Positions 1 through 64,000 of a stretch of 64,000 bases of DNA are shown in pieces (the stretch's first letter is position 1; each line of letters begins with the position of its first letter). Origin of the DNA: Balanoglossus misakiensis (lineage: Eukaryota > Animalia > Hemichordata); assembly GCA_040954595.2 (NCBI GenBank), contig CM082596.2:4670181-4734180 (forward strand), read 5' to 3'. Position numbers and translations under genes: made by a program. The notes below the pieces were generated by a model. The model saw only the letters and a list, made by a program, of their open reading frames with translations. It had not been told where the DNA came from and made no database searches.

Positions 1-1015
1 TACACTACATACCAAGACTGAACCATGAATCATAATAACATGCTCTGGGGCTGTCTGCATATCTGCTTTGATGGAATGCCATGAGATATTTTAAAGTATA
101 TATATCGCATCAAAGAATTGAAGTTTCTTATCCTATAGCCTGATAATGTGATACAAGACTTAAAATGTATTTTTATTATGATCAGATGGGGAGAAAAATA
201 CAAGGTTCCCATACAGACATATTATTATTAAAGAGAATCATTCACTACTGTATCTTTTAGTTTTGGGGTATATTTCAAGTGATGTATTATCTTTATATCT
301 AATTTCTAAACCGCAAGCTTCACCTGTCAGTAAATTAAGTGTGTCAAACCATTGGGGGGGGGGGAATCAAAGCAAGAATAATACATTCACTGTTTTCACA
401 TACTGGAATGCCATAATCAATGGTAAATATGCGAAGACGTCAATCTTGATCTTGAGAACTGTGCTGTGACAATAAACGTCTTAATAAACTACGTGTTATT
501 TCAATGGTTTTCTGACTCACTCAGTTATATAAATGAGAAACAATCGCACGCCATCTCCTTGGACGTCGCTGTGAGTGTGACTCATAAATAATACATTTCT
601 ATCCGGCATAGTTTACAAGTTTAATTTCCAATAGTTATACTTTCAACTCAAATATAGGGTATTGAAAACATTTATGTTCAGTAAAGATCTGTTAAAAGAA
701 ACACTAGTTGGCAATGACAATTCGTTAGATTTTTTAACGCCCTTCCTCGTCAACTACAAACGCTTCCTGGTTCCAGGTACGTGTTTATGGGGAACGACAT
801 CCCCCTTCATTCGATCAGAGTACGACTGTCAACAACTATGAGGCAAAAACGGAAGCCCTGTTTTTTAAAGAGAAAACTTAGATCCAGTACAAAATCTCGT
901 CCTTATGCATTTCGTGCAGGTAACAGTGAAGCAATAAAATGCATATGAACAAGAAAGTGAACAATTGCAACAGACTTCCGCTTTTTAAAAATCACGATAG
1001 AACTTGCGGTCTTAC

Positions 1016-1020
1016 CTCAT
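1016..1020 (-). CDS. Putative first coding micro-exon (ATG AG | GTAAGA) of a gene divergent from SRP9; probably Ena/VASP family (ENAH-like); the rest lies outside the window
   Basis: Minus strand reads ...gccagaATGAG|gtaaga, a strong donor at 1015. It ends a ~240-nt leader starting near a YY1-type AAAATGGCG at 1258-1250. Vertebrate ENAH/VASP/EVL begin with a 5-nt ATG AG coding exon, and ENAH is head-to-head with SRP9 in human. Identity is inference. Confidence 0.5.
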
Positions 1021-1249
1021 TCTGGCACTGGGACCAACTACAGTAGGTTAGGTGGACACCAACAACTGGACAGCTGACAAAACAAAGGCACCCTTGGAGA
1101 TTTCGGTGAAAAAGCCCTCTCTTTTGGAATCAAAGCAACGTCGTCCCCTTCAGACTGGTCACCAGTGAGAACAAAAGGGTTGGAACACCTATGAGATTAC
1201 GTGGAGCTGGAGTTATCGAGGTTGAACGGAAACTACTTCACATGCAAGA

Positions 1250-1564
1250 CGCCATTTTGTATCGTCGCAAATGTGAAGCTGCTATGAATCATGGGATAGA
1301 AGCGGAAATTGAGACAGTTATTTTGGAAGAATGCACGACGTTTAGTTCCTTTTCATTGAGGGTTGAAATCGTGCGACAATTGCGCACTCCTGCCAGACTT
1401 TTTAAGTAGGTACGAAAATATCTCGTTCTGTACGAGGCCAGAAGTTTGATGACCCTTGATTACGCACGCATGCGCAAGGTATCTGTTCTACAACGCGGAA
1501 GTGCAACACCGCATCCAGCTGTTACGTGTTAGTTTGTTGTGCTTTTTGAAATGAAATTGTAATC
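1250..1564. promoter_or_regulatory. Bidirectional housekeeping-type promoter between SRP9 and the divergent exon
   Basis: YY1-like GCCATTTT (1251-1258), NRF1-like CACGCATGCGC (~1465-1475) and ETS CGGAAGT (1496-1502) lie between two divergent ATGs 545 bp apart. Confidence 0.55.
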
Positions 1565-2317
1565 ATGACGTATATAACATCGTGGGAAGAATTTGCCAAG
1601 GCTTCGGAGAAACTATATCTCGCCAATCCAGACAAGGTAACGAATGATTTTTTGATATGCGAGTCACAAATCCCAGTTCCTCGCCGGCCGGTGCAAATCA
1701 TGACCCGCATTGGTTGTGAAACAAACATGTGGGAGTCTCATGCCACATTACATGTACACTCGCGTCAGCAATGGATTCACAAATCAGCGAGGCCTACCAG
1801 GTATATACATGTACCACAGTGCGGTGGTCGAACGAAGGGCAGCCCGAAAAACAACGCATTGCAGTCCTTTGTCTAACACGATTTATACAATTACAAAGAC
1901 AAGATGGCGTACATGTTTCTTGTTCAGTACACATGACTGAAAATCATTTTTTACCCCTTTCAGGTTCGCTTTGTGGTCAAATACAGACACTGTGATGGGA
2001 AACTGACAATCAAAGTCACAAATGATCAAGTGGTAAGTGGGGTGGAAGTGATGACCAAAGATAATCTTATCAGTTTGTGTCTGGTGTGTACTCTTCTGCA
2101 TGAGTGCAAATGTCCCTGTTTGTGACTGAGTTCAACTTCAGCAGTTGTGTGTGTGTCTGTGTGTGTGTGTGAAGGCATGACACCAAATTTACAGTACTGT
2201 ACTTATTTCTCTTCTTTGCAGTGTCTACAGTACAGAACTGAGCACGCCCAGGATGTCAAGAAACTTGAAAAGCTGAGCAATACTCTGATGAGATCCATGG
2301 TTTCCAAGGAACACTGA
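1565..2317 (+). CDS. SRP9: Signal recognition particle 9 kDa protein (3 exons, 78 aa)
   Basis: Exons 1565-1636 (MTYITSWEEFAKASEKLYLANPDK), 1964-2032 (VRFVVKYRHCDGKLTIKVTNDQV), 2222-2317 (CLQYRTEHAQDVKKLEKLSNTLMRSMVSKEH*). GT-AG introns, both phase 0. Recognisable SRP9 motifs WEEF, KYRHCDG, CLQY.T..AQDVKK.EK. AATAAA at 2664-2669. Confidence 0.96.
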
Positions 2318-3186
2318 TCACAAACTGGCGTCCAAGATACAAGCAGGAAAATCAAGATTGACAAACTATGAACTGTGTGCAAATGACTAGGACGTTTAAC
2401 TCACAGAAATTGACAAAAGGAGTTGATGTACGTCCTCTTTGAAAGAACGTTGGTGTCTGTGGGACAGAAGGCGATGTTTAACTTTTTGGTTCGAAACTGC
2501 TGTAGATACACAAAGCAAAAATACTGAAAACATAGACAGAGAGTGTAGTATGCCCCCTACACAGGATGACTTTGTTTCTTTGAAAGACCCTGGCCTATTT
2601 TATTTTCCAGTATGAACACTTCGTTTTAAAGTACTGTAGGGCATTTTTATTTTCCCTTCTGCAAATAAAATTTCTTTAAATAATATTTAAAGTAGTTACT
2701 GAGTCGTATATGTTGTGACTTGACAAGGAATATAACATTTACTGACCAGACAGCATCAACGAAACATTTCAGAGAAACCATTTGAATTTTGCAGAAAACT
2801 GATAAGATTATTCATATACATGTTTGATTCTACTCTTTTAATCTGGAACACACGATTTTCACCCAAATATTCAGTCGTTGGGAAACTTGAAAAATCATTG
2901 CGACGAGTTCTAAGTTCGGGCGTTGAGGGCGTCAATAGAAAAGAAGCGTGCGATTGCAATTTTGGAGAAGACTATGCTGCGCTTATGGGATGGGGTAGGG
3001 TCCTACACATGTGTGAAAGGATATGTGGTTTGAATCAACACGAAGCGTTACTGAATCACGTTAAATTGCCTGAAAAAAAATATCTGGATTCACAAAGAAG
3101 GGGGGGAGGGGAGTGAGTTTGAAAACTTTTCCCCTTATACCTTCAGTCACGTTGTTTGAAAGTACAATTTATATACCTGGGTGAGA

Positions 3187-3807
3187 CTAAAACGAAGGAA
3201 ACCGAAGGAAACTGAAGGACACTGTTTTTTCCATATTTTAGTGCGAAGGAAAAGGTTTTCTCTATGCTGGTGGCCGAAGGACTGGTTTAGCTTCGAATTA
3301 AACGCCGAAGGAAAGCGAAGGACGCTGATTTATCCATATTTAAGTGCGAAGGAAAAGGTTTTCTCTATGCTGGTGGCCGAAGGATAGGTTTAGTTCGGTA
3401 ATTAATTATGTTGGTGGCCGAAGGACAGGTTTAGTTCGGTAATTAAAGCCGCAGGACGGGTTCAGCTCCGTAATTTTGGCCGAAGGAGAGCGAAGGACAC
3501 TGATTTTTCCATATTTTAGTGCGAAGGACACGGTTTTCTGTATGCTAGAGGCCGAAGGACAGGTTTAGCTAAGTAATTAAAGCCAAAGGACGGGTGTAGC
3601 TCCGTAATTTTTGCCGAAGGAAACCGAAGGACGCTGATTTATCCGTATTTTAGTGCGAAGGACGTGGTTTTCTGTATGCTGGTGGCCGAAGGACAGGTGT
3701 AGCTCAGTAATTTAGGGCGAAGGAAAGCGAAGGACAGTCATATTTCCATTTTTTAGGGCGAAGGAAAAGGAAGGACAGTCATATTTCCATATTTTAGGGC
3801 GAAGGAC
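3187..3807 (+). repeat. Irregular tandem array of CGAAGGA-anchored units (left arm of the foldback element)
   Basis: More than 25 (C)GAAGGA cores with recurring spacer modules (TTTCCATATTTTAG, GGTTTTCTCTATGCTGGTGGC, GGTTTAGCT...TAATT). Confidence 0.9.
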
Positions 3808-3929
3808 ACGATTCTCTCACGATTATCAGAGACTTGGCGTCAGCTAGTACACGTCTGACCAGAGTTACTGATATCAATGTCGAGATCTTAAGTAGAGTGT
3901 CATGTTTACACGAAACAAATCTAAACAAA

Positions 3930-4087
3930 CATACCTCATAGAAATGCTATCACTAATTCTACGTAACAATACTTTTGAATTAAACAACAAATTCTACAAG
4001 CAAACATGCAGTTGTACCGTGGGCTCAAATGCTTCACCGGGAATAGCCGACATTACGTTCCATGAACTGGAAATGAAAAACAACTGA
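3930..4087 (+). pseudogene. Degenerate reverse-transcriptase fragment, Penelope-like retroelement type
   Basis: LIEMLSLILRNNTFELNNKFYKQTCSCTVGSNASPGIADITFHELE resembles the PLE RT block LL.L.L..N.F.F....Y.Q..G.AMGS..SP..A.IFM..LE. The AMG motif is decayed and the frame stops right after. Confidence 0.7.
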
Positions 4088-4210
4088 CAAAAAACGATCT
4101 CAACACAAGATCACACTATTGATATCCTAGTTCCGAGATACAGAGAGATGGATACTAATGTCCTTCTCCCTAAAATATGGAGAATCACTGTCCTTCGCTT
4201 TCCTGAGTTA

Positions 4211-4992
4211 GGTGCGGAATTGTGTCTTATTGAAGGGGCATTTCTAAACTACATGTATTGTCTAAGGAAGCTAATTTAGCTAATAATGATAAACACGGCT
4301 TTTTTCAAGATAATTATCACTTTCTAAATATCGTTCTAAACTTTCTAAACTAGCAGCAGTTTAGAAAGTTGGACTACTTGGGCGTTTACAAATGTACGGC
4401 GTACACTTTGGAAGTAGGCTTGGAATGAAGAGAGAGACGGGATGGCCAGTACTTCGGTGGGAAGTCAAATGTGATCTTTGTTTTATTTTAACAGTATATA
4501 TAGTCGAAGTTCTAACTCTGACTTTTTACAACACCTCATAATGGTAGAACAATGGTGTTTAGACATTGATTAACCTGAGACTTCAGTCGTTGCACAGAAC
4601 AATGGTGTCATACAAACGAAGCCCATATCTCAATAAACTGAGAGGAGTTTTGAGATAAGGCTTGATTTGGGCAATAAACGATTCCCAACATTCTCCCGTC
4701 CGCAAATATTGAAATTGAAATGCACCAATTGAAATCATACATGAAAATTCCGCAAATATTGGAATGGAAATACAGCACTTATATCGTCGGCAGAAAATTT
4801 TAGTCGGGGGGGGGGGGGCTTTCTAAACTGTGGCTAATTTATAAATTTAGAACGATATTTAGAAAGCGATAATTATCGTAGTGATAATTATCCTTAAAAC
4901 TTAGATAGTTTAGAACTATTTAGCTACAGCTAATTTAGCTTTCTACACTTGTAGCTAAACTTTCTAAAAACGATAAAACGCAATTCCGCACC
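4211..4992. mobile_element. PIF/Harbinger-type MITE nested in the right arm of the foldback element
   Basis: TIR GGTGCGGAATTG / CAATTCCGCACC, flanked by TTA on both sides (4208-4210, 4993-4995). Subterminal inverted block GATAATTATCACTTTCTAAATATCGTTCTAAA (~4309-4340) vs ~4846-4877. It interrupts the TCCTTCG array. Confidence 0.8.
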
Positions 4993-7900
4993 TTACTGGC
5001 TTCCCTTCGCCCTAAAATATGGAAAAATCAGTGTCCTTCGGTTTCCTTCGGCCCAAATTACGGAGCTACACCCGTCCTTCGGCGTTTAATTCGAAGCTAA
5101 ACCAGTCCTTCGGCCCCCAGCATAGAGAAAACCACGTCCTTCGCACTAAAATACGGATAAATCAGCGTCCTTCGGTTTCCTTCGGTTTCCTTCGTTTTAG
5201 GTTATGCTATATACCTTGTGGAGAACTTGGTCGCTAAATAACCCATACTTTCTCGGGTAGAGAGTTGAAAAATCCCCTTGGTGGTGTTTTCTGGCGCGTT
5301 CATTTACACAAGTTCATTTACACAGGAATTGGTTTAGACCTAAATCTTTCCTAGAAGTCCGCCACGCACCCAGCGTACCACAGCAACAAGGCACTGTGCA
5401 AACACTGAAATTAATAACTGTTAGTTAACCAAATGAAAAAGCGTAAACATGCAGCAAAATAAGTTCACCTTGACCTTGTTTGTGACACTATATCATGACT
5501 CTATTTTGAATTAACTGTGCAGCAACTACCGGGGGTAAGTACATTGTACATATTGCATCAGTCCAGGGTAGCAGTAAATCTTGGGGTGAAATTTTCACTT
5601 GCCGAATCATATATCAGCCAAACGCACAATCATAAGCATAATCTCATTTTCATCGCCAGCTTATGATTTTATAACAAACTGAAACAACAGTTTCATTGAT
5701 CATAACGCGAATGTCCGAGTTACTGGGCGAGGGACCCCGTTTTTATTAAAACGTGGAAAGTGTAATTGAAAAGAAAAAATAAGGACAACAGTTTAATTAA
5801 AAACTGGACTATTTATTATGGGCAGTGTTTCTCCATATACGCCTTTAAAATATCTTACACTTAAATGTTAACAAATTTTTAATTTTTTCCCAAAAAGATC
5901 GTTGAACCTACTCCTTACCCTATACCTTAATTCATGTTGGCCCTCGAGACAACCCCTCCATCCAATTCTGCTACAAGACGCGTTGCCGAGAAAGGGGTAC
6001 GACCAGATGTGTTAAAACTGACCGTTGGCGTCGCCATTGCGTTCAAGTAGATGCAGCGAGAAAAGGGGGTCACAGCGAACTACTTTGATTGAACCTGAAA
6101 CTGCAAGTGCAGTGTCAGTGATCCCCTCCAAGTTCCCCTCAAAAGGTACAACGATATAATTTATAGGTGTCGGGGAGACTAAGCATGTTTTTAATTTTCA
6201 AAACGCAAGTGAAACGCCGCACCCGCAATAAATTCCAGCGATATATGAATATAAACGGACGATGAATCGAGAGAGGTCGGAATGTCCAATAAACAGGCGC
6301 CGAACACTTGCATTGTGTTGTAAATCAAATATTGGCGTACTTTTAAGGTAACATGTGGGTTTTGCTAGGGTCTTTCATTTGAATTTCCCAAAAGTTTCCC
6401 TTTTTTGCATACAAACTATTCTTTGTTTCATAATCTCCAGAGGTAAGAACTTGTTAATAACGGATAAGACGCCGAAAGCCTGTTTAAATAGACGTCTTTG
6501 AAAAAAAATGTTAAACAGGGAGTGTTTTGCAAATTCCTGTCCTTAACCAGCATAATATTTTCTCATTTGCCATAGTGACACATTTCTTTGTCTCAATTTT
6601 TAAAAGCTAATGATCAGAAGCAGACGACAAAAAGTGTCACTGACAAGACAGACTTGTGAAGCATGAAGCAATATCACGATCGCTATAAAATTATGTCCCA
6701 GTTGTTAAATATCTGGACTCATAGCTACTCCTCCTGGCTAAATATAACTCTGGGTAACTTTATGCCTTTAAGCGTCTTGGCGTTATGCCAAAAGCATCTC
6801 AAGCCTATCAGTGACCCCCTTTATCATGTTCACTCAAGTCGCCCTACTTTAGTGTAAAATTTTGATATAAACCGCACACCAAGAGAAAACTTGAACAAAA
6901 ATGGTCATCCATGGGTTTGATATATCTTACATTATTGTTTTGAATGTGCTGCAGCTGTTGTTCGACCACTTGCTTTGCAAGTTGTGACGATCCGAAAGAC
7001 CCAAGATTTTGTTAAAGTTCTACTAGCGGTAACCTGTAGATATTGTTCAGATATTTTCCTTTTGGATTGTATGAGTCAACTTTATCGGATCCCCAAACCA
7101 TGATAAAGTGCCCAGTATTTCGATTATAAAAAAACAGCCAATATGTAAAATCAGCATTGTTATCGTTGAGACTTGAACGCAATTAATTTGTTAACAATAA
7201 CAAGAAACTGAGGTTGATACTTTGAAAAAGGCCGAAAAAACAGCAAAAAGATACAGGAAACGACCCTTTAATTCTCCTTAACTTGGCGACGAGACGTGAA
7301 GTGAGCAAACTTGACTAAACACTTTGCTGTGTCCATGGCGACAAGATTGTTTGTCACGACAACAGCATATAAACAGCGACAAAAAAATAAAAGAAATTTC
7401 CCTGTTGTGTCTTGTGACACGGTCTGCTGCCCCCAACGACCTCTACATGTCGCCCCTTCACGACCCTCTGACAGCACTTTTGATGACGTACACGGTACAC
7501 TAAGGTAACACTGTTGTATTTACGTCAACAGCCGCGGACGATGCACATTAAAACTGGTTCATAATGGTTTTTATGATCGCGTCTGTGCATCTAATTTCAC
7601 ATGTTTTATGGCGATTTCGGTTGTGACGATTGCGTGAATTGACGTCATAACGACGCGCAAAATTTAACGAAACTATAAAACTCAGCAAAAGTGTGGAACC
7701 GTGATTTATACGTTACTCCAAAATCGTTGACGAAACCGATGGAGATTACTAAAATATATTTTTTGTTTTCAGCTAGCGTTGTAAAGAAATGTCCTCACTT
7801 CGCTGTATCGCCGTTTTGGGGCCATGCACAATGACTCATCCTCGGTGATAATGGGACGTTTTCTGCAAACCAACCCATCGTCCGATCGCATGATTCAGTT

Positions 7901-10900
7901 ACTGGCTCGGTCTACTGAACAGACTCTCTGAATTGCTCAGTGAAAATTCAATCAAGCATACAAACACAATGACGACATGAAACTTCTGATCACAACATGT
8001 ATAACAACGCTATCATTTGCAATGTGCACACCAATGAGTGTTTTTAGAAATTTAAATACAAAAATATCAACATGACGCGCTTTTCCCTGAGTTTTCAAAA
8101 CGAATAACAGTGACCGGATTGAAAAGATGCGACGTCTAAAATAAAACGTAGTCAGGAGAAGGGCCTTATAATAAATAAAATGTGATTATCTAATCTGTTT
8201 TTTTTCCTAATTGCAATGAAGAAATCTGTCTTCTGTACATTTTGGGCATAGTTCATAAAGTTAGTAAAGTTAAGCTCCTTTTTTATTACATCTCACAATA
8301 TAAATATATCCCTTTGCAATATCGTTCAGTTTTTGGTCAAATAACGAGCGCATCCTCTTACTACAACTTTTTGCACAACTTGCAAGTCAACAGGTATCGA
8401 CTAAAACCGCGAAAAAAATACAAGACGATGTCGCCACGTTAGAGGTCTCGTAGCCTCATTTCTGTGACAAACTTGTTTGGGTGACTCGCTGTCGCCTTGT
8501 CGTTGTTTGTTATGGCAACACCCCCGCGTTGCTATGCCACATACGTCATAGCACACGTCACCAAAGAGATTCAAGTGGTGCCATGGAAAAAAAGGGACCC
8601 TGTAAAGGTCAAAGGGGTGTCGTAGGACACGACCGACTAAATATGTTGAGTCACCGCGTGGAATGTTTCATGAGAAACAAAAACGTTACCATGGACACGA
8701 CCACAGTTAGGGACTCGGGCCGTGACGTCACGACAAAGACGTTTGATCGCTCACACGACTTCACGCCCTTCTAAAAATACCGGGCAAGGCGACAGATGGG
8801 AACAACACTAGTTGTTCTTTGTAAATAAACCATGATGTGCATGCTAAAAATATCAACGAAGACGCTGATTATAGTGTTTTTATCTGTAGCCGGTGCACGC
8901 AATACTAATAGGGACATGAAGGCTTCACACAATGTCTCACACCGTCTGACAACTTTGTCTCTAAACATTGCACAACACCATGGTCACTCGAGAGATCGTG
9001 TCACAACGAACGATGAAATTGACCTATTAATTCCAGACTCAAACTGATAAGGATTTTACAATGTGTGGCGTCGAGACTCTGATGCATTTTCGTAAAATGC
9101 AGCAACTTTTGTTTGCTTACTAACATATCAAACATATTCAATGATCGAGTATATGTGTAGTAATACGCTGTACGGAGCAAAGTGTAGCGTTAGAAGTACA
9201 TTTATAAGACTCCCAGAAAAATGTTTGAAAGTGACCGGTTTGTGGTCAACGACTGGACAGCTGCGAACCTTGGTAGACCTGAGTTATTCCCTGACAGCAC
9301 CGAATCACCGAAATGCGACCAACGATCAAACCCTCACGCTTTGCAATCACAAGTTTAGTGCAGTTTGCATGAAACCTGGACGCGAGTTTTGAACCGCTGG
9401 CGCAATAAAACCTACAGCTACTAAACGCTTTGATACAGGTGTGTCCGACACGGGTCTTCATGCAGTCTTGCCACCGTCTTTACCAGGAATCACACATATT
9501 CTTTTTACAACAGTTGCCTGTACGGAGAGAATCGAGGTCCCTGTCCCCGTTAACTGCCATAAATTCTTCGTTTATGGTGTCCGCGCAATTTTTGGACGCC
9601 GTTTCCTCATTCCTGTCGCGGTCCCTCAACCAGGACATTGTAGGCGGGCCCCCAGTCAAACCATAGACATGTTGAAAGCTCACCTGTGCAACAAGCTTCA
9701 CTTCCAGAGAAAATATTTCTCTTCTCCACTCACGATGAAGTAGCGCCCCAACGAGTCAATTTTACCGTCCTTTTCCGGGAGTGCGATTTCCGATATGGTC
9801 CAACGTTACAGTCTCATGACCAGTGGGGGGAAAGGCGCGATTGGAACCTTCCTACGGGGATAAATTTGGTTCATTTTCCCCCAGTGTATATGGCATGTTT
9901 CGGCCATATTGGCGAACACACAGCGACTCCGCAATGATGTACATGGTCTCGATTCGGAATCTAAAATAAATGAATGTGGAGCAAGCGTGCTCCGACTGAC
10001 CATCTGCGAACATCTGTTCACCCCTTTTCAACCAATCAGAAATAGTTTATCCGATTCAGAATAACAATGTGATTGTACACGTCTTCTCTTATTATAATTA
10101 TACGCTAATAACGTGTATCAAGTCTACTTAGTAATCCAATCACCTCATACAGCTAGCGCCGGGACTTTGTTTTGTTCGAGCTGCCGACAGAAAGAGACAC
10201 CAACCTCCCAGAATCATTTCTATAACACAGCGATTTATGAATTCAAATGTTATGGCGACAAAACACGGGTCGAAAACTCTGTATAGACGTGAGATAACAC
10301 TATAAGCGCCTTGGTAGACTCGGAGATTTACGGTACCCCATGTAATACTAATCGATCGCTTACCCACGTACAGTAATTTACTCGTCAGTCTGTAGCTGAT
10401 ACTCCAAAAGTACAAGCCATATGCAAGAATGAATTGCCCACTATATATACCTGGCCATCCCTACAGATGTATATCTGTACTCAGCTGAACAGGTAGCTGA
10501 TATGAAGATCACATAATGGAATTCCCAACAGTTTCCCTAAATATGTTGAAGGTATGACGTAATCATGTAACACTGCAACCCTGTAACAACAACACTACTT
10601 ATACCAGTGTGTGTGTTGTACCTAATGTCAGGTACGGGGATTGAACACGACACTGTAGATAGACACACAACCAACAAAGTAAAACATCAAAAAGTTACTC
10701 CCAATCTTTTCAGGGCCAGAACCGCCAGCTCATGAATATCATCGATAGACGAATTCGTACAATGTGGTAGAGGGTCAAACTGGAAAACGCAATTGGAGTC
10801 CATGTTTTTTTGCTTTGGATTCTTGGTGCGGAACTTGCTCCTTCATCACGGATATCCGTCAAAGTTTTTTTTTAAAAGTGCTCCGCCCCGGTGTCCCTTC

Positions 10901-12086
10901 TTCCAGCTCGTTAAAAAGAGGGACGTTGCCATGGTGTCGACATCTTTCGTGACTTGCACTGAGGGCATTTCACGAATCGACCAGGATCTCTCCAAGGCGG
11001 GCGTTCTCAAAACCAAATTAGTCGGTCAAGTCTTCTGACGGCCCAAGTCGACACAATTTTACATTCTACACCTTGTCTTTGAGGTACATCACGCACTTCG
11101 GCTATATCGTGCTCCCAATATCCTCAAGGTACCCCAAAATAAATTGGTGGATGTTTATTGATAAAAAAGTGTAACAACCTATCATGAGGAGTCTGTGCCC
11201 TGGTCGGTCCAAAAGGTTAGAGTTCAGGTTTCGAAACCAAGTGCTTTACTGTAAAAACAGATTTCGAGTAAAACAATGCAACTGGTTTCGATATTGCAAC
11301 TATATTGTTTTGCACGGGGAGGCTATTAAGCTGTAGGGTGGACGGCGTTTGTTCGTACACAGACCCTCCCCCCCCCCCATTTGGGAATGAACTTGACGAT
11401 CGCCCGTGGAAATCGGAAAATTGAATGTTGATTAATTTTGTAGTGTCGAGTGTAAGTTTATACAACACTGGACTTATTCGCAAAATTTGAAAACTTGCCT
11501 CGAGATGTCAAAACAAAGGTTCGGGTAATACGGATCCGAGGTCGACTACCTGTTTAATGATTGACGGCTGAGATATGCGCAAATTGATTCATTTACGACT
11601 CGTGACTGGCCGTTTGGTCGGAGGGGAAAATCAGGGGTTTGGGCTGCATTCTCCCGTTCACTGTACAAACCAATAAGGAAGTCTTTTTTATTTGCCCTGT
11701 CTGGAACTTTTGATAGTTATACTAAAGCATGAACAAAACGCATTGAAAAAAGGTTAGGGGCTACAACCTGAGTTAAAGTTTTCAATAGTCTTTTGCCTCA
11801 CTCACGGAGGACAGGCTCTATAATCTGCTAAAGTTTTCGCGACAGTTTCCGTTTGTTTAAACGCGGTTTTCTCCTAACGGTTCAGTCATGATCTTCCGGA
11901 GTTTTTCAGCGGGACTGTATTTTCTACTAGTATAGTTGAGGACATAAAGTTCATCCATACAGACCTTTACACCCTGTGCGAATTGCGGCTAAACGGTGTG
12001 TTTCGATGGAGGTACAAACCAACCAACCAACCAACAAACAAACAAGAAAACGAACTCCTCCACGCAAACGCCTTCGTTCTAAACTT

Positions 12087-12092
12087 TTTTAT
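12087..12092 (-). terminator. Candidate polyadenylation signal of the NPAS4-like gene (~2.3 kb 3' UTR)
   Basis: AATAAA on the minus strand, followed by a GU/U-rich tract (reverse complement of AACC/AAAC repeats at 12016-12050), at the end of an AT-rich UTR-like stretch. Confidence 0.45.
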
Positions 12093-14417
12093 TTTACTTG
12101 ATATGTCGTATTTATATGAACATATAAAAGCAAAAAAGACTCTTTCTTAAAACTATGTCAAAAAGCTGCCATTTACGAAAAAATAATTCTCTTCCTAAAG
12201 TATGCACTGCGAATAGAGTCAATGGAACTGTACTCCACCAAGATTTCGTGACACATGACGTCATGTTCATAAAAATCACGATCAAGTCATAAATGTATAA
12301 TTATGTAACTCGGAAAAAATATCGACTGAAGTATACACTGTATTCTAGAAGTAAAACCAAACAAGAAAATGTAGAAAATCTTTTTCAAATACACAAAAAA
12401 TATCTCTTAAACCTTTTTTGAAAACTTTGACAAAATATAAACATTTATCTGAAAACTTACAATAATAATTGACCAGCAATTATCGACTGAATTCGATTAA
12501 AACATTTCAATTCAATTAGAGTTTGATAATCAAGTGCTAAAGTACAATTCTTTCTCAAAAAAACGAGTCCAGCTCGTTGAAAGTGAAATAATTCAAGTTT
12601 TAAAAGTAAGGGATGATTGAAAAGGTCACGGTAAGTAATTAGTACGCTTATTTGTAAAAGACGGAAAACGTGCTTGTAAAATTCTAGAATCTCAATGTAA
12701 TGTTCCGAACACGATTGACGGTATAGCGTCGATCGCTTCTTGCTACAAACTACAACGGCACGTCACGACTATACCCGGCTATAGACGACACGACTACAAT
12801 GACGCGATAGACAAGAGTATATACTTTACATCTCTATCTGTTTGTCCGTATATAGAGTCACTTACCGGCAGTGGAGAAGCACAAACTTATTCTCGCCATA
12901 TACAATACAGGAAGGCCAGGCATATAACCCTGAGGCGGACTATCCCGAATAAAATAAATACTTTTTGTTCAATTTTCTTAATTCCTTCTCACAATGTTAT
13001 ACCTATCACAAAACCAGACTAGCATATGATCAAGACACTGTGATTAAATGATCACCGTTTTTAAAACAATACATGTATACTTGTTGAGCTCAGCTCAACT
13101 AAAACAACATTTTTTCACAGAAAACTTAAAACACAACTTTTGTAGTCAACAAGCAGTCTATGAATGCGCCACCCGTGGCGTTGTCTTGGAAACTCAGAAC
13201 GATGCACAGCATGAAGAAAACAGACCGATTTCACCATTGTACAATTGAAGATAAAATAGAGAAAAGTTCAGGAAAAGCGGTAATATTTTTTTTTCTTTTT
13301 TAAAACGTAGCATTTCAAGTGAAGGCTGTGTTTTTTCTTCAGTCAAGTCACGTGACTAGCACGTAAATTTGACGTCATCCAGGAAACAGCTTTTTTTATC
13401 GTCAGGTGAACTTCGGTAAAATGCCGGGTAACAAGGTTGGTATCGGTTGTGTGTAAATCTGGGGCGATGATTTGGCCGAATCTTGTACGATGCAACGACA
13501 AGGAAAGGAGTTCTGCGTGGAATGGCTGCAAGGGTAAATCCTCAGCTCGGCTGTGGATTGTGCGTGTAGAGTAGAGTAGAGTTGACGGTGTGCGTCCCGC
13601 CTAAGCCCGAGGCGAGGTAAGGGGTTTGTTTGCATGGAGGCGACCGGTTACTGGAAGGAATTCTGATTATCTCTCGTCTGCCTTTTTTGAACATGACAAT
13701 ATGCCATACAAGTTTCAAGTCGTAGACTTATTTTTGATACACAAACTCACATATAGGGATTTCCACAACCTGGAGGAGAGAGAGAGAGAAGAGAAAAAAA
13801 GAAGAAAAGGTTAATAGAGTCCTCGAATGCTGAACTGTTGATAGCGTACCTCACTACAGGCAATGCACACAGGTTCAACTCAACGCTGTGGTGAAAGGGT
13901 GTTTTTTTCGGTCGTGCAATCAATTTACGTGCGGGGCAAAACAAGCCAAAATCTGAGGACACACTCGAAATTTTTCGACAGCCACACGTTGCGGTATTAC
14001 TTGCCGATTTACACTATTTTGCCACGCTTTGCCTATGCTGACATCTCAAATCTCAGAACGAACGAGTTAGCTGGCCAGCTATACGACCACCAGTATTTGT
14101 CTGATCGACACGTGGTGGTTTTTCAAGTCAACGGCTCAATTCTCCACCTCATATAGCAATGCTGATGAGACAAAATTGTATATCCTCCGTTCAAGGGGTT
14201 TACATGTGTGTTTTTTTCTGGTGGGGTTGGGGCTACAGATACATTTTACGAATGGTGCGATTGAGTGCAAAATGGACTACTTCTCGTGATAGTTGTCGTT
14301 TGGTCGTTACAACTGAGTGAAAATTCACCACGTTATGGAACTCAGTTACTGACGCTGAGATTGCAAAAATGGAAATACATGTTTTATACTTACATTAACT
14401 AGTGGAACGGATCGACA

Positions 14418-17400
14418 TCAGAAATTAGCGTTGAGTTCATAGAACTCAAAGTCCCCATGACTTGGGGGAGGGTCACATGGGCTGGAGATAAGTTCCATAT
14501 CATAACTTTCTAATTCGTCTATAAAACTGCTAGCGTCGGACTGATCGGAGTGGCTCAGCTCACTCATCATCGACTCCTGGTCGTTGTTTAGAAGATTCAG
14601 TTGGAGCTGCTCAGCAGAATCCAGATTATGAGAAGGCTGTCCCGCAGCTTGGGTTGAGGAGGAGGAGGAACAGGAGGAGGAGGAGATGGTAGAGTAGGAC
14701 GTCACAGACGGTGGCGACGGCAGACAGGCGGCATCCTCTATCGACGACGCCGAGCTCAGCGGCGAATCGTGTGCGTAGATGGGCGAGTTGTCGGAGAACA
14801 GGGAGGAGTCCTGGAGACTCTCGCCCTCGCGGCTGTTCTCGGATGGAACGCAGTGGTCCTTTTCCGGCGAGCTGCTCCCCGCCAACTTGGTGCGGCTTTT
14901 CAGGCTGGCTTTCAGGTCCTCTTGTAAGTTGTCGCGCTTCTTGGCCGGGTCCCTCGGCTGGCTCGACTTTGTCTGGCTCAGCAGGCTGGCTGCGAGCTCT
15001 CGGAGAGTGTTCAAGTCCTCTTCCGACAGGGTTTTTTCCTCGCTCGCCATCAGCTGGTTTCGCGCCTCGCAGTTGTAGAGGGTCGACGGCTGATGCGAAC
15101 TCTTGTCTCGGGCCGAGCTGGAAAAGTTGTAGGTGAATCGCGACCGTGCCACGGAGGAACCACCTGTTGCCTCCAAGGTCGGCGAAGGGTCGGGCGTCAA
15201 AAGACTGTCCGGAATACACACCTCCGACTTCAAACTGATGTTGTCCAGTGCCAAGTGCGGCGCGATTCTGGAGTACATGACGTCGACGCCGTCCGGGCAA
15301 GATTTCGGCGTTGCTGGCGTCGGCGGCGGTGCCAAAGTCTCGGCCAGTTGACCGACCATCTGTACCGCGTCCAACGATGCCATGTTGCCCGTTAGACTGT
15401 GCAGCGTGGTGGTGGTGGTCTGCGCCGGGTACATGCAGCTGCTGTTCGTGTCACCCACCCGACTGTACCGACCTCCCATAGAGGCAGACACTGGCAGGGT
15501 GTAGGTGCTGATTTTGACGTCGTACCTGTCGCCGTCTCCGTCGTCGCCGGCGTCGTTGTTGTAGCGGCACGACTTGAAGAGCGGCTCCTCGCCGGACTGC
15601 TCGCTGAGCCGCCGTTTCAAGCGCTTGCGCACCAGCTCCATGGTGGCCTCCTTGAGCGCGGAGAACGTCGACCCGGGGCTCGGGGTCTGCGGCGGCTCTT
15701 GTGCGTTCGACGGCGGGTTGGTCACGAAGTGGCCGCTGGCGGACTCCGCCAGACCGTCGTCGCTCGTTGACGGGAAATAGCCGTGCTGTTCGTGTTCGCT
15801 GGGTATGTCCATGGGCCACATTTCAGAGGACTGTAGATTGCTGGCTTGCAGCGGAAATATGTGGTGGTTCACAGCACTGATCGAGAAACTTTCCGTCACC
15901 ATATTTTGTTGCAAAATTTTATAGTAGTACATCTCGTTATCGCTGGAAGATATAACAGGACAAAATATTATTAATAATTCTTCATTTCGGATTTAGATAA
16001 TTGTAATGGCGGTCATAGATTTCCAAGTTTACTTAGTTTAACCAGGACAGTGACTAAAACTCGTGAGTACGGTCTATCTATTAATTCCTTCTGTCTATTT
16101 CTTCCGTTCGAAGAAGATGAACTTACCTGATGACGCGGTTTTCACAGACTATCGGCGTGTCGGTCAAATCCGGCCGGCTGGTCGCGCTGACGCACACGTT
16201 GATCACCTCTCCGTCCTTGCGTCTCATTCGGATGACAAACTCGCAAGAATTCTGACGTCCTTGTTGTACGTGTCGGAGTACTGTTTCAAAGACAAGAAAA
16301 AAATACGTTTATTTTTTCGATAAGCAAAAGCAATATCAAGCCAGGAGCGACTTGAAATGCGGTGTCGGTTTTATCACACTGTCGGACATCTATTGTAGCT
16401 TTGTCATGTAAAGTATGTTTTCTGTTTTCCTCGTTCATGTGTACGTCTTACAAGGAAGTAGTTTCAAACTCCCAAGGTGTGTCACTTCCTGACTTCGTCA
16501 TCAGTTCTACAAAACGTGAGTACACAGAAAAAAGGACAGAGCGTTCGGAGAAAAGAAAGAAAGAAGGAAAGAAAGAAAGACGGAAATAAACCAGAGAAAA
16601 CGAAAAGCAAAATACTTACAATACTGATGGTGTGTTCGGCCGGTGACGTCATCCTCAGCATAGATCAAATTATACCACGATGTCGCGTATAATTCTTCAG
16701 CGGTGAAGCCGAGATGAAAGAACACACTGAAACGGGAGCACAGAGTGAAATATTTAGATCTTGGTGACCGCTACTGACAACATGTCAATTAGATTACCAA
16801 GGCGACACAGTTCAGCAATTGATAAGTTGGAAGTCAGTCGCATTCGGGATTTTCCCTTAATTTCTCCCTTCGTTTTTTTTTTTTTTTTTTTTTGGGGGGG
16901 GGGGGCAAAAATCAGTAAATTAAAAACAAATACACATATTTCTCTGTCAATACAAGGCAGTACAGTAGGTTATAAAGAGTGTGGGCGCCTATGAGATTCT
17001 TACCTGGACGACGCGTACTGCAATTTCATATCCATGCCGTGGTGCGTCAGGAAAACCATGGTATCGAAGACAGCACTGTCCGTCATCCTTTTCGCTGTGC
17101 CGGACACGGGCGAACAGGTACCAATAAACACGGGCGCTGAATTCCAACTGTCGCCCGGCAGACAGGAATGGAACCGACCGCGGATGTGTACCACCTGAAT
17201 GGAGACAGACATTTCAATAAGCACTTGTTCATTCCACCTCAGCCAGGAAATTGACGTAACTGCGCGCCCAGAGACGCGTTTAAATACGCCTTGTCAATTT
17301 CACACCGAAGGAAATTAAGTCAACCGCACCCTTTACATGAGTGATCATGCGATATTTATTTTGCAGCGCGTTTTGATCACTGTGGCAGGCCATCTTGGAT

Positions 17401-19591
17401 TAGATGAGCTTTATAGCTATACATGACATGGCTAACACAACCAAAGCCCTTCCCAAGTTTACATTTTACAAACACACTGACCTTATTGTCGCTGCAGTTG
17501 TCCTGTCGACGCATTGACCGTGACGTGTTCATTCGACAGAAAAATGCTCGTTCTGCTTGACCTGCTGGTGTGTTCTCGAACCACCGGATCTGGTTCCTCA
17601 CGATCTCGTGGTCGCGATCGTCGATCACATCAAAAATGCTGCCGCCCTGCGTCAGCAAATCAACCTGTTAAACGGACAGAGGATAATCACTTAGAATCTC
17701 TCAAAACATGGTGAAATAGGCGCCTTGCTCAACATGGCGCGATTCATCATCATATATATTCAAAATACGTCCCCATGGTAAAATGCTGGGTTTCGGTGGT
17801 ATACAGTATTGAAATCATATAGAACTTTTTTTTTTTTTTTAATGATACATACCATTGAATGTCCCAGATACTCTGTGACGTTTTCTGAAATGTATAGCAG
17901 TTTTCCTTGACTGTTGCTAACGAGTAGAAAACCATTCACGGCCTGGAAATAAATAAAAAATATTGTTGTTGTTGTTGTTGTTATTATTACTAGATTCTGA
18001 TTCTGATTCTGATAATTATATATTTTTTATTTAAGTATTATTATTGCTTCCACTACTTTTGTGATACTTTCGCTTTTGCGGAAATGTTAAATGGCCGTGA
18101 AATGTACAAAAATAGGAAAGACTTATTGGCCTACTATCGGCACGCGGCCAAGTTGCAGACAATGGCTTTAAAATAGGACAGGGCCTTATTTATGGTTGTC
18201 AAAAAAAGGGGAAAACCCGCTTTATGGCGTGGCATCATGACCTCACAATTGTGCCGCAAAACACACCTGAATACTGCCGTCGTTTAGGGGAAAACCCTCC
18301 GACAGTCTCTTTGGCCGCAGTAGGGTGTACGGACGCGCCTGTCTTTGATTAGAAATATCTGTTTGACTATTACTCCCGCCCGGGCTTTACGAGATTTCCG
18401 TCCCACTTGCGCCAGTTAGCGAGCCATCAAGTCGCAGCCGAATAAACGAAACTAAGGTACTGCGCATGACACCAGGAATGTTGGGGCCTGTTGCGTTTTA
18501 GGGGGGAAACCCCTCCAATTGGACACATCCCGCACACCCTACCCCTCTTGTGATGACGTAATCGTTGCTAGGATACCATTACTTGATTATAACATATAGA
18601 CAGTGGCTGCCAAGGGTCAATGCGCGTGCTAGTCACGTGGTGTATGTTCCTCGTAATTAAAGACAAAAATCTAAACCCAACTTAATTTTTTTTCCACTCA
18701 ATTTAAATCTAACAGCCGAACATAGGATGATACCCGAATTAGATCGACTACGCTAAGAAGACTTTCAATAAGTCGAAAACCCGTCGGATACACGGAAATT
18801 AACCTTTATCATTTCTTTTTTTAGGCAAAAAGTTTAAGCAAAAAAACAGCGTTCTTATATAAACTTACCGGAGTAAAATCGAACTGCACGTCTGCCTTAC
18901 GTGGACTGCGCTGTCTTTTCGTTTGACAGCTGGTCTGATCGTCCTCAAATTCTGTAACAGAAAAATGTATCTCGCGTCAACCTATGAAAGTTACAGCGCG
19001 ACAGGAACCCGATTACATCAAAGACTAGTGCCGACTTTTGTGTAAATACTATGTTGAGCTCCACACGTCCGTATGCCATGCGACGACTTTACAAAACCAT
19101 GTGATTTTAAATCCGGGGCAACATCATACTATGAAATACTGGTAACGGCTCGTCCTCTGTTCATTGTCATCGTTTTCAATTTACAAAATAAGAAAAAACT
19201 TTGTGAAGTTTCATTTTCTCCTACTTAATAAGCCTCTACTGTTTAAAAAAGTTAGTTCTACCCAACAGTCGACTTAAAAAAAATATTATACGTTCAGAGT
19301 AAAATTACTTGCAAACTTCTAAAAAGTTTTCTAAAATGCTTGATTTAGTCATACGGAAAGGCGTTTATATTTAGTTATTGTTTTTATCTCTTTTTAACTC
19401 TAAAAAAACTCCTTACCTTGAGAGAAAAAGTTCGATTTTCGGGTGTACACACATGCTAGAGACATGATGTGAAGATACGACAGCCTTGCTTTGACTGAGT
19501 CCGGCAACGGGAGTAAATCCCTTAGATTCTTAATCTCGGTGTTGATGAGATCTCGCCGTTGTTTCGAAGCACCTCTCGTTGACCTGGACAT
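14418..19591 (-). CDS. NPAS4: NPAS4/dysfusion-like bHLH-PAS transcription factor (core model, 8 exons, ~835 aa)
   Basis: Exons 19591-19417 (b[32 protein letters not shown]...[17 protein letters not shown], very close to vertebrate NPAS4), 18951-18869, 17942-17853 ([12 protein letters not shown]...[18 protein letters not shown]), 17664-17482 ([17 protein letters not shown]...FFCRMN), 17194-17004, 16726-16620 (PAS-B HLGF...SWYNLI), 16280-16127, 15942-14418 (Ser-rich/acidic C-terminus). All GT-AG; phases 1,0,0,0,2,1,2 join without a stop; total 2508 nt. Confidence 0.92.
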
Positions 19592-19979
19592 TGAGAAGAG
19601 ATGGGAAATATCCCTCATGAGTGGTTTAAAAAAACAAGGAAAAATTCCCTCGAGATTGGGAAAAAATACTTGGAAATGTGTCTTGACATTACAAGGGAGT
19701 CCCAACTGAAAAAGCGGTTCACCTGACATAGCGGCTTATAAACATGGTCAGTCGGGTCTGGGTCAAATATTAACCGAAGACTGTACGATAATGCGCCGGT
19801 CCGCTGCCGTAGGGAAAAACCCGAAATGTCCCCTGTACGTTTCCCGAGCGGCTGCTATAGTCTACAGCGAGAGTCTATCTACAACTCTCCGAAAAAGAAC
19901 AAAGGTTGCGCTCGGGCTGATGACCTGAAGCCGCGAGATAAAAATCGTTTGAAATACTTATATTTACAAATCGTGGCGC

Positions 19980-20165
19980 CCTTAAATATAAGCATAACAG
20001 TCAAAGTTGTTGGCGTACATCCCTACTGGTGAGTGGACTAGCCGGGCTCAATTTGATTGGCGGAAGAGGGCAAATCCTACAGGTTGCAGTAAATTTTGAC
20101 ACCCCCAGTTAAGTACCGGCGGTTAGTGATTGGCTCGTTATCAAAAAGAGATGCGGTGATTGGTC
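19980..20165 (-). promoter_or_regulatory. Candidate proximal promoter of the NPAS4-like gene
   Basis: TATA/MEF2-like TTAAATATAA at 19982-19991 and three minus-strand CCAAT boxes (GATTGG at ~20055, ~20128, ~20158), upstream of in-frame ATGs at 19729 and 19591. Confidence 0.5.
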
Positions 20166-21065
20166 GTTAATTAGCACATGCTGCTTAATATTCATATGTT
20201 GACCCGGGGAGACGCAGACTGGCCATGGTTGCCACCCACATAGTCTAACAAGTGATGTGGAACCATCGCTGACAGCCGTCATGCCAACAGCGCACCCAGC
20301 GGCGTGTATCGCGTATACCTTATTTCTTCCCGTGGTCCGTACGCGGCGCTCGTTCTGACATGACTAGTCTTTTAGATGAAATACATGACTACAACCAGAA
20401 CCACACGCTACACAATGCGCAATTATCGCAAACGCATAAAAAGTTATCACATCTACAGTAGACAACTTCATACTCAGGTCACATGACAATATCGACAGAG
20501 AAACTCGCATTTTGACGAACATGACTTTGGACTATCTCTGTAGAGCTAAGATCCCAAGACAAAAGGCACTAATCTTAAAATAATTTTAAAATATTGGAAT
20601 TTGAGATGACTTGACCCTGATTCATATACAGGTTTACTTGAAAGTTCGCGACCTTGCGAAACGCGTCAAACATTTGTTTAATGTTTAATATTCGAAAGGG
20701 CGGCAACATTTTCATTACACGTTGTGGTATTTTTGTTTCTTTACGCGAAATATAACAGCGGTGTGGCGTTTTGACTAAAGTACTAACGAACTGTCGAAGA
20801 AGAAACTGCCTTTGAGACGGCTTCCTATTGATCGCACAACGCCGGCGAGTATCGTCCAATGAAACACGTGTTACACGCAGCTTGCGAGAACATCGCTGTT
20901 TGACCTCACGCAAGAAGGATTAGAGCTGAAGAAGCCAGTCGTCCTTTTCTGACAAGAAAGTCGGTTCTCCCTATGATTCAGCTGTTTTTTTATCTCTCGG
21001 AGCACGTAGCTGCCAGGTTGCCATGGTTACCAAGTGGCGGAAATGACGTCCGGCGTCTTACTTAC

Positions 21066-21073
21066 GTATTCAT
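21066..21073 (-). CDS. Candidate alternative first coding micro-exon of NPAS4-like gene (ATG AAT AC | GTAAGT)
   Basis: Consensus donor GTAAGT in phase 2; joining to the acceptor at 19583 gives MNT-STRGASK. Confidence 0.35.
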
Positions 21074-22099
21074 GAAAGCGAGAGTGACTGCGTAGTGCAA
21101 CCCGATTCATTGTGTGCCACGGTATACCCACACCGACTCGTATCGAGCATCAGAATTTCAAATCTCACCAACGCAACACCCGCCCATCTCTCCGCCCGCG
21201 CACAAGTCGATAAATGGCCTCCCATTTGTACTGACAAAATTAATATCCGAAGCAATCGGTTCATAATAAAGTCACTCACAGAATACAAATTGTCACATTA
21301 AAAAGGAGCACTGCGGTAATTTTTCAAACGGTAATTTCCGCGTTTGGGTGAATATTGTTTTGTTGTGCTTGAATTTTTAAAATCTCTCGCATTCATCTTT
21401 TACCTGTCAACCAGGCATCAATAATAATGTCAATAACCAGGGCCCAATTACTGAACCAAACAGACTCCCTAATTAGCGACTCGACTGAACCCCCCCCCCG
21501 GAATTCGAGACATGTTTTATGTCATCAATCAAAATTTATAGGCGAAGCTCTGGTTGGATTTAGGCCACTCGGTTACGCGACTCGCGTCAGGTTCTGAGAT
21601 CGATAGAGGAAATACCCGCCCCTGTCAAAACTGGCACATTTAATTAAACAGAAATGACGGAACAAAATAAATAAAAGCGGGTATGAACATTGGACGGGCA
21701 GCGCACGTCGCATTTTTTGCCCGATATGGCTGTAAATGTGTACTATCATCGCTGTCGTCATTTGCCCCGACTGCGTTGCCAGGCAACCTGCCTCTCGACT
21801 TCTGCGTCAATCGTCAAATGAGATGGTAATAAGCATGCGCGTCCGAGAGAGAAGCGAAAACGGATTTACTGACTGTTTGTGAAAAATGAAAATAAAATGT
21901 TGAAATAAAGCAGATTTGGGGGACAAGTCGTCCGTGTTTTAAGCGGCGGTGGGCTTGTGAAAGCTGGCGACATATTTTGAAACCATACGCTTGAAATATG
22001 CGCCGTAATACACAGCAGGCTGTGACATCATTCATTCAGTTTCAATGAAAGATAATGAGGCGCTGCTATATTCACACCGCGCCGTACGTACAAACCTAC

Positions 22100-22411
22100 C
22101 TGAACGGGGTGTTTTTCTTCGGTTTGATGCCATTCATTTTGGCGGAGACGGTGACCGGCACGTCTCCCAGCTGTCCACAGAGCGTCATCTGCGCCGCCGC
22201 CCACTGGCGATGGCTGTGGTGATGGTGAGGGTGTTCTTGATGGTGGTGTTGATGTTGATGAAGGGAAAACGCTTTGACAGAAGATGGAGTTGTAGTAGTA
22301 GAAAGCGAAGGCGACGGTGATGAAGAGTCTACACTGACCGGCAGCGTCAGACTACTAAGGCACACAGGTGCTGTTTTGGGGGATGAAGAAACTACACTAC
22401 CGAATGATGAC
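22100..22411 (-). CDS. Candidate 312-nt symmetric (phase 2-2) Ser/Thr- and His-rich N-terminal exon of NPAS4-like gene
   Basis: Acceptor tgttttgtttcttcggcag| at 22411; open frame SSFGSVV...HQHQHHHQEHPHHHHSHRQ...KPKKNTPF; donor AG|gtagg at 22100. Splicing to 19583 yields ...[11 protein letters not shown], matching NPAS4 (M)YRSTKGASK. Confidence 0.6.
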
Positions 22412-23035
22412 CTGCCGAAGAAACAAAACAATAACGTTCCGTTACAACAATGGAACGACAGCGACCTTATAAAAAAAACACACAGCCATAGATATGCTTA
22501 TTTCCGGTGTCGTCAGCCGCAAGCTGCGGACAGCTTATCACCGCTTTCACTTTTCATTAAAAACACGCTTAAAACTAACATCTGTGGATGGTACCTTTTA
22601 GCAAAAAAAATCTTGAGAATTTCACGAGTTCCTTGCCAGTCGAGCCAAAAGCACTGGGGTTCAGCGTGAAAACGACGAGGCCGAGTGATGTTATCGGGAA
22701 GCGCTAGCTTGAATCGTAATTTCACGGCACAGAGAGCTCAACGTGCGGACGGTGGAATGAAACCGACATGGATATTTACCAATTAGATTAAAAACAAACA
22801 AACAGTTGTTTACCTAATTGGGGTGGGGACTAGGGTGGGCTGGGAGACTGTGTGTAGTATTATATGTACAGTACGTCGGAGCAACACGGGTTAAGTTTTC
22901 ACGCCGGTCGATATATTTTTTTTCGGCGAAGCACTGGCAAAAAATGCGCATGCTGTGGGTATTCGTCGCTTCACCGAAAAAAAACCATTACCCTCCCCCA
23001 GAAAACAAAATAAAGGAAAACAACACGCGACTTAC

Positions 23036-23064
23036 CCGTCCTGTCCTGCAGTTGGGTAAAACAT
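23036..23064 (-). CDS. Candidate alternative first coding exon of NPAS4-like gene (MFYPTAGQDG)
   Basis: gcgATG TTT TAC CCA ACT GCA GGA CAG GAC GG|gtaagt, phase 2. Inr-like TCAGTT near 23129 and the CArG/CRE/MEF2 cluster just upstream. Confidence 0.55.
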
Positions 23065-23247
23065 CGCAGCTACCAGCGCTGGACTCGTAAAGTTGATGCT
23101 CACTCTCTGAGTCGTCACATGAAACTGACCGCCTAACGAGATGCAATATAACAAAAAGAAGTCTCGTGGACTGTGTAGGGAAATGCCCAATGTATTACTA
23201 GCGCTCTCCAAACAGCCCATTACCCAGTCAATATGTAATAGGCCTGA

Positions 23248-23392
23248 CCATATATGGACACGTGACGTAGCCGCAATGGCTTAACGCTGTGGTGGTTTGA
23301 CGTCACTGCCAGTCACACGATACCCTCTCAAACGGATCCGAGGGAGAATAGCGGTGTCTATTTTTAACCTCAGTGATCTAAAAATAATGACG
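23248..23392. promoter_or_regulatory. SRF/CREB/MEF2 composite element (activity-response element-like)
   Basis: CArG CCATATATGG 23248-23257; CACGTGACGT 23259-23268; full CRE TGACGTCA 23298-23305; MEF2 CTATTTTTAA 23358-23367 and CTAAAAATAA 23378-23387; half-CRE TGACG 23388-23392. Confidence 0.7.
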
Positions 23393-24715
23393 CTGGGTTA
23401 AATTTAGAAACATAATGGGGTGAACACTTTATTTATCTGAATTTGAAATTATGTACACAATTTCGCGGTAACTCCCGACGTGTTGTTGCCATGATCATGA
23501 GCGCTGGGGTCGGGCACTTTGCCGGAAAAAACTCACTTTGTGTTTGGACTATCGCCACGGCCCAGCCAGACTGGGACAACCTCGAGTGACCTTGGCAGAT
23601 TTGTTTGGCGTTCCCACCCACCGTGCACCGGCCAGACAACAACAGGCGGGCGGGGCTACACACAGCCGCAGGACGTACCGCGTAGAAGACGTACTTGAGA
23701 AAGACGCAAACTTCCGGCAACGGGACGCGCAAACTGTTGGAAGTGGTTGAATTGGTTAGCGTTTGTCACCGTTTCCGTTCTGTGTTTTTCTCTCTCCGTT
23801 CAGGACTTCAGGGCTTTGTATTCGAATTCCGTCAGAGACTTTAGAAGGCGTTCACTAAACGAAAGTATGCTTCCGACGAATACATTACCTCGAATCATCG
23901 TATGCGATATATTTTTCGGGCTGTGGGGGGGGGGGGGGTTAGTGTATCATTTTAAACCTAAACCACGGTCTACCGCTGCGATTGCATCCGCTGCCAAAAT
24001 AGGGCAGGATCACGTTTCGAAACCCAGTCATGTTGCGGACTGGATTAAAATAAAGAGTGATCTGGCTGGCAATAGTTCTTCCATACACAGTACATGCAGT
24101 AGGACAGCGTAAGAAGAACAATGTTTGGACGCGTGTTATGGCGACGCCCTGTACACGTGCCAATTTTGTGGCGCAGTCATCGGGTGCGTTCCGTATTCAA
24201 GCGTCCCATGATGCGCTTGTATGTGTTTATTTTTGTTTTCGTTAAGTCCATGAAACAGAACGACGAATAAAAAACAAACAAAATGAATTTAAGAGGGGGG
24301 ATTGTACGCCGTCTGAACTTTAAAGATTATAGTTGTTGTTTTCTCCTCAGAGATTAGGGGTGACGACTGTTTCTGAAGCGAAATTGTCATTTCAATGATG
24401 CGTTTCTTTTTAAAAGTATGGCGCGCATATATGTGGGTCAGAGCTTGATTGTCAGTGACGTACACAGCAGAGTCACCCGGTTTGAACTCGGAAATCTCTT
24501 TCCCCAGCGGCTGCAATCCCACAATACATACGCATGGTTCCCTGCTCAATTGTTTATATCTACGCCACGACTGGGCAAGACGCATGCAAAAGCTATAGTC
24601 AGAATAGGAGTTCTACGTCAGTGATCTTTCGTTAATCCTAAGACAGGCCCTAAGCGAACGGGGTCTCCCCCGGTTTCCTAGAATTACGCTGAGCTAACGT
24701 CACATCGCGTCTTAC

Positions 24716-24771
24716 CTGCACTGTTGATGATGTACTTGCTGAGCGTCTTCGCGTTGCGCGCTTGTTTTCAT
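24716..24771 (-). CDS. Candidate distal alternative first coding exon of NPAS4-like gene (MKTSAQREDAQQVHHQQCR)
   Basis: gcaATG...TGC AG|gtaaga, 56 nt, phase 2. TATAAATA box on the minus strand at ~24930-24923. Confidence 0.5.
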
Positions 24772-27700
24772 TGCTGATGACGCGCTTTCCCTGAAAAATA
24801 GCGTTTCCCAACCGTTTTTAAACCCTATTCTCGCTCTTTTGTGTTGTTTTCAAACTCACCCGGCGTACGTTTCGGAAACTTAAAGACGCTTTTGAAATCC
24901 GGGATAAGAACAAAGGGCCTTTATTTATATTTGCTTGACATTTACTAGATGCAGGTAGCGGCGTGTCACGATAACCTCGTCTAGAAGTTGCGCCGGCCGG
25001 CCGGCCGACTTGGAACCGCTTCACAGCCGGGCGCTGCCGTCTTAATCGTGACTTCCCGTCGACGTTTACGTCCGTCAGCTGGTGATTAGAGCTTTGGCCG
25101 GGTAAACAAAAATAATAATCATGCTTGAATAGCCATTGATGCCGGCGTTAGTGATTACACCAGCAAAAGTATAGTGGTAGTACGCGTGCATCGTGTTGCG
25201 TGTGTACTTATTCAAGCCCAGCCTGGGAAACGAAATACTAAGAAGCTTTAATTGTCTATAAAGACTAGCCCACTAATCTCAATTTTGCTCAATATCTTTC
25301 TTTACATAGCGTGCAACTACAGTGATAGAGGCCGGGTCTGTGGCCGGACAAATACCAACCCGCACACGATTCTCAAAAAGGAAGCAGAACTCGGTTTGAG
25401 CGACCTTATTAAATGTAGTTTACTATTCCCGGGTACCGTGTCAGATGTTTACTTGTAACGCGTCGCAGTTTCTTCTGCCCACGGGGACAGAAATCCTCGC
25501 TTCAGTGACACTTGCGCGTGTCGTTGGCAGACTAGAAGCCCAGTTACCTACATATGCACCACGGAACCCAACAAAAGCGCCCATTGCTTCTTCCGGCGAC
25601 CGACATTTTTTCACAAACAAGTAATATTTTTGCAAAGTTGTCAACAAGAAATTGTTGTACGAACTGTCAAGGACAGTTAGATGCGGTTTTCTGTCATCCT
25701 TTGGTAAACCGTACTTCCGATAGGTTACCCGACGAGCAGTAAATTTTACTAGACAAACCGGAAATCAACAGGTGTGAGGTGGACCGTTACATGCTTGACA
25801 TTTACACTTTCAAAATTTGTCCTCTGAAGACCAGTGGATCAAGTTAATCCCCACCATAAACGGAACGTGTAGGCGTGCGTCATATGTTTGTATTACGGTC
25901 ATAAGCACACACTGATAAAAGCAACGGTTTATTTGTACATGAAGGTACATAGGGGAACTGTACACACATATAATTAACACCCAATGTTTACCTGACGATA
26001 ACGGCAAGACGTGTACACAAGAGTAAGCGCGCTTTTGGCACCTGGGTGGGCTAATTTGTAGGAGATTTTGCAGCACAGTGCCAACGAGACGTTCACACAC
26101 AAATGCTTTGTCCTAAAACGTGTTTCAAAAGTGCTGTATTATTTGATAATGGCCCGAAGACCAGACTTCAAGCAGTAAAATGCATTTCCTGATCGCGGTT
26201 TTCTGTCAATCGATTAGCGTTCGGAAATTGGTGCTTTTGGGACAAAATTAATGTCATGGACGCGATACACTTGAACTACTTATTTGTACGTATCTAGGCC
26301 TCCACTATACATTCATGACCACATGAGCTTATAATATCAGAATGCAATACAATTGGGTTTAACCCCAATTTGAACGCCAGTGTCAGTGTACTATACAACC
26401 ATATCAATGAACTCTGCGGTGCTTTCAAAGATATATTGATGTCCATTTTGGAAATGGCATAGAAAAGGGACAAGGCTGTTTAATTAAATGGCGATTTTTG
26501 CCAAATTTCACATTTCAAAACAAATTGGTTTGTTTCACACAGTCACTCATTATTCGAAAACACGTCATGATGAAAAGCGTAGGCGACCATCAAAAATCAC
26601 TCTTTTGAAAAACGTTCACAAGTCAACAGAAACTGTCATTGCCTCTTATTTATGCAAATTCCTGCACTTTTATATTGTATTTCTAATTCATCTGAAAAGG
26701 TCAAACGAATATAAGTTGAGTGTGAACCATAAGAAACTACCACGCGTGGGTCTTAGAAACTTCCACAATGCACAAAAATTAACAAAACAGCTATTCTATC
26801 TGTAAAATCACCAGAAGAATACAATTAATTCCATTCCACATTTCTTAATGAAGACCCAGTTCTTGAGAAATCGTCTTGTCACATATTAATGTTCAAATCA
26901 TCGCTGCGTCTATGACGCTGCCACCTTGACTAGTTTATAGTAGTTTACGCACACAAGTACACCAATGGTACCATCCCCACATCAATAACGTGAATTTAAA
27001 ATCAATATACCTTTAGTGAACGGACTGCTTGGATGACTTAAATGATCATATGTGGGCCAGTGTGACAAAAGTAAAAGAAACATCCTGCCTATATAGGAAA
27101 AAGATTATTTTTCATCGATTCCTTTTTGTGCTTTGTTGTTTGATGAAAGAGTGTCTCTGAAACCAGGACATCTTGGCCTGTTGCTAACAATATTCGTGCA
27201 CAATAAACCTTCAAAAACAATCGATTTGATATGTCAGAGTATATATTCACAGTCGCCCACTCAACAGGTGTCAAACGTGGTCTCCGAATTCTCACTACCT
27301 TAATCAGGTTTTTGCTACCTAGGTGAGTGATGAAAATCTAATATGGCCGACACAATTTCAAGATGGCCGATTTCTGGCATGTTTAAGAGATGGTAGTTCA
27401 TAATCTAAAGTGATATACAGTAAACATATCATTTCGTCTATCTCTTACTACAGAGAGTTGTCGACTTTTTACCCATAATGCAATTACTGTCACGTGATCT
27501 GACCTGAGAGAGAGGGAGACAGACAAACACAGCGAGAGACTGTCAAAAACATATTCTTTCTGCCTATTTCCCATTGAGAAATGTTTTCGATAACAGATCC
27601 CAAATTTCTTCCAAACGCGAGCAAAATCAACCCAGTGCCCGGGTCACCATGTACAGTGTAGGCGTTATTGTTTGGCCCTTGAGTGCATGAAATGGGTCAC

Positions 27701-30700
27701 GAACTATTCCGGAAGAGCATCTTTAAGCCTTCCCGCTTTCGAGGAAATTCACAAAAGCTGGTAAATGGCGCGTAGCATGGAATGTCGAGCTTCGAAAACA
27801 GCCCGACTCTTTTTTAGGTTCACTGTTTATTCAAACGAAAACATAACGAATCAGCTTGGCGTTTCTTCCGACAGCCAGTCAAATGAATACAAAAATATTG
27901 CTTTCAAAGTTGTATGCATGAATAAACTGTGATTACAGCGGACGAAATGGCCAGCTCGGTCGCTATTAGACTTTTAGTTACGAGTAAAACAGCACAGGAA
28001 AACAAAGCAAAACAAATACAAAATGGGCATGTGTACTAAACTTGTCCTATCGACGATTTTACAATATCTGCGTAAAAGGAACAAGCCCGTTTTAACTTCT
28101 GCGCAAACACAAACGGACAGCACATCATCTGTGATAACTGAACGATCGCGGTCGTTTTGATTGCTTTAGAGGGAGATGGAGAGAACAAACTAAACAAAGA
28201 GGAACAAGAATACATGAATTGGTTCTTTTTCTGATCTAGACGTCCTCCTTGGAAAGTCAATATTTTTCGACAAACGAAACATGGACGGATTCTATGACTT
28301 GGCACCGGCCGCCCCGAGGCCGTGTCACGCCGCGTTTTGAAACCATGCCGACACTTTCCTGGGGTTTTTATTCTCTCTTATTTTTTCGGAATTCAAGTAC
28401 TGGCCTTTCATTGAAATCGTTGCACACAGAGTCCAGCTGCAGTGTTTGTCTTAATTGTTGTCCGACTGACTGCATTCAATGCAATGACGTTAGACCGACC
28501 CACGCACGCGCCGACTACAATAACAAGGTACTATTACAGTAATCTGGCACACGCCACCGCTCAAACCATCAATTTTTCGCTTACAGAATTTGAGATATTG
28601 GAATTATTCAACTGCAGTCGGCCTTAGTTCTGTTCATCTCAGATGCCAGAATATATTTTTTTTAATTAGGTCTGATCACAAAGTGATCGTTATTTCATAA
28701 TTTATGCGCGAAAATTTAACGTTTACCGACTCCCTAAGTCCCTATATACTCCAATTATCGTAAAATTAAGAAAGTGTGTTTTTACTGAGATATAACTTGG
28801 GTCGCGGAACTCGCAAATATACAATATAGATGCCACGTTTTTTCCAACTGTCGGAAGGGTTCCCTAATCAATATTCCCGCTCAAGAGCCCGGATGTAGTC
28901 ATGACCCCCCCCCCCCCCCCCCCCCGCTGAAATCAGCACACGCGCGTGACCTATATGCTGGTACATGTAAAGCCTTATTCCGCCCTAACGACATCCGGGA
29001 TACGTTTGAAAAGTAAAAGACAAATAGAGAACATAAAACGAAATAAAAATAAACATTAAACCCGCATACATGAAACTGAATATTTGTCAAGCAGATGCTT
29101 AAAATATATCGTGTTCTATTTAACGGCGCCCGGTTTGTCAATGCATTGATTTCACATGTACTTTTCCCCAGTGGGAAATCGAAATTTAAAAAAGGGTAAA
29201 AAATCAAGAGCTTTGAAAAAGCACTAACGGGAGATTAAAGGGACATTAGACTGTTAGGCTGTTTTGGAGTATGTGTATAATCATGGAGCTACCACCATGG
29301 TATAATCAAGCTTATTTTTCTCCCTATAGCCTAATATACTAAAGCGTTCCGTATTCTATGTATATGATATGTAAAAATGTATATGGATGTTTTCATCTGT
29401 AATTCTTATGTTCAACCATATACACAATGTGTTTGTACAGCTTGGCAGATTCAAAATCTTCAAGTCACGAGTAAAAAGGGCAGCGTCCGAAACCGCTCGG
29501 GCAATACGAACGTATAACAATTAAGAGGGATTCCCGGAAAAAAATGGTTGGTCGAGTAGATGAATGTCGCAGAGTTCATGAATATTGTTGATAAATCACT
29601 CCAATGCTGTGTTGTTGTTGAAGGCAATGTCTTGTTGAATTGGAGCTAATGAGGCGGCCCGCGTCACGACCCAACGGTAACATCGACAGAGACACGCATT
29701 GTGGTGAATAGCCGCCACACAATAAAGTGAAGAAAACTGGGGACCGACGCACAGCGTTGACAAAACCCCGCCCCAGGCAAGGGTGTCGTAAAACGGTAAA
29801 CTCGGAGAGGCGCAACTTGCGCGTCGCAAGCTGCTACACGACGCGCTCAGGTAGAAACATGACGGTTGGAAAAGTTGGAAGCCGAGTGCTTGAATTGTTT
29901 GATTTACGATTGTATTTTTGTTCGTTAGAAAAAACGGTATATATAGTTACAGAAAAATAATGACGACTTTTTTTACAATGAGACATTCACCGAAAATTGC
30001 AACCAATAAAGCTAAACCGCCCTCCCTAAAAATAAAAAGTCTGAAAAAGTTCCAGTCGACAAAGGCAAAGATCGAAAACTCGGGCATATTATGCGGGGGG
30101 GGGGGGGGGGTCACAATGGACCGTTACTGAACAAATGCATGAGAAGTGTATCAATGGATTTAATGTAGGCCTACTGTCGAAATGTCAAGGTTACGAATGG
30201 AAAGGTAGGGCTAACAGCAACGCGGGTCGATAAACTAGTGCTTTTGTTGTCATTTTTGGACAATTTTCATGGGTTATGCTCATGAAAATTGGCTTTTTTT
30301 GGGGGGGGGACGCGAGGGTCACGTACAAGAAATTTACCCCCCCCCCTCCCGCTTCCTAGAATTGATGGTACCCATCTCATACACACAATTGGTCTTGTTT
30401 ATAAAAATAAGTCCGAGACAAACACCATATACATGCATTGTTTAGCTGACGGTTATAGCAAAGCATGCAGGGAATACGAATAAAACGATTATACTTCAAT
30501 GGTTATATTACTATTAATAAATCCGCACCCCTGTTAGGCCTAAGCGCCAGCGCATCTGGGCTGTTTTTTGTTCCACACTGAAAAACCGACAATGATTTGT
30601 CCCGAGTTTGATGAATTTGATAATCGCACTGTGTGAAAGTCTCTCTTATGGCACAATTGGTCGCTTTGAAAATCGCGACGATCTCGGAACGAGAAATTAT

Positions 30701-31068
30701 AAGTCACTCCATGGAAGTTCAACACTTCCTATGAATGGCGGAAAATGTTTTTGCTTTTTTTCTTGCTAACGAAAGTGCTCGTGGTTTCAAAACCCACTGA
30801 CCGAATTTCATCGAATGTCGATCAAGTTTATTCCCATTTCTACAGGGTCATAGTTCTTGTTCTTGCAGTGGGCGGACATTTATACAAACAGATAAGATGA
30901 TGGACGATGACTCCGGGTTCCAGAAGATCCCCATGGTATATCACACCAAATGGGAACAACAAACATACATGCAACTAAGTTCTCCTGCCGCCGGAATACA
31001 ATCTACTCCCGTTTCTGGTCAAATCACCCTCATGATACACGTTTATTACAGTTGTACGCATAGATAAG

Positions 31069-31216
31069 GGGTCAAGGGTCACGCCGCACTTCTATGATGA
31101 CGTGCCTAGAGGTGAAAGGTCACGCCCAACCTGGGCGATAAACGCCTTCCTCTCAAACAAAATGCGGATGTGAAAACCAGGGAGATGTGATATCAAACGA
31201 GGTCATCTCGAGGTCA
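31069..31216 (+). promoter_or_regulatory. Nuclear-receptor response element cluster (DR1, DR1, DR5)
   Basis: GGGTCA-a-GGGTCA 31069-31081; AGGTGA-a-AGGTCA 31110-31122; AGGTCA-tctcg-AGGTCA 31200-31216. Confidence 0.5.
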
Positions 31217-31315
31217 CCGCAACACAGGAGAGTAGTAGTCTGATACAGTTTGATTTATGTCTGGTAAAGCCCGATAAAAATACTAAGACCCTAGAAATTA
31301 CCGGAATATTCGTAT

Positions 31316-31592
31316 GGATAAACTGTGTTAACGCCATCTTGAAAATTTGCAGTGCATTATGGGTCAATTGAGTCCCGGTTGGGGGGCGAGTAGCGTCTAC
31401 AACCTATCCAATTTTCCAGCGGTTTTGTCAGATTTTCTTCAAGTAACGTTAGTAGTAGTAGTTACATGAAGAAAATCTGACTAAACCGCTGGAAAATGGA
31501 TAGGTTGTAGACGCTACTCCCCCCCCAAACCGGAACTCAATTGACCCATAATGCACTGCAAATTTTCAAGATGGCGTAAACACAGTTTATCC
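31316..31592. mobile_element. Near-perfect palindromic (hairpin) MITE
   Basis: Arms of ~125 bp (GGATAAACTGTGTTAACGCCATCTTGAAAATTTGCAGTGCATTATGGGTCAATTGAG...) are reverse complements with few mismatches around a short GTA-repeat loop. Confidence 0.85.
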
Positions 31593-31966
31593 CTATAAGG
31601 TATAATCCACTCCAGTTATTTGAGGCTTGGTAAAGACAATTTAGATAAATGGCCATTGCTGTATAAAACAGTGGCTGAGAAAAAAATTGGCAGATAAATA
31701 CAAATCCTTCAACCCCCCCCCCCCCTCCCCCAGAATTCCGAACATCATTTGAGTGTGTTTCTTCCCAACTGGTGTTGTTCATGCAGACTTTCCTGATGGA
31801 TAGCACACTTGATTTTGTCACTGATGCAGTCGCGAACGCAAACATATTTCTTCTGACAGGTTGTTCGCCTGATAACAACACCCCCTCTTTCTCCTCTGAA
31901 GTCCATTTAGCTGACAATTGGTATATCCTTCCAGGGTAATCAGACAGCCAGTTCAGATGGTATCAC

Positions 31967-32698
31967 CATGGAGGTACTAGAGAGAAGGAGCGAGGACGGA
32001 TTTAAGCGGATTAAATCCCTTTCTTCTGAAGTGTGATAAGCTTCTTAAGTCTTTGTGTTTCTGTGTCGATAGCGTCCTTTGAACCCACTGTGCGTTGCCG
32101 TCGATTTTACAGTTAGGTTTGCAAGATCTACGGGGTAATATTTCTATGATATTAAAAACACTATGCGCACATCGCGGACGAGCATACTACATATGCGTGG
32201 TGACTTTTATTTACATCTAGAGGTCAAGTTTACGCATAACCACTACCGGAAACGTGTCAGGCGGATGTCTTGGAAGACTTGTGGCGTTATTTTTCTTCTT
32301 TGTACAACCAAAAAGTATGATTTTGAAATGAATATTTTGAGTTTTTCGCAAACTTCCGCAAGAAACAATAAGTTCTTAGGTTTTCTTTGAAAACCAATCT
32401 TCCCGATGCAAGTATTTTTGTTCGCGTGGGATGGTGTGGGATGCCCGATATTCACCATTGTAATTGCCAGCGCGGAGACGTTTGGCACAGCAGTTTGGTC
32501 TGGTTGTTTATGCTTTGTAAATCATGGAGACGCGACGCCAGCTATAATTTGTTTATCTACGCAAGCGCACAGCTTGAATGAACGCCTATCAGGTGATAAA
32601 AGGTTGAGATCCTAATGTTTACTGCAAACAGATTAAGACGCACATGGGGTTCATAGGAAACAATAGCGTCCTCGCTCCTTCTCTCTAGTACCTCCATG
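31967..32698. mobile_element. Non-autonomous TIR element, 32-bp perfect TIRs, CATG termini (P-element-like)
   Basis: CATGGAGGTACTAGAGAGAAGGAGCGAGGACG and its exact reverse complement; direct repeat GTATCAC at 31960-31966 and 32699-32705; no transposase ORF inside. Superfamily is inference because the TSD length is ambiguous. Confidence 0.8.
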
Positions 32699-32782
32699 GT
32701 ATCACTCGTTCACGCGCAAAAATGGTGCCTTTAAACCATCAGTTTCCCATTCTAAAGATAGGCATACAACGTCAAACATACA

Positions 32783-32982
32783 CTGTAAAACGGAAAATTT
32801 TCGCAACAAGAAATTTTTCGCGATATCAACTGTTACACAACAATAATTTTTCGTGTTCTCATATTTCACTAACAGTATCGTTATCTCCGAAAAACATTTT
32901 ACGCGACTTTTAATGTTCGTGTTTTTTGGCTCTTGCGAGGATTGCAAACATTTATTGTTTGCGACAATTTGCCGTTTTACAG
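32783..32982. mobile_element. MITE, CTGTAAAACGG family (decayed copy)
   Basis: CTGTAAAACGGAAAATTTTCGC...TTGCCGTTTTACAG; same family as 44668-44846. Confidence 0.75.
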
Positions 32983-34517
32983 TATTACAGTTGTGACTTA
33001 TGAAAAAAAAATCGCTTGCGGTAATCAGGTTAATAAATATCTCTTCATTCCATGAATCACATAACACACCTTATCCTATGTAATCTTTATGTCATAGTAA
33101 AATCCAATTGCCATTGCTGATAATGATACTCCATATACAAAATGAATATGTGTGTAGCTAGCATCAGTGTATGAAAACAACACATTTTTTCTGCACCATC
33201 TGACAAATCAGTTAATTTTTCACAACAGTTTGGCTGGTAGGTGGCACGTAATGTTGTTAGTGTCCATGTAAATAAGCAGAGAACTGTCAAGTGTCTCGGT
33301 TGTCAGCAGACGCTTCCTGAAAACTATGCAACATACTCGTGAAACCAAGGATTCACAGTTTAGCAGCCGGTAAATCAACGTTCTGGAAAAATACTGAACT
33401 TTTTGTATCTTTAAAATTGATACGACAGCCACCCCATACGTCAAAACCACTGTGATAGTGACAATTGACCTCGCAGTGACAATTTACCTTGCATTTGAAA
33501 TTTAATAGATATGCAAGAATACATGGAAAATGACTAAATGTCTTCGGAAGGAATACAAAGTGTGTCTGCACGAGAGTGTTACCATGGAGACTTGCAGACG
33601 GTCGCCATAAATAAACTGTTTAAAAAATTCAACCGAAGATGACAATCTCAACTGTACGCATTCAACTATCAATTTAGACAATGAAAACAAACAGAAAAAT
33701 AATATATACATTTACAATACCACTTTAAATGAAAACACCAAACCATGAAAGCTGGTAATTAGTTTGACAGAAAAAAAAATGAAGCACTACAACAGAAATA
33801 TGTCCGGAGTAAAAAATCCTGTTACAGTAGAACATGTGTTGAACAAGCCTTGAGGTATGACTGCGTTCACCTAAACTGACTCTGCTTCTTCAAACATTAA
33901 ATATGTAGAAAAATATTAATTGAGATCATCACTGATATTCAATTATCAAAATCATATCATATCAAATATCATATCATATGTCCATCATGCTTAATTTGTG
34001 TTACTGGTTTCACACTTAATCTTCAATCCCGATCATGTTACAGATTCAAAATACCTTCACCTTTCTCATACCACCCTGGGGCTACAATGATCATAATTTT
34101 AGATATATCCTTTCTGCACGTCCTTTTTGAAAGGACATATTTTTATCACCATTTGTGAAAGATTAACGACGTCCCCTGATCAGTAGCACATAATTAAACA
34201 TTTTCCATAAAAGTGAATGTATTAGATATGCGCCCCTTCAATGATGTATCCATAACATTAACCATGTGGATTTTAATCCAAACGATAGACCTTTCTTTAC
34301 TATGTTAATAAAATTCTCATTATCTACTTTGAAGTTGTGAAAAATCGATATAAAACATTACTGTTTGCTCATTTACACTGAGAAAGGGGTTATTTTCATT
34401 TGTGTTCACGGTCCATGAAATCAGATTAAAAAGGTTCATATTTAAACACATGTCTGTGAAGAGGGGTATGTTCTACTCTATATAAGAGGGTTGCTCTTTC
34501 AAAATGGCTGCAAACAA

Positions 34518-34548
<31 letters not shown>

Positions 34549-35687
34549 AAAATACGAGGAGGGGAAACTGAGTAACAAATAGTGGTTGAACCACTGAAGA
34601 TAACCTGAAAGAGTTTACACAGTTTCAACATTGGCACTGTACGAAATCAACAACAATGCAAAAAATATATGCTGGTACCAATTTGGGTCTAAAAATATCA
34701 GCTGCTGAAAACACATAATAATGTGGCGTATGCAAAAAGGATGCTTTCCTCTCAAACTGTGGAATATTTCATCAAAGCCCCGATAGCTGCCACTTCTGAG
34801 CAGGTTTGAATCGATATGGACCTTCTCTTTGACCTTAGACGACGGAGGACACCAAATTTGAATTTGAGGAGATTCTAATACCCATGTGCCCATACCATGA
34901 TGGTTGTGCATTCTTGCAATGGGTGGCTGAATAAAAGGGTGTGGCACCCGTTTATTATCTAACACGTTCATATTCAAATTTACAGCCCATAATCAGAGGT
35001 TGATAATGTGTTTGTGCATACCCATCAGCAAGATCTCAGTTTGAAAGTAAAACCACACAAAAAATGAAAAAATTGCAGCTATTGGGATTTTAAGAACAAA
35101 ACAGCTGGTGTGTTCACCCATTCTCTACTGTCTATGCTTCACCGTGGCGTTTGGAAACGTCGACGCCGTAAAACAAAATATGCAGTGGGTTTGGAAACAT
35201 CTGTTTCAGGGAGCAGCAATCTGCGGAATATATCTCCTGTTAAGTGGTTGTTAGTATTTATCATAAATGTTTATGTGAAAAGGCACCCATTAAAAAAAAT
35301 GTAACCTTGTAAAATTCAGAAATATGGAATTTCTGTGTACAAATACGATGTATGAGAAATTAACCATTTCCTGTGGATGCAGACACTGTTGTTAGTTGTG
35401 TGTTTGAAGTGTCTTGTCTTTTCCCACTGAAAGCCTGTAGTCGACCAAAAAGAGGTCCATTCTTACATCCAGTGAGGGACCTGGCCTCTTCAAATCACTC
35501 GAAGTCGAGCCCACAACAGTCACTGCCAATTTGTGAGAAAGAGTTGCGTTTATGTCCGTGGTTAGCTCGCAAGTTACAGAGGTCATCGGAGACACATTCA
35601 TATTGACGACACTTCCATCCACCCATGCAGTACGATCCAATCGTGGACCTCGCGACTCTTGACTTTTAGCGAGGTCACCTCTCTTAA

Positions 35688-35772
35688 CCCTTTCACCCCC
35701 AGTTCCCTCTACAGAGGTCCAACCTTACCATAGAAAACAATGGGTTTGGACTGAACCATGGTGGTGAAAGGG
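35688..35772. mobile_element. 85-bp piggyBac-like mini-MITE in the KLHDC3 3' UTR
   Basis: TTAA|CCCTTTCACC...GGTGAAAGGG|TTAA; a similar right end (GTGAAAGGGTTAA) recurs at ~54914-54926. Confidence 0.75.
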
Positions 35773-35806
35773 TTAATAAGTCTTTAGGGGAATCTCCACT
35801 GCGGAT

Positions 35807-38800
35807 CTATCCTTGAGAAGCAGCAGAGGGTCTGCTGATGGTCGTGTTTGTCGTCATAGCCGTAATTTCCCACCTGGGGAAGAAACAATCAGAGTGAAAA
35901 TAAAATCAAATAAAACTCATTAAACACGTCTCACTGAAGAGATAAACTTTGGAGAGTATGATATATAAACTCCCCCATTTGCTGTGTTCGGGGAAAGCAA
36001 GCAAGACAGCCAGAATGCTTTGGCAGTTTTGCTGTATCATGCAGAAACTGAGAGCACCTTGTTTTATGTCCAATGGGGAGACATGGCATAGAAGTCAATG
36101 TACAATTTGAAAGTAAATCATTTTTTACTAGAATACAACAGAGAAACTAGCACCCGGAGTGCGCTTGATTGTGCTCTCCCAAGGACGCCCTGCCTAGCAC
36201 CCTAAGGAAGCAGAATTATCGAACAAACACACCAAATTGCAGGAGACATTCAAAATGGCAGACGACCAAAAAAATCACCGTAAATTGGAAAACATTTGAT
36301 TTATTTTTAGCCTTCTCACAACAGTGTGTATTGGGGAGGATTATCGCACGCACCACCGGTGACATGTATCAGACTTCAAACTTTTATCCGTTATAGCACT
36401 GAAGAGTAATTTATTTACCACCTGCTGGTATTGGGAGTATAAACAAAACCTGTCAGCCATATTGAAGGGGGAGGACGTGCAACAGGTGTTACCATGACAA
36501 CATTGTTACGACCTCGTCAGAATAGGCTTTATTTTATACAGTTTACAGCCAAAGCCACACACTCCTTAAAATCAGAAGAAGCAGTATTGCTTATTTGCAT
36601 CCTTGAGATGCGTTCAGGCTTCACAACCTTTTTTTAGGTGACAATAATTGGCTGTCTGTCAAATAATACGAACAGTCCTACTACACTATAAACCAGACCA
36701 TGTATGCAAATATATATACCTGCGTTACAAATAGTGTTTATTCACAGTTTACAGCATAGAACTATGTGTATTCCTACATGTATGCACGTGTCTCTTATCT
36801 TAGTGCAAACACACGATTTTTAGAGCATCTTTCATCCACAAATACACAGTTAAAGCCTGTGTAAGTTGTGTGCGTCCATTTTACTCGATGGACGGTAAAC
36901 AACCGAGCCTTCAAATGTGACTGACAGTCGCTAGTGATTGCCCAGTGTATTGGTGTCCTGTAATTTTTGATACCAGCATATCAAAACAGGAATGTCTGTC
37001 GCATCTGTTTTTAGAACAAACACAGGAGAGCTGCCACTGTTTTCTCATCGAAGTAAATTCAACACCCACAAGTTATTTTTAAAATAGCGCCAGGGACACT
37101 GTTGCTCTCATTTGATCAGATTTGGTACATTCTAGTTTGACATATATTGGTTATATTTGGACTCACACTGATCAAAATAGTGAAATAATTGTCAAAAGTT
37201 ACAGACAGTGACTGTCCTTTTAACCCACAAATGCGACGTGCACAAGCAAGTGTTCTACTTTTACTCTTCCTGGAAAAAAAGCTCAATTCAGGGGCTTCAC
37301 CATGATGAGAACTGAAGGTGACCGACGGAGATATTTGTGGAATTTCATTTGTGGTGGCTCAACCTCACGTTGCAATGACTATTTAGAGTGTACGGGACAT
37401 CCATCTCCTTCTCTAGATTCTTAGTTACAGACGTGAGGCAGTGTTACTGTGAAGAATGGTTACAATTATTTAAATTAATAATTAATATGCATTTCACCAT
37501 CACGTAAGGATTAACACCTCTCCGCAACCCATTGTCTATGCGGCCAGAGCCTCAGCACTTATACACAAGCTTTGTGTGTGTCGACACAAGCGACTCAAAG
37601 GATTTATGCTCCGTGTTTACCATGGTCAAATAGTGTCTCAAATTTTACCCTGTGTGAACCTGGTATACTAGTATGTTTGTATCATGTCTAGACAAGTTGC
37701 TATTGGCAACTTACTACCAGTTCACTTCTCACTATTGCTGAACAAAGGCAAAGCCGGGGTTTTCTGTCAAAATCAATCTTATTTCTAACAAAAATCATGA
37801 CATTTCGTCTATAGATGTAACCACCAAACATTCAATACGGCATATCATGTGTTCATTTCAACAAAAGTGACAAATCTAACAAGGTTTTTGAGGAGTTATA
37901 AATAAACGTTCATTTCAAGCAAGGACAGGTACATTTATTTATAATTCACTTTTAGTTTGTTTCTAAAGTCTTGTCAAAAGACAAATTTCTTGAGCAGGGG
38001 AAGTACGACTGGACAAAAAATGGACAATAAATAGGAAAGTAATGAGAATCATTATATGTAATCCAGCGCAGAAAAACCCATAAATCTCTGAATGGTTCAA
38101 ATTTTATTGGAAACATGCAGTCACCAACTCACAGCTTTTATATTGTGCAGATTTTTATGGATTTTTAATGTTGTGTAGCAGCATTGGATATAATGATCGT
38201 ACTAACTTCCCAAGTACAGTTACAATACATCATCGTCCCCCGTTTTTCTTTTTCAGTTGTACGCCAAAGATGATTTACCGCAGCACTTTGCTAATTAAAC
38301 CAATCGTGGCTTTATTGACACTCATTGCGCTACACATCAAATGAGGGCTGCCTCTCAATTAAGTCATCCATCTGAAAATAACGGCACAAGCCCATTATTT
38401 CGGTGCTGAGCCTCTTTACTCCGCAGAACAAGGGGCTGGGGATTAGCGGATTGATGACAAATCCCTTTCAGAGTAATGCGTTAATCTGGATCAGGGATTT
38501 AGGTCATGTATAATAAACTAGAAGCATGGCCACAGGTTGTACCAGAATGCAACCGCCTGTCGTACCTGCCCAGAGAGCGTAATACAATAACAAAATGGCT
38601 ATATTTTCTTTGACGAAAACCAAATTCCACAATTATGAAAACAATCGTGACCATTTGTTGCTATATGGTTGTGTTTATAGGGAGCATCGGTCTCCAAAAA
38701 ACCCAAATACAGCAAAATGAAGCCACAACTGTTTGTTTGATAACAGAATGGGTCACAGACCAAACAAGAATGATAGCACATTTGTGTGCACCTTGTATTA

Positions 38801-41800
38801 ACATTTCTGAAAATTGCCGGCAGATACGTTAAGCGCGTACAACATGACACTTGTCTGTGTCTACTTGAATCTGGCTAAGTTTTAGAGTACGCGTAGATAG
38901 TTCCAAAACGGTCTGCGAATGAAACACATTTCTCTCTCTTTCATAAAGAATTGGTTGACAAAATATTGAAACATAGTAGAAGTCAATGTTTTTGCTTATT
39001 ACATGTATATCACACACAGGCTCTTTGCTGTGTCAATCACCTAACATTTGCTCAGAAACTATGTACATGTACTCGCCCCCGAATGTCGTAAAAATCTGCA
39101 ATGTGCGCTCTCACGATGCTCAAATATTCATTTAAAATGGGAAATTTGCAAAAATCAGGACAAGCATGATCGATCGATGCCTAAACAACATTTTCTGTCA
39201 TTTTGGAGACCCGATTTCATGTAAACATTTTGAGTTTCAGCCATAAATGGGTGTATGTAAATTGGAGGTGACCGTATACCTTTAAAGGCACAGTACATTA
39301 CTTGAAATTTTTATTTTCATGAATGCAATTTTGTACAATTAATTCCCCAACAGATGTGGAAAGTCTGAATACACAGCTATAGTTCAACAAAAGGGTTTCA
39401 GCCATTAACAATAGTCTTCAAAAAATGCCTTTGATATTTAAGCCATTTCTTTTCCATTCTGTGCCGTTTTTAAAAAAGTGTATGCCATGGCAACTCTACG
39501 GTACAGATTTCGATTATTTCCAATAGGATTACCAAGCTATCATCGGTAATACTTTAATAGTTTAGGCTGAAAAGTACTCAATTAAAGTCAAAATGTAATA
39601 AATGCAGTGATTTGAGTGGTTTTTATAGGAGGAAGAATCTAGGTTTGGGATTTTATTGCGAAGATTACGTGAGCCGAGAGATTATGAAATAGCGTTGAAT
39701 GGCAGTAATTCTTATAAGAAGGCTTTACGTAATATTGCATTATATTTCAAGCGATTTGACGGTTCTAAAGAGGATTGCTGGTACTGCAACAAGCATTGAC
39801 TTTTAGGAGCAGGGGGGAGGGGGTTGGAAAAGGGGAATTTGGGGATGGGGAGAGACTGGGAGGGATGAAGATTATCCCTACCTTGCCACAAGAGACTAAT
39901 TATTTCAGATTATAGCAGGAGAAATCTGATAATAATCTTGTACGGTTCCACACTGAACAGAATAATTACACGGTACAAAAAAAAGCACAGCTGGAAAAAG
40001 CCAAAATGAAACAGACTTACCTTATGTCATGCGGCAGATATGATGTGTCCAGCTTGTGAGCAATAACGGCCAATTTGCATAGCGTCTTCAGGGTCGGTGC
40101 TGTAAAAGGACAGTTTTTGTCGGGAGTTAGTGATTGTCCAGAGTGTCTGAACTGCCCATCCTTCATCAGGGGACCATGGATAACTAGACACGTGTACCAT
40201 AAAACAAACCTAGGTTAACATGCCCTTCGAAGTGTACGTATGTATAAGCAGACATATTTAAACAATATTGTGTCACTTCATTTTTATCACAGTACCTCAT
40301 CACCGAGCATGTATAATTGCCATTCAGAAGGCTTCAGTATTGTTTATACCCGAATAGCAAATGTCTGACACTGGTCTAAGGCCTATGGATGCAAATATCA
40401 ACAACCTGATAGATTATTCATTACACTATTGCCAAGATAACCGTAAGATTGGTTTTGAAAAAAAAAAACATTTCTGTTAGGGGAGAACTTGTAATTGGGG
40501 TCATGGATTGACAAACAAGATTTGATAGTGCACACCAAGGTTGAGGAAAGGGGCATTGACATTCTACCTGATAACTATCAGAGAGCAGATTTCAAGACCT
40601 ACTAAGTTTGAAGGTCCTTCCATGCAAATCGGAACAATACGATTGCACTTTGCATGCGAGAATCTTTAATGATGAAAAGCAGGTGAAAAAGCACAGAGAG
40701 ATTTATCAGGAAAGGCTTCGTTTGTTGAGAAAACCCCTGCTGTGTGTCCTTCACATGAGAATTACGAGTCCATCGCCTGACAACAACAACAACAACACGG
40801 ACCTCGGATTGCGATCGCTCGGCAACGAGAGAGAGAGCACTAAGTGGATGGTTTAAGCCGCGTTCGAATCTCTTTCTCCGAAAAACGCTCTCATTAGATC
40901 AACGCTGGGCAGTTTCTGATTCCGGAAACAGAAATCTCACCTCGAAGACGAGGAAACAAACGCGGGGGCCACGCACGCCGGGCCGTGTATACCTCCGCCG
41001 CGCAAACAGGAGACCCATTAGCCAAATCTGCCCTGGATATCGCCGAGCTACATCAAACCGTCCTATTGGAAGCCTTAATGAGGCGTGTCCGGCTTGCTGT
41101 ACTCGGAACAAAATAACATCGTTCTATCCTCTTTTAGATTGAACAGTATCTGACATTGCAAAATCTGGAGTGATACATTACATTCATGTTCCAATTTGCA
41201 GAGTTCAACTCCCCTCCATCTCATCCACTGCTCAAAATAGCCTTGATCGTCATGGTTATTGTCTCCGGGGAAACAAGTGTTGGATGACCCTGCCTTGACG
41301 CTCTCCCGTTTACTGTCCTTTTTTCTATTTCCGTCTGCTCTTTTACCAGGGGGTGTAATTAAGCTGAAGCTCCTGACAAACATAACCATGTCTCGTCAAA
41401 AATGAAAAACAGATACATGGCCTTGCCTGCAGTTGAAGATGAAACACAGATTGTACCCACCAAATATGGTGATTCAGAAGCCTGGTGAATGATTATATCA
41501 GGTGATAAATGTTTTTCTGTGCTATTCACACTGAGTTCAAAGTCATTCCCAATAAGAGAATCCCAGGATGTGAACGCACCACAGTACAATACAAGCACAT
41601 GTATTCCTATGAATGTGTTCGACCAGCACAGTTGATAATTCGAAAAACTGAATCCAAAGGTTTTGATTTTCATTTTGAGAGGATGGAATCTACTAGTATC
41701 GCCTGTGAGGCTATGACTGGCAATGTGCTTTTTGTTTTATCAACGGCTGATAGCTACAATTCCACTAATGGATGCAGTGAGTCTTGTCAAACAAGTTCAC

Positions 41801-44800
41801 CCGGCCTGCAGAGTTATTTCTGAGAGCAGAGCCGTTGTGGTGACAACGATCAAGGGATTACCCTGCAGTGGTGTTTAAATAATTTTTTAATGACAGTTTT
41901 CACCCCTTTTTTTTGCATGGTTGTAAAAATGGCTAAAATCAGCCCAACAATAGTGCAACTGCAACATTTCAGCTAAGATCGTCAAAAAGTCTTGTTTCAT
42001 AAAAGAAAGCGTCTCTCAAGTGTAGTTGGATGTGAAATTGAAATGTGAAATTGAGACGGCATCTGATTTATTAAACACTGTAATATTTTTACATCTGGAT
42101 AACAGGGGACCAAGTTCCACTTTTACCGTATATGGCGATGGTAACACCAAACCTATGGTGAAATGATCTGGGTTTAACCGCTGGACACCGTTACCATAGT
42201 AACAGTGTTTCCCTAGATTCTGTTGTTTCACTTCCAGTTTGGAATGTTTTATAGTGGTGACTTCTCCCCAGTAAAAAATAAACTAACTTTAAGTGCAGTC
42301 CCAGTGCACTGTAGTCGGAACTCTGGGTTTTATTATTGAGGTCAGGCAACTTCCATTCTGGAGTTGGTGATTTTCCCAACTCATGGCTAGGATGTCAAAA
42401 AACAGGGTTCAGAGAGTAGGGAATTACACACTGGCCTGGGAATTTCCAACATTGGGGGTGGGGGTGGGGGCTCAACATTTCCCTACTGTAGGGCGAAATA
42501 ATGTTCAATGAAGTTTTGCACATTCCCAAGTGTTATGTTTCAGCCAAGCAAACATAAAATCTTGGAATTTGTGCACATGTATGTGTATGCATTTATTTAA
42601 AAAAAGGGAAACTGTAAAAACAATCAGCACAATCAAGCAGTTACGAAGTCCTATGTTCCAGCGTTGTTTGGCGAATGCTGAGGTTGCCATGGTAACATTA
42701 ACAGCGTATTTGTACTGGAGACAGTCAAATTGACGATGCCCGCTGTTGAGGGCATTCTGTATAAGTCTGCGAAATTCATCTCAAATTACGCCCAAACTGT
42801 TCCACGCTTCAGAAAAATATGATTGTGAGAAACGGTACAACTTGCATTCTGTAAAATTGGTTACGAGTGGGAGGGAGGGGGGGGGGGGGGGCGGCTTGCT
42901 GAGTATAATTCCACATCCCTCACACAGGATATGGCTGAGAGCAAAGTTTGAACACCACAATTCTACAAACAAGCCAAGGAAGCGCGACAGGTGATCTGGA
43001 ACCCGGGCAGAGACAACTGTACAGGAAGATTATTTCGCCAGCATTTGAAATTCTGTACGCACTCCTGTTATTATTTTCTCAGCCCACACACGAAATGCAA
43101 TCCATGAGTATTGCTTCTGGTTTTATTAGGTGGTTTGACATGACAGAAGTACTAACTTTTGGGGTTATCAGACTAAGAAAATTTTTATCCGAAAAATTTC
43201 AAACAGACTGATTCTGATTGTACAGGGCGATACAATCAATCAATCAATACAGACTATACGATAGACATTGTTTTTTACTGTTATGTATTCCTATGCGCTG
43301 TGGGTGGCATAAGAAACAGCCTCACACACACTGACGGGATTCAGTATGACGTCTTTGCTTTCCTTCGAAGCCTGTCGTGGCAAGGCGTTTCGGTCACAGA
43401 AGACCCATCATGCAAAAAGGACACGCGCCCGGTTGTCACGAAAAACCTTGCCTACTGGAGTGGTGGTCTGCAATGACGCACGCGAGCCCGTACATTGTTG
43501 CCACCAAGTCTTCTATTTAATTGGTTCATCTTGACAGTGTGTGCTCTTCGAACAGGTAGTCGTGCCGCAACTGAATACTGTAAAGCGGGACACCTTCGCG
43601 ACAGGAAACTTACGTGATATAAAAAGCGGCAAACGTGACAATTAATTTTCGCGTCCTCGTATTTTATTGACCTGCTTCCTTTGGAGCAGTGTAGGTGAGC
43701 AACACGATCTATGTGACCTGGTGCACCAGGCCAACCAGGCAATAGTACTGGTCGTGAATATTCAGGTAGCAAGCAAGTAATGGTAACAACGTCAATGGTA
43801 ACAACGTCCATGGTATCAATCCATTTTCCTGCTGTGTTGAGGCTTCATTCAGTTCAACATATATTGTTACACTAACCACATGTTTACCGCCAACTCAATC
43901 GCATTTGTAAATCATTACACAAAATGTTATGGAACTAATCAAAAAACTGCTATTCCCCATAGGCGGCACATGAGGTTAGTGAATTCAACTTTTTACCCCC
44001 CGGAGACCACATGGCAGTGACATCGCTATAGGGGACCGCAGCGTTAGTTTGCGCGCTCTTAAGACTCTCTTTCACGTGGCAATGCAAGGTTACCATGGAA
44101 ACGGGCCGCTCACAGTTCTGTGTGCCACGTATTCAATATCTGAACTGCATTCGTATCACAACTTGGCTGTCGAAAACAACAAAACAGCCAACCGCGATCA
44201 AGGACAGTTGATATTTGTTACTTAAGGGTACGTTGCCTGTGTTTTCACCCTACTTCCTGTTGATGTTCAAGGAGTTCAGTCAACTGTTCTTTAGGATATT
44301 CCACACAATGTCTGTTTCATTCCCGGAATAATGATTTTGTTAAATTCCAAAAAACATCAAATGAGCAGAGTTTTTTTCCTCAAGTAAAACCAAAACTATT
44401 GTTATGTTTTCGAACTGATCTAGTTACATTTTTCCAGGTTATTACTTCAGGATAATTTAGAGAAAACTCGCGGAAATGAAATTGCTTTTGGGAAAGACAA
44501 CAGTACACTAGAATTTATTATGCAGTTGACTGATTTCGTTCTTGATTGAGACATTTGAGATGTTAGAGGGAATTTACTTCAGGAGGAATATGATTGGGGA
44601 TCAGGTCAACTTTGAGCAAAGTGGAAAGGAATTGAACAGTTGTCTGGAAATGTTCTGGAATGAAATACTGTAAAACGGGAAATTTTCACGAACAATAAAT
44701 TTTCACAAACCTAGTTGCGAAATAACAATGTGTACAATACAAGTTTTTTCGGCGATAAAGAGAACGTGAAAGATTAATCAGCGCAAAATAGTCGCTTCTG

Positions 44801-47800
44801 TAGATATCGCGAAAATTTCGTATCGTGAAAATTTCCCGTTTTACAGTATACATCAAACATGGAATGAAACAGACACCAGAATGAATGACTTACCAAAATC
44901 TAAGATATAGAGATCGGAATGATCCATCAAATTGAGGTCGTCCCCTGCCCCCGGTGTGGGGTTAGCGCACGGACTGAAAAGAAAATGACAAAAGAAAGAA
45001 GATAGGTGAACGTGAGCCTCTCAAAGGACCGGAAAAATGTCTGCAGGGGTCCCACGCTCAAAGTCAATGAATATTGTCAACAGTATCATCGCAGTGTTTA
45101 CCACTAGTCTTCTGGAATTTTCTTCACACTTCAATGAAAAGATTTTTTTTTTGAAAAGAAAGCTCAAAGATGAACACATCAGACGTGCATCTATGCAACA
45201 TGACCACAAGAACACACAATAACATGGAGTGACATTCTCATCATCACAGCAAATCTTAGTACTATGGTTACAAATGCAAGACAGCTTTTTCGTTACAATC
45301 TGAATAAAATGTCTATATTTGATTAAATCAAGTAGCAACTGCAATAATTTGCTGCCTGTCCTTAAAATCAACACCACAGTTTTAAATCGGTGCGGCACCA
45401 TTTTAATACATAGCGTGTTCAAATTGCAACATGCAGTCACAATCTGGCATTGATAAGATGTTCATGTATACCTATCAGTAAGCTTATTTAGATGGACCAA
45501 TTTAAGTTGGAAAATAAAATCATGAAAATAATGCAAAAAGTGGCAGCTCTAGAGGCTTTAGCGAATATAATATATGATCATTACCAACACAATATCTGAT
45601 GTCATAAAACTAAATACACGTTATGACATAATCAATTAAAAATTATTAGACTGAGAGAAATTTGATAGTCGAAGAATCAGACTGACGTTATCCGTCGTCA
45701 AGTGATATTTGTTCTCATAAATGTTATCTAAGAAGTGATCAATTTAAATTTTATAGATGAATAATTGGTAGATGTCTATGATGCTTCAAACGCATGCACT
45801 AGATATAACAATAAAACACAGCTGAACGTGTAGGAGATGTTCATTATTGATTTATGACGCAGAAAATTGATGGATTAATTTCAAGGTCTTGTATTACATT
45901 GTTGGGGAGGTGTGTGTGTGTGGGAGGGGGAGGGAAAGTACAAGAATGAATGAGAGTAATATTTGTGCCAGGCAGACCCAAGGTTGGAATCCGCGGCAAG
46001 GACTTTGATGGTTGCATATGGTTGGATCAAATTACGACAATGTAGGATTTGTCCGTATTGCGATTTATAATAGTACTGAAACAGCCAGGCTGCTGTTGAC
46101 TGAAGTATGCATTCAGGATTGCGACTAGCCCTTCTGATTAAAACATGCAGCACAGCACCCATACTGTTGAACCGAACAGTATCAAGAAAGAGGAAATCCT
46201 TGGGACGCAACACCTTAAGCCATGGCTTCTAAATATGGTGATACACACAGACCGCATTGACTACAGAAAATTCAAAGCCAGTAATTTTGTCTCGGTTATT
46301 TACAGATACATCTCGCCTACGTGCACTAGACTTAGACAAATTAAAAAAAAAACATGATTTATCGGTTAATTTCTATGTCATGCATATTTATAAACCTTCA
46401 AAGCATGCCAATCTAGTCGCCGACTTAACCAGTGACCCCCAAAAACTGATCTGTAGGCACCTGATCATGCCTCCCAGCCTCTGGACGGCGGTAAATAACA
46501 CTGAACAGACAAGGATCACTCTATAACACGTGCCTTTTCTGTCTTTTGCCGCAAATTCATTCGTGTAAGTTCAGCTCTCCAGTGACGGTGTCATACTCTG
46601 ACGTGTAGTAAAATGAAATTAAAGTCTGGGATAAATTTCGGCTGCTGTCATGAATATTAATGTTCAAGGAAGGTGTGGGATGTTCATTTGAAGATGGCCA
46701 CTGCCCGAGATAAGTGCAGTGGAGAGATTTGCAGAATTTGTTACTGGTATACGTATTTGCTATGAATTGTGGTACAAACTAGACTGACAAAGTGGAGTGG
46801 AAACTTCTCCTTGTGACGAACAACCAATTAATACACACACTATTCAATAATGAGGGCATTATCTGTAACCGTTTTGGGGGTACTCTTCAGTTAACATTTC
46901 ACATTTGTTCTATATCCAGTATCGCTCAGACGAACGACTCGACGACAATCAATGCTGGAAAGCAAATCGATAAATTGGCCGTAGGTCCAGGAAACAATTT
47001 GGTGAAAACTGCGCAGGCGAAATTGGCTAAACCAAGTCAGAATCTGGATTAAGGTTTTAAAATATCCTACATGGCCTGACGTGATACTTATACTGAACAG
47101 ACAGCTCTCTCTGTTATCATCACACACAACGCTCATAGATAAAACAATGACCTAAATACATTCTGTGCAAATTATTCATGTAAGCGTCTGGCAGGCTGAC
47201 ACAAATAATGTGAGCAGCATTCTACTGATTTTACAAAAAAAAAATATGACTTATAAATATCCAAATTGTTTGGTTTTCATCATGAAACCCTGTGATCAAA
47301 GGAAGAGATACATACAATTCAGAAGAGGATGTTGTAATTGTTGTAATATTTAAAGGGCGACGACTGTCTTATGCGCATGTGCCAAACCAGAGACTCTGGT
47401 TACAAAAATTGTACATAGTCAATGCCATAAGGCAGAGTGATGTCCTAAAACAGACAAGATGGCGACGACCATAGTCTGTGTCAGAAATCCGGAAAAGACA
47501 GCAAATTGGGTGAAAAGAAGGGACAACACTAAAGTGTACTTAGACACTGTGCATGATGAAATATGGAAGGAGGCGAAGGCAGTCCTACTATTTGAATGCG
47601 TTGAATGCAGAATTTGCAGAACATTTAGATTGGATGTAATGTTTGTACACAGCGAGTTTGTTGAGTCAGTGGTGCGTCATATGGGCTTAGAGGGCACACT
47701 GCATATCTCCCATCATCCACTGGGCCCTCTATTGGTTTCTGAAGCAACACCGTAAAATCACCCTTACAGTTGCAAACCACAGAGTCTAAATGATCTCCGA

Positions 47801-50800
47801 GATACTTTGAGATTCAGACCAAGTCACACGAGACACCTGTCGATCTCCGTACAAGACTCCGAGAAGAGAACGGGAAAAAAAAGTGACCACCTGGGGATCA
47901 AAAACACAAGCAGGATCAGGTGTATCTAACAGACACAATTGAAGGTTTCATAATTGAAGTGGAACACTGTGAACAGCCCCGTCTGTTTTTGTAAATTACC
48001 TTCATTCCTCCTTGATCAGGTTAATGAAGCTAATTTTTCAGAGTAATTATTGTTCTTGTGGCAGCAGTTATTCGGAGTGATACAATTACCTCTCATCAGT
48101 GATAGATTATTTCGATTATAATTATGATCCATAATGATTCCCAAGGTGCTCACAAATTTTGGAGCTCATCACGGTTAATGTAAGTCAAAAATTAAGTCAA
48201 AATTGAAATTTGTCAGGCTAGCCGGTACAAGTTTTTACACCAATATTATACCCTAATGCAAATAACTCTCAATTTAAGGCTTGACCCCGCATGTGTCCTA
48301 GTTATAAGCTATATAAGTATTTATTTGATAGTATTCAGAGAATATCTGAGAAAATTAAATATTCTTTAGTGTCAACTTATTCCAGATATTCGCAGCTCAT
48401 GGGCCTTTAAGGCTCGCCCTATACACAATGCAAAGACAGAAAGAGACAAATCGTCCATGTATTTCTGTAGACAACCTATTAGCAGTGCAAAATGCGGGGG
48501 CAGACACTGACTGACAGCAAGTGTAATGAGCGAGAACTAATTTACTGCAGCAGAGTGACAAGCGTGCTGTATATCATTGGCCCTTGGCATTGTTGACGTG
48601 AGCAGAGTGGCCAATCGGGGCGAAATTCTCTGAAACACTCTGCGTTTAGGCGTCCGGGCTGACACTGAGCGATTGGGCGACGGAAATAGCTTTTCCATTA
48701 CCCGCGACCGGTGTGAAGTTTCAACGGGAGATTAACATTTCAATTATCTTGCGGGGGGATCGTTTTCCTCCCGGTTTCCGTGGTGAGGACACGGGCAGTT
48801 CATCGACGACTGAACTGACTGTTGAACAGAAACGACTGGTGGGGCTGGACTCGGTGACTGCCACTGGGCGATTTTAACAGACGGCGACCAAACAGTTTCC
48901 ACGGTGACGGGGAATGTGACACACAGACAAGCTAATACAGTGAAACAAAGTAGCACATACCAGGTTCACACAGGGTAAAATTTGAGACACTATTTGCCCA
49001 TGGTAAAAACACTGAATGCTGTTATCGCCAATCGATAAATTATTACCCCGTACAATCACTTTCGAAGACACATTTCTCTGATAGAATAACTCTGCTGCTA
49101 TTTGCGTTTCGTTCAGTATCTCGTTCAACAAGATGTCCATTCATCATATTTATAGCTGTCTCGGTTTTTAAACAGCTCGTGTTGTACAAATAATCCCCTT
49201 CACCCTCAGTAAATAGTGTTTTATTGACTATTCCTCACAGACTGACACTTATCTATAATTTGCATTTGACTTATCTCTTATTTTGTCTCAGTGAGTTTTC
49301 TGTTGCATCTCATTAATTTCTATCAACATGTAGCAGGATGTCTTATGGCGGCAGCAGAAATCATTAATGTCTATTTATGGATTGAATATTTTTAGAAGCT
49401 GTTATCCATTTGCATGGCTGTCAGTGTAGATGCGGTCCGCAGTGGAAATGTCCCTGCCTCCATATTGCTCAAAATTGTTATCAGGGATTATTTTGGGAAC
49501 TGGCGGACGAGCACAATGGGACTGATTTTATGGGGTTATTAAAGTCAGTGCTCTTGTTTGTCAATTTGTAAAAAAACAACCCCTGCATCAAACAACTGTC
49601 AACAGTTGTATACGACCTTTTTGTCCTCCCGGGGCAATAAACCAGGAAGTGCTTGTCAACAAGAGTTGAAAGGTCAACAGATGTTTACACAACAGAATTA
49701 AAAATATGGAAGTCATTTATGGGAGTCACACAGGCAAAATTGTGACAACCAGGTTATCTGAGACAATTATCTTATCGTTGGGCAAGTTATGTGGCACTTT
49801 TCTTGATTTTCAATGGACAAAATAATAAGTCAATAAAAACTAAAGACAAAGATATGCTCTGACCTTAAAATGACCAATCAATCTATACACCTAATGGTAA
49901 CAGAAAACAAAAAAGTATTTTTAGTTCTGACTTTTGCAATATTTCCAAAGTCTCAAAGGTCACAACTTACAGACGAAAATATCAATCTTTTCAAGGTCTA
50001 CCAGACAAGGAAAAGATACAGTATTTTATCAGCTGTTTTTTCTTATGAAACAATGGTTTGAAATGCCAAGCAGTGACAGGTCTGGTTGCTTTTAATCTCC
50101 AAGACACTTATGTTTTTGGCAATATTGGAATGTATATTATTTCCTGGTATGTCCCAGCCAGTTTCAGAATAGCTTGTCCCATTGGCAATTGAAAAAGGCA
50201 TTCTTTTCATTCAGAATAGAATGAAGGAATCTCCTCTTTGTAACGGCCCATTATTGGTCTAATGCTATTTTGGCAGCCTTTGTACTCAGACATGCGACTA
50301 AAATGCTTTAATTAATTACACTGTATTAAGAATTAGAATTGGAACACAACAGGGCAACGATGATTAAATTTTGAGCTAGATCCCGGAAATTAATCCAGTT
50401 ATGTTATAAATCATCTGCTGGATCTCTGTTTTTAACTCAAGCCCAGCCTGAGTCATACCTGCTACCCAGCCACTGCCTGACTACAACACCTCGACGCAAA
50501 ACGCTCTTTTGTCCTTGAGGAGTCACCTTCCCCATTCGCCGTCTGAACCACAGCGATTGTTCCGAGATCCTAATCCCCAACTGAACAGCCCTGAAGTGTT
50601 GTTTTCTGGCGTTTTTACTTAAATGGAAACGAATAATGCCCGGCGACCTAATACAATGCATAATGCATTTGTTTCATAGTCTTACGCATTTCAAGGGCAC
50701 CATCAATCAAGTCCTAACTCCTCAAAGCTCATCAACTCGTCGAACTCTCGATAGTCAACTGAACAGAAATGCTGATAATACTTGTATTTTAAGTCAGTGC

Positions 50801-53800
50801 TTTATTCTCCAAAGACATTCCTCATCTTGATTCCTTTATTTAAAGGGACAAAGTCTCTCTCTCGCTGCCCTTTTTTCCATTAATTATGTTTGATACAAGT
50901 CACCGTTTATTTTATGCTACATGTGGATATATAGTGAATCAACGTTCGACCACATCCCGTTTGTAGGATATGAGAGTAAAATTCCCACCAAAATGAATAA
51001 ATGGTAGAGACCAAATATTCATGTTGGCGAGTTTTTCACTCTCTTGTCTACAAGTGGGATGGAAGTTGTGTGTGTTTGTACGTTGATTCACTATATATCC
51101 ACACATAGAATAACATAAACGGTGTCTTGTATCAAACATAATGGAAAAAGGGCAGCGGGAGAGAGACTTTGTCCCTTTAAACAGCGAACGAAAGGCTCTA
51201 CTATTTGCTTTTTTGTTTCAACACAGAGCTACTATTGACTGAGACATGTTCACTCGATCAGTCACTGTCTGCCTACGTAACTTTCACACAATATCATCAA
51301 TAATTCTTCAAACCAAAAATAGGTTATATATCTCACAAATATTATTTCTACGAGTGAAATGACAGCAGCCCTCCGAGGACCAATCATTCACAAATGTAGG
51401 TTGTCGGAAAGACACAAGCAGCTTTTACATAAAATATGATGACTTCTTAACCCACAGCCCAGAGAGACAATACACAGTGGAGTGGCACATGAATAGTCAG
51501 TATAAATTATAATTATTTATATCTTTTTATATTTTTATATTATTAAATAGAATATTTCAATTCTCTTGATCTTGTCACAACCAATAAAACAAGAAATCTG
51601 GAATTTGCTTTAGGAACATGCTATCATTTGTACATAGACTCAAGATTATGGCTTGATTTTTTATGGGAAAATGCTATTAAGTTTATTGGGGATTTACAAA
51701 GTACATACTCTCATTAGGGAAGACGAGTTCTGCACTGACTCAAACGCTGGCACAGAATGTATCAAGGCCAGGCCATAGATTTTCTTGAAACTGAATTTTC
51801 AGTGTTGCGAAAGGGGCATGCAAATCATTATGGACTGACAGTCTGTGTGGCCTTGGGTGATGGATGAAAGGCCTAACAGATTTCCTAGCCATGCCACAAG
51901 AGGGCTCTCTACTCTCTCTGACTGTTCAATAGATGGATAATTTTGACAAAAACACACGGCGTATCTTTATATTGACATACACGTAAATACCGTCCGAGTC
52001 AAAGTGGACACAAAGTGTTACGGCTGTGAACTTCATTCCATATTAAATGCACATCACTGCAAACAATGTGGTCGTTGTTTGTATTACACTGTACATCCTG
52101 ACAAACAATGCCCGGTTACTTTTAATCAGAATTCCAATTTAGTTCAATATTACATGTGTTGGTTGGCAGGGTCTGCCTGGCCCTGAACAGTTGGAACAAT
52201 GACGGTGTTGTGTTTATTAAACAGAAAAAGTCGCACATGTGGAGTTCAGATGACCCCCCCCCCCACCTTTAATAATGACACTGAAGTTGACCCACCTGGT
52301 ACCACCAAACAACAACATCTGGTGTCCAACAACACAACAGCACTGACGCCGCCTGGCACAGGGCTTCCGGCTTCCCAGGACTTGAACTTCACTCCACATC
52401 ATGGTGCCCGGGTCTAACTTGTAGATGTCGTCATAGTGTTTGTCCTTGATTCCGTTGTAACCCCCGAAGATGAACATCTGTCCGTTGTGCATGACTGAAA
52501 TTAAAACAGAGAGAGAGAGATGATCTCAAGTTTGAGAAAAGACTGATGATGTGGCTGGCACCAGGAACTGGTAATTTCTCATCGTATCCTATTTTGATTC
52601 TTTTCCCGATAACTACAAACCTGCAGCTTACTAACACTGACTTTAAAGGGGCAATTGTCAATCCCAGGTTCTTGCATTAGTTGTTATCAACATTGGGTGT
52701 TTATGTGGTGGAAAGCCTTCGTTTTCCATTGAAATCTTCATCAAGTTAAATAAGTAGATAAAGCTGTTAAAATCAGCTATTAAAACATAACATTTTTTTT
52801 CTGCTGATTATTGAGCCATCTTCCATACGAAAAACTAAAGCCTACCCAGTATGCTTTTATTTTGACAAAACAATAATATACATCTATTGACTGTAATGTC
52901 AGTATCTTCTGCATGGTCAACAAAGTAGTGATGATCATGCTGTTCGCCCTCTATTGGCTGTACACTGTGATCTTTTTGTTATTTTCTGCCGAGATTTTTC
53001 TTCTCTGTGCATTTACTAGCTGTTTGGGGGCGCTCATTACCACCATCCCCAAAATAATCAACTCAAGCAGTGTGTCATTTTAGCTCATGGCATCAAAAAT
53101 ATATAGCCACACCCCTAAGTGTCAAAGTTTTGCTGATATATGCATATTGTCATAAAGTGTCTGTAGTGTTGTGTGTTGTCTTGTGTGTCCAGTGTTGATT
53201 TTGTGTGGTGGTTAAAGTTTAGTTAGGAATTGCTGCACTTCTACTTGTCTGAGGTGGTTAGACCATAGACAGTAGAGGGGGGACAGTCAGTTACACATCT
53301 TAGCATCCAACGGCTTTGACAAAATGAACTCTGCTATTTATGACAACCAATGGGAGTAACTGCACATGGACAATTCACCAGCCCTGGATTACATAATCTC
53401 TGCACTGACTTGGTCTTCATGAATAATTCAGCGATAATAATTGGGGAGAAACTAAAACAATAGACAGTGGAGCACAGTGGACAATAATTCTGAATAAATT
53501 ATTCTAGAAAATATGCTCAGCAATGCACCTGGAAGATGGTATAAAAGGGTTGTGTGCCAATGCTTGACAGGGAGAGACTGACATGACAGCCAGCAGGTAG
53601 CACTGCTGAGGCACTGTGTGTGTAACTCTACCAGAATCTGACTGCCAGGCCTACAACTGCGATGAGTTTTCCACCAAGTGTGATACGAGACATCCTATGT
53701 GGCCATGGAACAACCATCTTCTTGATGAAACTGGAAAGACTGATATATTCTGCGACCCACTGCCCGGAACATTGTCACTACTGAACGCACTGCACTCAAC

Positions 53801-55470
53801 AATCTTTCTTAGCAAGGGTAGGGCAAACGTATGATAACCACCTGTGATTGTCTTTTGTAATGTTTTTACTGTTTCATGTCTGCCTCAAATGACATGTACC
53901 TCACAGTCTAATGCACTAGTGTATAGTTGCAAACACTCAGAGACATTACCAGTTTTTTTCTTTTTTTTCTAGAATTCGTTAATACACACAAAAGAAAAAA
54001 ATCTTCCACAACTGACCGTACAAACAGACAAAATATACTTACACGCAGAATGACTGCGTCTTCCATCTGGGATTTTCCCCGACATCACCGGTTCATGCCA
54101 CGAGTTATCCCTTGTGTCGAATACCTGGACCTTATTGCAGTAGAGTTCGCTGTTTGTGTGCCAGGGCCCCTGTAAATCGGACCGTCCGCCAAACACAACG
54201 AGGAGATACTGATTGACCGGGATAGCTGTGTGGAAATCTCTCCAGTAGGCCGGCCGTCCCTGTTGGAGCAGGAAAAAAAAAGCAAGATTGAGTTTGATTA
54301 CAAGCAAAAAACAAGGTGTTAGTAAAATCTGTCCCATAGTATTACCAAACCCTGTCTAATCGTCTATAGTATTACCAAATCCTGTCTAATCCGGAAACCT
54401 GTCTATACCAAACACCTTTTCCAGTCCCTTCCACAGTTAAAAGAACCTCTATAAACTTGGCAATAATGATGCGCCACTTACCCTTGAAACACGAAGCAAT
54501 GTCCACGTCATGGTTGAGGTGTCAAGTTTATGTACAGTGTTGGAAAAACATTCCATCTGTGATTTAAGAGAGAAAAAATAAATATTTGAAAAAAACAGCA
54601 AATCTCAATTTTTAAATTGTCTTTACAGAAACGATGATTGGTTTTTGGTATATAAAAATAAATCAAACAGACGTCGCAACTAGACATACACATTTCTAAT
54701 GATAAGACATTACCTGGTCTTCATAGCCTCCGAATATAAAAATATTTTTTTCAAGTACACAGGCAGAGTGGCCATCTCTAGCCGGGGGGATGTCACCATG
54801 AACCTCTGGACAAAACCAGTTATTTTTACCTGGAAATTGACAGAGAAATTCTCTTCTTATTTAGTTCCTCTCATACATTTAAATTGTACCAAAGTACCGG
54901 TATGTACCCGGTAGTGAAAGGGTTAAAGGTTGCAGTAAAATCACAGTACATAAAGATATCTCTGGTTATTTATAAATCAGCTTCACTATATATACCAGGT
55001 ATAACATATTGATATCAACTCACTTGTATTAAAACAGAAAAGTCTATTGCAGGCACCGACTGAGTCGTTTCTACCGCCCCACACGTAGATGATTTCGTCC
55101 ACAGCCACCGCCGTGTGTCCGTATCTCATGTACGGAACAAAATCCGAGTCTTCGTGTGTAGTTGGAAGCTCGACCCATCTGTAAGTTACTGGAAACACAA
55201 CAAACAGGAAGAGTGTCACAAAAGGAAGGACTGATTATAATACACTGATACCAAAGCAGGTCTGACATTTCCTGAGTTCATCACAAGCTCTGAAACCACA
55301 AACCTGTTTTACTTACACATATCAAAAACGTGGACATCAATGGGACGTAGTGTTTCATAGTCATCTCCAGTACAATATCCACCGAATGTATACACTTTGT
55401 TGTCGATAGCGCAAGCAGCGTGGTTGACGCGGCGAGGGCCTCCTTCCAGGTGGACAATCCAACTCAACAT
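35807..55470 (-). CDS. KLHDC3: Kelch domain-containing protein 3 (9 coding exons, 383 aa)
   Basis: Exons 55470-55317 (MLSWIVHLEGGPRRVNHAA...FGGYCTGDDYETLRPIDVHVF), 55188-55024 (VPYMRYGHTAV..WGGRND), 54829-54714 (ARDGHSAC..IFGGYE), 54556-54482, 54259-54043 (WRDFHTA..FGGR), 52494-52296 (PCARRRQCCC), 44973-44894 (LMDHSDLYILDF), 40099-40021 (PTLKTLCKLAV, BC-box), 35873-35807 (WEITAMTTNTTISRP...G*). Phases consistent; 1152 nt. Confidence 0.95.
44668..44846. mobile_element. MITE with TA flanks (Tc1/mariner-type), CTGTAAAACGG family
   Basis: TA|CTGTAAAACGGGAAATTTTCACGA ... TCGTGAAAATTTCCCGTTTTACAG|TA, perfect 24-bp TIR; lies ~47 bp from a KLHDC3 donor site. Confidence 0.85.
50844..51176. mobile_element. 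TTAA-flanked MITE (Kolobok/T2-type AGGG termini)
   Basis: TTAA|AGGGACAAAGTCTCTCTC.CGCTGCCCTTTTT.CCATT ... AATGGAAAAAGGGCAGCGGGAGAGAGACTTTGTCCCT|TTAA; ~50-bp imperfect TIRs. Confidence 0.85.
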
Positions 55471-56155
55471 CGTTGTCTCAATACGGAATATTCAACTCTG
55501 CAGAAAAGAAAACAGAATAGATAAACATTAACCATGTGCGTGGGCGTCCGACGCTATTTCTTAACCGGGTATTTAGTATAAGTACTGTCCTAGTTTAAAT
55601 GCAGGGAAATGCAAGGAAAAAAATCATCAGACATGGGTACATGTACAGTGGAACGAAGTGGGACGTTTCTCGCTATACTTTGTCATATGTACTGTATACT
55701 TAATACTGGATTGGAATATTTCAATACCCAAGTGTGTCTCATCAACCAAATTCATAACAAAATGAGCTTGACGTTAGACTTTGAGTCGGGAAATGGCGGT
55801 CAGAATGAACTGAATATGGTAACCAGTGGCCTGGACCAGGAAATCTGTTACATAGATACACATGAAATGAGAAATGTTCATTACACAGCTGGTGTATGTA
55901 TCTCAGATCAGAGTTTCAGTTCAATGTTTTTGCAACTGTTGCACGACAGACTAACTGTCAAAGTAAACCCACATGATAGCTTCGTAATTTTTTTTTATAA
56001 AACTGTGAAATGTCTCGACAGACAGGGCAGGGCTGATATTTCATACTGCTACAGCTAGCTACACTTCTACAAGTATGCAGCAGGGGACAGTCCCACAATA
56101 TTTACATATTGGTAAACGTCCAGAAATATAAAAACAAAGACACTGCAGCACTTAC

Positions 56156-56335
56156 GGCAGCAAGTTTACACTCCCTCATCGATTAATAACGTTACTGTCC
56201 GGAGGCTAAGTCTTGGAACATGTCTGATATCACGTTGTTATGGTAAAAAGGCTGTTGGTTTCAGAATTGCACGCACCTTTCGCTCAGCTGAGTCGTTCTC
56301 AGTATCCAACCTTTGACCCGAAACCATGACGTCAT
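56156..56335 (-). promoter_or_regulatory. Candidate non-coding first exon and promoter of KLHDC3
   Basis: The ATG exon is preceded by an acceptor (ttcttttctgcag| at 55497). A strong upstream donor |gtaagt lies at 56155, with a CRE TGACGTCA at 56327-56334. Confidence 0.45.
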
Positions 56336-56919
56336 CTAGAATACGCCCTCACAGACCAAAAGTAAAAATCCTTCGGATGAAATCTACAAAGAAAGATACG
56401 GCCGGTGAAACTAAGTAGAGGCTTGAAGCTGCCACAGGGCGATCGATCTCCAAAAATAAAAATATATTTGGACTCCGTAAACTTGTTTGTCTTGTTAATG
56501 TTACTGTTGCTAGTGTAGTATGTTGTTAGGGTCGTGGTTAGGGTAATTTTGCGGGGTCCATTGCCCCAACGTGCAGTTATTCAACTGGGCGAAATGAACA
56601 ATTCTTAATAGCAACCAGAAAGCCCGCAAGGTTCACATGTCTGTGGGGCTATGCAATCCCAGGACAGACGCTTTCACTCAACTCATCCTATAGTAACTCA
56701 GGACAAATTTTGCTGAAATTCATTTAATTTATTATGACATTATATATCCCATACATAGACTCTGAGCAAATCTAATTGACCACATAAGCAAGTGGTATAT
56801 ACATATACATGTACTGGTACAAAATGGGAACCAAAATGGCAACAAGGCAAAAGAAAAGGACCAGGCACGGAAATATTTGAGAAGAACTGAAGCAGAATGT
56901 ACAGTATGTAGCACACAAA

Positions 56920-59047
<2,128 letters not shown>

Positions 59048-62000
59048 CTATCGTCAGTATAATTATAACCAATTGTTCTCGCATTATAGAGTGCATAAGT
59101 ACTCATCAATGCAATGGCATGTTTTCTTTTGAACTAAACACTTCATTTAATAAACTTAATTTCCAATCAGACGAATCTGATAATAATGATGCCTTTTAGC
59201 ATGGGAACCACCATATATGGTTACACTAATTTATGCCTTTCGCTCAACCAATTGCAATGGAGTGGTGTCTACGATCGGCATGCTATTAATGCTCGGCACG
59301 CTTAAAATACTTCGCATTCAGTGCGATCGGTCTCAAGAGTTAGCTGGATCTAAAGTCCCCACTGCAAGAAGGAGGTAAGAGAAACATTTTTTCGTCGTTC
59401 TTTCGCTTTGTGTGAGTGCATTTGCATTCTTCCAACAGAGAAGGCCTATACCTGTACTATTCCAATTATCTGCAAGCATTTATATGTTAAATGTGTTCTC
59501 ACAGTATTTTTTTAATGCCCTAATTCAGGGAGGCTATCTGTCATGATTTCGCTCGGTACCCGGGAACTGATTATTTATAGACGGGAAAATTAATATAACT
59601 GACAAAGCGATGAAAACAGAATGCGCTATTATATTCAGAAGTGCGCGTGCGAAGCATTCACCTGTGCGCGTGCTTGAGGTCGCAAATATGTGCTATAATA
59701 GAGGGATGGTGGACGAATGAAATAAAGACTGAAATCACAGCTTCCATTGAAGGAAAAAGATCCGTGTCCAGGATTTTTCAGAGTCAGGAAGAGGAAGCAG
59801 ACGACGGAATGTGAATTGTTAATTGTGGAGTGTGGGTTCCTTCATTTTTATGAAACAGATCGTTTTAACCTATTAATTTGTAATTTTAAGCTGCAGTTTG
59901 ACGTCGTGAGCATCACGCCACCATTGAGGTCCTCCAGTTGTAAAGATCACATTGTTCAGCGACTGTCGGTGAACGGGAAACGAGAGAAAATACCAAACAT
60001 AGGCACAAAGACTTTAGTTGTAAATTATTACACTGACCTAGATTTTGACAGAAAATGGCGGAACACATCTCCGAATCAATGGACGTGGTCAATTCGCAGA
60101 AAAATTGGGTTTTCGCTTGCGATTTTGAGTCGGGTGGAGTAATAAACTCAAGCACTTTCAGTTTGAGCTGTTGGTTACGTACTCGGCCATTTACTTTTAT
60201 CGATTTTTGACAGACGCTTGGCTAGCTTGATAAGGCAAGTTAAATGTAGTAGGCGTATATGCGTGTTTAATGACAGCATTTTGGCGAGATTTTGCATGTT
60301 TTGCGTTTAAGCTTCAAAGGTTGAACTCGGGGGCAGCTATTAATGAAAGAAAGCTGACACGGCCGACCGCGTGTCATTTTTGCACGCACTTCAAAAACAG
60401 CCACAGAAATTTCATACGGCAATGAGTATGGATTAGGAAGCGAAATTTTAATTATCATAGAGGCCTACTTTAAGGTGGCCCTCTCATAAATTGAATTCAC
60501 GGACATAAAAACACACCTCCTTTCACGGTATACAACTCATTGCTAATACACTACCACCGCTGTCATCAAACGGCTAGCATGGACAAACGACAGAATGGGG
60601 TTTAATGTCTCTGCTCTCATTAATTTTGAGAGGCCATAGAATCTCGCGTTTTGATCAAAATACCCCGCACTGACGTCACAACCGCACGCAGCAGATTCCC
60701 AGAGCTGGATAATTACCGCACTGTTCTAGGGTTGCATTGACCTTGCGGGGACTAGACTAAGGGAACATTCATTAATTACTGTAGGGGTGGGTGTGAACCG
60801 GAGTAGAATTGGGGTTTATGTCAGGCACGAAAAATGAGACCTAACAGCCCCCAGGTCTTCCATAAAAAGACCCCTCTCAGATAATCAATCGTTCTGTGGT
60901 ATTAAAGTCATGTAAAACGCAATCATGGTATCGGGGTTGTCGAAATTAAGTATAACCTCAAATCCTTCTTTGTTGAGATGATTTAAATAATCAAAATCGG
61001 CCATCACGGCAATGTAATTAAATTTGGCGAAATTCTAACATCTTCCAATTCTGTCCCTGCTGTGACCTATAATACGACTAGGCCTGTAGTGATAACATAT
61101 ATACGATATCTCGCCCCAGGGTCCGTGGTTATACTGGTATTCATAAAATTGTGTACATCATAGTAACATTTCCTACACGCTCGGACTGTCAACATTGTGG
61201 TTTCGGAGATAGAGTACATTCCACAGCTTTGAACAAAACCTCGATTCATTATTTCAATATTGTATATAACATGTATAAGGAGCATATTTTAAAGATGCAT
61301 ATAGAATTACATGTACCAGATCCTAACCTTCCACCGATGACGGGTTTCTGAAATATGAGCACCCGAAATGCCCGATAACCGTGAAACCAGACCTTCCTTC
61401 CCGGTGTCATTGAGAACCCCCTTATATTATACAACGGCAATTTCTGCATTCACGAGGTTGTCCATAGCGACACGTGCCTCGCATTCCAGTTTGGAAAACT
61501 GCCAGATTTATTAGATGAACGGATTTCTTTTGAAATTGCACTCATTATAGCTGAGGATCGGAATAATTAGATTGCAGACGTGACGGCACCGTTTTTTGTG
61601 TGATGGCAATTAATTAAAATGCTATAGTGAAAGCTATGACGTCACATGCCCAGAAGATATTTCGGAAAGTTTCGATTTATTTGTTTGTTTGTCTTCACAA
61701 GTTAATGATGGCGCGGAATATTCCTGTACGCCCCAAAATTATCATCCCCATGGACAATCCACTAGGAAATGTGCCGCATGCACCAGTTATAGGGTCAGTC
61801 TCAGGGATAGGGTTGAGAACAGAAGGGGTCAGTGTCTGGTGAATAAATGCCCAGGGGGAATGTTCTTCAGAACCCCGAAAAAAAACCCTGCTTTATCTAC
61901 ACCGCGATTTATCGTTCAAAATTATCGACACTACAATACTTAGAAGGCTAGGATCATTGATTCAAATCTGATAATACGGAAAACTCCATCACGAAATGAC

Positions 62001-64000
62001 TTTTTGGCATCGCGCATATAAGATAATCGCGTCCGTCAACCGCGATGATACGATTCACACATAGACCTTTATACAGAATGGAAGCAGAACTTATTACGTG
62101 CGGAGCATTTAGAATGAAAAAAGTCCGAAAATGTTAAATAACCTCTTTGTGTTTGACAGAATCGCAGAAAAATACACCCAGGCGATCCAGCTGCCGCTAG
62201 AGTCATTCGCAAAAGTTGTTTGTGCATAACGAAGCCGGGCCATGAGCCGGTAAATGATTAAGGTGGAGCCATGTGTCACTAGCAACCGCCAGTATTTTCA
62301 ATTTGCGCAATAAAAGCTCTCCATAGACAGACAAGAAAAATATGTTGGTAGATGCACACATTTGGATATTAATGAGTGCCAAAGTGACCCTCAGAGCGAC
62401 CTCACGTCGCAACTGGAGCGTGTCACAGATGGACGACACCCATATTTGACAGCACTGGTATCAGCATTGTATGTTGGGCACTGGAGGAATTTCGACTTAG
62501 AAATACAATACGTCGCAGATATGATCATCCCCATTTGCACCCGCAAATTAATGACGCCAACCTTGCAGTTTAATCATTCATGTGTGACTGAGCTACGCTA
62601 AATATGCTGAGTTTGGTATTCCTAAGCTGTCGGGCATTGGCACGAAATATTCACGTGACCCCTCGTTGCTCTGCCGCGATTGGTTATAATAACTTGTATA
62701 TCAATACGGAATATTTATCTCGCGAAAATCGGGGGCCTCTATCACGATCAGATGTCTGGACTTGCGGATATCCCGGTGCAATTATCCGAAAGCGATAACA
62801 CCATATCACAATTAAGATCTATCTATTTCACAATCAAGTCATTTATCAATAATTTCTATTTATTAGGAAACGAACAGACGCAGTGTTATATCTTCCCACA
62901 TCATATGCTGCTGCATGTCCTTTTCAACTTTTAATCTGTCTGAGTCGACAGATTGGGACTCTACATCCGTGCAACCTATTTGAGTCACGTTGGGGAAAAA
63001 CTTTGCATTTCTTACGTATACAGTGCATCTGACTTGCGGTCTTTTTCGATAGGGTACCATCCCTATAAAACACCAAATACCTAAATATCGCCCCTCCCAA
63101 GGACAAGATAGTTCGGAGCATCATCGATTTAAAAAAGATGGAGGGCGTGGAAGGTTCAGAAATATGAGTACGATAGGTTACAGATGACAGAGGCTGTGTC
63201 TGACGCGACGTATTCAAAATACTTGTATGTGTAAACGCATGTCAGAGATAATTTACGTGCACAACATTGCAATTGAAGTTATGAAACCTGTCAGGCAGAT
63301 GTGTCAATGGAACCGGCTGTGGTAAATTGTGTCGTCACTGACGGTTACATGACCAGCTTGGTATCTTCCACTGCGCAGTGGTTTACCGCCGGTTAACATT
63401 CCTTGCCGAGGTCAGACGTCCTGGACCACAAACGGCATTCCGATAATTTTCGTTCACGAGGGGAGCCATAAAAGTATCACATCTTTCGACCTCGATAATA
63501 TTGATAGTTTTTCCATATTTGTTTTGCAAAAGATGTAATGACATAATAAAAGAAGCCCAAGAAAGTTCGTCCAAGGAAAAAAAAAGTTTAACATAACTTC
63601 ATCAAGAACGGATCGTATCTAAAGTGAAGCAAGCCTCATGCAGATCACTTGGGACATGGTGGGAAAAGATATGCTGGGAATGTTGGCGATACACTGGATT
63701 CTAAGAGTGTTGCCTGGATATAATTCTCTCGTCACGGCGAGTGCTGATCGCGTGCCGTCTCGCAGACTTTAGTTTAAATACAGAGCAAAATTTCCCCGAA
63801 AATGCTGAAAATTTTTGAAACGCCTAAGAGTACCGTCCCTTTAAACCAAATTGCTGGCGAATCATAACTTTTCCTCGATTTTCGCTAGACATTTGTTTGT
63901 CCGAAAAACATCAACGGCCACACTGCATTTTTTTCTAATTTTCCGATGCAGTTAATCCAAGATGGCCAACCTATTCCAGAAGAAGTACAAATCGGAGGAA

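What the first reader, a model, noticed from the sequence alone, without database searches (positions are those of the whole stretch)
19583..24935. Array of phase-2 alternative first exons feeding one cryptic acceptor in an NPAS4-like gene
Seen: the apparent start ATG TCC AG|G TCA sits inside a pyrimidine-rich acceptor (tcccatctcttctcaatgtccag|, exon start 19583). The strong minus-strand GTAAG donors I found upstream (21065, 23035, 24715) each close a short ATG-initiated exon in the same phase 2 (MNT; MFYPTAGQDG; MKTSAQREDAQQVHHQQCR), and the 22411-22100 exon is phase 2-2. The 23.0 and 24.7 kb exons each have promoter-like signals, and the CCAAT/TATA region at ~20.0 kb could drive an unspliced form. 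Inference: 4-5 promoters swap the N-terminus right in front of the DNA-binding basic region, a BDNF-like multi-promoter design. Vertebrate NPAS4 is generally described as a compact gene starting MYRSTKGASK.
Basis: partly seen in the sequence, partly recalled or inferred. Interest (0 to 1): 0.85.

Follow-up and report, generated by a model that had tools for sequence, protein, structure and literature searches.

The report
Two conserved starts for acorn-worm NPAS4
An acorn-worm copy of the neuronal activity gene NPAS4 likely has two conserved alternative front ends rather than four or five, and the longer one sits just behind a tight cluster of MEF2, CREB and SRF consensus sites, which hints that stimulus-triggered control of this gene may be older than vertebrates.

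Summary
The gene is an enteropneust (acorn worm) NPAS4 ortholog, 72% identical to Ptychodera flava. Distal: 23064-23036 joined to 22411-22100 and then 19583. Saccoglossus and Glandiceps NPAS4 proteins start with this two-exon peptide (9/10 and 10/10 identical in the first exon). So the 20 kb promoter likely makes a spliced form. The 21.07 kb exon looks like chance; the 24.7 kb exon is plausible but has no homolog. The ATG inside the acceptor aligns with the vertebrate MYR start. New here: three MEF2 sites, a full CRE and a CArG box lie within 160 bp just upstream of the distal exon (P about 1e-4 on re-placing real sites), like the SARE listed at human NPAS4. The long form adds a conserved KK before the basic region. 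No RNA reads could be examined. Swapped first exons before a bHLH are known from HIF genes.

The parts
24923..24929 (-). TATA-like box (TATAAAT) about 155 nt upstream of the 24771 ATG; possible third promoter
   Evidence: consensus match only
24716..24771 (-). Candidate far-distal exon (MKTSAQ...QC-R, phase 2); unproven. May be a coding first exon, a 5'UTR exon spliced to an acceptor at 23132/23170 (out of frame via 23132), or chance
   Evidence: donor cag|GTAAGA, CAGGTAAG expected 0.06 times in the region; second strong donor at 24859 and weak acceptor at 24790; first ATG after 24900; no protein match
23248..23407 (.). SARE-like cassette: MEF2 consensus sites at 23398-23407, 23378-23387, 23358-23367 (20-bp period), full CRE 23298-23305, half-CRE/E-box 23259-23267, CArG box CCATATATGG 23248-23257
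   Evidence: 0 of 400 whole-window and 0 of 3000 regional shuffles had all three kinds in 200 bp; P=1e-4 when the real site counts are re-placed at random
23036..23064 (-). Coding part of the distal first exon (MFYPTAGQD-G, phase 2, donor cgg|GTAAGT); an in-frame ATG also lies at 23220
   Evidence: 10/10 identical to Glandiceps and 9/10 to Saccoglossus N-termini; top score 57 vs next 29 among 127,936 positions
22100..22411 (-). Second exon of the distal form, 104 codons, Ser/Thr/Pro/His-rich, ending KKNTPF-R; phase 2-2
   Evidence: 56% and 59% identity to Saccoglossus and Glandiceps; tblastn E 8e-16 and 4e-23 against the 20 kb upstream; no Pfam family
21066..21073 (-).
   Evidence: donor 5 of 7; no MEF2, CRE, CArG or TATA within 450 nt upstream; no homolog N-terminus
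19982..20163 (-). Proximal promoter-like region: three CCAAT boxes (20163, 20133, 20060) and an AT-rich MEF2/TATA-like site (19982-19991)
19723..19745 (-).
   Evidence: 7/8 identical to P. flava isoform X2; score 34 vs next 22 among 127,948 positions
19584..19722 (-). 139-nt proximal intron; if retained, the MFISRYVR frame stops in the donor (AGG TGA) and in-frame ATGs at 19618 and 19591 could give [12 protein letters not shown]... or MSR...
19417..19591 (-). bHLH exon; ATG 19591 aligns with residue 1 of vertebrate NPAS4; shared acceptor at 19583 lies inside the Arg3 codon (AG|G)
   Evidence: PF23183 positions 1-53 of 54, E 2e-31; aligns 1-57 to NPAS4 chains 7xhv/7xi3/7xi4
14418..18951 (-). 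Body exons 18951-18869, 17942-17853, 17664-17482, 17194-17004, 16726-16620, 16280-16127, 15942-14418 (PAS-A, PAS-B, C-terminal region)
   Evidence: GT-AG borders and one open frame; 72% to P. flava, 55% to Glandiceps, 48% to Saccoglossus over the whole protein

Best explanation
This acorn-worm NPAS4 gene likely uses two conserved promoters whose phase-2 first exons are predicted to splice onto one acceptor inside the Arg3 codon of the bHLH exon, giving a long and a short N-terminus. Shown: the exons, their phases, and their peptide matches to relatives' proteins. Inferred: the distal unit (23.0 kb exon + 22.4 kb exon) adds about 114 low-complexity residues ending in KKNTPFR; the proximal CCAAT-rich promoter adds only MFISRYVR, and may also give an unspliced MSR form from the ancestral ATG. 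Predicted: the MEF2x3/CRE/CArG cassette makes the long form the calcium/cAMP/serum-inducible (immediate-early) one, while the CCAAT promoter gives a basal or tissue form. The conserved KK would complete a bipartite nuclear-localisation pattern with the basic region's KQRR and could also contact DNA upstream of the TCGTG core, so the induced isoform would enter the nucleus or choose sites differently.
For: Both named relatives from other families start with the distal two-exon peptide, colinear with the window's exon borders. The closest relative (sister in the tree, 93/88 support) has an annotated 'isoform X2' that starts with the proximal peptide. Both short peptides are the single top hit in about 128,000 six-frame positions. 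The window holds both, and both end in phase 2. The cassette is far beyond both null models and lies at only 1 of the 4 candidate first exons. A 163-bp SARE cluster of type 'utr' is listed for human NPAS4 (PMC3561385 passages and Table S1 row). The bipartite pattern occurs in the distal form only of 5 window forms, and in 3 of 127 held proteins: both enteropneust long forms and one unnamed MHR-type protein. Basic residues N-terminal of the HIF-alpha basic region contact upstream DNA and set specificity against SIM1 (PMC12774657 passages).
Against: No junction read was seen; RNA could not be examined. The relatives' sequences are database gene models whose RNA support and exon positions I could not see. 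No single relative was shown with both forms: each gave one protein, and a search with the Glandiceps extension found only itself. The cassette's conservation was not tested, since no relative's DNA was available. Real sequence is richer in motifs than shuffles: an RFX-type pattern occurs 13 times against 0.2 expected, which is why the re-placement control was added. MEF2, SRF and CREB also drive muscle and general stress genes (established knowledge). Amphioxus Npas4 was not seen in the embryonic CNS (PMC4066832 passage). No TATA lies next to the 23.0 kb exon, and it has acceptor-like sites at 23132 and 23170, so the cassette may be an enhancer. The NLS and TF consensus patterns are recalled.
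Confidence: 0.7

Rival explanations
1. Two 5' ends exist, but the distal one starts at the TATA box at 24.93 kb. The 24.7 kb exon is a 5'UTR exon (its MKTSAQ frame being an upstream ORF) spliced to the 23.0 kb exon, and the MEF2/CRE/CArG cassette is an intronic enhancer.
For: The only TATA consensus hit near a candidate first exon is at 24929; two strong donors follow it (24859, 24715); the 23.0 kb exon has acceptor-like sites at 23132 (score 13) and 23170 (14) and no TATA. Joining 24716 to 23132 puts MKTSAQ out of frame with a stop in the 22.4 kb exon, which would explain why relatives' proteins start at MFYPT.
Against: Acceptor scores of 13-14 are common (10% and 6% of background AGs). CRE and CArG 180-240 nt upstream of a first coding exon fit a promoter well.
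Confidence: 0.15
2. One reading: four or five real coding first exons, including 24.7 kb and 21.07 kb, each splice in frame to 19583 or 22411.
For: All joins are in frame; three phase-2 ATG-led GTAAG exons have P=0.047; strong donors are mildly enriched; a perfect RFX-type box lies at 21017-21030 next to the 21.07 kb donor.
Against: After removing the real 23.0 kb exon, two such sites have P=0.19. Neither peptide matches any of 128 held proteins. RFX-type boxes occur throughout the window.
Confidence: 0.08
3. Only one 5' end is used in this species; the other is a conserved remnant, or a relative's model is a prediction without RNA support.
For: Each relative returned a single form; the 19722 donor is weak (5 of 7); 7 of 8 identity in a promoter-proximal stretch could reflect DNA-level constraint.
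Against: The distal peptide is kept across three enteropneust lineages whose proteins are only 48-55% identical overall; the P. flava label 'isoform X2' implies at least two annotated forms; the proximal exon keeps ATG, phase and donor.
Confidence: 0.07

Closest known systems
Mouse Hif1a exons I.1/I.2 and Hif3a/NEPAS exons 1a/1b (bHLH-PAS alternative first exons)
   Same: Alternative first exons spliced to the bHLH exon change only the few residues before the basic region; one Hif1a form uses a Met inside exon 2 (PMC13760070 passages), like the 19591 ATG here.
   Different: Here it is the NPAS4 family; one form adds over 100 residues through two exons; the acceptor sits inside the codon 3 of what is the first coding exon in vertebrates.
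Vertebrate NPAS4
   Same: Ortholog: PF23183, residue 1 aligned with solved NPAS4 chains; a fish-like locus has the same 175-nt exon end AAG|GTAAG; a SARE cluster is listed at human NPAS4.
   Different: 51 of 128 held proteins, nearly all vertebrate-named, start M-x-R directly; in the fish-like locus Arg3 is CGC, so no acceptor exists there. The cassette here is 3.7 kb upstream of the homologous ATG, at a different first exon; homology of the two cassettes was not tested.
SARE (synaptic activity-responsive element of Arc)
   Same: CREB, MEF2 and SRF sites clustered in about 100-160 bp (PMC3561385 passages).
   Different: Three MEF2 sites at a 20-bp period; invertebrate; no functional test; conservation across species not tested.
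BDNF multi-promoter locus
   Same: Several 5' exons feeding one common acceptor, some activity-regulated.
   Different: BDNF's 5' exons are mostly non-coding and many; here two are supported and both change the protein.

Membership tests
NPAS4/dysfusion bHLH-PAS family | NPAS4-type bHLH domain | tested here: met
   PF23183 E 2.3e-31, 108 bits vs cut-off 27; best PDB hits are NPAS4 chains
NPAS4/dysfusion bHLH-PAS family | PAS-A and PAS-B after the bHLH; groups with NPAS4 orthologs | tested here: met
   72% whole-length identity to P0001, which carries PAS families; sister to P. flava in an 18-row tree that held NPAS4-family rows only, no outgroup. One single PAS exon scanned alone gave no Pfam hit.
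Alternative-first-exon gene | Two or more first exons with compatible phase and a shared acceptor | tested here: met
Alternative-first-exon gene | Coding conservation of each first exon in relatives | tested here: met
   met for 23.0+22.4 kb and 19.7 kb; not met for 24.7 and 21.07 kb
Alternative-first-exon gene | Junction reads and separate transcription start sites | not testable with these tools
   no RNA holder was listed, so no reads could be laid
SARE | CREB, MEF2 and SRF sites clustered within about 100-200 bp | tested here: met
   160 bp, five full-consensus sites; (consensus patterns recalled)
SARE | Conserved between species | not testable with these tools
   no enteropneust DNA besides the window
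SARE | Drives transcription after neuronal activity | not testable with these tools
   needs a reporter or induction assay
BDNF-type multi-promoter array | Four or more, mostly non-coding 5' exons | tested here: inconclusive
   two coding 5' ends supported, one possible, one likely chance; non-coding exons cannot be seen by protein homology

The most novel reading that the evidence does not exclude
A SARE-type MEF2/CREB/SRF switch at NPAS4 predates the split of chordates from hemichordates and echinoderms. In acorn worms it switches the isoform as well as the level: stimulation induces a long NPAS4 with an extra basic tip (a junction-spanning nuclear signal and extra DNA-flank contacts), while a CCAAT promoter makes a short form. 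Vertebrates would have lost the intron at Arg3 and kept only the in-exon ATG.
Probability: 0.25. Interest if true: 0.75.

Novelty: new variant of a known kind. Interest (0 to 1): 0.5.

Why it matters
Passages read say invertebrate Npas4 homologs look functionally divergent from the vertebrate immediate-early gene (PMC4255624) and that amphioxus Npas4 was not seen in the embryonic CNS (PMC4066832). So when NPAS4 became activity-induced is open. A 160-bp MEF2/CRE/CArG cassette at a conserved NPAS4 first exon in an animal with a largely diffuse nervous system (established knowledge) gives a direct test, and a candidate activity reporter for hemichordates. The isoform swap also gives a natural test of whether residues just before the basic region tune NPAS4 import or site choice, as shown for HIF versus SIM1. 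The multi-first-exon design itself is ordinary for bHLH-PAS genes.

Tried and rejected
RNA runs for 15001-25000: no RNA holder was listed; no evidence either way. No own genome is held. Cluster members of the relatives' proteins, which might have shown P. flava's other isoform, could not be looked up. Search with the Glandiceps extension (residues 1-100) returned only itself among 543 candidates, missing even Saccoglossus, so it is insensitive. The 22.4 kb exon found 0 hits among 1.84 billion representatives; also weak evidence, as the exon is low-complexity. ESM Atlas gave only generic bHLH clusters under 0.9. No Rfam match in 12-34 kb. The candidate exons are not copies of each other or of window repeats: only short chance-like repeats and no blastn hit elsewhere in the window. 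CpG content does not single out promoters (0.65-1.42 throughout). Amphioxus has an 82-residue extension ending PFR, but it does not align convincingly with the enteropneust one and has no tblastn match to these exons. A phase-2 donor 3.5 kb upstream in annelid-like locus L002 ends in F-F-(AG) and first looked like a shared exon; its frame resembles none of 5 annelid-type proteins tried and the DNA looks repeat-like to me, so I do not count it. PMC9674253 (passages) and PMC6935488 (passages) held nothing on N-terminal contacts or promoter sites. Four look-ups of earlier findings returned nothing.
Full report
Identity. The minus-strand gene has eight GT-AG body exons from 19583 to 14418 forming one open frame. 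The bHLH exon matches PF23183 and solved NPAS4 chains from residue 1. Of 17 proteins found with that exon, the top three are enteropneust hemichordates: Ptychodera flava (96%), Saccoglossus kowalevskii (93%), Glandiceps talaboti (91%). Whole-protein identities are 72, 48 and 55%, and an 18-row tree (18 of the 128 proteins held, NPAS4 family only) puts the window next to P. flava with 93/88 support. The window is thus an acorn worm related to, but distinct from, P. flava.

The observation. The statistics are modest. GTAAG is not enriched upstream (4 seen, 4.9 expected); a fifth of random GT sites have a phase-2 ATG frame within 60 nt; three such GTAAG sites have P=0.047 and two have P=0.19. Strong donors by a simple 7-position score are mildly enriched (5 vs 1.43, P=0.013). 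Phase agreement alone therefore cannot carry the claim; homology has to.

Distal 5' end. The Saccoglossus and Glandiceps proteins begin MFYPTAGQ(E/D)G, run on into SFGSVVS... and end their extension with PFR before STKGASK. The first ten residues match window 23064-23035 (top score 57 and 53, next 29 and 26, of about 128,000 positions), and the rest matches exon 22411-22100 at 56-59%. The breaks in the match fall on the window's splice sites. So 23036->22411->19583 is one 5' end, kept across three lineages, and the 19583 acceptor is a normal one (score equal to the best body acceptors).

Proximal 5' end. P. flava 'isoform X2' begins MLISRYVR. A scan of the window found MFISRYV-R at 19745-19723, ending in phase 2 at cag|GTGAAC, 139 nt above the acceptor; score 34, next best 22. 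It is the first ATG downstream of 19960 and lies below three CCAAT boxes and an AT-rich site. An unspliced form remains possible: the MFISRYVR frame stops within the donor, and in-frame ATGs lie at 19618 and 19591. The 19591 ATG aligns with the vertebrate start; 51 of 128 held proteins have Met exactly there. In a fish-like locus the Arg3 codon is CGC and cannot be an acceptor, while the exon's 3' end is the same.

The other two candidates. No held protein matches the 24.7 kb peptide or an MNT start. The 24.7 kb exon still has a TATA box, a near-perfect donor (CAGGTAAG expected 0.06 times) and a second strong donor at 24859, so I give it about 40% of being transcribed, perhaps as a 5'UTR exon into 23132, which would be out of frame. 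The 21.07 kb exon has a weaker donor and one CCAAT only; about 15%.

Regulatory cassette. Upstream of the distal exon lie three MEF2 consensus sites 20 bp apart, a full CRE, a half-CRE/E-box and a perfect CArG box within 23248-23407 (consensus patterns recalled). None of 400 whole-window or 3000 regional shuffles held all three kinds within 200 bp. Because real DNA is richer in motifs than shuffles, I also re-placed the real counts (16, 9, 9) at random 20,000 times: three kinds in 200 bp anywhere P=0.035; five sites of three kinds P=1e-4; three kinds within 400 nt of any of four candidate exons P=0.0017. The motif set was chosen after seeing the sequence, so these values are somewhat optimistic. 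The cluster has the make-up of the Arc SARE, and the same paper lists a 163-bp cluster at human NPAS4 (PMC3561385: passages and one supplement row). Homology between the two was not tested.

How it likely works. Shown: two phase-2 5' units with peptide matches in relatives, and the cassette at one of them. Inferred: two promoters, both splicing into the Arg3 codon. Predicted: the distal promoter responds to calcium, cAMP or serum-type signals; the long protein gains a low-complexity tail (48-52% S/T/P/H/Q) and a KK that completes a bipartite nuclear-signal pattern across the junction, found in 1 of 5 window forms and 3 of 127 held proteins (pattern recalled). Basic residues at this place contact upstream DNA in HIF-alpha and are absent in SIM1 (PMC12774657 passages), so site choice could differ too. 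I put two real 5' ends at about 0.85, and stimulus induction of the long form at about 0.4.

Against. No reads were seen. Relatives' proteins are database models, one per species. The cassette might be an enhancer, or serve muscle or stress rather than neurons; amphioxus Npas4 was not found in the embryonic CNS (PMC4066832 passage).

What is known. Alternative first exons that swap the residues before the bHLH are described for mouse Hif1a and Hif3a/NEPAS (PMC13760070 passages). Ten literature searches listed no paper whose title or abstract start deals with alternative first exons of NPAS4 or with hemichordate NPAS4 regulation; the one paper holding both 'Npas4' and 'hemichordate' (PMC7535936) I saw as a listing only. 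The library lacks most subscription papers, and bioRxiv supplements are closed, so genome-paper tables may bear on this. The long and short proteins already exist as automatic annotations in other species; their coexistence and the cassette are what is new.

Verdict. New variant of a known kind; interest 0.5.

Noticed in passing
window 21017-21030: Perfect RFX-type X-box (GTAACCATGGCAAC) just inside the 21065 donor; a partial one at about 20233. The pattern has 13 matches across the window against 0.2 expected, so X-boxes are common here.
   Followed up: partly
window 24971 and 22627 (-), 25046 (+): TCGTGA sites, the NPAS4/ARNT2 core, near the far-distal TATA and the 22.4 kb exon; possible autoregulation, but 37 such sites occur in the window.
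   Followed up: no
window 22186-22188 (-): Internal in-frame Met (MTL) in the 22.4 kb exon is invariant in all three enteropneusts; a motif or a second start.
   Followed up: no
L002:4161 and L003:1690: Annelid-like NPAS4 loci also have an AGG Arg codon in an acceptor-like context (scores 14 and 12) and share an in-frame upstream peptide starting MGLGAQV. Weak hint that the acceptor at this codon is older than hemichordates.
   Followed up: partly
P0020, P0021 (amphioxus), P0040, P0043, P0010, P0011, P0014: 9 of 127 held proteins have F-R before STKGASK, like the distal form; 50 have Y-R. An aromatic residue before the Arg seems favoured; the MSR and proximal forms lack it.
   Followed up: partly
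window about 58430-59047 (-) and 56920-57489 (-): TRMT61A/GCD14-like tRNA methyltransferase gene (PF08704 for the first stretch; ORFs).
   Followed up: no
window about 53969-54355 (-): Exon of a kelch-repeat gene (PF24681).
   Followed up: no
window 31960-32030 and 32670-32700; 31360-31440 and 31480-31550: Apparent inverted-repeat pairs seen by eye, suggesting small non-autonomous transposons upstream of the gene.
   Followed up: no
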